Assembly: GCF_000179635.2 (NCBI RefSeq) | Contig: NC_014833.1 | Location: 3,480,001-3,512,000, forward strand | Reading direction: 5' to 3' | DNA length: 32,000 bases | DNA from: Ruminococcus albus 7 = DSM 20455 | GTDB lineage: Bacteria; Bacillota; Clostridia; Oscillospirales; Ruminococcaceae | Part shown: positions 1 to 32,000 of the stretch, one piece after another | Numbering within the stretch: the stretch's first letter is position 1 | Layout of the letters: every line of letters begins with the position of its first letter | Program-made: the position numbers and the translations under genes | The notes under the pieces: model-generated | Databases searched by the model: none | What the model was told of the DNA's origin: nothing | The model's input: only the letters and a program-made list of their open reading frames with translations

Positions 1-168
1 GAAATTCGTGTTGGCAAGAACGAAACTCTGGATACCGCTCTTAAGCGCTTTAAGAGATCATGCGCAAGAGATGGCGTTATCGCTGAGGTCCGTAAGAGAG
101 AACACTACGAAAAGCCTTCGGTAAAGCGTAAGAAGAAGTCCGAAGCTGCTCGTAAGCGCAAGTATTGA
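1..168 (+). CDS. rpsU: 30S ribosomal protein S21, 3' part (5' end lies outside the window)
   Basis: Frame 1 reads [55 protein letters not shown] then TGA at 166-168. This is the typical S21 sequence with its basic tail. Confidence 0.9.
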
Positions 169-178
169 TATGACATCG

Positions 179-209
179 GGAAGCGGATACATTTGTGTCC
201 GCTTTTTTG
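179..209 (+). terminator. Intrinsic terminator after rpsU
   Basis: Stem AAGCGGA (181-187) pairs with TCCGCTT (198-204) and is followed by a T-run. Confidence 0.7.
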
Positions 210-290
210 CTGTTCAAAAATAAACGGGACTTGAAATACAGGGATGTATATGATATAATAGTTTATACCATTGATTGCGGAGGAAATGAA

Positions 291-1451
291 ATGCGCATAA
301 AAAATGTCAGGATATATACGATGAATGACAATGACCACGTGATAGAGAACGGTTTTGTTACTGTTGAAAACGGCATCATCACAGCGGTCGGGGAAGGCTG
401 CCCCACACAGGGTGACGAAAATGATATCGACGGCATGGGCATGACCCTTTACCCCGGGTTCATAGATGCACATACCCACATGGGTCTGACCTCGGCAGGC
501 GTGGGCATCGAGGGTGAAGACCTCAATGAGGAATTCGACCCCTGCACACCTCAGCTGCGCATCATCGACGGCATAAACCCTATAGACTACAGCTTTGAGA
601 TGGCAAGGCAGACAGGCATAACAACTGTGATAGTATCCCCGGGTTCTACAAATCCCATAGCAGGCAGCATAGCCGCTGTAAAAACAGCAGGCAAGCGCAT
701 AGACAAAATGGTAATAAGAACTGTGGGCATGAAATTTGCACTGGGCGAAAATCCAAAGCTTACTTATATGGATCACGAGCAGTCACCTGCTACCAGAATG
801 GCTGTGGCAAGCATAATAAGAGATAATCTGCACAAAGCTCAGAGATATATGAGGGACATAGAACAGGCTGAAACAGAAAGCGACCTGCCCGACTATGACA
901 GTTCAATGGAAGCACTGCTCCCCCTTCTCAGGCGTGAGATAAAGGCACATTTCCATTGTCACCGCGCTGATGATATATTCACCGCAGTGAGGATAGCAAA
1001 TGAGTTCGACCTGGACTATACACTTATACACTGCACCTCGGGTCATCTCATCGCTGACGAGCTGGCAGACGAACACGCAAGCTGTGTTGTAGGGCCTGTT
1101 ATATGCGACAGATGCAAGCCCGAAATGGCAGAACTTTCTCCCGCCAATGCCGCTGTGCTCAAAGCTAACGGTCTGGATGTTGCCGTATGCACCGACCATT
1201 CAGAGGTACCGATAGAGTATCTGCCAATATCCGTGGGGATATGCATAAAACACGGACTGAGCTTCTATGACGGAGTAAAAGCTGTCACCTGCACCCCTGC
1301 AAAGATAGCAAATATCTTTGACAGAACAGGTTCCATAGAAGAAGGCAAGGATGCCGACCTTGTGCTTTTCGGTGATGACCCCTTTGAGGTCATGAGCTCA
1401 CCTGCACTTGTAATGATAGGCGGAAAGATAGTCAGGAGGGATAAGGTCTGA
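291..1451 (+). CDS. Metal-dependent amidohydrolase family protein
   Basis: The ORF-track frame 195..1451 is trimmed to the ATG at 291, preceded by GGAGGAAATGAA. It carries the FIDAHTHMG metal-binding motif near the N-terminus and a C-terminal GKDADLVLF motif, both typical of amidohydrolases. Confidence 0.85.
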   Translation: MRIKNVRIYTMNDNDHVIENGFVTVENGIITAVGEGCPTQGDENDIDGMGMTLYPGFIDAHTHMGLTSAGVGIEGEDLNEEFDPCTPQLRIIDGINPIDYSFEMARQTGITTVIVSPGSTNPIAGSIAAVKTAGKRIDKMVIRTVGMKFALGENPKLTYMDHEQSPATRMAVASIIRDNLHKAQRYMRDIEQAETESDLPDYDSSMEALLPLLRREIKAHFHCHRADDIFTAVRIANEFDLDYTLIHCTSGHLIADELADEHASCVVGPVICDRCKPEMAELSPANAAVLKANGLDVAVCTDHSEVPIEYLPISVGICIKHGLSFYDGVKAVTCTPAKIANIFDRTGSIEEGKDADLVLFGDDPFEVMSSPALVMIGGKIVRRDKV

Positions 1452-2293
1452 TGGGCAAGCTATACGTTGTGGGCACCCCCATAGGCAACCTTGGGGATAT
1501 GACATACCGCGCCATCGAAACACTTAAGAATGTTGATTTTATATGCGCTGAGGATACCCGTGTAACACTTAAACTGTTAAATCACTTTGAGATAAAAAAA
1601 CAGCTGATATGCTATCAGGAGCATAATGCCGCAAAGGCAGGCGAGCAGATACTCGCAAGGCTGACAGGCAGCGAGGATGCGGCTATCGTCACCGATGCGG
1701 GTATGCCGTGTATATCTGACCCGGGCGAGAAACTGGTCAAGCTTTGCGCTGAAAACGGCATAAAAGTCGAGGTAGTACCGGGACCGTCGGCAGTAATATC
1801 AGCACTGGCAATAAGCGGACTGAATACATCAAGGTTCAGGTTCGAGGGATTTCTCTCGGTTAACAAGCGGCAGAGGTATGACCACCTGGCACAGGTGCGT
1901 GATGCCGAAGAAACGCTGATATTCTATGAAGCACCCCATAAGCTGCACAAGACCCTGAGAGATATGCTGGACTATTTCGGTGACAGACGTATATCCCTGT
2001 GCAGGGAGCTTACCAAGCTGCATGAGGAAGTGATACGCACCACACTGTCGCAGGCGCTGGAGATGTACCCCGACAATAAGTCGGCAAAGGGTGAGTTCGT
2101 GCTTGTTATTGAAGGCGCTGCCCCCGAAGCTGCCGAAACCGCTGATACCATAGAACAGGCTTACGAACAGGTCAGGGCTCTGGTAGAAAAGGGTGTGCGC
2201 GGAACAGATGCCTGCCGTGAGATAGCAAAGTCAACAGGATTCCCGAAAGGTGAGCTTTACGCTATGCTGGTGGAGGAAAACTCCCGCAAATAA
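1451..2293 (+). CDS. rsmI: 16S rRNA (cytidine1402-2'-O)-methyltransferase
   Basis: The N-terminus MGKLYVVGTPIGNLGDMTYRAIETLKNVDFICAEDTRVT is the RsmI/tetrapyrrole-methylase-fold signature. The start overlaps the upstream stop by 1 nt (TGATG). Confidence 0.9.
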   Translation: MGKLYVVGTPIGNLGDMTYRAIETLKNVDFICAEDTRVTLKLLNHFEIKKQLICYQEHNAAKAGEQILARLTGSEDAAIVTDAGMPCISDPGEKLVKLCAENGIKVEVVPGPSAVISALAISGLNTSRFRFEGFLSVNKRQRYDHLAQVRDAEETLIFYEAPHKLHKTLRDMLDYFGDRRISLCRELTKLHEEVIRTTLSQALEMYPDNKSAKGEFVLVIEGAAPEAAETADTIEQAYEQVRALVEKGVRGTDACREIAKSTGFPKGELYAMLVEENSRK

Positions 2294-2316
2294 AAAACTA
2301 CCACGGGGGGAAGTTT

Positions 2317-3462
2317 ATGAAATATAAGATAACTGCTCTTGCAGCAGCTGCGGTCATCGCCATATCATCTGCTGCAGGCAGTATACTGACAGCCTCAGCT
2401 GCGGGGATACGCGCCACACAGGACAGCAGCGACTTCCTGACAGATTGCAGCAGCCGAGCAGGATATGATTATCTGGGGACTATGAAAAACGGCAAAGCCC
2501 TGCAGCGTGCCTACGATAAAATGTGTGATGCCGCAGAGAAGCTTTGGAACGATACCGACAGAACGATAAGCAATTTACAGAATTACTATTACTACGCTGC
2601 TATACCGTATGACGGACTGACCTATGATGAAATGGGTATAGTCTATGTCACGTTCAAGAACGACTTCCCTCTTTATTACTTTGCCGAAGGGCTTATGGTA
2701 GGTGATGCGAAAAACTTTTATATGGTAACCGATATCAGCTATATAAAAGGCAGCGCAAGGGCAAAGGCACAGCAGGATATCAGGGAGTACATAACAAGCA
2801 CAGCCAAAAAAGCAGAGAGTGCTGAGTCTGTTTACGAAAAAGCCCTGATAATACATAACGCCATAAATAATGATCTTGAATATGCTTATGACAGCGAAGG
2901 CGCTGCTTCGGGTGAACCATGGGCACATAACATACTCGGGGCTTGCTGTAACGGCAAGGGCGTATGCGAATGCTACGCAAGAACATTTCAGGCAGTAATG
3001 AACTATCTTGACATAGATAACTATTTCGTATCAGGCATGACTGATCAAGGAGATCACGCCTGGAATGCGGTCAGGATGGATGACGGGAAATGCTATTATG
3101 TAGACTGCACCTGGGACGATGTATCAGGAAGGAACATATACTTTGCCAAGGGCAAAAGGACCATGAGCGCCGATCACAAGGTGGACGTGCCATGTGATGA
3201 TCCTTTGCGTTTCTTCATCAAACTGCCCGACATATCCTATACCGATCTGGATCCACAGACAATACTCAGAGAGAGAGAAACCGGAGACATAAACGGCGAT
3301 GAAACCGTAAATGTTACTGATATATCAATCATCGCTGCACACATAAAAAGTGTCAGACCCTTGTACGGCATAAACCTGAAATATGCTGACATAACCGGTG
3401 ACGGCAAAGTGAATATATCAGATCTTTCAAAACTCGCAGCAAAAGTAAAAGGCAAATCATAA
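2317..3462 (+). CDS. Secreted transglutaminase-like (Cys-His-Asp papain-fold) protein with a C-terminal type-I dockerin
   Basis: It has a signal peptide (MKYKITALAAAAVIAISSAAGS). The core motifs are GVCECYARTF, DHAWNAV and DCTWDD. The dockerin duplicated Ca-binding segments are DINGDETVNVTD and DITGDGKVNISD (nt about 3283-3459). An RBS GGGGGAAG lies upstream. Confidence 0.8.
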   Translation: MKYKITALAAAAVIAISSAAGSILTASAAGIRATQDSSDFLTDCSSRAGYDYLGTMKNGKALQRAYDKMCDAAEKLWNDTDRTISNLQNYYYYAAIPYDGLTYDEMGIVYVTFKNDFPLYYFAEGLMVGDAKNFYMVTDISYIKGSARAKAQQDIREYITSTAKKAESAESVYEKALIIHNAINNDLEYAYDSEGAASGEPWAHNILGACCNGKGVCECYARTFQAVMNYLDIDNYFVSGMTDQGDHAWNAVRMDDGKCYYVDCTWDDVSGRNIYFAKGKRTMSADHKVDVPCDDPLRFFIKLPDISYTDLDPQTILRERETGDINGDETVNVTDISIIAAHIKSVRPLYGINLKYADITGDGKVNISDLSKLAAKVKGKS

Positions 3463-3486
3463 ACAAAACAGAACAGGAGAACACAA

Positions 3487-4533
3487 ATGAAAAGAAACGG
3501 AACGATAGCTGTACTCGCAGCAGCACTGATACTGGCAGGCTGTTCGGGAACGGCTCAGAACAATGAGAGCAAGTCCGAGACAGAAACCACTGCCGATACT
3601 TCCTTTGCAGTGACCACTACCACCACGGAAAATACCGAGCCGCCCGCAGAGGAAACCACATCCGACGAGGAAGAGGTATCCGAAGAAGTGCTTTACGATT
3701 GGACACCCATATCACAGGCTTACCTTGCAGGTGATCCCTCAGGGCTTGACGAGATACAGACCGAGATATACACTAAGGCTTCCGAGGTCATAGACAAAAT
3801 TATAACCGATGGTATGAGCGACTACGACAAGGAGCTGGCGATTCACGACTATATCATACAGAATGTTGAATACGATATAGGTATGCTTGGGATATTTGAA
3901 GACCACGGTGAACACGCAGGTGACCCTTACGGTGCTCTCGTTGACGGAAAATGTATATGCAGCGGCTATACCACCACTTTCAATATGTTCATGGATATGC
4001 TGGGCATACCATGCACCTCCACCATGGCGGCGGCTGACGGCGATGAGCCCCATGCCTGGAACATGGTACAGATAGACGGTCACTGGTACTATACGGACGT
4101 CACCTGGGATGACCCTGTCCCTGATATAAAGGGCAGACCCGAGCATCACAAGTATTTCAACACCTCAAAGGAGGTAATGGCAAGCCGCCACGTATGGGAC
4201 AGCAGCAGCGATCCTGTATGTGATACCGACAAGGACAGCTATGCGGCGCACGAGCTTGTTACGGTAAGTTCCACAGATGACATAGTAAATGCCCTGAAAG
4301 CTGCTGTAGAGAAGCGCTCCGCAAATGTATACTTTATACCTGAAGATCCCGAGGGCTGGAGCCTTGAAGAAACTGACGCGGTCGATACTTACCTCACCGC
4401 AGGAGTTATAGGCGGAAAAACGCTGAAGATCGCCCAGAGAGATTTCAAAAACGCCAAAGGCTCCTGCTTCATACAGTGGCAGCGCATGAAGATAGGCGAC
4501 AAGATAGCTGTTTCGGGAACCATACTGCTTTGA
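3487..4533 (+). CDS. Lipoprotein with a transglutaminase-like core domain, paralog of 2317..3462
   Basis: It has a lipobox LAGC|SG and a T/E-rich linker. The core motifs are CICSGYTTTF, PHAWNMV and DVTWDD. An RBS AGGAGAA lies upstream. Confidence 0.8.
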   Translation: MKRNGTIAVLAAALILAGCSGTAQNNESKSETETTADTSFAVTTTTTENTEPPAEETTSDEEEVSEEVLYDWTPISQAYLAGDPSGLDEIQTEIYTKASEVIDKIITDGMSDYDKELAIHDYIIQNVEYDIGMLGIFEDHGEHAGDPYGALVDGKCICSGYTTTFNMFMDMLGIPCTSTMAAADGDEPHAWNMVQIDGHWYYTDVTWDDPVPDIKGRPEHHKYFNTSKEVMASRHVWDSSSDPVCDTDKDSYAAHELVTVSSTDDIVNALKAAVEKRSANVYFIPEDPEGWSLEETDAVDTYLTAGVIGGKTLKIAQRDFKNAKGSCFIQWQRMKIGDKIAVSGTILL

Positions 4534-4550
4534 TAACCAAATGATCGCAC

Positions 4551-4586
4551 AAAAAAATGCCCGTGAACTTCACACGGGCATTTTTG
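4551..4586. terminator. Bidirectional intrinsic terminator between convergent genes
   Basis: The sequence AAAAAAATGCCCGTG-aacttca-CACGGGCATTTTT has an A-run and a T-run flanking a GC-rich stem. Confidence 0.75.
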
Positions 4587-4601
4587 CTGTCTGGTAAAAA
4601 G

Positions 4602-4793
4602 TCAGTTTTCCTCAGTTGAATTTGCGACCTTGATCGAGATAACGTGAGAAAGGTTGAGGTATATAGACTCCGTACCTTTTTCAACAACTATCCAATCGTT
4701 AGAGATATCTCTGAGCACGTAGTTACGATACTCACCGTCAGCGGTAGCAAAATTGCACTTAACTCCTATCAGTTCTCTGAAAAAATCACTCAT
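4602..4793 (-). CDS. Small hypothetical protein (63 aa)
   Basis: A good RBS (GGAGG, 8-nt spacer, ATG) precedes it. It follows the yqeG-like gene in the same orientation and ends at the shared terminator. I do not recognise a family. Confidence 0.6.
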   Translation of the reverse strand: MSDFFRELIGVKCNFATADGEYRNYVLRDISNDWIVVEKGTESIYLNLSHVISIKVANSTEEN

Positions 4794-4835
4794 GTTACAT
4801 ACCTCCGTTTATTTATTCGGTCATGTGACCGTAAA

Positions 4836-5324
4836 TTACTTGTCAAGTTTTGGCAGAAATGGTTTCTCGCAAGCCCTTTTGAACCTGAAAGGCAGGCTTT
4901 CCTCCGGCTTTATCGGGAACACGAACAGCGACCTTATACCTTTAAGGTTAGAACCCAGTATATCGGTGAATATCTGATCACCTACAGCCGCTACCTCACG
5001 TTTTTCAAGCCCCATACGCTTTATGGCTTTAGTATAACCGATAGTCAGCGGTTTTGCACCCTCACACACGAAGTCTATCTTCAGCTGCTCCGCAAAAGGC
5101 GATACACGCGGAGCGTGGTTGTTAGATACTATCATAAGCCTTATGCCGTTTTGCTTCATAAGCTCTATCCAGTCAAGACTGGACTGCGGCACTATCGGGT
5201 TATTGTGAGTAGTCAGCGTATTATCAAGGTCAAGAAGCAGACCTTTTATATTCTTCTTTTTAAGGAAATCAGGAGTGATATCCTTTACCTTATCAAATAC
5301 ATATGTAGGTTTGAAAAAAAACAA
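4836..5324 (-). CDS. yqeG: YqeG-family HAD-IIIA phosphatase
   Basis: It carries the HAD motif I LLLDLDNTLT, a later VSNN motif and a C-terminal GDQIFTDILG motif. Its length of 162 aa is typical of YqeG. Confidence 0.85.
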   Translation of the reverse strand: MFFFKPTYVFDKVKDITPDFLKKKNIKGLLLDLDNTLTTHNNPIVPQSSLDWIELMKQNGIRLMIVSNNHAPRVSPFAEQLKIDFVCEGAKPLTIGYTKAIKRMGLEKREVAAVGDQIFTDILGSNLKGIRSLFVFPIKPEESLPFRFKRACEKPFLPKLDK

Positions 5325-5424
5325 AATACATTCTCCTAAAAAATCTTTTTATAATAATATCATTATAGCACATTATCATCCAATTGTAAAGATACCGTGA
5401 AATAATTTATCACAGATCATGCTG

Positions 5425-5988
5425 TCAGCCCTCGGCAAACTCTGCTGCAAGTGCAAAAACAAAGGTCATCAGCAGACTTATACTGATGCTGCCGTTTATA
5501 CCCATAAGCACTATCAGCATAGCCGTAAGCAATATGAACGTACACCTGACAGCCCTGAGTCCCCTGCCATCTGTCAGCAGTTCCAGGGCTCTGCCGCCGT
5601 CAAAATGTCTGAACGGCAAAAGATTGAAGGCTCCCAGCAGCAGATTTATCTGAACGAATAAACTCATGCCATCCAGCACAAGCCCTGTTAGCGCCAGCAA
5701 AAAATTCATACCGCACCCTGCCAGAAGTACTGTAAGATCTTTCCCGAGGCTGTCTATCCTGCCGGCCTGCGGAGTTATGCGTATCCCACCGCCGTAAAGT
5801 GTCACCGCCTGCGGTCTGTTACCGAATATAATCATAAAAAGCAAATGTCCGCACTCATGCAGGAAGCAGCAGATAAGTGCTGTCAGCATACTTCTGCTGT
5901 CGCAGCCTGTCAGCAGCACCAAAGCCAGCACCGCAGGAAAGCTGAAGCTTATCCCCAGCTGTACACCGCCCACATTTATACGGAACAT
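5425..5988 (-). CDS. Site-2 (M50) family membrane metalloprotease-like protein
   Basis: It is polytopic and hydrophobic, with an HExxH motif inside a TM segment (FLHECGHLLF) and a later NLLPFRHFDGG motif characteristic of M50. Confidence 0.75.
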   Translation of the reverse strand: MFRINVGGVQLGISFSFPAVLALVLLTGCDSRSMLTALICCFLHECGHLLFMIIFGNRPQAVTLYGGGIRITPQAGRIDSLGKDLTVLLAGCGMNFLLALTGLVLDGMSLFVQINLLLGAFNLLPFRHFDGGRALELLTDGRGLRAVRCTFILLTAMLIVLMGINGSISISLLMTFVFALAAEFAEG

Positions 5989-6026
5989 TTTTCATCACCC
6001 TTTAGTATGATATTCGGGTGACACTG

Positions 6027-7010
6027 TTATAATGATCTTTTTCTTATACTGATCTCACCGCTGGATATGGTGTCCTCTCTGCCGTCCTCATATCTCACCA
6101 TAAGCCGACATCTTTCGTCAGTATCTATCAGCTTTGCAGGAACGATATCATCTCCGCGAATGATATTTATATCCTCGCCCCGCCACAAAAGCCTGCTGCG
6201 GTATCCGGGCAGGAAGCTGTTCTCGGAAAGCTCTCGGTAATACCGCATGAAGCCCTCCAGCACCAGTGCCGCCAGACGGTTGCGTGCATCCTCAGCGGGA
6301 GCATCCAGCACTGCACCTGCGATATCCCTTATCTCCTCGGGAAAACCGCCATCGGGCTCATATACATTTATGCCTATACCGCATACAGCATAGTCCAAAC
6401 CGCCGTTTTCAAGGCTGAACGAAGCTTCTGTCAGTATGCCGCATATCTTCCTGCCGTCTGTATAAACATCGTTGACCCACTTGATGTCTGTCATCCTCCC
6501 GCTTATTTTTTCTGCAGCTTCTGCCACAGCAACAGCGGCTGCAGTAGTTATGCGCACAGCATCTGCAGCTGTCATCTCGGGTCTCAGAAGTATGCTCATG
6601 TAAAGACCTGTATCTGAGGGCGAGAAAAACTTTCTCCCCAGTCTGCCCTTGCCGCCTGTCTGCATCCCCGCAATGACCACAGTGCCTTCGGGCGCACCCT
6701 GTACAGCCAGTTCACGCAGTCGTATATTGGTGGAATCCGTTTCCTTATATACAGTAAGACTGACACCGCAGCTGTGGGAAAGATACTTTTCAACACCTGC
6801 CGCAGAAAGCATATCTGCACTGTCAAGGCGATAGCCTTTTTTTGTCACAGCAGATATCTTATAACCCTCTTCACGAAGGTTGGTAACAGCCTTCCACACC
6901 GCGCCGCGTGTACAGCCCAGACTTTCAGCTATCTCCTCACCTGAAAGGTATCTGCCCCTGTTTTTCTCAAACAGTTTTATCAGTTCCTCTTTTACAGCCA
7001 AACAGCTCAC
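6027..7010 (-). CDS. birA: Bifunctional biotin-[acetyl-CoA-carboxylase] ligase and biotin operon repressor
   Basis: It has an N-terminal winged HTH (YLSGEEIAESLGCTRGAVWKAVTNLREEGY) and the GGKGRLGRKFFSP biotin/ATP loop. The GTG start overlaps the upstream stop (GTGA). Confidence 0.9.
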   Translation of the reverse strand: MSCLAVKEELIKLFEKNRGRYLSGEEIAESLGCTRGAVWKAVTNLREEGYKISAVTKKGYRLDSADMLSAAGVEKYLSHSCGVSLTVYKETDSTNIRLRELAVQGAPEGTVVIAGMQTGGKGRLGRKFFSPSDTGLYMSILLRPEMTAADAVRITTAAAVAVAEAAEKISGRMTDIKWVNDVYTDGRKICGILTEASFSLENGGLDYAVCGIGINVYEPDGGFPEEIRDIAGAVLDAPAEDARNRLAALVLEGFMRYYRELSENSFLPGYRSRLLWRGEDINIIRGDDIVPAKLIDTDERCRLMVRYEDGREDTISSGEISIRKRSL

Positions 7011-8338
7011 TCCTTCCGAAGTACATTAAGGTCTACTGCTCCGTTTATGCCGTTAATACGGCCTGTGCCGCAGCGCTGCCAGATATACCAGTCGCCCTCG
7101 TAGGTAGTTTCTTCCACATAATGTGCCACCCATACCGGTCTGTTGTTCTTGTTTTCCCAGAACAGTTCAAGGAAGTTCTTGCTGCTGTAAAGCATAGCTT
7201 CGTAGCCGCTTTTTTCCAGTTCGTCCGCAAAGGCTTCATACACCTCGGAAAGATCATGGATATTCATACCGTACCGCTGGAAACTCTGGAATTCCTCCCA
7301 GTCAAAAGCTATAGGGAAATCAAGCTTTCTGCCGTCGAGAGTATCGACTATCTTCTTCGCGGTAGCCCTTGCGCCGTCGGCAGTAGTATCGGTAGAATAG
7401 AAATATACCCCGACCTTCAGCCCTGCTGCAGATGCCCCCGACATATTCGCATAATAGTATTCATCAAGATCGGTGCCGCCCGATTCGCCGTATCCCATAC
7501 GCATTATAACGAACCTGCAGCCTGCATCGGACACTGCATTATAGTCGATATCCCCCTGCCAGCGTGATACATCTATGCCGAACTCTCTGCCGTTTCCGCT
7601 GTATGTCTGCATGAAGTCACCGAAATCTATAGTGCTGTCATCGTAATACGGGTCATAGGCTGAACCGCCAACATTGACATTAAGGTACTTCGTCAGCCTG
7701 TTGCCGTTTGCATCATCTATATACAGCGTAAGCGGATAACTGCCCTCTGCGGAGGTATCAACATCGCCTTCGACTGTAAGCGATGGGGTGCGATCGAAGT
7801 TATCGGCATAGCTTATATAGCTGTCTATATCGAAATAGTCACCGACGTCCAGATAGATATCGTCCCCCAGAAGCATCACGGGCGGTGTGGTATCAACTAC
7901 GGTATATTTTACCTTCTTTTCAGCCTCAGCACCATCAAGCTCCATTTTCAGGGTGACTTCATGTTCACCGAGTTCGTTGGTATTCAGAAGTTCATCGCCG
8001 TTTTTGAGCTTTGCGTTGCTGTCGAACACAAAGTCTTTCAGCTTTACCTGCTGGTAGACCTCCACCGTATCCATGCACCCGACGTTTATCTTATCCGGGT
8101 CTGCTTTTTTCTTTTTTGCAGAGGTCGTGGTCTCGGGCTTGCTCTCGTCCTTTTTGGGGACAGTCGTTTCGGCAGGTTTTTCCTTATTCTCTACAACTAT
8201 CTTGTCTGCGCTGTCCTCATCAGCGGTGGTCTGGGTATCGGTTGTCACTGCTGATTTATCGTTATCCTTGGATTCAATATCCGCACCGCAGGCTGAAAGC
8301 ATCAGTGCCGCGGCTGCTATGGCTAAAGCTTTCCTCAT
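7007..8338 (-). CDS. Lipoprotein with a C-terminal GH25 muramidase (lysozyme) domain
   Basis: It has a lipobox LSAC|GA and a low-complexity K/E/T linker. The GH25 signature is GIDVSRWQGDIDYNAV...RFVIMRMGYG...GVYFYS. Confidence 0.85.
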   Translation of the reverse strand: MRKALAIAAAALMLSACGADIESKDNDKSAVTTDTQTTADEDSADKIVVENKEKPAETTVPKKDESKPETTTSAKKKKADPDKINVGCMDTVEVYQQVKLKDFVFDSNAKLKNGDELLNTNELGEHEVTLKMELDGAEAEKKVKYTVVDTTPPVMLLGDDIYLDVGDYFDIDSYISYADNFDRTPSLTVEGDVDTSAEGSYPLTLYIDDANGNRLTKYLNVNVGGSAYDPYYDDSTIDFGDFMQTYSGNGREFGIDVSRWQGDIDYNAVSDAGCRFVIMRMGYGESGGTDLDEYYYANMSGASAAGLKVGVYFYSTDTTADGARATAKKIVDTLDGRKLDFPIAFDWEEFQSFQRYGMNIHDLSEVYEAFADELEKSGYEAMLYSSKNFLELFWENKNNRPVWVAHYVEETTYEGDWYIWQRCGTGRINGINGAVDLNVLRKE

Positions 8339-8766
8339 TCGCCCTTATCCTCCAGCGCTTCCAGCAGGTTCTCGTACAGTTCGGGATACTTTTTCTGCAT
8401 ACGTATGGGACGCAGGTCTGTACCGGTGAAGCAGTGCTCGGTAACAGCGGTAAGTGCCAGCTGACCTGTTGTCAGGTTGTTGACCTCGTATTCCAGCTTG
8501 AATCTGCAGCCGTTGAAGCTGAGAAGTCTGCATACTACTTCAAATTCGTCCCCGAATCTGACAGGATACTTATACTCACATGAAACGCTAAGCACCGGAG
8601 ATACTATGCCCTGCTTTTCGGTGAACTCAAAGGGACAGCCTGCCTGTTCCATCAGGTCTATCCTTGCTTCCTCCAGCCAGCGTACATAGTTGGAATGGTG
8701 TACGATATCCATTCTGTCTGTTTCATAATAATATGCCTTGCGGCGGTAAGGTTTATATTCTTTCAT
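8335..8766 (-). CDS. Acyl-CoA thioesterase, YbgC/4HBT hotdog fold
   Basis: The N-terminus reads YYYETDRMDIVHHSNYVRWLEEAR, with the catalytic Asp context of the 4HBT family. It is 143 aa and has a 4-nt overlap with the downstream gene. Confidence 0.85.
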   Translation of the reverse strand: MKEYKPYRRKAYYYETDRMDIVHHSNYVRWLEEARIDLMEQAGCPFEFTEKQGIVSPVLSVSCEYKYPVRFGDEFEVVCRLLSFNGCRFKLEYEVNNLTTGQLALTAVTEHCFTGTDLRPIRMQKKYPELYENLLEALEDKGE

Positions 8767-8799
8767 TTTTATGTTCCTTCTTTCTGTTGAGTGCCGTTT

Positions 8800-9140
8800 G
8801 TTTGGACGTTCTTTTTGACGTACTGCGGGGGTGTCGCCCCTCTCTACGTTCGGGTCGAGTCGTCAAAGGCGCTGTCGCTGTTTGACGACGAGCGCGGGCA
8901 ATATTTACGCACTTAGTTTGTGCGGGTGTCAAAGATTTGCTTACGCTCGGGATTTTGGTATTGCCCGCGCCGTATGGTCGGGAGATAGTCTGCTATTGCT
9001 TGATTGTTGCCGCGTCGCTTTTGTGCCTTGACCGAGAGGCTCTGCCTCTCGAGCTCTCCGCAAGCCTTTCGCGAAAGGCTTGACCCAAAGCTCTTCTCCT
9101 TGGCATTCTATCCTAAGTACAGCAACGTTATCTCCCTGCC
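8800..9140 (-). ncRNA. Candidate structured RNA element of unknown class, in the intergenic region between the hisA-like gene and the thioesterase gene
   Basis: The 386-nt gap has no credible ORF and is visibly more GC-rich than its flanks. It contains nested long-range helices and several 8-12 bp hairpins (see finding). The G.U pairs exist only in the minus-strand reading. Confidence 0.35.
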
Positions 9141-9152
9141 AACAATTATGAA

Positions 9153-9926
9153 TTATGAATTGAATCGTGCTGCTTTTTCAAAGCTCATATTTCCTCCGAA
9201 GATATCGAGGGCGCTTCCTATGGTGAAATCCACCCTGCCTTTGCCCAACATTTTAAGCTTTTCAAGGTCATCAAAGGATGATATACCCCCCGCATAGGTG
9301 GCAGGCATACCTTCGATATCTCCCAGCATGGTTGCTACTCCGTCCTCGATCCCCCTTGCCTTGCCTTCAACATCTACTGCGTGTATAAGGAATTCATCAC
9401 AGTTGTTTCTAAGACGTTCTATGGTCTCGGGGCAGAGTTTTGTGTCGGTGAACTTCTGCCATCTGTCGGTGACGATGTAGTAGTCCTCTCCGCGCTTTCT
9501 GCATGAAAGGTCAAGCACCAGCCTGTCCCTGCCAACTGCGTTTTTCATAAGTGTGAGGTTATGCTCGTCTATCTCGCCGTTCCTGAAAACGAAGCTTGTG
9601 ACGATAACATGGCTTGCACCCTTGTCAAGGAAACCTGCGGCGTTTTTGTCGTTTATACCTCCGCCTATCTGCAAGCCGCCCTCAAAGGAACTCAGTGCGG
9701 AATATGCCTGCTGCAAGTCCTTTTCGTAGAACTCGCTGCCTGCGGGGTTCAGGATTATGATGTGTCCCCCTGTCAGCCCGCGGCTTTTGTAGAGTGCGCC
9801 GTAGTAGCCTCCGTCCTGTTCGGATACGAAATTATCCTGTGCTTTATTGCCTTTATCCGCAAGGCTTCCGCCCACTATCTGCTTTACACAGCCGTTGTGG
9901 ATATCTATACATGGTCTGAACTTCAT
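9153..9926 (-). CDS. hisA: HisA/HisF-fold protein, eukaryote-like (His6-type) ProFAR isomerase
   Basis: MKFRPCIDIHNGCVKQIVGGSL at the N-terminus and GGGINDKNA, HVIVTS and YAGGISS motifs match the His6-type 5-ProFAR isomerase pattern from memory. No other his genes are adjacent. Confidence 0.7.
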   Translation of the reverse strand: MKFRPCIDIHNGCVKQIVGGSLADKGNKAQDNFVSEQDGGYYGALYKSRGLTGGHIIILNPAGSEFYEKDLQQAYSALSSFEGGLQIGGGINDKNAAGFLDKGASHVIVTSFVFRNGEIDEHNLTLMKNAVGRDRLVLDLSCRKRGEDYYIVTDRWQKFTDTKLCPETIERLRNNCDEFLIHAVDVEGKARGIEDGVATMLGDIEGMPATYAGGISSFDDLEKLKMLGKGRVDFTIGSALDIFGGNMSFEKAARFNS

Positions 9927-10072
9927 GTCTTTACCTCCGCATCAGAGTATGCATAACATCTGAAATATACGTATATCCCAGATCCTAAAATACTTTTATT
10001 CCGCTGACACACCACGCTAAACAGCCTTTTGACGGGCAATATCAAGAGCCGGCGGTATTCTTTCCTGGTTTT

Positions 10073-10102
10073 ATTATACCACACCGTGTAATATATGTCA
10101 AA
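10073..10102 (-). promoter_or_regulatory. Sigma-A type promoter for the hisA-like operon
   Basis: The minus strand reads TTGACA (10102-10097), an 18-nt spacer ending in TGG, then TATAAT (10078-10073). This predicts a leader of about 140 nt. Confidence 0.55.
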
Positions 10103-10242
10103 CCTGCCGCCGCTGCAGGTATACCAAAGATACATAAACACCTGAAATGGCTTATTATATTAAAATTTTTTCACACCCGTACCCACCAATGCATAGATTG
10201 CCCAAAAATGCATAAGAAGCTTTGTTACGGTGTGTTTTTTTC

Positions 10243-10271
10243 TTGACAGAATATGCGTTTTGGTATATAAT
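10243..10271 (+). promoter_or_regulatory. Sigma-A type promoter for aconitase
   Basis: TTGACA (10243-10248), a 17-nt spacer, then TATAAT (10266-10271). Confidence 0.65.
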
Positions 10272-10334
10272 AGATGATGTATTATTATTTATGAAGGGCA
10301 CTCAGCCCTCGATAAAATATGGAGGAAGTTTTTT

Positions 10335-12275
10335 ATGGGACTTACACTTACTGAAAAGATTCTTAAAGCGCACCTTGTTGACGGTGAATTCGTCAAGGGT
10401 CAGGAGATCGGTATACGCATCGACCAGACTCTTACTCAGGACGCTACAGGTACTATGGCATACCTCGAGTATGAGGCTATGGGCGTGCCCCGCGTAAAGA
10501 CCGAGAAGAGTGTGGCTTACATTGACCACAACACTCTCCAGTCCGGTTTCGAGAACGCTGATGACCACAGATTCATCGGTTCTGTCTGCAAAAAGCACGG
10601 CATCTATTTCTCCAGACCCGGCAACGGTATCTGCCACCAGGTACATCTTGAAAGATTCGGTATCCCCGGCAAGACCCTTATCGGTTCTGACAGCCATACC
10701 CCCACAGGCGGCGGTATCGGCATGATCGCTATCGGTGCGGGCGGACTTGATGTTGCTGTTGCTATGGGCGGCGGCGCTTACTACATCACATACCCCAACA
10801 TCGTAAAGGTGAACCTGACAGGCAAGCTGTCTGCGTGGGTATCCGCTAAGGACGTTATACTGGAAGTTCTCAGAAGACTTTCCGTTAAGGGCGGCGTAGG
10901 CAAGGTAATAGAGTATTGCGGCGAAGGTGTAAAGACCCTGTCCGTTCCCGAGAGAGCTACCATCACAAACATGGGCGCTGAGCTTGGTGCTACTACCTCC
11001 ATATTCCCCTCTGATGAGATCACACTTTCCTTCCTGAAAGCACAGGAGAGAGCAGAGGTATGGACAGAGCTGAAGGCTGACGATGATGCTGTATACGATG
11101 AAGTTATCGACATCGACCTCAGCAAACTGACACCTATGGCAGCATGTCCTCACAGCCCTGACAATATCAAGACCGCAGAGGAACTCAGCGGCATGAAGAT
11201 AGATCAGGTATGTATCGGTTCATGCACAAACTCCTCCTATGTTGATATGATGAAGGTCGCTCATATCCTCAAGGGCAAGACCGTTCACCCCGATGTATCT
11301 CTGGCTATCGCTCCCGGCTCCAAGCAGGTGCTGAACATGATCGCAGAGAACGGCGCACTGGCTGATATGATCGCAGCAGGTGCAAGAATACTGGAATCCG
11401 CTTGCGGTCCCTGCATCGGTATGGGTCAGGCTCCTAACTCAAAGGGTATCTCTCTGAGAACCTTCAACAGAAACTTCCTCGGACGTTCCGGAACCAAGGA
11501 CGGTCAGATCTATCTGGTATCCCCTGAGCTGGCTGCTGCTTCCGCAGTTGCAGGTGTTCTCGTAGACCCCAGAACTCTCGGTGATATGCCCGAGATCAAG
11601 GTGCCCGAGCACTTCAAGATAAACGACAATATGGTAGTGCCTCCTGTAGCTGAGGCTGATATGGACAGCGTTGAGGTGCTGAGAGGTCCCAACATCAAGC
11701 CTTATCCCGAGACCGCTCCTCTGGTTGAGAGCATCGGCTGTCAGGTATCCCTGAAGGTAGGCGACAACATCACCACCGACCACATCATGCCCGCAGGTGC
11801 AAAGATACTCCCTCTGAGATCCAATATCCCTGCTATATCCCAGCACTGCTTCACAGTATGCGACGAGGATTTCCCCAGAAGAGCAAAGAACATGGAGAAG
11901 TCTATCATCGTTGGCGGTTCAAACTACGGTCAGGGCTCATCAAGAGAGCACGCAGCGCTTGCACCTCTGTATCTGGGCATCAAGGCTGTACTTGTCAAGA
12001 GCTTTGCACGTATCCACAGAGCTAACCTCATCAATGCAGGTATACTGCCTCTGACATTTGTAAACGAGGCTGACTACGACAAGATCGAGCAGGGTGACGA
12101 GATCGAGATCGCTAATGTACGCGCTGATATCGAAGCAGGCAAGACTCAGCTGACTGTTGTAAACAAGTCCAAGAATGTTGAGATACCCGTTCTCTGCGAA
12201 CTGACAGGCAGAACCAAGGATATCATCCTTGCAGGCGGTCTGCTTGACTACACAAGAGAGCAGCTCTCCAAGTAA
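10335..12275 (+). CDS. acn: Aconitate hydratase (about 645-aa aconitase of the mitochondrial-like type)
   Basis: Fe-S cluster ligand contexts are present (GSDSHTPTGGG, IGSCTNSS, CGPCIGMG), along with the swivel-domain motif GSSREHAA. An RBS GGAGGAAG lies upstream. Confidence 0.92.
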   Translation: MGLTLTEKILKAHLVDGEFVKGQEIGIRIDQTLTQDATGTMAYLEYEAMGVPRVKTEKSVAYIDHNTLQSGFENADDHRFIGSVCKKHGIYFSRPGNGICHQVHLERFGIPGKTLIGSDSHTPTGGGIGMIAIGAGGLDVAVAMGGGAYYITYPNIVKVNLTGKLSAWVSAKDVILEVLRRLSVKGGVGKVIEYCGEGVKTLSVPERATITNMGAELGATTSIFPSDEITLSFLKAQERAEVWTELKADDDAVYDEVIDIDLSKLTPMAACPHSPDNIKTAEELSGMKIDQVCIGSCTNSSYVDMMKVAHILKGKTVHPDVSLAIAPGSKQVLNMIAENGALADMIAAGARILESACGPCIGMGQAPNSKGISLRTFNRNFLGRSGTKDGQIYLVSPELAAASAVAGVLVDPRTLGDMPEIKVPEHFKINDNMVVPPVAEADMDSVEVLRGPNIKPYPETAPLVESIGCQVSLKVGDNITTDHIMPAGAKILPLRSNIPAISQHCFTVCDEDFPRRAKNMEKSIIVGGSNYGQGSSREHAALAPLYLGIKAVLVKSFARIHRANLINAGILPLTFVNEADYDKIEQGDEIEIANVRADIEAGKTQLTVVNKSKNVEIPVLCELTGRTKDIILAGGLLDYTREQLSK

Positions 12276-12288
12276 TATAGAAGATGAT

Positions 12289-12333
12289 ACATCGGTCTGC
12301 GGGGCATATCGTCCCGCAGATGTGATGTTTTTT
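12289..12333 (+). terminator. Intrinsic terminator after aconitase
   Basis: A composite stem ACATC..TCTGCGGGGC-atatc-GTCCCGCAGA..GATGT is followed by TTTTT. Confidence 0.7.
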
Positions 12334-12399
12334 GTGACGGGCTATCGCAGGTGCGATGGTCTGCCAGAGAAAACGATCAATAAGTCGAGGAGGCCAGAA

Positions 12400-12594
12400 A
12401 TGGGTGCAAGGGAAAGAAGTCCTTGGGAATATATCGGCGTTATCCTGTTCTGCGGGATATGTTTTCTTATCCTGAAAATCTTTTTCCCGGGCAGATGCTT
12501 TAACTGGTACCTGAACAGGATAAAGCTTATCGCTGCAATAGCAATAGTGCTTTTGGTGATCATATCGCTTATAAAACGCAGTGTAGAATTATGA
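12400..12594 (+). CDS. Small membrane protein (64 aa, two predicted TM segments)
   Basis: The ORF-track frame 12229..12594 is trimmed to the ATG at 12400, preceded by GAGGAGG. The upstream part of the tracked ORF overlaps the acn stop and terminator. Confidence 0.5.
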   Translation: MGARERSPWEYIGVILFCGICFLILKIFFPGRCFNWYLNRIKLIAAIAIVLLVIISLIKRSVEL

Positions 12595-12610
12595 ATATAA
12601 GGGGGATATC

Positions 12611-13678
12611 ATGTCCGACATTAAAATAAACAGGCGGCGAATGGATATGTCCGACCTTATGGGTGTGGATGATATCCCGCTGGACGAAGAGTTCTTTGAA
12701 GAGAAGATAAAGGAAATGGGAGATATCCCTGCGAAAAGCATCAGCCGCGCAAGGATGAAAAAGCCCGAAGAGAATATAGCTTCACTGGCTGACGGCAAAG
12801 TCGAGCTGGGAACGACCCGCGATGACAGTATGAGCAAGCTTTTCGGCACTGATGATATCAGATTGGACGAAGAGTTCTTTGAAGAAAAGATAAAAGAGAT
12901 GGAGGAGAACAAACCTCCCATACAGGAAAAACAGCTTACTGAATATGAACAGTGGCTGGAGGACGGTCTGAAAAAGGACAAGGGCTACGGCACTAAGGAT
13001 TCCTATGAAGGTGAGATACCCGAGGAAAAAGACAGCTATGCCGGCTCGACCTATGAACAATATGACAAGTGGCAGGAAGAGACCACTGCGATGATACGCG
13101 GTCTGAAAGCCCGTGACAGCATCAATGAAGCCCGTGACGAGAACATACACAAATCACTGTTCTTTGTAACGATAATGAAAAATAACGGTAATTATTCGGG
13201 CGACCCGAGTGAGATAATCGGTATGATAAAGACTGCGGCGTGGTATATACTCACTTCTGCGGCTATGCTGGGAGCTTTTTACTGCTTTGGTGCAAAGGGT
13301 GCTGACCTGATGATACCGTGGGGGATAGGCGGCGTTATCGGCGCGATAATCCGCTACAACGGAAAAGAAAATTATACACTCAGCGAATCCATAATAATGG
13401 GCGCAGTCGAGGTAGGCATACTCGGCGGCCTGACTGTAACATGGCTGCTGAGTCTTCTGCCTTTTGTTAATGATGATACCCCCATGCTGACGGTGGGCAT
13501 AGTGCTGGGCGGTGTAGGTGCTTTGATAGCCGAATTTATCAAGCTGAGAAAGACGCTTGCACGTCCTGCAAAGGAATGTTTCTATAAAATGGTGCCATTT
13601 GCTGTGGCTACGGTTTTCTTTGTGGCAGCAGCAATAGTTGTAAGCATGGTTTTCTCAATGATGCGCCGACACGGATAA
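12611..13678 (+). CDS. Membrane protein with an acidic N-terminal region carrying a duplicated DDIxLDEEFFEEKIKEM motif and a C-terminal multi-TM domain
   Basis: An RBS AAGGGGGA lies upstream. The internal repeat is at nt 12654-12726 and 12835-12907. The C-terminal third is hydrophobic, with 4-5 TM segments. I do not recognise a family. Confidence 0.7.
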   Translation: MSDIKINRRRMDMSDLMGVDDIPLDEEFFEEKIKEMGDIPAKSISRARMKKPEENIASLADGKVELGTTRDDSMSKLFGTDDIRLDEEFFEEKIKEMEENKPPIQEKQLTEYEQWLEDGLKKDKGYGTKDSYEGEIPEEKDSYAGSTYEQYDKWQEETTAMIRGLKARDSINEARDENIHKSLFFVTIMKNNGNYSGDPSEIIGMIKTAAWYILTSAAMLGAFYCFGAKGADLMIPWGIGGVIGAIIRYNGKENYTLSESIIMGAVEVGILGGLTVTWLLSLLPFVNDDTPMLTVGIVLGGVGALIAEFIKLRKTLARPAKECFYKMVPFAVATVFFVAAAIVVSMVFSMMRRHG

Positions 13679-13690
13679 GGAGGAATTTTT

Positions 13691-14596
13691 ATGAAAAAAA
13701 TAAACACAGCGATATTTATAACCGCTCTGGCAGTATGTCTTGCAGGCTGCGGAAATAAAGCCAAGAATGATACAAGCAGCAAAGCTGATGCTTCTTCGGC
13801 TGCTGACTCTTCCGTTGCTGAAACTATTACCGAAACTATCACAACAGCAGACGAAACAGAGGTAACCCTTCCCGAGGATACCGTCACAGTTACACGCGAG
13901 GATATGCCTGCGTGCGGCATGACCGTAAGTACCTTGACAGGCGACGATGAAAACAGCGCGACCACAGAAGACTTTGAAGCAAGAACAGGCGATGTTTTCT
14001 TTGAGGACTCCGAGGGTCACTGGTATCTCCCCGAGATAAGCGACCAGCAGGAATATCTGATAAAAGCAGAAACTGACCAGCCTATCATAAATATATTCGA
14101 GATCAACGACGACTACGTTATGATCAATCTTATTGAAAATATCCCCTTTGGTGATACAAAGGATATCGCATCCACATTTCATCTTCTTAACGATGTCAAC
14201 TTCAGCCATAAGATAGTTTTCAGCAGTTCAGATAAAACACAGGGCGACACTCCTGTATGCAAGATGACTGTCAACACCACTTACGGCGGCACAGATGAAA
14301 ACGGCAACGAGTTGGAAAGCGGAACTTTCTCAGATGATTTTGAGATCAAAGGCGGCGATATATTCTTTGAAGATCCGGATGGTCACTGGTATCTTCCCGA
14401 GGTTAATGAGAAGGGCGAGTTCATCCTCAAAAGCGACTTTGATGTGCCTATAATAGAGATAAAAGCAGTCGGCGGCAGCAGTGCAAGCATAAATCTTGTA
14501 GATACAGTAAACTACGGTGATACAAGAGATGTTGCATCCAATATTGCATCTTCCGACCTCACCCACAAGGTAACATTTACAGAAAAGAGCGAATGA
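13691..14596 (+). CDS. Lipoprotein made of two tandem homologous domains of about 125 aa
   Basis: An RBS AAGGAGGA lies upstream and the lipobox is LAGC|GN. Both halves share C-x-MTV, GD(V/I)FFED..GHWYLPE, GDT(K/R)D(I/V)AS and HK(I/V)(V/T)F. Confidence 0.75.
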   Translation: MKKINTAIFITALAVCLAGCGNKAKNDTSSKADASSAADSSVAETITETITTADETEVTLPEDTVTVTREDMPACGMTVSTLTGDDENSATTEDFEARTGDVFFEDSEGHWYLPEISDQQEYLIKAETDQPIINIFEINDDYVMINLIENIPFGDTKDIASTFHLLNDVNFSHKIVFSSSDKTQGDTPVCKMTVNTTYGGTDENGNELESGTFSDDFEIKGGDIFFEDPDGHWYLPEVNEKGEFILKSDFDVPIIEIKAVGGSSASINLVDTVNYGDTRDVASNIASSDLTHKVTFTEKSE

Positions 14597-14598
14597 CC

Positions 14599-14769
14599 AT
14601 GAATTTAGCAGTATTTCTGATAATCTATTTCGTAGTGCTTATCATAGTCAGATTTGCATCGGTAAAATTCATACCAGGCAAAAGCAAGAACTTCTATATG
14701 GCAATACTGCGAGTAGTTTCAGGCATAATGATCATAATAATCGCGATATATGAATTGAAGCATATGTAA
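14599..14769 (+). CDS. Possible small two-TM protein (56 aa), not in the ORF track
   Basis: An ATG lies 2 nt after the upstream stop. The translation is MNLAVFLIIYFVVLIIVRFASVKFIPGKSKNFYMAILRVVSGIMIIIIAIYELKHM. There is no strong RBS, so translational coupling would be needed. Confidence 0.4.
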   Translation: MNLAVFLIIYFVVLIIVRFASVKFIPGKSKNFYMAILRVVSGIMIIIIAIYELKHM

Positions 14770-14852
14770 CGCAAACAGATGTTTAAGATAATAAGGGAAA
14801 TTCTGCGGCAGGCGAACTGCCGTTTGATAAATTGGTAAGGAGGGCTATTTTA

Positions 14853-16064
14853 ATGGCTAAGATTCAGATGAAAACACCGCTGGTCGAAATGGACGGCGAC
14901 GAGATGACAAGGATAATCTGGCAGGAGATAAAGGACATACTGATAACACCTTATGTTGATCTCAAGTCGGATTACTACGATCTTGGACTCGTTCACAGAA
15001 ACGAGACCAACGATCAGGTAACTGTTGATTCAGCAAACGCTACCAAGAAGTACGGCGTTGCAGTAAAGTGCGCTACCATAACACCTAATGCTGCAAGAAT
15101 GACAGAGTATAATCTGAAAGAGATGTGGAAGTCCCCTAACGGCACTATCCGTGCTATGCTGGACGGCACTGTTTTCAGAACACCTATACTCGTTAAGGGA
15201 ATAACACCCTATATCCCCACATGGACAAAGCCTATCACTATCGCACGTCATGCTTACGGCGATGTTTACAAGAATGTTGAGATGAAGTGCCCCGCAGGTG
15301 CCAAGGCTGAACTGGTATGCACCGATAAGGACGGCAACGAGACCCGTGAGACTATCTACAACTTTGAGTGCGACGGCGTTATACAGGGTATGCACAACAA
15401 GTCTACCTCTATAGCATCATTTGCAAAGAGCGTTTTCAACTTCGCACTGGATACCAAGCAGGACGTTTGGTTCGCAACAAAGGATACCATATCCAAGAAA
15501 TATGACCACACATTCAAGGATATCTTCAACGAGATATTCGAGAACGAGTACAAGGCTAAGTTTGAAGCTGCAGGCATCGAGTATTTCTACACACTGATAG
15601 ACGATGCTGTTGCAAGAGTTGTACGTTCAAACGGCGGCTACATCTGGGCTTGCAAGAACTACGACGGTGACGTTATGTCCGACATGGTAGCTACAGCTTA
15701 CGGTTCACTGGCTATGATGACTTCCGTACTGGTATCGCCCGATGGCGTATACGAGTTCGAGGCTGCACACGGCACAGTTCAGAGACACTACTACAAGCAC
15801 CTGAAGGGCGAGGAGACTTCTACAAACTCTGTTGCTACACTGTTTGCATGGACAGGTGCGCTTCGCAAGAGAGGCGAGCTGGACGAGCTGCCCGAGCTGG
15901 TAAACTTTGCTGATTGTCTTGAAAAGGCAACTATCAAGACCATTGAAGACGGCATAATGACAGGTGATCTGTACCTGCTCTCCAAGCTGGAGAACAAGCA
16001 GAAGGTCAACACAGAGGACTTCCTGAAGGCTGTTGACGAAAGACTGAAGGCTATGCTCGGCTGA
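14853..16064 (+). CDS. icd: NADP-dependent isocitrate dehydrogenase (eukaryote-like homodimeric type, about 403 aa)
   Basis: The start [23 protein letters not shown] and the motifs [14 protein letters not shown] and HGTV.RHY are typical. The start is trimmed to the ATG at 14853, behind AAGGAGGG. Confidence 0.92.
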
Positions 16065-16077
16065 TCATAAAAATTCA

Positions 16078-16109
16078 AAGCGGAGAGCTTTTGCTCTCCG
16101 CTTTTTTTG
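16078..16109 (+). terminator. Intrinsic terminator after icd
   Basis: AAAGCGGAGAGC-tttt-GCTCTCCGCTTT is followed by a T-run. Confidence 0.85.
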
Positions 16110-16253
16110 CGACCATAAATCGCGCCTTATCCATTAACAAACAGCTGCCGCGGCGGATATAACGGGCTTTTCACGGGAGATACATTCCACCCGCCACCGA
16201 TGCGGCGGTGAGCCGTTTTAATATCTTATGCTTTTTACACATGATATGACACA

Positions 16254-16285
16254 TAAAAAGAGCCGCCGTTAAATCGGCGGCTCTC
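16254..16285 (-). terminator. Intrinsic terminator on the minus strand, the proposed 3' end of the repeat-containing transcript
   Basis: The minus strand reads GAGCCGCCG-atttaa-CGGCGGCTC then TTTTT (the plus-strand A-run 16255-16259). Confidence 0.7.
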
Positions 16286-16299
16286 TGACGATCCAAAAT

Positions 16300-17735
16300 T
16301 AAGCCATTGGACTTTGATCCTTTCGTAAAATAAATATATATAAGTAAATCTGAAACCTTCACCCGCACTGCAAGTAAACTCAAAACAAACGCGCAGGTAC
16401 AAATATCATATTTCCATTGGAACTGATTTCCTTTCGGTAAGAGAAAATTTTTGTCGGGAAAAAACTTAACTTCTCATCGGATTTACTACCTTTCAATATA
16501 TTTTATACGTCGTGCTCCGCATACGCGAAAATTCAAATCAAGCCATTGGTCTAAACCCTTTCGTAAAATTTTAACGCACACGCGTCATAATATCGGGATA
16601 TTCCGTTATGCTCCGGAACTAAGCTGTATTTATCTTCGGGATCACTCCTGACTATAAATTATCAACCGTTAACTCCCATTCATCAGGATCAACGTGCTGC
16701 GGACTTACTTGCCCGCCAAAGGTCGGATCATTTGTCAACTATGCCATTGGAACCTTTTCCTTTCGGTAGATTAACGCTTTCGCGCTCTTGTCGGGACGCT
16801 CCCTTTAGCTCGGAAGCTAAGCTGCTACACCCTTCGGAATCACTCCTATCTCTCAGATATTCAGCAGTCTTGTGCGCATTTTCATAATGCACCACTCCCT
16901 ATTATAAGATATGCGGCATTTCCTGCCGTACATTATTGACGTCAGTCAAACCAATTTATGCCATTGGTATCTTTCCTTTCGGTAGATTTGCGCTTTCGCG
17001 CTCTTGTCGGGACGCTCCCTTTAGCTCGGAAGCTAAGCTGCTACACCCTTCGGAATCACTCCTATCTCTCAGATATTCAGCAGTCTTGTGCGCATTTTCA
17101 TAATGCACCACTCCCTATTATAAGATATGCGGCATTTCCTGCCGTACATTATTGACGTCAGTCAAACCAATTTATGCCATTGGTATCTTTCCTTTCGGTA
17201 GATTTACGCTTTCGCGTTCTTGTCGGGATGTTCCTCTAGCTCAGGAACTAAGCTGCGTTGTACTTGGGACTCACTCCTCACTCTCAAATTCTCAGCAGTT
17301 TTACGTGCATTACCATAATGCAACACTCCCTAACCTAATATTGTTTTCGGCTTCATGCCGAAATCTGATCAATATAAAATCATGCCATCGGACTAACACC
17401 TTTCGGTAGATTTGCGCTCTCGCGCTTTCATCGGAATGCTTCCTTCCGCTCGGAAGCTAAGCTGCGTAGAACTTCGGACTCACTCCCCTCTTTTATAATT
17501 ATTATCAAACTCCCCCGTCAACAACGGAGATATTCAATTTTAAGTTCTGAGTATCCGCCTTGTATAAACGAATTAGTATAGCCATCCGCAGACCCGTTTA
17601 CTTCTTGCTTTGATAACCTCATCATTCGGAACTGTCAGCCCATACGTCTGAGTCCGTTCCCGGTCTTTCAAGATCTCCACGAGCCCTGAATACTCAAAAG
17701 GCTCTCGCTTACATCCATCGGACTCGCTCCCTTCC
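16300..17735 (-). repeat. Array of 7-8 tandem diverged repeat units with period about 110-217 bp
   Basis: Each unit is anchored on the plus strand by (G/T)CCAT(T/C)GG. These anchors lie at about 16303, 16414, 16543, 16743, 16960, 17177, 17385 and 17714. Each is followed by CCTTTCG(G)TA. Confidence 0.85.
16741..17174 (-). repeat. Near-perfect tandem duplication (217 + 216 bp) inside the array
   Basis: Units 16741-16957 and 16958-17173 are identical over about 175 nt. They differ only in the first roughly 40 nt. Confidence 0.95.
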
Positions 17736-17945
17736 GGATATACTAAGATCTGACGGAGTCTGCACCGCTTTTTTAGATGGACCCTCGTCCTGCACTGACT
17801 GCGGCACCTTTACTCATTTCCGTAAAGATCTCATTTTAAGGAACTATCAGCTTTATTACCAAGACCCGGCGATAACAACGTGCCTTTCGGCTCATCTCCG
17901 CCATCGCCTTATTGATTTTTATCTGCTTTCCTTTTCCTTGAATAT

Positions 17946-17974
17946 ACTATACCACATTTTTTGGTGTTTGTCAA
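17946..17974 (-). promoter_or_regulatory. Near-consensus sigma-A promoter pointing into the repeat array
   Basis: The minus strand reads TTGACA (17974-17969), a 17-nt spacer ending in TGG (extended -10), then TATAGT (17951-17946). Confidence 0.6.
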
Positions 17975-18052
17975 TAGTTTTTTTCAACATTTCTATATTT
18001 TTTATATTTAACTTACAAAGAAAAGTGTTACAGATGCTTCAGAAAAAACTGC

Positions 18053-18081
18053 TTGACTTATTTGGTAATTTGTAGTATAAT
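18053..18081 (+). promoter_or_regulatory. Sigma-A promoter for the DUF1292 gene
   Basis: TTGACT (18053-18058), a 17-nt spacer, then TATAAT (18076-18081). Confidence 0.7.
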
Positions 18082-18089
18082 GTAAATGT

Positions 18090-18132
18090 TGCGGCGGTCA
18101 GACGGCGGTCAGATAACGCCGCATTTGTTTTT
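18090..18132 (+). promoter_or_regulatory. Terminator-like hairpin in the 5' leader (possible attenuator)
   Basis: TGCGGCG (18090-18096) pairs with CGCCGCA (18117-18123) and is followed by TTTGTTTTT, immediately before the RBS AAGGAGG. The 5' arm is duplicated (CGGCGGTCAGA twice). Confidence 0.45.
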
Positions 18133-18147
18133 AAGGAGGTCATTAGT

Positions 18148-18480
18148 ATGGATGAGCAGATGAATGAATACACCCCCGATCTTTATGAACTGATGGACGA
18201 GGAAGGCAACAAGCAGACCTTTGAACTGCTGGACTGCATGGACTTCGAGGGCGAGAGATATTATGCGCTTACTCCTTTCTATGAGGAAGATAATGCCGAC
18301 AAGATACTTGATGAAGCTTCGCTGCTTGTTATACTGAAGGCAGAGTACGACAATGAAACAGGCGAAGAGATCCTTGCTTCTATCGAGGATGAGGAACTGT
18401 TCGACCGTGTAGGTGAAGCTTTTGAACAGCGTCTGGAAGAGATGTTCGATTTTGAAGATGACGAAGAAGATGGAGAATAA
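18148..18480 (+). CDS. DUF1292-family small acidic protein
   Basis: YELMDEEGNKQTFELLDCMDFEGERYYALTP and a very acidic C-terminus are typical of the DUF1292 (YrzB-like) family. A strong RBS is present. Confidence 0.85.
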   Translation: MDEQMNEYTPDLYELMDEEGNKQTFELLDCMDFEGERYYALTPFYEEDNADKILDEASLLVILKAEYDNETGEEILASIEDEELFDRVGEAFEQRLEEMFDFEDDEEDGE

Positions 18481-18548
18481 TTCATACCATATCTTCAAAT
18501 AATTTATATCGTACAATTTTTTACACACTATTTTGTTTAATTTACCGT

Positions 18549-18577
18549 TTGAAATCTGCACGATTATATGGTATAAT
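18549..18577 (+). promoter_or_regulatory. Sigma-A promoter of the orphan RNA/leader upstream of the alcohol dehydrogenase
   Basis: TTGAAA (18549-18554), a 17-nt spacer ending in TGG, then TATAAT (18572-18577). Confidence 0.6.
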
Positions 18578-18583
18578 GTAGAC

Positions 18584-18885
18584 ACAATAAGGGAAGCGGA
18601 AAGCTTCCTGTGAACAAGGTTTTTAGATTGCTACCTTGTTCGACCAAGCATAGCTTTTTAAATCCAACACTTATTAAAAGGGATTCGCACTCTTTCCGAA
18701 GATTGAAGACCTCCCGCCCGAACCGCTTATGCCGTTCGGTCTACGGACGAAGGGATCATGAGACTGAAAGGTCGTTTTACCCACCCTGCACATTGATGCG
18801 GGTTTACATTCTATGCGACGGCAAGGCGGCAATTTATCTTAAAAACAGAGCTGACAGATCCTATCTGTCAGCTTTTCTTTTTATA
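18584..18885 (+). ncRNA. Candidate roughly 300-nt structured RNA or long cis-regulatory leader, class not recognised
   Basis: It runs from the predicted start site to a strong intrinsic terminator. It contains several hairpins: GGAAGC/GCTTCC at 18592-18608, a 9-bp stem at 18612-18641, and CCGAAC/GTTCGG at 18718-18739. The overlapping ORF-track frame has no RBS and non-protein-like composition. Confidence 0.4.
18849..18882 (+). terminator. Intrinsic terminator 50 nt upstream of the alcohol dehydrogenase start
   Basis: An 11-bp stem AGCTGACAGAT-cct-ATCTGTCAGCT is followed by TTTTCTTTTT. An A-run upstream makes it potentially bidirectional. Confidence 0.85.
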
Positions 18886-18933
18886 TTTCATTTTCTGCGC
18901 AGTATATACAAACATTCAAAGGAGGCAGATGTC

Positions 18934-20037
18934 ATGCAGAAGTTGATAGATAACAGCACAGAGGCGCTTGACAGATATTTTTCGGAGATCGGAGCAAAGC
19001 GTATAATGCTGGTAGGCGGCAGGTCTATGGACAGACTTGATATCGGCAGGTATTTCAATGAGCTCACCGCACGCACAGGTATAGAGGTAGTGCGGTTTTC
19101 TGATTTCAAGCCAAATCCCGATTACAGTTCCGCGCTCGCAGGGACAGCACTTTACAAAGAAAAGGGCTGTGATATGATAGTTGCCGTCGGCGGAGGTTCA
19201 GCTATGGATACCGCAAAATGCATAAAGATGTATGCTACTATGGATGACACTGAGGACTACATCACTCAGAAGATAATTCCCAACGATATCGAATTTTTTG
19301 CCGTTCCCACTACAGCCGGCACAGGCAGCGAAGCTACACGATATGCCATAATTTACCACAACGGCAGCAAGGTATCCGTAACGGACAGCAGCTGCATACC
19401 GACCGCAGTGCTGTTTGACCCTTCCGTACTGAAGACTCTTCCCGACTATCATAAGAAAGCCACTATGATGGATGCTTTGTGTCACGCAGTAGAAAGCTAC
19501 TGGTCTGTTCATTCGACCGATGAAAGCAAAACATACGCTGCCGAAGCCATAAAGCTCATATTCTCGGCCATGGGCGGATATCTCGCAAATACCGACTCCG
19601 GCAACGAAGATATGCTGAGAGCATCAAACTTAGCAGGCAAGGCGATAAACATCACAGCAACAACAGCAGGCCATGCCATGTGCTACAAGCTCACCACAAA
19701 GTACGGACTTGCTCACGGTCACGCAGCTGCGCTTTGCGTAAAGGCGCTGTTCCCATTCATGGTCAAAAACACCTCTCTTTGCAAAGATATGCGCGGAGAG
19801 AAGTATTTCAAAAATATGCTTGATGAGCTTGCCGGCATTATGGGCTGCAGCTCAGCCTTATCGGCTGCCGAATGCTTCGGCACACTTACCGACAGTCTGG
19901 GTCTTGGTGCACCTTCTGCCGACAAAGATGATATCGAACTGCTGGTATCCTCGGTAAATGCCGAGCGCCTGAAAAACCATCCCGTCACCCTGGACAGCAG
20001 CACTATATCATACCTGTACAAAAACATCGTATCATAA
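18934..20037 (+). CDS. Iron-containing (group III) alcohol dehydrogenase family protein
   Basis: The start is trimmed to the ATG at 18934, behind AAAGGAGG. It carries the GGGSAMDTAKC dinucleotide motif and His-rich metal-site contexts (CHAVESYW, GHAMCY, HGHAAA). Confidence 0.85.
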   Translation: MQKLIDNSTEALDRYFSEIGAKRIMLVGGRSMDRLDIGRYFNELTARTGIEVVRFSDFKPNPDYSSALAGTALYKEKGCDMIVAVGGGSAMDTAKCIKMYATMDDTEDYITQKIIPNDIEFFAVPTTAGTGSEATRYAIIYHNGSKVSVTDSSCIPTAVLFDPSVLKTLPDYHKKATMMDALCHAVESYWSVHSTDESKTYAAEAIKLIFSAMGGYLANTDSGNEDMLRASNLAGKAINITATTAGHAMCYKLTTKYGLAHGHAAALCVKALFPFMVKNTSLCKDMRGEKYFKNMLDELAGIMGCSSALSAAECFGTLTDSLGLGAPSADKDDIELLVSSVNAERLKNHPVTLDSSTISYLYKNIVS

Positions 20038-20146
20038 TATACCGCTCTTAAACGGATACGTATAAAGAACAATATACTTATCCCCCTGACAAACCAAATC
20101 AATTGGTATGTCGGCGGTCATCCTCCGATTTACTGTTTTGCTGAAA

Positions 20147-20182
20147 ATGAGGGAGATCCTTTTTCAAAAGGATCTCCCTCAT
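20147..20182. terminator. Bidirectional terminator (17-bp perfect palindrome)
   Basis: ATGAGGGAGATCCTTTT-tc-AAAAGGATCTCCCTCAT lies between the convergent adh and regulator genes. Confidence 0.8.
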
Positions 20183-20187
20183 CTATG

Positions 20188-21300
20188 TCATAATCCCTTT
20201 TTAATGATCCCGTTCAGTCTAAGATCTGCCACCGATTCTCTGGTTACCAGTTCGGGAGTAAAAAGTATATCCCTGGGCTGGTCAACACGACCCTCGATCA
20301 TACCAAGAAGCAGTTCAGCTGCAGCTTCTCCCAGTTTTTTCTGCGGATGATGCACCGTTGTCAGCGGCACCTCACATATAGATGCATACCTTGAATCATC
20401 TATGCCGACCACAGATATATCCCCAGGCACCTTTATATCCCTGTCCCTGCAAAGTTTCAGCAGCCTGACCGCTATCTTGTCGTTATAGCACACCACAGCC
20501 GTCTTTCCTTTGAGCAGACTTACCAGCTTATCCTCTGCACTGCTGAACATATCTTCTCTTTCCGATGTTGCGAACCACATAACATTACGCTCTGATTCGC
20601 GTATCCCATGCCTCAGACAGCTCTGCATATATCCGCTGTAACGCTTATGCCCCTGCAGATCGTCCAGCGCAAAAATACCTGCTATCGCTGTATGTCCGCA
20701 GTCAAACAGATGATCCGTCACCGTTCTTCCCGCAGCAATATCATCCATCGCCACGCAGGGCTGGTCTGCCCATGGGTACTTCGCGTTGAAGAACACCAGC
20801 GGGATATTCTCACGCTTCAGCTTTGCATAAAGTTCCATATTCGGATTCGGCAGCGCACTCTTTGAAGGCTCGACTATCAGCCCCTGCACGCCGTTTGCCA
20901 GCATACTCTCAAGTGCCTGAGTTTCCTCATATACCTGATTGTGAGTTATCGCCAGCTGCATAGTGCAGCCCGCAGCCCCGAGAACGCTCTCCACGCCTGT
21001 AACTATATGCGGGAATATGTAATCACTGAAATAAGTTGATATTACACCTATGCTGCCCTTGACGGATACCGGCGCTGAAACAGCCGTCCTGCTGCCAACA
21101 AAGGTACCGCTTCCGCGTACACGTACTATTATATTCTCGCTTTCAAGCATCATCAGTGCCTGCCTGACAGTCTGTCGGCTTACACCATGTATCTCACAAA
21201 GCTGTTTTTCGGTAAGGAAACGATCATTGTGCTTCAGCCCTTTTTCAGCTATATATTCCTTGACCCAGTCCACGATCAACATATATTTATAATTATCCAT
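20188..21300 (-). CDS. AraR-type transcriptional regulator (GntR-family HTH fused to a LacI/periplasmic-binding-protein-like sugar-sensing domain)
   Basis: It has an N-terminal GntR HTH (LTEKQLCEIHGVSRQTVRQALMMLESENIIVRVRGSGTFV) followed by a roughly 290-aa PBP-type domain. Confidence 0.85.
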   Translation of the reverse strand: MDNYKYMLIVDWVKEYIAEKGLKHNDRFLTEKQLCEIHGVSRQTVRQALMMLESENIIVRVRGSGTFVGSRTAVSAPVSVKGSIGVISTYFSDYIFPHIVTGVESVLGAAGCTMQLAITHNQVYEETQALESMLANGVQGLIVEPSKSALPNPNMELYAKLKRENIPLVFFNAKYPWADQPCVAMDDIAAGRTVTDHLFDCGHTAIAGIFALDDLQGHKRYSGYMQSCLRHGIRESERNVMWFATSEREDMFSSAEDKLVSLLKGKTAVVCYNDKIAVRLLKLCRDRDIKVPGDISVVGIDDSRYASICEVPLTTVHHPQKKLGEAAAELLLGMIEGRVDQPRDILFTPELVTRESVADLRLNGIIKKGL

Positions 21301-21583
21301 TACTGCCCCCCTGCAAGTTGTATGACAAATTTTACCACACGCATATATATGACATTACTAATCAGACAAATTATAACACGATTTCCACCATTTGTAAATA
21401 CAACTTCACGAAATCTCAACCGCTTTTGTATAGTTAGCAAATTCACCGCGGTGCTCTTTGTCAGTTTTAACCAAAGATATCCTATTATTATCCGCCGGAA
21501 GAACTTGTACGGTCTGCAGTTCCTCAGCGCTGAATGTCATCAACTACAAAACATCGGATAATACTGTTTTTTTGTATTTAGTA

Positions 21584-21612
21584 TTGAAATTCAGTCTTAG
21601 TTGTGTTATAAT
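21584..21612 (+). promoter_or_regulatory. Sigma-A promoter for nadB-nadC
   Basis: TTGAAA (21584-21589), a 17-nt spacer ending in TGT, then TATAAT (21607-21612). Confidence 0.65.
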
Positions 21613-21696
21613 GGAATAAGTATACAGTTAGAGGGTCATCATGTCCCGCGCTGTTGTTTCGATGTAAATCTCTGCATAGCAAAGAGGGTAAAATTT

Positions 21697-23199
21697 ATGA
21701 GCAAAAATTATGATGTTATCATTGCAGGCTGCGGCGCTGCGGGTCTTTACGGGGCGATCAACCTCCCTTCCGATCTGAAGGTCCTGGTACTCGCCAAGCG
21801 TGAGCTTACTCTGTGTAATTCCGCACTGGCACAGGGCGGTATCGCAGGTGTTTATAAAAGCCCGGAGGATTCTCCCGAATTCCACAAGGAGGATACCTTT
21901 ATAGCAGGCGGCTTTGAGAACGATCCCGATTCCACCGAGGTACTCGTTACCGAGGCGGCGCTGGATATCGACAGGATAATACAGCTGGGCGTTGAATTTG
22001 ATAAGAAGCCGGACGGTGATTATCACCGCACCCTTGAGGGCGGTCACGGCAAGCACCGCATATTCCACCATAAGGATGCTACGGGCTACGAGATAGAGAC
22101 CAAGCTGCTCGCTTATGTTCAGACTCTCCCCAATGTGGAAATATGGGAGAATGCCCTGATGTGCGATTGTCACAAGGTAGGGGACGGCTTCTCCTTCCTT
22201 ATATTAAAGGACGGCGAATACATCACCTGCAATTCCCATAAGACCATATTCGCAACGGGCGGTATCGGCAGAGTTTACGAGTTCACTACCAATTCAGCTA
22301 TCGCTACAGGTGACGGCATAGCCAAGGCATACGATATGGGCGCAAAGATAAAGCATCTCAGCTATATACAGTTCCACCCCACCGCATTCAACAACCGCAA
22401 GACCAGAGAGTGTTTCCTGATATCCGAAGCTGTACGCGGCGAGGGCGCTTATCTGCTCAACTGCAAAAAGGAAAGATTCATGCAGAACTATGACCGCAGA
22501 CTTGAACTTGCTCCCCGAGATGTTGTATCGCATTCTATCATATTCGAAGCAAAGAAAACAGGCTCGGACGAGTTCTATATAGATATATCCCATAAGGATC
22601 CCGAGTTCGTAAAGAACCGATTCCCGATGATATACAAGAACCTGCTGGAAGCAGGCTACGATATGACCAAGGAACCTGTGCCCATATTCCCGTGTCACCA
22701 CTACCTTATGGGCGGCATAAATGTTGATACCTATGCAAGAACGAATATCGAAGGTATGTATGCCTGCGGCGAATGCTCTCACACGGGTGTTCACGGCAAC
22801 AACAGGCTTGCAAGCAATTCTCTGCTGGAAGCTCTGGTATTCTCACGCCGCGCAGCGCATGACATCGCAAAGAAGATAGACAAGAGCAAGAAGCTGGAAA
22901 GCTATGATTACAAGATAGACGAAAACGCCGAGCATATCCCCTCGGGACTGCGCCGTGAGATAAGGTCTATCATGCAGAGATCCTATTTTGTACTGCCCGA
23001 TATCGGCAGCCTGCAGGATTCTCTTACAAGAGTCGCTCACATACGTGAAATGCTGATAAAAGGCAATTACAAGCTAGACCGCGATTATGTCGAGGCAAGG
23101 AGCCTTGCGACGGTAGCTTACATCGTTCTTACCGAGGCTGTTGAGATAGCCTTTGAGAGCGTGCCACTTGATTACGTTGACTACGAACACGGATTCTGA
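21697..23199 (+). CDS. nadB: L-aspartate oxidase
   Basis: The start is trimmed to the ATG at 21697. It has the FAD motif DVIIAGCGAAGL and the motifs AQGGIA, HPT and RLASNSLLE typical of NadB and the succinate-dehydrogenase flavoprotein family. Confidence 0.92.
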   Translation: MSKNYDVIIAGCGAAGLYGAINLPSDLKVLVLAKRELTLCNSALAQGGIAGVYKSPEDSPEFHKEDTFIAGGFENDPDSTEVLVTEAALDIDRIIQLGVEFDKKPDGDYHRTLEGGHGKHRIFHHKDATGYEIETKLLAYVQTLPNVEIWENALMCDCHKVGDGFSFLILKDGEYITCNSHKTIFATGGIGRVYEFTTNSAIATGDGIAKAYDMGAKIKHLSYIQFHPTAFNNRKTRECFLISEAVRGEGAYLLNCKKERFMQNYDRRLELAPRDVVSHSIIFEAKKTGSDEFYIDISHKDPEFVKNRFPMIYKNLLEAGYDMTKEPVPIFPCHHYLMGGINVDTYARTNIEGMYACGECSHTGVHGNNRLASNSLLEALVFSRRAAHDIAKKIDKSKKLESYDYKIDENAEHIPSGLRREIRSIMQRSYFVLPDIGSLQDSLTRVAHIREMLIKGNYKLDRDYVEARSLATVAYIVLTEAVEIAFESVPLDYVDYEHGF

Positions 23200-23220
23200 T
23201 GACCCCACGGAGGTAATATT

Positions 23221-24060
23221 ATGAGACTTATGCAATTCCAGATAGATGATATCATCAAGACAGCACTGCTGGAGGATATCAATTATATTGACGTTACTAC
23301 AGACCTGCTGGTAAGCGATGATGCTGTCAGCACTGCCAAGTATGTTTCCAAAGACGAGGGTATCCTCTGCGGAATAGAAGTTGCGCTGAGAGTATTCAAG
23401 CTGCTGGATGACAGAGTATCATTCCGCATTTTCATACATGACGGTGAAGTTGTACAGAAAGGTGATATCATAGCTGAGATAACAGGCCCCACAAGGGCAC
23501 TGCTGAAAGGTGAGCGCACTGCGCTGAATCTGGTGCAGCATATGTCGGGCATCGCTACAGCTACCAATAAGTGTGTACAGCTTATCGAGGGCACAAAGGC
23601 AAGCGTTGCCGATACAAGAAAGACTCTCCCGGGACTCAGGGCTATACAGAAGTATGCAGTGACCGTGGGCGGCGGTAAGAATCACCGCTATAATCTCTCC
23701 GACTGTGCTATGCTGAAAGATACTCATCTTGATGCTTACGGCAGCATGACAGGCGCTGTCAACGCACTGCGCGAAAAAGCAGGTCATACTGTCAAGATAG
23801 AAGTCGAAGTTGCCGATATGGATATGCTTAAAGAAGCCCTTGACCTCGGTGTTGAGATAATCATGCTGGATAATATGTCCAACGAGGAAATGGCAGAAGC
23901 CGTTAAGCTGACAAACGGCAGGGCACTGCTGGAAGCTTCCGGCAACGTCACCGAAAAAACTATCCGCGGCATAGCTGAAACAGGTGTTGATATAATCTCT
24001 CTTGGTGCACTGACTCACTCTGTCAAGGCATTCGATATCTCCATGAAGATGGTGAAATGA
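23221..24060 (+). CDS. nadC: Nicotinate-nucleotide diphosphorylase (carboxylating), also called quinolinate phosphoribosyltransferase
   Basis: GERTALN, DTRKT.PGLR, NHR, IMLDNM and EASGN motifs are present. It lies directly downstream of nadB. Confidence 0.92.
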   Translation: MRLMQFQIDDIIKTALLEDINYIDVTTDLLVSDDAVSTAKYVSKDEGILCGIEVALRVFKLLDDRVSFRIFIHDGEVVQKGDIIAEITGPTRALLKGERTALNLVQHMSGIATATNKCVQLIEGTKASVADTRKTLPGLRAIQKYAVTVGGGKNHRYNLSDCAMLKDTHLDAYGSMTGAVNALREKAGHTVKIEVEVADMDMLKEALDLGVEIIMLDNMSNEEMAEAVKLTNGRALLEASGNVTEKTIRGIAETGVDIISLGALTHSVKAFDISMKMVK

Positions 24061-24061
24061 T

Positions 24062-24111
24062 ACTGCAAAATGCAACCTGTTGTTGCGGGATCTCAAAGTA
24101 TAGTTGGTAGA
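24062..24111 (+). repeat. Copy A of a roughly 45-50 nt intergenic element shared by the two DUF3592 upstream regions
   Basis: ACTGCAA..TGCAAC-ctgtt-GTTGCG..AT..AAA.T.TAGTTGGTAGA. Compare 24776-24818. Confidence 0.5.
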
Positions 24112-24247
24112 TTTTTGCCGTCAAACGTGATATTATTAAAATATGATCAGAACTACGCAAACGACATAAACACACGATTTATGTCGTTTGCTGTATATTG
24201 AGGCATAATATACAGACATATCACTGATCAAAACGGAGGACTGTCAA

Positions 24248-24775
24248 ATGAACATGAATGTAAATACTTCATTCCACGTAAACGGCACAAGCAGAAATGT
24301 TTCATCCGCATTCGTTATAAGTTTAGTAATGGCGATATTCATACTGATAGGCGGTATATTCAGTACAGTAGGTATCATTATAGGCAAAAGCATCGAGAAA
24401 ACAAAGGCACGATGCACCGTCCCCATCGAAGCGTATGTCATCAGCTACAAATATAATGAAGACGGTCTGACTTCACCGGTCTACAGCTATAAGTTTGAGG
24501 GCGCAGACTACGAATTCTCAACGAATTCTTATTCAAATCACCCTCCCTATAATGTCGGCGATAATGCAGAGATCATGATAGACCCAGATTCTCCGAATAA
24601 AGCATTTGTACCAGCAGATAAAACCACTGCTTTTGTAGCAACTCTTTTCAAGTACATGGGATTGGGTTTTGTGGGTGTCGGTATTATAGTGATACTTGTG
24701 GGGCTGTTCCTTTCTCACCTCGGTAAAAAGCAGGAACAGAACGACGATATCAGCAAATATGAACAGTGGCAGTAA
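24248..24775 (+). CDS. DUF3592-like membrane protein
   Basis: It has the architecture TM - beta-rich domain of about 80 aa (VYSYKFEGADYEFSTNSYSN..YNVGD) - TM, which is typical of DUF3592. An RBS ACGGAGGA lies upstream. Confidence 0.75.
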   Translation: MNMNVNTSFHVNGTSRNVSSAFVISLVMAIFILIGGIFSTVGIIIGKSIEKTKARCTVPIEAYVISYKYNEDGLTSPVYSYKFEGADYEFSTNSYSNHPPYNVGDNAEIMIDPDSPNKAFVPADKTTAFVATLFKYMGLGFVGVGIIVILVGLFLSHLGKKQEQNDDISKYEQWQ

Positions 24776-24818
24776 ACTGCAACTTTTCGTTGCGAAATTG
24801 TAAATTTTAGTTGGTGGA
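24776..24818 (+). repeat. Copy B of the shared intergenic element
   Basis: ACTGCAAC-ttttc-GTTGCGAAATTGTAAATTTTAGTTGGTGGA starts immediately after the upstream stop codon, as copy A does. Confidence 0.5.
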
Positions 24819-24889
24819 AAAAGGCACAGGAAAGTGCTAATATATGTGTATAGAAAAAACCATGTACAACAAAACGGAGGTAGAAGAAA

Positions 24890-25756
24890 ATGGCAATAAG
24901 AAGAAATACTAAGTCAAGTCCCGGATTTATGATATTCTTTGGTTTGATATGGGTGATAATCGCACTTGTTATGTTCTATACCAGCAGCGTCACAAGAAAT
25001 ATGCATAAGCGCTGTACTGAATCCACAACCGGTGTGGTCCAGTCTGTAAGTTCGGAGCGCAGGACTAGAAAATCAGGTAAACACCGCAGAGTAACTTACT
25101 ACGTTTATAGGACAAACTATGCGTTTGATGCAGATAACAAAACCGTTTACGGTACTTCAACTCTCAGCGCATCCGAGAGACTCGAAACAGGCTCTACCCT
25201 TGCTGTAAAATACAATCCTTCAAATCCCGAAAAGGAGCATTATACAAGATACGATGAAAACGGCAAAGGCGGTATGATCGTATCAGGATTCTTTGGGGTT
25301 ATAGGACTTATCGTTGTCATCAGCGGGATCAGCCAGAAAGCAAAGTCAGGCGGTTCCGGTTTTAGCAGAGCTGCAGCAGGCACAGGCGTTTTACTGAATG
25401 GCATGAACAACAATAGCAACTACAATTACAACACCTATAACAGCAACGGTTATAATAACGGCTACAACAATAATAACTACAACAACGGTTATAACAATAA
25501 TTATAATAACGACTATAACAACAATAACTACAACAACGGTTATAACAATAATTATAATAACGACTATAACAACAATAGCTATAATAACGGCTATAACAGC
25601 AATAACTACAACAACGGTTATAACAATAGCTATAATAACGACTATAACAACAATAACTACAACAATGGTTATAACAGTAATTATAATAACGGCTATGACA
25701 ATAACAACGTATACAGCGGAGGGAACGACTACAACGACTTCAATCAGCTGAACTGA
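24890..25756 (+). CDS. DUF3592-like membrane protein with a roughly 115-aa Asn/Tyr-rich low-complexity C-terminal tail
   Basis: It has the same TM - beta domain - TM layout (YYVYRTNYAFDADNKTVYGTS...LAVKYNPSNP). This is followed by (YNNGYNNNYNNDYNNNN)n. An RBS ACGGAGGT lies upstream. Confidence 0.75.
   Translation: MAIRRNTKSSPGFMIFFGLIWVIIALVMFYTSSVTRNMHKRCTESTTGVVQSVSSERRTRKSGKHRRVTYYVYRTNYAFDADNKTVYGTSTLSASERLETGSTLAVKYNPSNPEKEHYTRYDENGKGGMIVSGFFGVIGLIVVISGISQKAKSGGSGFSRAAAGTGVLLNGMNNNSNYNYNTYNSNGYNNGYNNNNYNNGYNNNYNNDYNNNNYNNGYNNNYNNDYNNNSYNNGYNSNNYNNGYNNSYNNDYNNNNYNNGYNSNYNNGYDNNNVYSGGNDYNDFNQLN
25406..25708 (+). repeat. Coding tandem repeat (51-nt / 17-codon period) made of AAC/AAT/TAC/TAT/GGY codons
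   Basis: AACTACAACAACGGTTATAAC recurs at 25475, 25526, 25604 and 25655. The spacings are 51, 78 and 51 nt. Confidence 0.85.
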
Positions 25757-25874
25757 TCTGTTTAGATTTCCAACTATCCTTCACCATATTATTGTAAACA
25801 TTTCGCACGGTACGGCTAAGCAGGCTGTACCGTGCCGAATGTCGTTATAAGAAAAAATTTAAGGAGGTATCGGC

Positions 25875-26666
25875 ATGGCATCGATCCTTGACGGTCAAAG
25901 ACAATTCCACATACAGACCTTACCCGATGAGGTAGGCAGATACGTTATTCTTCCGGGTGACCCGGGACGTGTACCTAAAATAGCCGCACTGCTGGACAAT
26001 GCTGTACAGGTGGCAAACAACCGGGAATACAATGTATACACAGGCACTCTCGACGGAGAAAAGGTCACGGTATGTTCAACGGGTATCGGCGGACCCTCCG
26101 CGGCGATAGCTGTTGAAGAACTTGCAAAATGCGGCGCAGATACGTTTATACGCATAGGCACCTGCGGCGGTATCGACCTGAAAATATGGGGCGGCGATCT
26201 GATAATAGCAAGCAGTGCCATACGCGCTGAGGGCACTTCATACGAATACCTGCCCATAGGCTACCCTGCTGCAGCGGATTATTCAGTAGTAAGGGCGCTT
26301 GCAGACAGCGCAGAAGAGCTTTCTGCGGATGAGAACGGCAAAAGGTATCACGTTGGAGTAGTACACTCAAAAGACAGCTTTTACGGTCAGGTTGAACCCG
26401 AACGTTCAGGAGTGGCAGACTATCTTCTGCCGCGCTGGAAAAGCTTTGTTAAATGCGGCTGTCTGTCCTCGGAAATGGAGTGTGCAGCCATATATTCCGT
26501 GGGCATGGTACTGGGAGTACGCTGCGGCGGCGTGCTCACCGCACTCTGGAACATGGAACGCTCCAAGCAGGGGCTGCCCGACACCATGACCGATGACAGT
26601 TCACGCGGCATAAAGTGCGCTGTTGAAGCCATACGCAAACTGATACATCAGGACAAGCATCAGTAA
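25875..26666 (+). CDS. udp: Uridine phosphorylase-like nucleoside phosphorylase (PNP/UDP-1 family)
   Basis: ILPGDPGRV, STGIGGPSAAIAVEEL, IRIGTCGG and EMECAA motifs are present. It is 263 aa, with an RBS AAGGAGGT. Confidence 0.8.
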   Translation: MASILDGQRQFHIQTLPDEVGRYVILPGDPGRVPKIAALLDNAVQVANNREYNVYTGTLDGEKVTVCSTGIGGPSAAIAVEELAKCGADTFIRIGTCGGIDLKIWGGDLIIASSAIRAEGTSYEYLPIGYPAAADYSVVRALADSAEELSADENGKRYHVGVVHSKDSFYGQVEPERSGVADYLLPRWKSFVKCGCLSSEMECAAIYSVGMVLGVRCGGVLTALWNMERSKQGLPDTMTDDSSRGIKCAVEAIRKLIHQDKHQ

Positions 26667-26895
26667 GCAAATGTTCCATGCGGGTCATTTGTTTACGCCA
26701 AGCAACTTAGGTTCTGTAAACCGCTATTTTCTGTGGTTTGTCAGCGGGATGACCACATTCTTTTATAATGTATCCACACTAAAGATCGTCGTTAATTCTC
26801 GACAATATAGCGAGATACGAATAGTATAAAATACTCAAAGAAATCATAAATACAAAAATCAATTTGTGATAAGTCGAAAAATGTCAAAATCAGGC

Positions 26896-26924
26896 TTGAC
26901 AAAAGGTTATTAATGTTTTATACT
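26896..26924 (+). promoter_or_regulatory. Sigma-A promoter for the zinc-ribbon protein gene
   Basis: TTGACA (26896-26901), a 17-nt spacer, then TATACT (26919-26924). Confidence 0.6.
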
Positions 26925-26994
26925 TATTGTGTACATTATGTTCAAATTTTAAAATTTGTAACAAGTATATTATGAAGAGCAGGAGGATAAAGTT

Positions 26995-29052
26995 ATGAAG
27001 TTTTGTGCTAAATGCGGTGCGCAAATGGAAGACGGAATGAAGTTCTGTGGTTCTTGCGGAGCTGTAGTTTCCGACGATGCCGCAACACAGCAGCCACAGT
27101 ATGGCCAGACACAGCCGTACAACAACTATGCACAGGGTGTAGCTGCTGCACCAAAGCAGCCTAATCAGACTGTACAGAAGATAGTGGCAAAGGTTAAGAA
27201 AAACCCACTGATCGCCATTATACCCTTAGCCGCACTTGTAGCAGTGATCGTGCTGATAATCGTTCTGGTAAATGTTACTAAGTATCAGAAGATCGATGCT
27301 AAGGAACTGTTCAGATTTGAATTCGAGGGTCTGAACAGCCATGGTACAGTAACAGGTGAGCTCAATGCATATCCCGCTGATGTGTATGACGATTATGACA
27401 AGATACTTGCGATGAGCAAGGATATGAAGAATCTCACCAATGTAGTTGATGCCGAGGACGCAGAATATCTTGCGAGACTTTTAGGCACAGATAAGAAGGT
27501 ATCTCCTTATCTGTCCCTCGATCCGGCAGAGCTGAAGAAGGTATGGACCAAGGCTAAAGACCCTGCAGAAATGGTTTCCATGAGAAAAGCACTTCTGCAG
27601 ACGAATTCCAAGAAAAATTTCACTATCAAAGCCAAGTTCAACAAGGAGAAGGATCTGAAGAACGGTGACAAGATAAAGGTAACTGTTGATTATGATGAGA
27701 AGGCTCTGAAAGATGCTAAGATCAAGCTCACTAATACCGAGTTTGAGATCGAGGTCAAGAACCTTGAGGACGGCATCGAGTTCGATCCTTTCGACAGCAA
27801 GTACCTGACTGTTTCTTTCGAGGGCGTTGACGGCAGCGGTTCCATGAATATGTCTACTACTTCGGATACACCCGAGGAAATAAGATATCAGAGCGACAAC
27901 AAGTATGACCGCAACCTGAAGAATGGTGACAAGGTAACTATCACCTGCTCTACTTACGATGAGCTGAAGCCCGCAGGTGATGCTTTCTACTTTGAGAGCG
28001 ACAATAAGTTCTACATTATTAAGAGTAAGGATGCTCTCACCAAGGAGATCGAAGTAACAGGTCTTACTGAGCTGAAGGAGATCGACGTATTTGAGAACAT
28101 CAAGTTCAAGTTCGAGAGAGGTACACCTTTCCTGGATGTTTCCCGCGTTGACAATGACGATATGGACAAGGTGATCGTTGATAACGTAAGCTTCTCTGTC
28201 CTGGACGGCGAAAACCTGAAAGTAGGCGACAAGTTCAAGGTAAAAGCTTATCCTTACAGCAGCCTGAGCGAAGAAGGCTACAAGATCAAGGGTGAGCCCG
28301 ATTCTGAAGGTTACTTCATAAAGGAATTCACTGTTGATGATACTATGCCTGCATACGTTACATCAGCTAACGGCCGTGCTGCTTATGAAAGCGCCGACTT
28401 CAAGGATATGATCGCTGACGAAGAGAGCGAGCTCAAGGAACACCTCCAGGGCAAGAGCTCAAGTTGGCTGTTCTATGATACTAACGTTGAATATGATGGC
28501 GATATCGAGAAGATAGAAAGCCTGACACTGAAAGACGTTTATGTTTCTTTCACAGACAAGAACAATTCCAGAAATATCAGTGACTATGTAAACAGAATAT
28601 ACGGTGTATATGATGTTAAGGTCAAGACAGACGGCGAAGAAAAGCAATCCGCATCCTTCATCGCAGTAGTATTTGCTGACAATATTATCTGTGACAACGG
28701 AAAGTTTATCAAGCAGTCCAGCTACAGCAGCTTCTCGTTCCACTTCTATGGTTCTATGGCTGACTTCAACAAGGAGATCAGCGGCAAGGAAGGCTACACA
28801 CTTACCAAGTGCGGCAGCTCAGGTGAAGTAAAGGATAAGCCTGACGATTCCAAGCCGGAAGAAACTACCACAACCACTACCGCTAAGCCCGAAAAGGACA
28901 ACAAGGACGACAGCAAGGTAGAAAAGACTGACGATTCCAAGGCTGAGGAGAAGGACGACTCCAAGGACAAGGAAAAGGAAACCAAGAAGGAAACTGAAAA
29001 GGCAACCGAAAAGGCAGAAGATAAACCTGCTGACGAGGAAAAAGCTTCCTGA
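26995..29052 (+). CDS. Zinc-ribbon membrane-anchored protein with a large extracytoplasmic region and a K/E/D/T-rich C-terminal tail
   Basis: It has an N-terminal CxxC-x12-CxxC (MKFCAKCGAQMEDGMKFCGSCGA), a Q-rich linker and a single TM (LIAIIPLAALVAVIVLIIVLV). Repeated xLKNGDK(I/V)xV segments follow. An RBS AGGAGGA lies upstream. Confidence 0.8.
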   Translation: MKFCAKCGAQMEDGMKFCGSCGAVVSDDAATQQPQYGQTQPYNNYAQGVAAAPKQPNQTVQKIVAKVKKNPLIAIIPLAALVAVIVLIIVLVNVTKYQKIDAKELFRFEFEGLNSHGTVTGELNAYPADVYDDYDKILAMSKDMKNLTNVVDAEDAEYLARLLGTDKKVSPYLSLDPAELKKVWTKAKDPAEMVSMRKALLQTNSKKNFTIKAKFNKEKDLKNGDKIKVTVDYDEKALKDAKIKLTNTEFEIEVKNLEDGIEFDPFDSKYLTVSFEGVDGSGSMNMSTTSDTPEEIRYQSDNKYDRNLKNGDKVTITCSTYDELKPAGDAFYFESDNKFYIIKSKDALTKEIEVTGLTELKEIDVFENIKFKFERGTPFLDVSRVDNDDMDKVIVDNVSFSVLDGENLKVGDKFKVKAYPYSSLSEEGYKIKGEPDSEGYFIKEFTVDDTMPAYVTSANGRAAYESADFKDMIADEESELKEHLQGKSSSWLFYDTNVEYDGDIEKIESLTLKDVYVSFTDKNNSRNISDYVNRIYGVYDVKVKTDGEEKQSASFIAVVFADNIICDNGKFIKQSSYSSFSFHFYGSMADFNKEISGKEGYTLTKCGSSGEVKDKPDDSKPEETTTTTTAKPEKDNKDDSKVEKTDDSKAEEKDDSKDKEKETKKETEKATEKAEDKPADEEKAS

Positions 29053-29152
29053 TAAAAATAATTACAGCCCCCTGATATATGAGCGGAACTGATATAGAAG
29101 TTTTCAGCCATAGTATTTCTGATTTACAGTCAGAAGTACTATGGCGTTTTTA

Positions 29153-29181
29153 TTGACAATGCAGCAATGTTATGCTATAAT
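29153..29181 (+). promoter_or_regulatory. Sigma-A promoter lying inside the 5' end of the tracked ORF 29141..30013
   Basis: TTGACA (29153-29158), a 17-nt spacer ending in TGC, then TATAAT (29176-29181). Confidence 0.6.
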
Positions 29182-29203
29182 TGTTACGAACATAAATCGG
29201 AAT

Positions 29204-30013
29204 ATGAGGAGGTATGATGTTTTGCACAGGCTTATAATAGTGGAAGGTTTACCTTGTTCGGGCAAAAGCACAACTTCAAAACATATTGCAAATAGTATTG
29301 GCGCAAAATTCTATGATGAAGGAAGCGGAGATCATCCGGCTGATTATGAATTTCATGCTTTTGTAAAACAAAGCGAATTTAGTAAATTTTCACCAGAAGA
29401 ACAGGTGCTGATAAAACAGGCTGCAGTTTCCGGACCCTACGGATATATTATCTCTCTGAAACATTTCAGCGGTGAGCTTTTTGATAAGCTTTTACAGTAC
29501 AAGATTTATGATTTTCTGCCTTGGGAAACTGAGAGTCCCATAATGCTTGACAAATGGAAAGAATTTATTGATGCGGTCAAACCGAATGAACGATATGTGT
29601 TTAACTGCGTATTATTGCAAAACCCAATGTGTGAAACAATGATGCGTTTCGGATTTGATACTCAAAAGTCATCAGAGTATATCAACAGCATATGTGAAAT
29701 CATAAGACCGCTGGATCCGTTTATTGTCTATCTTCATAACAATAAAATAAGAGATTCAATAGAAAAAACTGTTTCTGAACGTGGAACGGATTGGCTGAAC
29801 GGTGTTATAGACTATCATTGCAGCGGAGCTTATGGCAAAGCAGAACATTTGACGGGATTTGACGGCTATATAAAAGCACTGGAAGAACGTCAGCGCAGAG
29901 AAACAGAAATACTGCGTGGCTTGAATGTAAAATATATTATTATCAATGATCCCGATGAAAACTGGAACAAAACATACTCAAGAATAATTCAGGAACTAAA
30001 CACAGTAACGTAA
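29204..30013 (+). CDS. P-loop NTPase/kinase-like protein, family not recognised
   Basis: A Walker A motif (GLPCSGKST) sits near the N-terminus. The start is uncertain: the ATG at 29204 has no RBS, whereas the in-frame TTG at 29222 sits 9 nt after GAGGAGG and gives MHRLIIVEGLPCSGKST. Confidence 0.7.
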   Translation: MRRYDVLHRLIIVEGLPCSGKSTTSKHIANSIGAKFYDEGSGDHPADYEFHAFVKQSEFSKFSPEEQVLIKQAAVSGPYGYIISLKHFSGELFDKLLQYKIYDFLPWETESPIMLDKWKEFIDAVKPNERYVFNCVLLQNPMCETMMRFGFDTQKSSEYINSICEIIRPLDPFIVYLHNNKIRDSIEKTVSERGTDWLNGVIDYHCSGAYGKAEHLTGFDGYIKALEERQRRETEILRGLNVKYIIINDPDENWNKTYSRIIQELNTVT

Positions 30014-30049
30014 ATTCTGATTTATCTTAACAACCGTATAAAAAATAAT

Positions 30050-30077
30050 GCCCCTAAGCGCATAAACGCTTGGGGGC
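30050..30077. terminator. GC-rich hairpin downstream of the P-loop gene
   Basis: An 11-bp stem GCCCCTAAGCG-cataaa-CGCTTGGGGGC contains one T.G pair in the plus reading. An A-run lies upstream but no T-run follows on the plus strand. Confidence 0.45.
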
Positions 30078-30140
30078 AAAACTTCTATATGGGTATCCGT
30101 CTTAAAATCGGGGGGCTTTTCTTCTGTCTTTATATATACA

Positions 30141-30173
30141 AAAAAGGCGGAGAACAAGTGCTCTCCGCCTTTT
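30141..30173. terminator. Bidirectional intrinsic terminator
   Basis: AAAAA-GGCGGAGA-acaagtgc-TCTCCGCC-TTTT lies between convergent genes. Confidence 0.8.
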
Positions 30174-30187
30174 GATACTATCTGATA

Positions 30188-30946
30188 TCAGGAATAGTCA
30201 ACAACATCTATCCAGCGCATGAGAAGATCCTTCTCCTCTTCCCTGCCCTTTATGAGCTGTGCTGCAGCTACTATCGGCAGCCATGCCTGAACATACTGCT
30301 TTGAAGTACCGCTCTTCAGGCAGTACTTATCTAGGTATGCATCGGCAGTCACAGGATCACTGAGACAGAACAGCAGATATGTTCTGGCTACATCAGCAGA
30401 AGCGTTGCCCTGTCTTGCTGCAGACCAGTTGATAACGTATGTGCCCTCATCATTGATGATGACATTCTTAGGTGCAAAATTGCCGTGGCAAAGCTTGATG
30501 TGCTTAGGCATAGAATCAAGCCTTGTAAGCAGTTCATACTTCTTGATCTCATCAATAGCACCGAGTGACTTGATCTGACGTGCCATCTTATCCTTCAGCT
30601 TTGAGAGCAAGGGCATATACTGCGCGTGTATCTCCATCTGGATATCAATGAACTGATTGAGATAAGTATCCATTTTATCAGGATTTTCATCCATAAGCTG
30701 CTGGAGGGTCTTGCCCTTGATAAAATCAAAGGAGATAGCCCATTTGCCGTCTATAACGGATACCTCATGAAGCACAGGTGTCTTTATGAAGGAGTTGACC
30801 AGCGTAGTTTCGCATCTTGCGTGTGTAAGCGCCGCATAAAGGCATTTCTCTTTATATTCGGGCTTATTGTAAAGATTGATAGATTTTCCGTCGCATTCGT
30901 AGATGTCATAGATGTCGCCGTGAGCGATGAATTTTTTAAGTTCCAT
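30188..30946 (-). CDS. Aminoglycoside-phosphotransferase/choline-kinase-like (protein-kinase-like fold) protein with non-canonical catalytic residues
   Basis: The start is trimmed to MELKKF behind AAGGAGAG. The catalytic-loop-like segment CHGNFAPKNVII and the following YVINWSAAR align by eye to the APH motifs HGDxxxxN and IDW/IDF. Confidence 0.75.
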   Translation of the reverse strand: MELKKFIAHGDIYDIYECDGKSINLYNKPEYKEKCLYAALTHARCETTLVNSFIKTPVLHEVSVIDGKWAISFDFIKGKTLQQLMDENPDKMDTYLNQFIDIQMEIHAQYMPLLSKLKDKMARQIKSLGAIDEIKKYELLTRLDSMPKHIKLCHGNFAPKNVIINDEGTYVINWSAARQGNASADVARTYLLFCLSDPVTADAYLDKYCLKSGTSKQYVQAWLPIVAAAQLIKGREEEKDLLMRWIDVVDYS

Positions 30947-31313
30947 AGTAACTCTCCTTTTCAATAATTTCAATATTATCTGCCGTACTCACTTTTTTGA
31001 TGTACGATCAGTACAGTAATGGTGACGATCCTTTGTACTGTTTATATTATACTACAATCTGATTAGAATTTCAAGTCTTTTTCGTTATTTTCACAAACGT
31101 TTAGTTTTTGTTAATATTTATATGTGTGATTATTCATTTATTAGAGTGTTTTATGTCAAGAATTTATAAAACGCAATATGCGGGGTTGTGCATAATATCC
31201 ATATAGCATTATATATGCAACATATAAAATATGAAAAATCCCGATCAGAAATACAGGTCTGATCTGATGCGGAATGTAAGTGCAGGAAATATAATCACAT
31301 GGGAAATACATCG

Positions 31314-31342
31314 TTGACAAATCAGTTGTGTCATGGTAAAAT
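31314..31342 (+). promoter_or_regulatory. Sigma-A promoter for the third transglutaminase-like gene
   Basis: TTGACA (31314-31319), a 17-nt spacer ending in TGG, then TAAAAT (31337-31342). Confidence 0.6.
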
Positions 31343-31374
31343 ATAGGTATCTACACCTTTAAGGGGGCAGCAAA

Positions 31375-32000
31375 ATGAAAAAAGGACTTTGTCTGGCACT
31401 GGCAGCACTTATGCTGAGCGGATGCGGACTGAGCGAGATAAGAAAAACTATAAGCGAAAAGGTCGATGAAAAGATCGAAGCACACTCAATAGAAAAAAGC
31501 GAGTACACTCAGGAAGAGGTCAACAAGAAAGTATATAAAGACCTGGCTGAATGCAAGCGCAAGATCGTATTTGACGGAGTTGTAAGCACTGAAATGGTGC
31601 AGAACGCGGTATACGGCACAAGGTATGCTTGTCCCGAGGTGTTCTGGACAGGAGGATTCACTGTCAGCACTAACTATTCGACCACTACACTTGAATGCGA
31701 CAGCGTGAACGATCTGGATGAAGAAACGCTGTCTGATATGAAAAAGGAAATGGACAAGGCGCTCGACAAACTGGTAAAGGAAGTAAGCGTCGGTGCCACA
31801 GATCACGAAAAACTTCTGGCACTTCACGATAAGCTGATAGATATATGCCGGTACGATTACGACGCAGCTAACTCTTCCGACCCTGATGATATCGGATTTG
31901 CAGGATCATCCTACGGCTGCCTTGTTGAACACAAGGCTATATGCGAGGGCTATGCGCAGGCATTCTCACTGGCTGCACGCAAAATGGGATATGAATGCGG
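31375..32000 (+). CDS. Lipoprotein with a transglutaminase-like core, 5' part (continues beyond the window)
   Basis: This is not in the ORF track because it is open-ended. It starts MKKGLCLALAALMLSGC|G behind AAGGGGG. The frame is open to the window end and reaches the catalytic-Cys context HKAICEGYAQAFSLAARKMGYEC, as in the two paralogs at 2317 and 3487. Confidence 0.8.
   Translation, partial: MKKGLCLALAALMLSGCGLSEIRKTISEKVDEKIEAHSIEKSEYTQEEVNKKVYKDLAECKRKIVFDGVVSTEMVQNAVYGTRYACPEVFWTGGFTVSTNYSTTTLECDSVNDLDEETLSDMKKEMDKALDKLVKEVSVGATDHEKLLALHDKLIDICRYDYDAANSSDPDDIGFAGSSYGCLVEHKAICEGYAQAFSLAARKMGYEC

Follow-up and report, generated by a model that had tools for sequence, protein, structure and literature searches.

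Translation of minigenes of the lambda bar type leads to peptidyl-tRNA drop-off, tRNA sequestration and, when Pth is limiting, toxicity. In lambda bar and the synthetic toxic minigenes, a Shine-Dalgarno (SD) sequence and an AUG are followed by only one or two sense codons before the stop codon. In Bacillus, STAB-SD elements and other 5' stabilizers are SD-like sequences or very short translated ORFs, which are bound by ribosomes and protect the RNA. RNA sponges of the CsrB/RsmZ type carry GGA motifs in large number, preferably as A(N)GGA in the loops of hairpins, and type III toxin-antitoxin loci combine short tandem RNA repeats, a terminator and a gene for a toxin endoribonuclease on the same strand. 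6S RNA is a decoy of another kind: it mimics the substrate of RNA polymerase, open promoter DNA, and serves as the template for a tiny abortive product. Finally, the start-stop ORFs of Escherichia coli (e.g. in yecJ and hslR) support functional initiation without giving a useful product, and ribosome occupancy has been proposed as their role (10.1101/520783). Here, we describe an RNA gene of Ruminococcus albus 7 that can be compared with each of these systems, found in a 32,000-nt stretch of its chromosome (NC_014833.1, positions 3,480,001 to 3,512,000; hereafter the window). All features lie on the minus strand and are given in coordinates of the window.

Organization and conservation of the locus

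The 2084 nt between the stop codon of icd (16064) and the start codon of a DUF1292 gene (18148) contain no ORF longer than 85 amino acids. A preliminary description of this DNA had placed there a promoter-to-terminator unit of about 1.7 kb on the minus strand, and this outline stands: the locus consists, in order, of a promoter, a 5' domain, an array of modules and an intrinsic terminator. The sigma-A-type promoter (TTGACA-17 nt-TGgTATAGT, 17974–17946) agrees with the consensus at 11 of 12 positions and has an extended −10 element (TG), and transcription is predicted to start 7 nt past the −10, at the A of AAGGAAAAGGAAAGCAG (17939). The terminator (AGAGAGCCGCCG-AUUUAA-CGGCGGCUCUUU and a U run, 16286–16254) has, at 16286–16257, a 12-bp stem with eight G-C pairs, followed by the T run. 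The assignment to the minus strand is upheld by a covariance model of the module, which matches that strand only, and by G-U pairs in the module stems; promoter, terminator and covariance model together support an independent transcription unit. The convergence with icd to which the preliminary description drew attention is real here and incidental, as the left neighbour differs in other R. albus strains.

Contigs of transcript-like appearance either cover 17929–16289 at 99% identity or break exactly at 17939. Three of them (L108, L102 and L159) start 10–12 nt inside the predicted 5' end at 17939, of which L108 covers the body of the RNA with its near-identical repeats collapsed to 1425 nt, and in a chimeric contig (L151) the homology stops exactly at 17939. 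Going by these contigs, the evidence suggests that the RNA is abundant.

Homologous promoter-to-terminator units of 0.5–1.9 kb are present in about 70 Ruminococcus species, where they sit divergently upstream of DUF1292 and then 6S RNA, the 6S gene being two genes away within the same conserved neighbourhood. The linkage is to this neighbourhood and not to icd, and the downstream neighbours vary between species. Of 84 related loci, about 70 have a promoter of the form TTGAC(A/T)-17-TGTGnTAnnnT in the corresponding position, and a crude scan of 71 loci detected, in 51 of them, a comparable hairpin and T run past the last motif. Between species, conservation is also seen for the 5' sequence CAAGGAAAAGGAAAGCAG and for the SD-like AAGGAAAAGGAAAG at the extreme 5' end of the RNA. 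Conservation in relatives, which the preliminary description had put forward as a check, extends to the promoter, the 5' end, the motifs, the terminator and the covariation of stems. The number of initiation sites, discussed below, ranges from 1–3 in R. flavefaciens-type RNAs to 8–10 in R. albus-type RNAs, and the number of modules varies even between strains, by one 216-nt unit more or less; a site number that changes this fast is typical of multivalent RNAs acting by dosage.

The locus matches no known RNA family, as had been noted: searches with Rfam 15 at gathering thresholds gave no match in the window and nothing in the RNA region of the homologous regions of 19 related loci, and none of the OLE, GOLLD, ROOL, raiA, HEARO, riboswitch, T-box and ribozyme models reached its gathering score. 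In E-value mode, the best match in the interval 16000–18200 scored 25.3 bits, compared to a gathering score of 50, and fell on the terminator, and the sub-threshold matches are mostly at terminators. ARAGORN found no tRNA or tmRNA in the window. Tandem-motif patterns elsewhere proved to be unrelated repeats, namely the one match among viral contigs (a 33-nt-period repeat without stops) and metagenome arrays with a 69-nt period, also without stops. The RNA is not described in the literature that we searched on minigene arrays, minimal ORFs in non-coding RNAs, DUF1292/YrzB and Ruminococcus non-coding RNAs. As far as we have seen, it appears to represent a previously undescribed RNA family restricted to Ruminococcus. 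We propose to define this family (Ruminococcus mini-ORF array RNA) by a strong divergent promoter upstream of DUF1292–6S, a CAAGGAAA 5' end, a first site with a 16–18-codon ORF, at least one GAAAGG-N-CCRAUG mini-ORF and an intrinsic terminator; all five features are present in the window.

A type III toxin-antitoxin locus was considered and rejected: downstream on the minus strand there are only the terminator and convergent icd, and the neighbours differ by species. For the DUF1292 neighbour, a profile search found no relative in the PDB and its AlphaFold model (mean pLDDT 76.7) had no Foldseek match below E = 0.26; this gene provides no functional lead for the RNA.

Structured parts and the predicted initiation sites

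A unique 5' region of about 450 nt, as described earlier, is found at 17939–17487. RNAalifold with 12 species predicts 50 pairs for this domain; compensatory changes are present in 13, and four stems carry covariation. The domain contains the first initiation region (17735–17668; GGAAGGGAG, SD 17735–17727, AUG 17718–17716), which opens ORF1, a frame of 16 codons (MDVSESLLSIQGSWRS) with its stop at 17670–17668. With the anti-SD assumed from the Firmicutes consensus, its SD:anti-SD duplex of −13.5 kcal/mol is the strongest of the RNA. The length of ORF1 is kept at 16 or 18 codons (37 non-redundant copies) and GUG replaces AUG in five species. Its conserved GGCUCG falls in different frames in two clades (R. 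albus and human-gut), the peptides cannot be aligned between these clades, residues 4, 8, 14 and 15 vary freely, and third positions are conserved like the others. Since the frames differ by clade and third positions are equally conserved, conservation is at the RNA level. A small-protein gene was rejected on these grounds, with ORF1 read in different frames and no conservation of amino acids in a preserved frame. Peptides of two or three residues, as encoded further downstream, are too short for a conservation signal at the amino-acid level.

The preliminary description counted seven or eight tandem copies of a module; the tandem arrangement is borne out, and the number resolves into five full modules (98–121 bits) and two or three short units at the 3' end of the array, which retain the 3' motif only. 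Tandem Repeats Finder reports a period of 216 nt, 2.7 copies and 91% matches, and full modules are about 200–216 nt long. Given with their covariance-model matches, these are module 1 (17486–17278; match 17494–17377, 115.5 bits), module 2 (17277–17063; 17285–17169, 121.1 bits), module 3 (17062–16847; 17070–16953, 121.1 bits), which is 99% identical to the next 216 nt (repeat family D2), module 4 (16846–16649; 16854–16736, 118.8 bits) and module 5 (16648–16491; 16656–16535, 97.8 bits), which is full but diverged, with a shorter 3' half.

Building and searching a covariance model of the module, a step suggested at the outset, yielded independent matches in which the hairpins covary. Hairpin S2 (GCUUCC and GGGAGC around a loop starting GAGC; 17033–17014 in module 3) shows two-sided changes in five of its six pairs, with 98% of cells paired over 35 copies, and covariation at all six pairs in the independent matches. 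Hairpin S3 (GCGC-GAAA-GCGC; 17001–16990 in module 3) covaries at three of four pairs, and at all four in the independent matches. Its loop sequence is not conserved, and the GNRA loops regarded as a conserved feature in the preliminary description have to be given up, as this GC hairpin carries many different loops in relatives. Likewise, the supposed conserved CCGAAAGG tetraloop is better read as an SD sequence: its proposed closing pairs fail, the outer CC...GG helix around the repeated motif being paired in 77% of cells without covariation and the inner GG...CC pairs never varying. As judged by eye, the register of possible hairpins around the SD or mini-ORF varies from copy to copy, and a candidate pseudoknot in the module (GCUU/GAGC) is always pairable and almost invariant. 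In distant relatives, the hairpins are often missing and the linear motifs are kept. For the suggestion of a multi-aptamer RNA we find nothing in favour, given these frequently absent hairpins and the Rfam results.

The preliminary description held that the interval contains no ORF with a ribosome-binding site, a claim that proved wrong: nine AUGs of the transcript have SD duplexes of −8.7 to −13.5 kcal/mol and open ORFs of 2, 3 or 16 codons, and all strong-SD AUGs in the transcript lead into ORFs of at most 16 codons. The best-conserved repeated element is GAAAGG-N6-10-CCRAUG, i.e. an SD sequence, an optimal spacer and an AUG. Following ORF1, the sites are mini-ORF 2 (GAAAGG-10 nt-AUG GCA UGA, M-A-stop; 17404–17380, −8.9 kcal/mol), mini-ORFs 3 and 4 (both GAAAGG-10 nt-AUG GCA UAA; 17196–17172 and 16980–16956, each −10.1 kcal/mol), mini-ORF 5 (GAAAGG-11 nt-AUG GCA UAG; 16764–16739, −11.2 kcal/mol) and mini-ORF 6 (GAAAGG-10 nt-AUG GCU UGA; 16562–16538, −8.7 kcal/mol). 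Short units carry mini-ORF 7 (GAAAGG-11 nt-AUG AGA AGU UAA, M-R-S-stop; 16494–16466, −9.7 kcal/mol), which is identical in 19 loci, and mini-ORF 8 (GAAAGG-12 nt-AUG GAA AUA UGA, M-E-I-stop; 16435–16406, −9.8 kcal/mol), and the last unit carries mini-ORF 9 (GAAAGG-11 nt-AUG GCU UAA; 16324–16299, −9.6 kcal/mol), 18 nt upstream of the terminator. R. albus-type relatives likewise have a last mini-ORF in front of the terminator. In addition, a 10-codon ORF with a GGGAG SD is present in the 3' half of module 1 (17316–17284), where it overlaps a predicted hairpin, with equivalents at 17101–17069 and 16885–16853 (SD duplexes of −8.2 to −10.5 kcal/mol).

There is clear selection for an early in-frame stop behind the AUG of the motif. 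An in-frame stop follows one to three sense codons past the AUG in 159 of 208 non-redundant copies, which are related by descent, so that these counts overstate independence, and these 159 have the build of a minigene (SD, start, few sense codons, stop) with an SD of real-gene strength. In the AUG frame, 97 copies have their stop at codon 3, 57 at codon 4 and 5 at codon 5; the other two frames are without a stop within 20 codons in 59 and 57 of the 208. At codon 3, the stops are TAA (48), TAG (26) and TGA (23), and TGG is absent there. The 55 distinct mini-ORF sequences all have four sense codons or fewer, and equivalent array units in different species differ in their bases and nevertheless stop in frame (e.g. 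GAA AUG UGA, GAU AAA UGA and GAA AAG UAA).

The distance from GAAAGG to the AUG peaks at 10–11 nt (range 8–13 nt), which, when aligned on GGAGG, equals the 7–9 nt of called genes in the window. SD strength is equal to that of real genes, with a mean duplex of −10.2 kcal/mol for the initiation sites of the RNA compared to −10.9 for called genes and −4.1 ± 2.9 for random positions, all calculated with the Firmicutes consensus as anti-SD rather than with the sequence of this genome. Of the 97 M-X-stop ORFs, 76 have GCU or GCA as their second codon, and alanine at position 2 has been reported for highly expressed genes (PMC1397820). The repeated motif itself shows no supporting covariation. Any of the four bases can follow GAAAGG. 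A sister motif, GGAGUGAGUCCSAAG, has the same architecture with AAG at the position of the AUG.

Possible functions of the array

The reading that we tentatively prefer, at somewhat less than an even chance, is a multi-site ribosome-loading decoy, or minigene-array RNA, that encodes no functional protein. The gene would give rise to a highly transcribed RNA with a structured 5' domain and a variable number of modules, the core of each module being a complete initiation region (GAAAGG, 8–13 nt, AUG, mostly an Ala codon and an early stop). Ribosomes would load at many sites of one RNA (nine in the RNA of the window), make at most fMet-X(-X) and then terminate or drop off, and the RNA would in this way engage initiating ribosomes, initiator tRNA or release/recycling factors as a decoy rather than as a template. 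We infer that ribosomes bind, that binding is the purpose of the RNA and that the cell gains from it. Against loading, the first initiation site is predicted by RNAalifold to be base-paired. Ribosomes recycle fast from ordinary short ORFs, and real titration would therefore require slow termination or drop-off; a futile fMet-Ala cycle also has no obvious benefit. A bare initiation-site model leaves unexplained why the SD is GAAAGG and never GGAGG, why CC precedes RAUG and why the AAG sister motif exists. Going one step further, the RNA might be a dedicated decoy messenger, the ribosome-directed counterpart of 6S RNA, that tunes global translation capacity in Ruminococcus; we regard this reading as possible yet doubtful. 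Such a messenger would trap ribosomes at initiation, or use up initiator tRNA, Ala-tRNA or release/recycling factors by abortive fMet-Ala synthesis, and the module number would determine how strongly it acts.

Alternatively, the RNA could be a structured scaffold, or a sponge, to which a protein or a second RNA binds at GAAAGG...CCRAUGG, a model that we consider unlikely while giving it real weight. The motif would then perhaps mimic the initiation region of a target mRNA, and early stops would limit the damage from stray translation, a mitigation of the kind proposed in the E. coli start-stop study (10.1101/520783). A multivalent sponge or scaffold was among the roles listed in the preliminary description, and it is still live, although the description of the array as free of ribosome-binding sites missed its main feature. 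This alternative would accommodate the very positions without a role in initiation that the bare initiation-site model does not explain, together with the sister motif, the covarying hairpins in the modules and the CsrB-type variation in copy number. However, the features of efficient initiation (SD strength, optimal spacing and Ala second codon) have been kept and not eroded, none of the gene starts of the window and of the flanking DNA of 80 genome-scan loci was seen to carry the motif, and a search for a candidate partner came up empty, with no clue from DUF1292. CsrA is an unlikely ligand, as GGA is not conserved inside the motif; a sponge of the CsrB/RsmZ type proper was rejected, with GGA in only part of the copies and no consistent enclosing hairpin found.

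Ribosomes parked along the RNA might instead shield it from 5'-to-3' and endonucleolytic decay, as at the STAB-SD elements and 5' stabilizers of Bacillus, the RNA acting otherwise, through its structured parts, and we hold this to be rather improbable. Such shielding would fit with the spread of strong SDs and very short ORFs over the entire RNA, at least 50 nt apart, with the conserved SD-like 5' end and with the mini-ORF placed just before the terminator in the window and in R. albus-type relatives. However, an accessory role predicts the reverse of what is seen, i.e. initiation motifs that are best conserved and hairpins that are dispensable in distant relatives, and no other functional element was found.

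It is very unlikely that the RNA is a precursor cut into unit-length small RNAs, the third role listed in the preliminary description. The tandem arrangement with one promoter and one terminator is compatible with this model, but unit length varies widely within as well as between species (55–216 nt), Rfam searches of the window and of the 16000–18200 interval revealed neither a ribozyme nor a known processing motif, and contig L108 spans the body of the RNA, albeit with the near-identical repeats collapsed. Just as hard to sustain, and if anything even less credible, is an mRNA for functional small peptides (the 16-codon ORF1 or the 10-codon module ORFs) with a long 3' region: ORF1 does keep its length in many species, with the strongest SD and with GUG for AUG in five, but its conserved nucleotides lie in different frames in each clade and its conservation is at the RNA level, and in R. 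flavefaciens the stop region of ORF1 pairs with the start region (judged by eye, not computed). Non-functional DNA, be it the remains of a gene or of a mobile element or a neutral tandem repeat, can practically be dismissed. The near-identity of two modules does indicate a recent duplication, but promoter, 5' end, motifs and terminator are conserved in dozens of species with differing flanks, stems covary, and the 2,201-nt interval has neither an Rfam match nor a long ORF remnant.

If ribosomes do load, this would be the first case of a cellular RNA in which the part that is conserved, repeated and at work consists of a start site and a frame with too few codons to encode a product, and if the decoy reading is true, it would be a purpose-built decoy messenger that regulates translation capacity or protects an RNA. 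Its hosts are important degraders of fibre in the rumen and the human gut. The array could also serve as a natural system in which to address old questions on minigenes, on the drop-off of peptidyl-tRNA and on what becomes of ribosomes on minimal ORFs, and it is a caution for annotation, in that a reading frame can shape ‘non-coding’ intergenic RNAs.

Comparison with known systems

The RNA shares with OLE, GOLLD, ROOL and raiA that it is long, conserved, structured, lineage-restricted and equipped with its own promoter and terminator, while their Rfam models do not match it; to our knowledge, internal tandem modules and mini-ORFs are not features of these RNAs. To 6S RNA it has no relation in sequence or structure, and the analogy between a promoter mimic and an mRNA mimic is conceptual only. 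A STAB-SD or 5' stabilizer stands alone, close to the 5' end of a protein-coding mRNA, whereas nine sites are present here and no protein gene. CsrB and RsmZ are abundant RNAs, as the RNA described here is suggested to be, and share with it many copies of a short motif on a structured scaffold and a variable copy number; their motif is GGA in hairpin loops and their ligand CsrA, in contrast to GAAAGG and CCRAUG with frame-aware stops. The E. coli start-stop sites are AUG-stop sequences, located out of frame inside protein genes and one per gene, whereas AUG-stop is found in only 2 of 208 copies here, one or two sense codons are usual and the array is in its own transcript. The minigenes of lambda bar and their synthetic toxic counterparts have the same build of SD, AUG, one or two sense codons and stop. 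In contrast to lambda bar, the minigenes of Ruminococcus are chromosomal and conserved in the genus, mostly use common Ala codons and are arrayed, up to ten at a time, in a dedicated structured RNA.

Anatomy and conservation of the locus

Bounded by the icd stop codon (16064) and the start codon of DUF1292 (18148), a stretch with no ORF longer than 85 aa carries an RNA gene on the minus strand. Its promoter at 17974-17946 (TTGACA, 17 nt, TG-extended TATAGT) agrees with 11 of 12 consensus positions and is followed by some 450 nt of unique sequence, then by an array of structured modules and finally by an intrinsic terminator at 16286-16257 (minus strand), composed of a 12-bp stem and a T run; icd has its own terminator, a separate bidirectional hairpin at 16077-16104. 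The array consists of five full modules (starts 17486, 17277, 17062, 16846 and 16648, all minus strand) followed by three short units retaining the 3' motif alone, and Tandem Repeats Finder reports a 216-nt period here, with two consecutive 216-nt stretches being 99% identical. When 35 module copies from several species were used to build a covariance model, it matched the window five times at 98-121 bits and twice weakly and partially, always on the minus strand, and found no further match elsewhere in the 32 kb. Promoter, terminator, modules and covariance-model matches together establish that the locus described previously is real: the near-consensus promoter, the terminator and the unique 5' region of the preliminary description are all confirmed, as are its tandem modules, with the count of 7-8 copies corrected to five full and three short ones. 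An imperfect 15-nt direct repeat (TGCGGCGGTGAGCCG / TGCGGCGGTCAGACG, 87% identity) at 16201-16215 and 18090-18104, 1889 nt apart, brackets the whole RNA gene and may be due to chance or be a trace of locus assembly.

The RNA had initially been described as convergent with icd, an arrangement that is incidental: it belongs to a conserved gene family coupled to DUF1292 and 6S RNA, not to icd. An identical DUF1292 protein is present in a single species, in rumen metagenomes as well as in several assemblies; R. albus supplies the closest named relatives. Other R. albus strains have a different left neighbour, yet a 2.1-kb gene-free gap upstream of DUF1292; in more distant relatives this gap measures 1.4 and 1.7 kb. 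A DUF1292 profile scan with one genome per species gave 80 loci, nearly all from Ruminococcus; R. flavefaciens FD-1 and YL228 are among them. Across related loci, promoter, 5' end, motif and terminator are kept. About 70 of 84 loci have a promoter of like architecture (TTGAC(A/T), 17 nt, TGTGnTAnnnT), placed 130-340 nt upstream of DUF1292 and on the strand opposite to it. In the 29 loci with an extractable 5' end, the transcript start is kept as CAAGGAAAAGGAAAGCAG or in variants such as CAAGAAAACAAG, and a crude scan detected a terminator behind the final repeated motif in 51 of 71. The same scan puts the RNA at 0.5-0.65 kb for R. flavefaciens-type genomes, at 1.5-1.9 kb for R. albus-type genomes and at about 0.9-1.4 kb for those in between. 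Promoter-less loci have almost no gap and contain paralogous DUF1292 genes, and the repeated motif is absent from them. Two contigs of MAG RGIG4311 (L022 and L023) each carry DUF1292 and the RNA; either the locus is duplicated or the bin mixes strains.

Downstream of DUF1292, 6S RNA is found at gathering score in many loci, with nine (L027, L031, L062, L068, L071, L083, L087, L089 and L093) having it in the same position. The window's 6S RNA gene (18625-18836, plus strand) scores 39.7 bits (E = 1.4e-6 in a 600-nt search) against an Rfam gathering score of 46.4; a mechanical ORF at 18610-20037 overlaps it, and the called Fe-ADH gene starts at 18934. Within 18053-18147, DUF1292 itself has a near-consensus plus-strand promoter (TTGACT-17-TATAAT, 18053-18081), and its short leader contains two tandem copies of the 11-nt repeat CGGCGGTCAGA (18092-18113, plus strand) and, directly ahead of the ribosome-binding site, a terminator-like hairpin with a T run (18105-18122, plus strand), which could be an attenuator.

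Metagenome contigs provide hints of expression. A tandem-motif pattern scan returned 105 stretches, most of which belong to the same RNA family and come from human-gut and rumen samples; the family stretches carry the promoter, 5' end and divergent DUF1292. One contig (L108, JGI Ga0138321_10059360) matches 17929-16289 of the window at 99% and has no flanks, ending 10 nt inside the predicted start and 3 nt before the terminator stem. Two others (L102, Ga0352984_1023003; L159, Ga0326508_1025994) begin 12 nt inside the predicted start, and in a third (L151, Ga0256870_1037594) an unrelated, eukaryote-like EF-hand coding sequence is fused to the RNA, with homology stopping exactly at 17939. These short JGI contigs look transcript-derived, which suggests metatranscriptome assemblies of an abundant RNA.

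Structure and copy number

Covariation analysis shows that the RNA is structured. In the 5' domain, RNAalifold predicted 50 pairs across 12 species, 13 of which show compensatory changes, clustered in four stems. In the module core, changes on both sides are seen in five of six pairs of hairpin S2 and three of four pairs of the GC hairpin S3, 96% of cells are paired compared with 28-44% in slid controls, and the covariation score was reached by 0 of 500 shuffles. Among 38 matches in species outside the model, all S2 and S3 pairs covary where the hairpins exist, and the hairpins are missing entirely in about two thirds. The G-U pairs of the stems fit the minus strand alone, in agreement with the original strand assignment; the conserved GNRA loops cited for it were not recovered, as module loops are not kept as GNRA.

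Module copy number varies among strains of one species. The gap in GCA_000621285.1 is 1868 nt compared with 2084 nt in the window, that is, exactly one 216-nt unit fewer, and the RNA is about 1541 nt in one related locus (L013) and about 1754 nt in another (L011). Species differ in how many sites an RNA carries, from 1-3 to 8-10, and strains differ as well, which fits a dosage-type multivalent function. Sites are almost never less than 50 nt apart (one pair at 43 nt) and in tight arrays follow each other at 54-61 nt, close to the mRNA length covered by an initiating ribosome.

A repeated putative start site with a minimal reading frame

All units of all species share one motif, found without exception on the minus strand: GAAAGG-N6-10-CCRAUG(G). 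Its GAAAGG is the complement of CCUUUC, a sequence close to the 3' end of 16S rRNA in Firmicutes. From GAAAGG to the AUG the commonest distance is 10-11 nt, which, aligned on GGAGG, equals the 7-9 nt of the window's called genes, and the predicted SD:anti-SD duplex (Firmicutes consensus anti-SD) averages -10.2 kcal/mol over the nine window sites, compared with -10.9 kcal/mol for called genes and -4.1 +/- 2.9 kcal/mol for random positions. In 208 non-redundant motif copies, stops in the AUG frame fall at codon 3 (97 copies), codon 4 (57) or codon 5 (five), and after exactly 16 or 18 codons in 37, all of which are the first site of the 5' domain; the other two frames have broad stop distributions, with 59 and 57 copies lacking a stop within 20 codons. 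Stop usage is TAA 48, TAG 26 and TGA 23, and TGG was never seen at the stop position among the non-redundant copies. There are 55 different mini-ORF sequences, the commonest being AUG GCU UAA, AUG GCU UGA, AUG AGA AGU UAA and AUG GCA UAA; GCU or GCA is the second codon in 76 of the 97 two-codon ORFs. Equivalent array units of related species differ by several bases, with the frame closed at the same codon. In the window transcript, AUGs with a strong SD all open ORFs of at most 16 codons, and SD-less AUGs open ORFs of up to 35 codons.

The repeated core thus appears to be a site of translation initiation that opens a very short reading frame, and the earlier statement that the interval has no ORF with a ribosome-binding site was wrong. 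The pattern of early in-frame stops argues that selection acts on the reading frame, for which ribosomes would have to start at the motif AUGs, and we infer that they do. The 5'-domain ORF is held at 16-18 codons, with GUG replacing AUG in five species. The R. albus and human-gut clades read its conserved GGCUCG in different frames, several codons are free to vary and third positions are conserved like the others. A covarying hairpin takes up part of the ORF, whose start region is also predicted to pair. Peptides are therefore very probably not the function, and the RNA is non-coding in the sense of having no conserved product.

A human-gut Ruminococcus version, seen in many metagenome contigs (L104-L200) with a 58% identical DUF1292, has a fixed pattern of ORFs of 18, 3, 3, 3, 2 and 2 codons, nearly invariant over dozens of independent samples. 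A sister (A) motif, GGAGUGAGUCCSAAG (e.g. 17062-17040), has the layout of the start-site motif with AAG replacing AUG. Its AAG frame is closed within six codons in 57 of 66 non-redundant copies, the other frames being broad; in R. albus-type modules this frame ends in GCA GCU UAG, and the motif contains an in-frame GUG. The A motif could represent another short ORF or serve a structural role.

Possible function and comparison with known systems

Read from sequence alone, the mechanism we tentatively favour, at slightly under even chances, is a ribosome-loading RNA: a strongly transcribed decoy messenger with as many as ten start sites (the window's RNA has nine), at each of which a ribosome would make at most fMet-X or fMet-X-X. 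The cell might gain from titration of initiating ribosomes or initiator tRNA, from a load on release and recycling factors, or from minigene-like peptidyl-tRNA drop-off; toxic minigenes are reported to act by sequestering tRNA (PMC2490762). A somewhat unlikely alternative is that the motif binds a protein or RNA and that the stops limit harm from stray initiation, as proposed for E. coli start-stops (10.1101/520783). This would account for GAAAGG and the strictly conserved CC before RAUG, and for the sister motif with AAG in place of AUG, but leaves the retention of every efficient-start feature without explanation. GGAGG-type SDs are absent from motif copies. That parked ribosomes merely shield an RNA acting in another way is quite unlikely, the start sites being its best conserved parts and the hairpins dispensable. 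Cleavage of a precursor into smaller RNAs, a gene for a peptide and non-functional DNA are minor possibilities.

As noted before, the RNA resembles no known family: Rfam 15 gave no match at gathering thresholds in the window, only sub-threshold matches, mostly on terminators, in E-value mode, and, at gathering thresholds again, no match in the corresponding regions of 19 related loci. ARAGORN found no tRNA or tmRNA, and no description of such an RNA was found in the literature searched. CsrB-type RNAs, start-stop sites, type III antitoxin repeats and tmRNA were rejected on their defining tests, as was every Rfam family for want of a gathering-score match. No described kind was found to match a conserved cellular RNA built from repeat units of a start site and a frame of two to three codons. 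The RNA resembles minigenes in anatomy (SD, start, few codons, stop) and may share their mechanism, and it resembles multivalent sponges in its repeat display and variable copy number.

Follow-up and report, generated by a model that had tools for sequence, protein, structure and literature searches.

What kind of RNA, if any, is formed by a tandem array of ~105-nt modules on the minus strand of the Ruminococcus albus 7 (= DSM 20455) chromosome, in which two short hairpins vary in a compensatory way while the intervening blocks stay nearly invariant? A preliminary description had taken these modules for a functional RNA domain with a possible two-state switch rather than a neutral satellite. 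We addressed this in a window, viz., the whole 32,000-nucleotide stretch analyzed (contig NC_014833.1, positions 3,480,001 to 3,512,000; coordinates below are those of the window). The modules appear to be the repeat unit of an undescribed, predicted ~1.7 kb transcript of rumen Ruminococcus, and most of the supposedly single-stranded invariant blocks look like ribosome-binding sites with tiny reading frames. Hence, the RNA probably works with ribosomes on it and not as a bare riboswitch-like fold.

The repeat modules and their hairpins

The repeat described at the outset is real. Its representative copy lies at 17062-16960 on the minus strand, and a covariance model recovers five full modules at 17492-17378, 17283-17170, 17068-16954, 16852-16737, and 16654-16536, with scores of 103-120 bits and a spacing of 208-216 nt; TRF and a second repeat search both give a 216-nt period. 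These correspond to module 1 (17385-17486), module 2 (17177-17277), module 3 (16960-17062), module 4 (16743-16846), and module 5 (16543-16648, the most diverged full copy). Modules 3 and 4, with their spacers, are 99% identical and represent a recent duplication, such that the window holds only four independent copies. All the reported hairpin variants are present, namely GCGC-GAAA-GCGC, AGCGC-GAAA-GCGTT, ACGC-GAAA-GCGT, GCGC-GAGA-GCGC, and ACGC-GTGT-GCGT for the downstream hairpin, and CTTCC/GGGAG, CTTCC/GGAAG, GTTCC/GGAAC, and TTCCG/CGGAA for the upstream one.

In module 3, the upstream hairpin H2 (17014-17033, minus strand) comprises six pairs, GCUUCC/GGGAGC, around the loop GAGCUAAA, and the downstream hairpin H3 (16990-17001, minus strand) comprises four pairs, GCGC-GAAA-GCGC. 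Across 68 distinct homologous modules from Ruminococcus genomes and metagenomes, compensatory changes are seen in 6 of 6 pairs of H2 and 2 of 4 pairs of H3, with the closing pair of H3 being G-C in 41 sequences and A-U in 23. Of the alignment cells, 98.4% are paired, as against 87.7% in shuffles (0 of 500 shuffles reach the observed value) and 28-53% when the partners are slid by 1-3 columns. Thus, both hairpins are under selection for pairing. However, the inference that the H3 loop stays GNRA was not confirmed, as across genomes it reads GAAA, GAGA, GUGU, AUGA, UUAUG, UUA, GUGAA, and others. Likewise, the alternative hairpin GGGA-gcg-UCCC (helix 52-55/59-62) is paired in 77% of cells versus 74% in shuffles, whereas H2 is 98-100% paired; hence, the proposed two-state switch is not supported. 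Single-sequence folds are also not unusually stable (z = -1.0 to +0.3).

A predicted promoter-to-terminator transcript next to a DUF1292 gene

The modules are internal repeats of a predicted single minus-strand transcript of ~1.69 kb (16250-17939), running from just after the -10 box to a terminator. The sigma-70-type promoter (17946-17974, minus strand; TTGACA-17-TG-n-TATAGT) is conserved at the same position in all 10 genome loci and in the distant loci that we numbered L040, L050, L051, L052, and L056. The intrinsic terminator (16257-16286, minus strand) is a 12-bp stem followed by a T run, and equivalent terminators end the RNA in the other loci. The transcript contains no internal promoter and no ORF longer than 16 codons behind a strong Shine-Dalgarno (SD) site. 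Seven short contigs from at least 4 sequence variants begin within ~10 nt of each other just downstream of the -10 box, and one of them ends 5 nt before the terminator stem; these ends coincide with both predicted ends of the RNA, though this argument rests on the type of sample from which the contigs derive.

The 5' domain (17495-17939, minus strand) is unique and well conserved, with many compensatory-looking changes, and starts with a purine-rich UCAAGGAAAAGGAAAG. A spacer hairpin, CGGCA-GGAAA-UGCCG, lies at 16914-16928 (minus strand), with a second copy at 17130-17144; in other units and species it is replaced by unrelated sequences that still form a hairpin. These spacer hairpins were considered as internal terminators, but they are 5-bp stems without U-tracts. 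The 3' domain (16299-16477, minus strand) contains degenerate partial units.

The one conserved neighbor of the RNA, in every related locus that carries it, is a divergently transcribed DUF1292 gene (18148-18480, plus strand) coding for a very acidic small protein. At its other end, the RNA closes at its own terminator and faces a convergent icd-like gene, with no downstream gene on the minus strand. There is one locus per genome with fixed synteny. The RNA ranges from ~0.6 kb to 1.9 kb, and the copy number of the repeat varies from 2 to 6 between genomes. A pattern scan of viral contigs and BLAST searches of phages and plasmids returned no match, indicating that the element is not mobile. A covariance-model search of the whole window against Rfam 15, whose families include ROOL, GOLLD, OLE, raiA, T-box, riboswitches, and CsrB/Rsm, gave 0 matches at gathering score, and on 16000-18200 with E up to 10 the only hits were terminator-driven or chance hits far below gathering score. 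ARAGORN found 0 tRNA or tmRNA genes in the window. Literature searches for a described large RNA of Ruminococcus or for a function of DUF1292 found nothing.

Predicted translation signals in the invariant blocks

The nearly invariant blocks, which had been thought to be single-stranded elements of an RNA domain, mostly map onto translation signals. GGAGTGA is a site of SD strength, with -12.5 to -14.6 kcal/mol against the anti-SD; CTACCGAAAGG...CCAATGGCAT is an SD, a spacer, and AUG-GCN-stop; and CCGAAG...CAGCTTAG lies in a frame with wobble-type variation that closes at the TAG. Module 3 thus runs, on the minus strand, from the SD-like GGAGTGATTCC (17062-17052) through an AAG (17050-17048), an in-frame TAG (17035-17033), H2, H3, and GAAAGG (16980-16975) to ATG GCA TAA (16964-16956).

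The last of these is a two-codon minigene of the form GAAAGG-N7-CCA-AUG-GCN-stop, which meets the sequence criteria for a start-stop element, viz., an SD at functional spacing (-8.7 to -11.2 kcal/mol at 9-10 nt), a start codon, and a stop within 1-3 codons. In the window, the minigenes (all on the minus strand) are ATG GCA TGA at the end of module 1 (17380-17388), ATG GCA TAA at the end of modules 2 (17172-17180) and 3 (16956-16964), ATG GCA TAG at the end of module 4 (16739-16747), and ATG GCT TGA at the end of module 5 (16538-16546). The 3' domain has three more, namely ATG AGA AGT TAA at 16477, ATG GAA ATA TGA at 16417, and ATG GCT TAA at 16307, each following GAAAGG-N7/8-CC. Across the homologs, 67 of 67 modules read ATG GC(A/T) followed by TAA, TAG, or TGA, in five combinations. 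Over 79 CCNATG sites family-wide, 81% close within 4 codons in frame, as against 25-32% in the other two frames, and the predicted peptides differ (MA, MRS, MEI, MAR, MER, MES, MAF, and others).

Upstream of some modules is a second type of frame, ORF1, wherein GGGAG-N9-AUG opens ~10 codons. It encodes MVMHVKLLRI in unit 2 (17284-17316, minus strand; ATG to TGA, the start codon sitting in the loop of a hairpin) and MKMRTRLLNI in units 3 (17069-17101, minus strand; the stop lying 6 nt before GGAGTGA) and 4 (16853-16885, minus strand), whereas units 1 and 5 lack it. ORF1 is intact before 57 of 86 GGAGYRR-CC elements, with its stop 6 nt upstream. Its length changes are all in frame (-6, +3, +3, +6, and +9 nt), the stop is kept as TGA, TAA, or TAG, and the Leu-Leu codons change from CTG CTG to TTA TTG, CTT TTG, or CTA CTG. 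An ORF of 9-13 codons sits in the same place in distant loci with a different nucleotide sequence. A further frame in the 5' domain, ORF0 (17668-17735, minus strand), comprises the SD GGAAGGGAG, an 8-nt spacer, ATG at 17718, and 16 codons (MDVSESLLSIQGSWRS) plus TGA; the peptide and its length are conserved, with Ser4 being AGC in the R. albus clade and TCA/TCT in L050/L051.

The anti-SD duplex energies upstream of the 17 micro-ORF starts have a median of -10.5 kcal/mol, as against -9.7 for long ORFs in the window and -3.3 for all ATGs, and the SD-to-start spacing is 8-10 nt in all classes, as it is for the neighboring DUF1292 gene. Strong-SD ATGs occur at 9.5 per kb in the RNA versus 1.7 per kb in the rest of the window; all 16 in the RNA open frames of 16 codons or fewer, and 9 open frames of 4 codons or fewer. 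The in-frame pN/pS is the lowest of the three frames for each ORF (ORF0: 0.47 against 1.18 and 0.81; ORF1: 0.50 against 0.91 and 0.80; first half of ORF2: 0.24, with almost no synonymous changes in the other frames), but the contrast is modest, control regions of the module give ~0.6, and RNA-level constraint on the same bases could mimic part of it. Indeed, in ORF0 a compensatory change from GAGCC/GGCUC to GAGUC/GACUC costs a Gly-to-Asp replacement.

A proposed structured multi-micro-ORF RNA

The interpretation initially offered is therefore only partly supported: the array is not a neutral satellite and both its hairpins are selected for pairing, but neither the two-state switch nor a self-contained RNA domain, with conserved single-stranded blocks of the kind expected of a ligand-binding fold, is borne out. 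Instead, the module is one segment of a ~215-nt unit, which typically reads, 5' to 3', a variable spacer hairpin; the SD GGGAG, 9 nt, and the AUG of a ~10-codon frame; six nt after its stop, a very strong SD-like AGGAGUGAGUCC; a short frame closing at UAG at the foot of H2; the hairpins H2 and H3; and the two-codon minigene.

With moderate confidence, we propose that this is a structured multi-micro-ORF RNA of the R. albus group and relatives, bracketed by one strong promoter and one terminator, that acts with ribosomes loaded on it. In this view, 30S or 70S particles would load at the many SD sites, translate the micro-ORFs, and terminate almost at once, while the hairpins would act as intercistronic structure that insulates and stabilizes the units and sets which SD is exposed. 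The output might then be either ribosome occupancy itself, as a sink or sensor of translation capacity, or the short peptides ORF0 and ORF1. The transcript-like architecture, the covarying hairpins, the strength and spacing of the SD sites, the conservation of start, frame, and stop, and the synteny are established by the sequence comparisons; in contrast, that the RNA is transcribed as one piece, that ribosomes occupy and translate it, and what this might achieve are inferences from sequence alone. Certain features sit less easily with this proposal: the element after ORF1 has AAG where the minigene has AUG, such that its frame has no canonical start; units 1 and 5 lack ORF1; GUGAGUCC is invariant far beyond what an SD needs, and GGA/UCC could fold as a small hairpin that hides the SD; a two-codon product cannot be a functional peptide; and no precedent is known for a cellular RNA built this way.

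A more far-reaching version, which we regard as unlikely though compatible with the evidence, is that this is a chromosomally encoded "ribosome-trap" RNA, which evolved by tandem amplification to carry ~20 strong ribosome-binding sites opening only 2-16-codon frames. Its function would be to hold or cycle ribosomes (or initiator and Ala tRNAs, or release and recycling factors), and so to sense or throttle global translation capacity, perhaps together with the invariably adjacent DUF1292 protein. This would be an RNA-level regulator of a kind not described in bacteria.

If the architecture is right, this is an undescribed large RNA family in a major group of fiber-degrading rumen and gut bacteria, and an unusual one, because conserved RNA structure and conserved translation signals are interleaved in a tandem array. 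It would offer a natural system for asking what two-codon minigenes and post-termination SD sites do in cells, how tandem duplication builds large RNAs (related species hold the ~0.6 kb and the 1.7 kb forms of the same RNA), and what the widespread DUF1292/YrzB proteins do. It also cautions that, in RNA-motif discovery, invariant single-stranded blocks with covarying stems can be ribosome-binding, start, and stop signals placed between structural insulators rather than a ligand pocket.

Alternative explanations

Of the alternatives, the one that survives best, though still unlikely, is a pure structured non-coding RNA, wherein each module is an autonomous aptamer-like or switch-like domain and the short frames are incidental. 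In its favor are the strong covariation of H2 and H3, the compensatory-looking changes in the 5' domain, the conservation of GUGAGUCC beyond the needs of an SD, and the unit-specific 6-nt words after CCGAAG (TTCTAY, TACAAY, GGTGTW/GGTAAT, GTNTAT), which are kept between species while the spacers diverge. However, only two simple, isolated hairpins are supported, with no multi-stem junction, pseudoknot, or long-range helix showing covariation; the switch helix is at shuffle level; single-sequence folds are not unusually stable; and there is no downstream gene to regulate, which also speaks against a riboswitch or tandem aptamer array. Moreover, this reading does not explain why all 67 minigenes keep AUG-GCN-stop with interchanging stop codons, why SD strength and spacing equal those of real genes, or why the ORF1 length changes are all in frame.

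Slightly less likely is a protein sponge, in which ~20 RBS-like GGA/GGAG sites per RNA would titrate a protein that normally binds the ribosome-binding sites of mRNAs, in the manner of CsrB/RsmY/RsmZ, with the in-frame stops being only a safeguard. The many repeats of one GGA-containing motif with fixed flanks, (G)GAG(Y)GAGUCC or GAAAGG-N7-CC-RAUGG, in a single abundant-looking transcript, and the conservation of the motif in excess of the needs of an SD, are consistent with this. Against it, no candidate protein was identified, the DUF1292 protein being an unlikely RNA binder; GGA lies in a hairpin loop in CsrA targets but in the predicted stem here; and the conservation of AUG, the +2 GCN codon, and the stop points to the ribosome itself.

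Comparably unlikely is a micro-peptide operon, in which the products would be ORF0 (16 aa, acidic, Ser-rich) and the amplified ORF1 (10 aa, basic, ...RLLNI), and the modules would be intercistronic processing or stability elements. The conserved length and sequence of ORF0, with its Ser codon-family switch, and the ORF1 C-terminus R-L/I-L-N/K-I/F, kept from R. albus to the loci L014, L040, L050, and L051, favor this reading, and the tandem amplification of the ORF1-bearing unit resembles dosage amplification, as in the Drosophila pri/tal RNA with its repeated 11-aa ORFs. However, the most numerous and best-kept frames are 2-3 codons long and cannot give functional peptides, other ORF1-position peptides in L040, L052, and L056 are not alike, units 1 and 5 lack ORF1, and about 105 nt of conserved module per 33-nt ORF is a great deal for a spacer.

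Finally, a neutral or selfish satellite, or an array of separately transcribed small RNAs, is very unlikely despite the tandem period, the recent duplicate, and the variable copy number, as it is contradicted by the positional orthology of units across species with retention of unit-specific words and by the covariation of the hairpins, and is further disfavored by the single syntenic locus per genome, the lack of phage or plasmid matches, and the absence of internal promoters and of U-tracts at the spacer hairpins.

Comparison with known RNAs and minigenes

Large bacterial RNAs of unknown function, viz., OLE, ROOL, GOLLD, and raiA, are likewise long, conserved, promoter-to-terminator transcripts with covarying helices and a narrow phylogenetic range, ROOL also being from rumen (PMC5737381, PMC12286853). 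No sequence or structure match to any of them was found, and they have ornate multi-junction folds and no arrays of SD-AUG-stop, whereas this RNA is built from tandem units with simple hairpins and many predicted ribosome-binding sites. Two-codon minigenes and start-stop sites are already known from E. coli and axe-txe (PMC8708949; bioRxiv 10.1101/520783). The lambda bar minigenes are of the same type. These share an SD, AUG, one sense codon, and a stop, i.e., a site that loads a ribosome and releases it at once, but the known cases are single elements inside mRNAs or phage DNA. Here, 8-10 of them are conserved in one non-protein-coding transcript, with a fixed +2 Ala codon and flanking conserved RNA.

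The CsrB/RsmY/RsmZ sponge RNAs similarly carry many repeats of an SD-like GGA motif in one transcript and this RNA could also work by titration; however, its likely partner is the ribosome and not CsrA, its motifs carry start and stop codons, and GGA is not predicted to be presented in hairpin loops. Like tmRNA, it is a structured RNA with an internal ~10-codon frame, and the short frame in the module often ends Ala-Ala-stop, but there is no tRNA-like domain, and the frames have their own SD and AUG, such that entry would be by ordinary initiation and not by trans-translation. Leader-peptide attenuators and dual-function sRNAs (erm/cat leaders, RNAIII-hld, SR1/SR1P, SgrS/SgrT) also place a ~10-codon frame just upstream of conserved hairpins and combine structure with coding capacity; here, however, there is no downstream gene to attenuate, the intra-unit hairpins have no U-tract, the unit is repeated 4-6 times, and the transcript is 5-10 times longer than known dual-function sRNAs.

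Other pairings and frames

An all-against-all covariation scan of the 197-column unit alignment singled out only H2 and H3. A metagenome pattern scan also returned 19 unrelated tandem repeats that merely contain GGAGTGAGTCC. A long-range pairing of GGAGUG with CAYYCC is possible in 84% of cells, but its 5' side is invariant, there is no covariation, and the result equals the shuffles. The GAGU/GCUU pairing suggested by RNAalifold is almost invariant and hence uninformative. For spacer CUGC with module GCAG, the apparent compensatory changes are better read as synonymous Leu codons, and the pairing fails in many units. The alternative hairpin UUAGCU/AGCUAA appears in the folds of modules 3 and 4 but is not conserved where the H2 loop is GAGCGA or GAGCAU. 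A reading of CC-GAAA-GG...CC-AAU-GG as a tetraloop-receptor-like internal loop was rejected because the outer CC is not conserved, with CC, GC, UU, AA, and CU all occurring. Similarly, one long frame read through UGA was rejected, because units have two in-frame UGAs or UAAs between ORF1 and the next frame.

Genomic context and architecture of the locus

The five modules lie in a 2.08 kb gap devoid of long ORFs, between an isocitrate/isopropylmalate-dehydrogenase-family gene (14832-16064, +) and a DUF1292 gene (18148-18480, +). On the minus strand, this gap begins with a near-consensus extended promoter, TTGACA-17-TGnTATAGT (17974-17946), and ends with a 12-bp intrinsic terminator (16286-16257). 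The copy chosen as representative in the preliminary description is found on the minus strand at 17062-16960. Tandem-repeat detection with TRF gave a period of 216 nt, a repeat search recovered 4-6 copies of sub-blocks, and a covariance model recovered five full modules at the positions originally described. However, modules 3 and 4, together with their spacers, are 99% identical, and hence the window by itself offers only four independent copies. These two units (16756-17187, -) constitute a 216-nt tandem duplication specific to this strain lineage, which appears to have been collapsed in one metagenome contig (L021), while one MAG (RGIG4311) is split into two contigs (L002 and L009) inside the array; assemblies of this locus are therefore unreliable for copy number. 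Between the terminator of the RNA and the bidirectional terminator of the convergent icd-like gene (16104-16077) lie about 150 nt (16105-16250, -) with GC-rich inverted repeats (GGCGGTGAGCCG...), and a 15-mer similar to these recurs at 18090-18104, beside the DUF1292 promoter region.

Phyletic distribution and linkage to DUF1292

A degenerate pattern scan of one genome per species found the array only in Ruminococcus, namely R. albus AR67 and KH2T6, Ruminococcus sp. FC2018, and seven Ruminococcus MAGs, alongside four chance hits. BLAST comparisons showed that the whole locus, comprising the DUF1292 gene and the gap, is collinear at 68-82% identity, and searches with nhmmer and cmsearch gave 2-5 modules per genome. 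A scan of metagenomes added 16 loci of the family, one of them with 6 modules, as well as a distant relative (L028/L040). The same scan picked up, solely on account of the search pattern, an unrelated GC-rich repeated element containing GGAGTGAGTCC and flanked by inverted 'CCTGTAC(C)TCACT' motifs, which recurs in several soil-like contigs (L015, L019, L024, L026, and L032).

We then searched for homologs of the DUF1292 protein, the best of which is 95% identical and is named R. albus. Among the contigs encoding more distant homologs, five (L050, L051, L052, L056, and L057) carry diverged versions of the RNA, each divergent from DUF1292, with the same promoter in L050, L051, L052, and L056. Of these, L050, L051, and L052 also retain the 5' leader UCAAGGAAAAGGAAAG, whereas L056 has a diverged purine-rich leader (UUAAAGAAAGAGAAUAAAG). 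Three other contigs with more distant DUF1292 homologs (L053, L054, and L055) have no such RNA. Every locus that carries the RNA, including L040, has a DUF1292 (YrzB/UPF0473) gene transcribed divergently from it, with back-to-back promoters ~170 nt apart in those inspected (L057 aside). The DUF1292 protein is very acidic, and we found no paper assigning a function to it. The RNA ranges in length from ~0.6 kb (L052 and L056) to ~1.9 kb, and the full ~105-nt module is specific to the R. albus clade, where the unit has been amplified 4-6 times. Searches of Rfam 15, phages, and plasmids gave no match, and we found no paper describing the element.

Two covarying hairpins

In the model-aligned modules, the first hairpin (H2; 6 bp of the GCUUCC/GGAAGC type) is paired in 100% of cells across 35 distinct modules and in 97.8% across 68 distinct modules, with compensatory changes in 6 of 6 pairs in both sets. 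The second (H3; 4 bp, RCGC/GCGY) is paired in 100% and 99.6% of cells, respectively, with compensatory changes in 2 of 4 pairs in both sets. In the 68-module set, one H2 pair reads CG in 31, UA in 31, and UG in 6 sequences, while the H3 closing pair reads GC in 41 and AU in 23. Over the whole structure 98.4% of cells are paired in this set, as against 87.7% in shuffles (0 of 500 reach the observed value) and 28-53% when partners are slid. This confirms the preliminary description in so far as it proposed that both hairpins vary between copies in a compensatory manner, and the observation as such holds.

Three further features do not hold up. The H3 loop, described as staying GNRA in most copies, is not GNRA across genomes. 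The helix of the proposed two-state switch is 77% paired as against 74% in shuffles. The potential pairings GGA/UCC (H1) and GGAGUG/CAYYCC involve invariant bases and carry no covariation evidence either way. An all-pairs covariation scan of the 197-column unit alignment showed nothing beyond H2 and H3, and single modules do not fold with unusual stability (z between -1.0 and +0.3).

The conserved blocks between the hairpins resemble translation signals

Alignment of whole units showed that the 'spacer' upstream of each module holds GGGAG, followed by 9 nt and an ATG in the loop of a small hairpin, which opens a frame of ~10 codons (ORF1), e.g., ATG AAA ATG CGC ACA AGA CTG CTG AAT ATC TGA at 17101-17069, encoding MKMRTRLLNI. 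Across units and species this frame behaves like an ORF: the Leu-Leu codons change from CTG CTG to TTA TTG, CTT TTG, CTT CTT, or CTA CTG; the length changes are -6, +3, +3, +6, and +9 nt; and the stop is TGA, TAA, or a TAG one codon later, and lies 6 nt before GGAGTGA. An intact frame of this kind precedes 57 of 86 GGAGYRR-CC elements, and a frame of 9-13 codons sits in the same place in L040, L050, L051, L052, and L056 despite differing nucleotides (e.g., MKGIHCRLLKF, MKMHSKRILNI, and MKLFRFKMTN).

The 3' block of the module, CTACCGAAAGG-N7-CCAATGGCAT, comprises an SD-like GAAAGG followed by 9-10 nt and then ATG GCN and a stop. All 67 modules that reach this point read ATG GC(A/T) followed by TAA, TAG, or TGA, in five combinations. 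Family-wide, 81% of 79 CCNATG sites close within 4 codons in frame, as against 25-32% in the other frames, and the predicted products differ (MA, MRS, MEI, MAR, MER, MES, MAF, ME, MR, and others). The clearest form of this minigene motif is seen in the distant relative L040 (11400-11900), where the full motif AGGAGYGAGUCC-R-AUG-GCN-stop recurs seven times in ~450 nt, as consecutive copies of (A/G)GGAG-N-(G/A)AGUCC-R-AUG-(GCN/GAA)-(0-1 codon)-UAA/UGA at 55-110 nt spacing.

The 5' block of the module, AGGAGUGAGUCC-G-AAG, is the same motif with AAG in place of AUG, and defines the frame GUG AGU CCN AAG nnn nnn nCA GCU UAG. This has the same length in 57 of 66 modules and shows wobble-type variation (CCG/CCC/CCA, UAC/UAU, AAC/AAU, GGU/GGC, GUA/GUU/GUG, AUU/AUC, and UCA/UCG), and in the short forms of the RNA it closes in frame by different stops (GCU AAG UGA and GCU AAG CGA UGA). 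As it lacks a canonical start, we treat it as only a possible frame. The 5' domain holds a further frame behind AAGGAG-N8 (ORF0), MDVSESLLSIQGSWRS at 17718-17668, which is 16 codons long in most loci and is conserved as a peptide; its Ser4 is AGC in the R. albus clade and TCA/TCT in L050/L051.

The units are orthologous by position, with the 6-nt word after CCGAAG in each module (e.g., 17047-17042) being specific to the unit, viz., TTCTAY in unit 1, TACAAY in unit 2, GGTGTW or GGTAAT in unit 3, and GTNTAT in unit 4. These words are kept between species, while the spacer hairpin changes its whole sequence yet remains a hairpin. Words such as AAGUACAAU and AAGGGUAAU recur after GUGAGUCC even in the short and distant forms of the RNA (among the loci L050, L051, L052, L056, L014, and L011). 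If the AAG frame is translated, these words would be its codons 2-3.

Ribosome-binding potential and coding signal

The median anti-SD duplex energy of the 20 nt upstream of the 17 micro-ORF starts is -10.5 kcal/mol (range -8.2 to -14.6), compared to -9.7 kcal/mol for 25 long ORFs in the window and -3.3 kcal/mol for all 1151 ATGs in the window. ATGs with a strong SD occur at 9.5 per kb in the RNA and 1.7 per kb elsewhere. All 16 of those in the RNA open frames of 16 codons or fewer, and nine open frames of 4 codons or fewer, as against 6 of 105 elsewhere.

The pN/pS value for ORF0 is 0.47 in frame as against 1.18 and 0.81 in the other two frames, and that for ORF1 is 0.50 as against 0.91 and 0.80. 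For the AAG frame, the first half gave 0.24 in frame, with almost no synonymous change in the other two, and the second half gave 0.58 as against 0.76 and 2.57. This contrast is consistent but modest: two control stretches of the module give ~0.6 in all frames, and in ORF0 a compensatory hairpin change costs a Gly-to-Asp replacement, indicating that RNA and coding constraints overlap.

Indications of a single expressed transcript

No internal promoter was found in any locus, and the spacer hairpins lack U-tracts. Further, seven short metagenome contigs (L017, L035, L021, L046, L037, L033, and L029), representing at least four sequence variants, all begin within ~10 nt of each other at AAAGCAGAUAAA, 14-25 nt downstream of the -10 box and just downstream of the predicted transcription start; one of them (L021, 1425 nt) ends 5 nt before the terminator stem. 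This pattern is what transcript-derived assemblies would give and suggests an abundant RNA, although this is an inference from the contig ends alone, made without knowledge of the sample types.

Interpretation and comparison with known systems

The best-supported picture is that of a structured RNA carrying an array of micro-ORFs, in which the module is the amplified intercistronic segment comprised of a strong SD-like site, two structural hairpins, and a terminal minigene, with the ribosome as the likely partner. The reading in the preliminary description of the module as a functional RNA domain, potentially a two-state switch, is only partly supported. While the covarying structure and the conserved micro-ORF signals emerge directly from the sequence comparisons, expression, translation, and function are inferred, as is the following mechanism. 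We propose that ribosomes initiate at ORF1 and terminate 6 nt before the AGGAGUGAGUCC site, which might hold the post-termination small subunit by SD/anti-SD pairing; H2 and H3 would insulate the unit, and the minigene would then reload and release a ribosome before the next unit. The output might be either ribosome occupancy or titration, or the ORF0 and ORF1 peptides.

Of the alternatives, a pure RNA fold retains slightly more weight than the others but is unlikely; an RNA-binding-protein sponge of the CsrB type and a micro-peptide operon are both unlikely as well, to a similar degree. A neutral satellite or an array of sRNAs is very improbable.

In its inferred mode of action, this RNA would be most like known minigene or 'start-stop' elements (PMC8708949; bioRxiv 10.1101/520783) strung together; lambda bar is a further such element. 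In general standing it resembles the large orphan RNAs OLE, ROOL, GOLLD, and raiA (PMC5737381, PMC12286853), but it is a member of none of them. Searches with Rfam and ARAGORN and an examination of the context for riboswitch, attenuator, and tmRNA membership were all negative. We describe it as a previously undescribed Ruminococcus RNA family tied to DUF1292, whose mix of covarying structure and conserved micro-ORF signals has, as far as we could find, no described counterpart.

Other repeats in the window

Elsewhere in the window, imperfect tandem repeats of 27, 51, 78, and 129 nt rich in AAC/AAT/TAT codons occur at 25435-25708 (+) inside the ORF 24890-25756, presumably encoding an Asn/Tyr-rich low-complexity stretch of a protein. 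Short 12/24-nt repeats of the GAAAAGGAAACC type occur at 28930-29014 (+) inside the ORF 26995-29052, and probably encode a Lys/Glu-rich C-terminal repeat.
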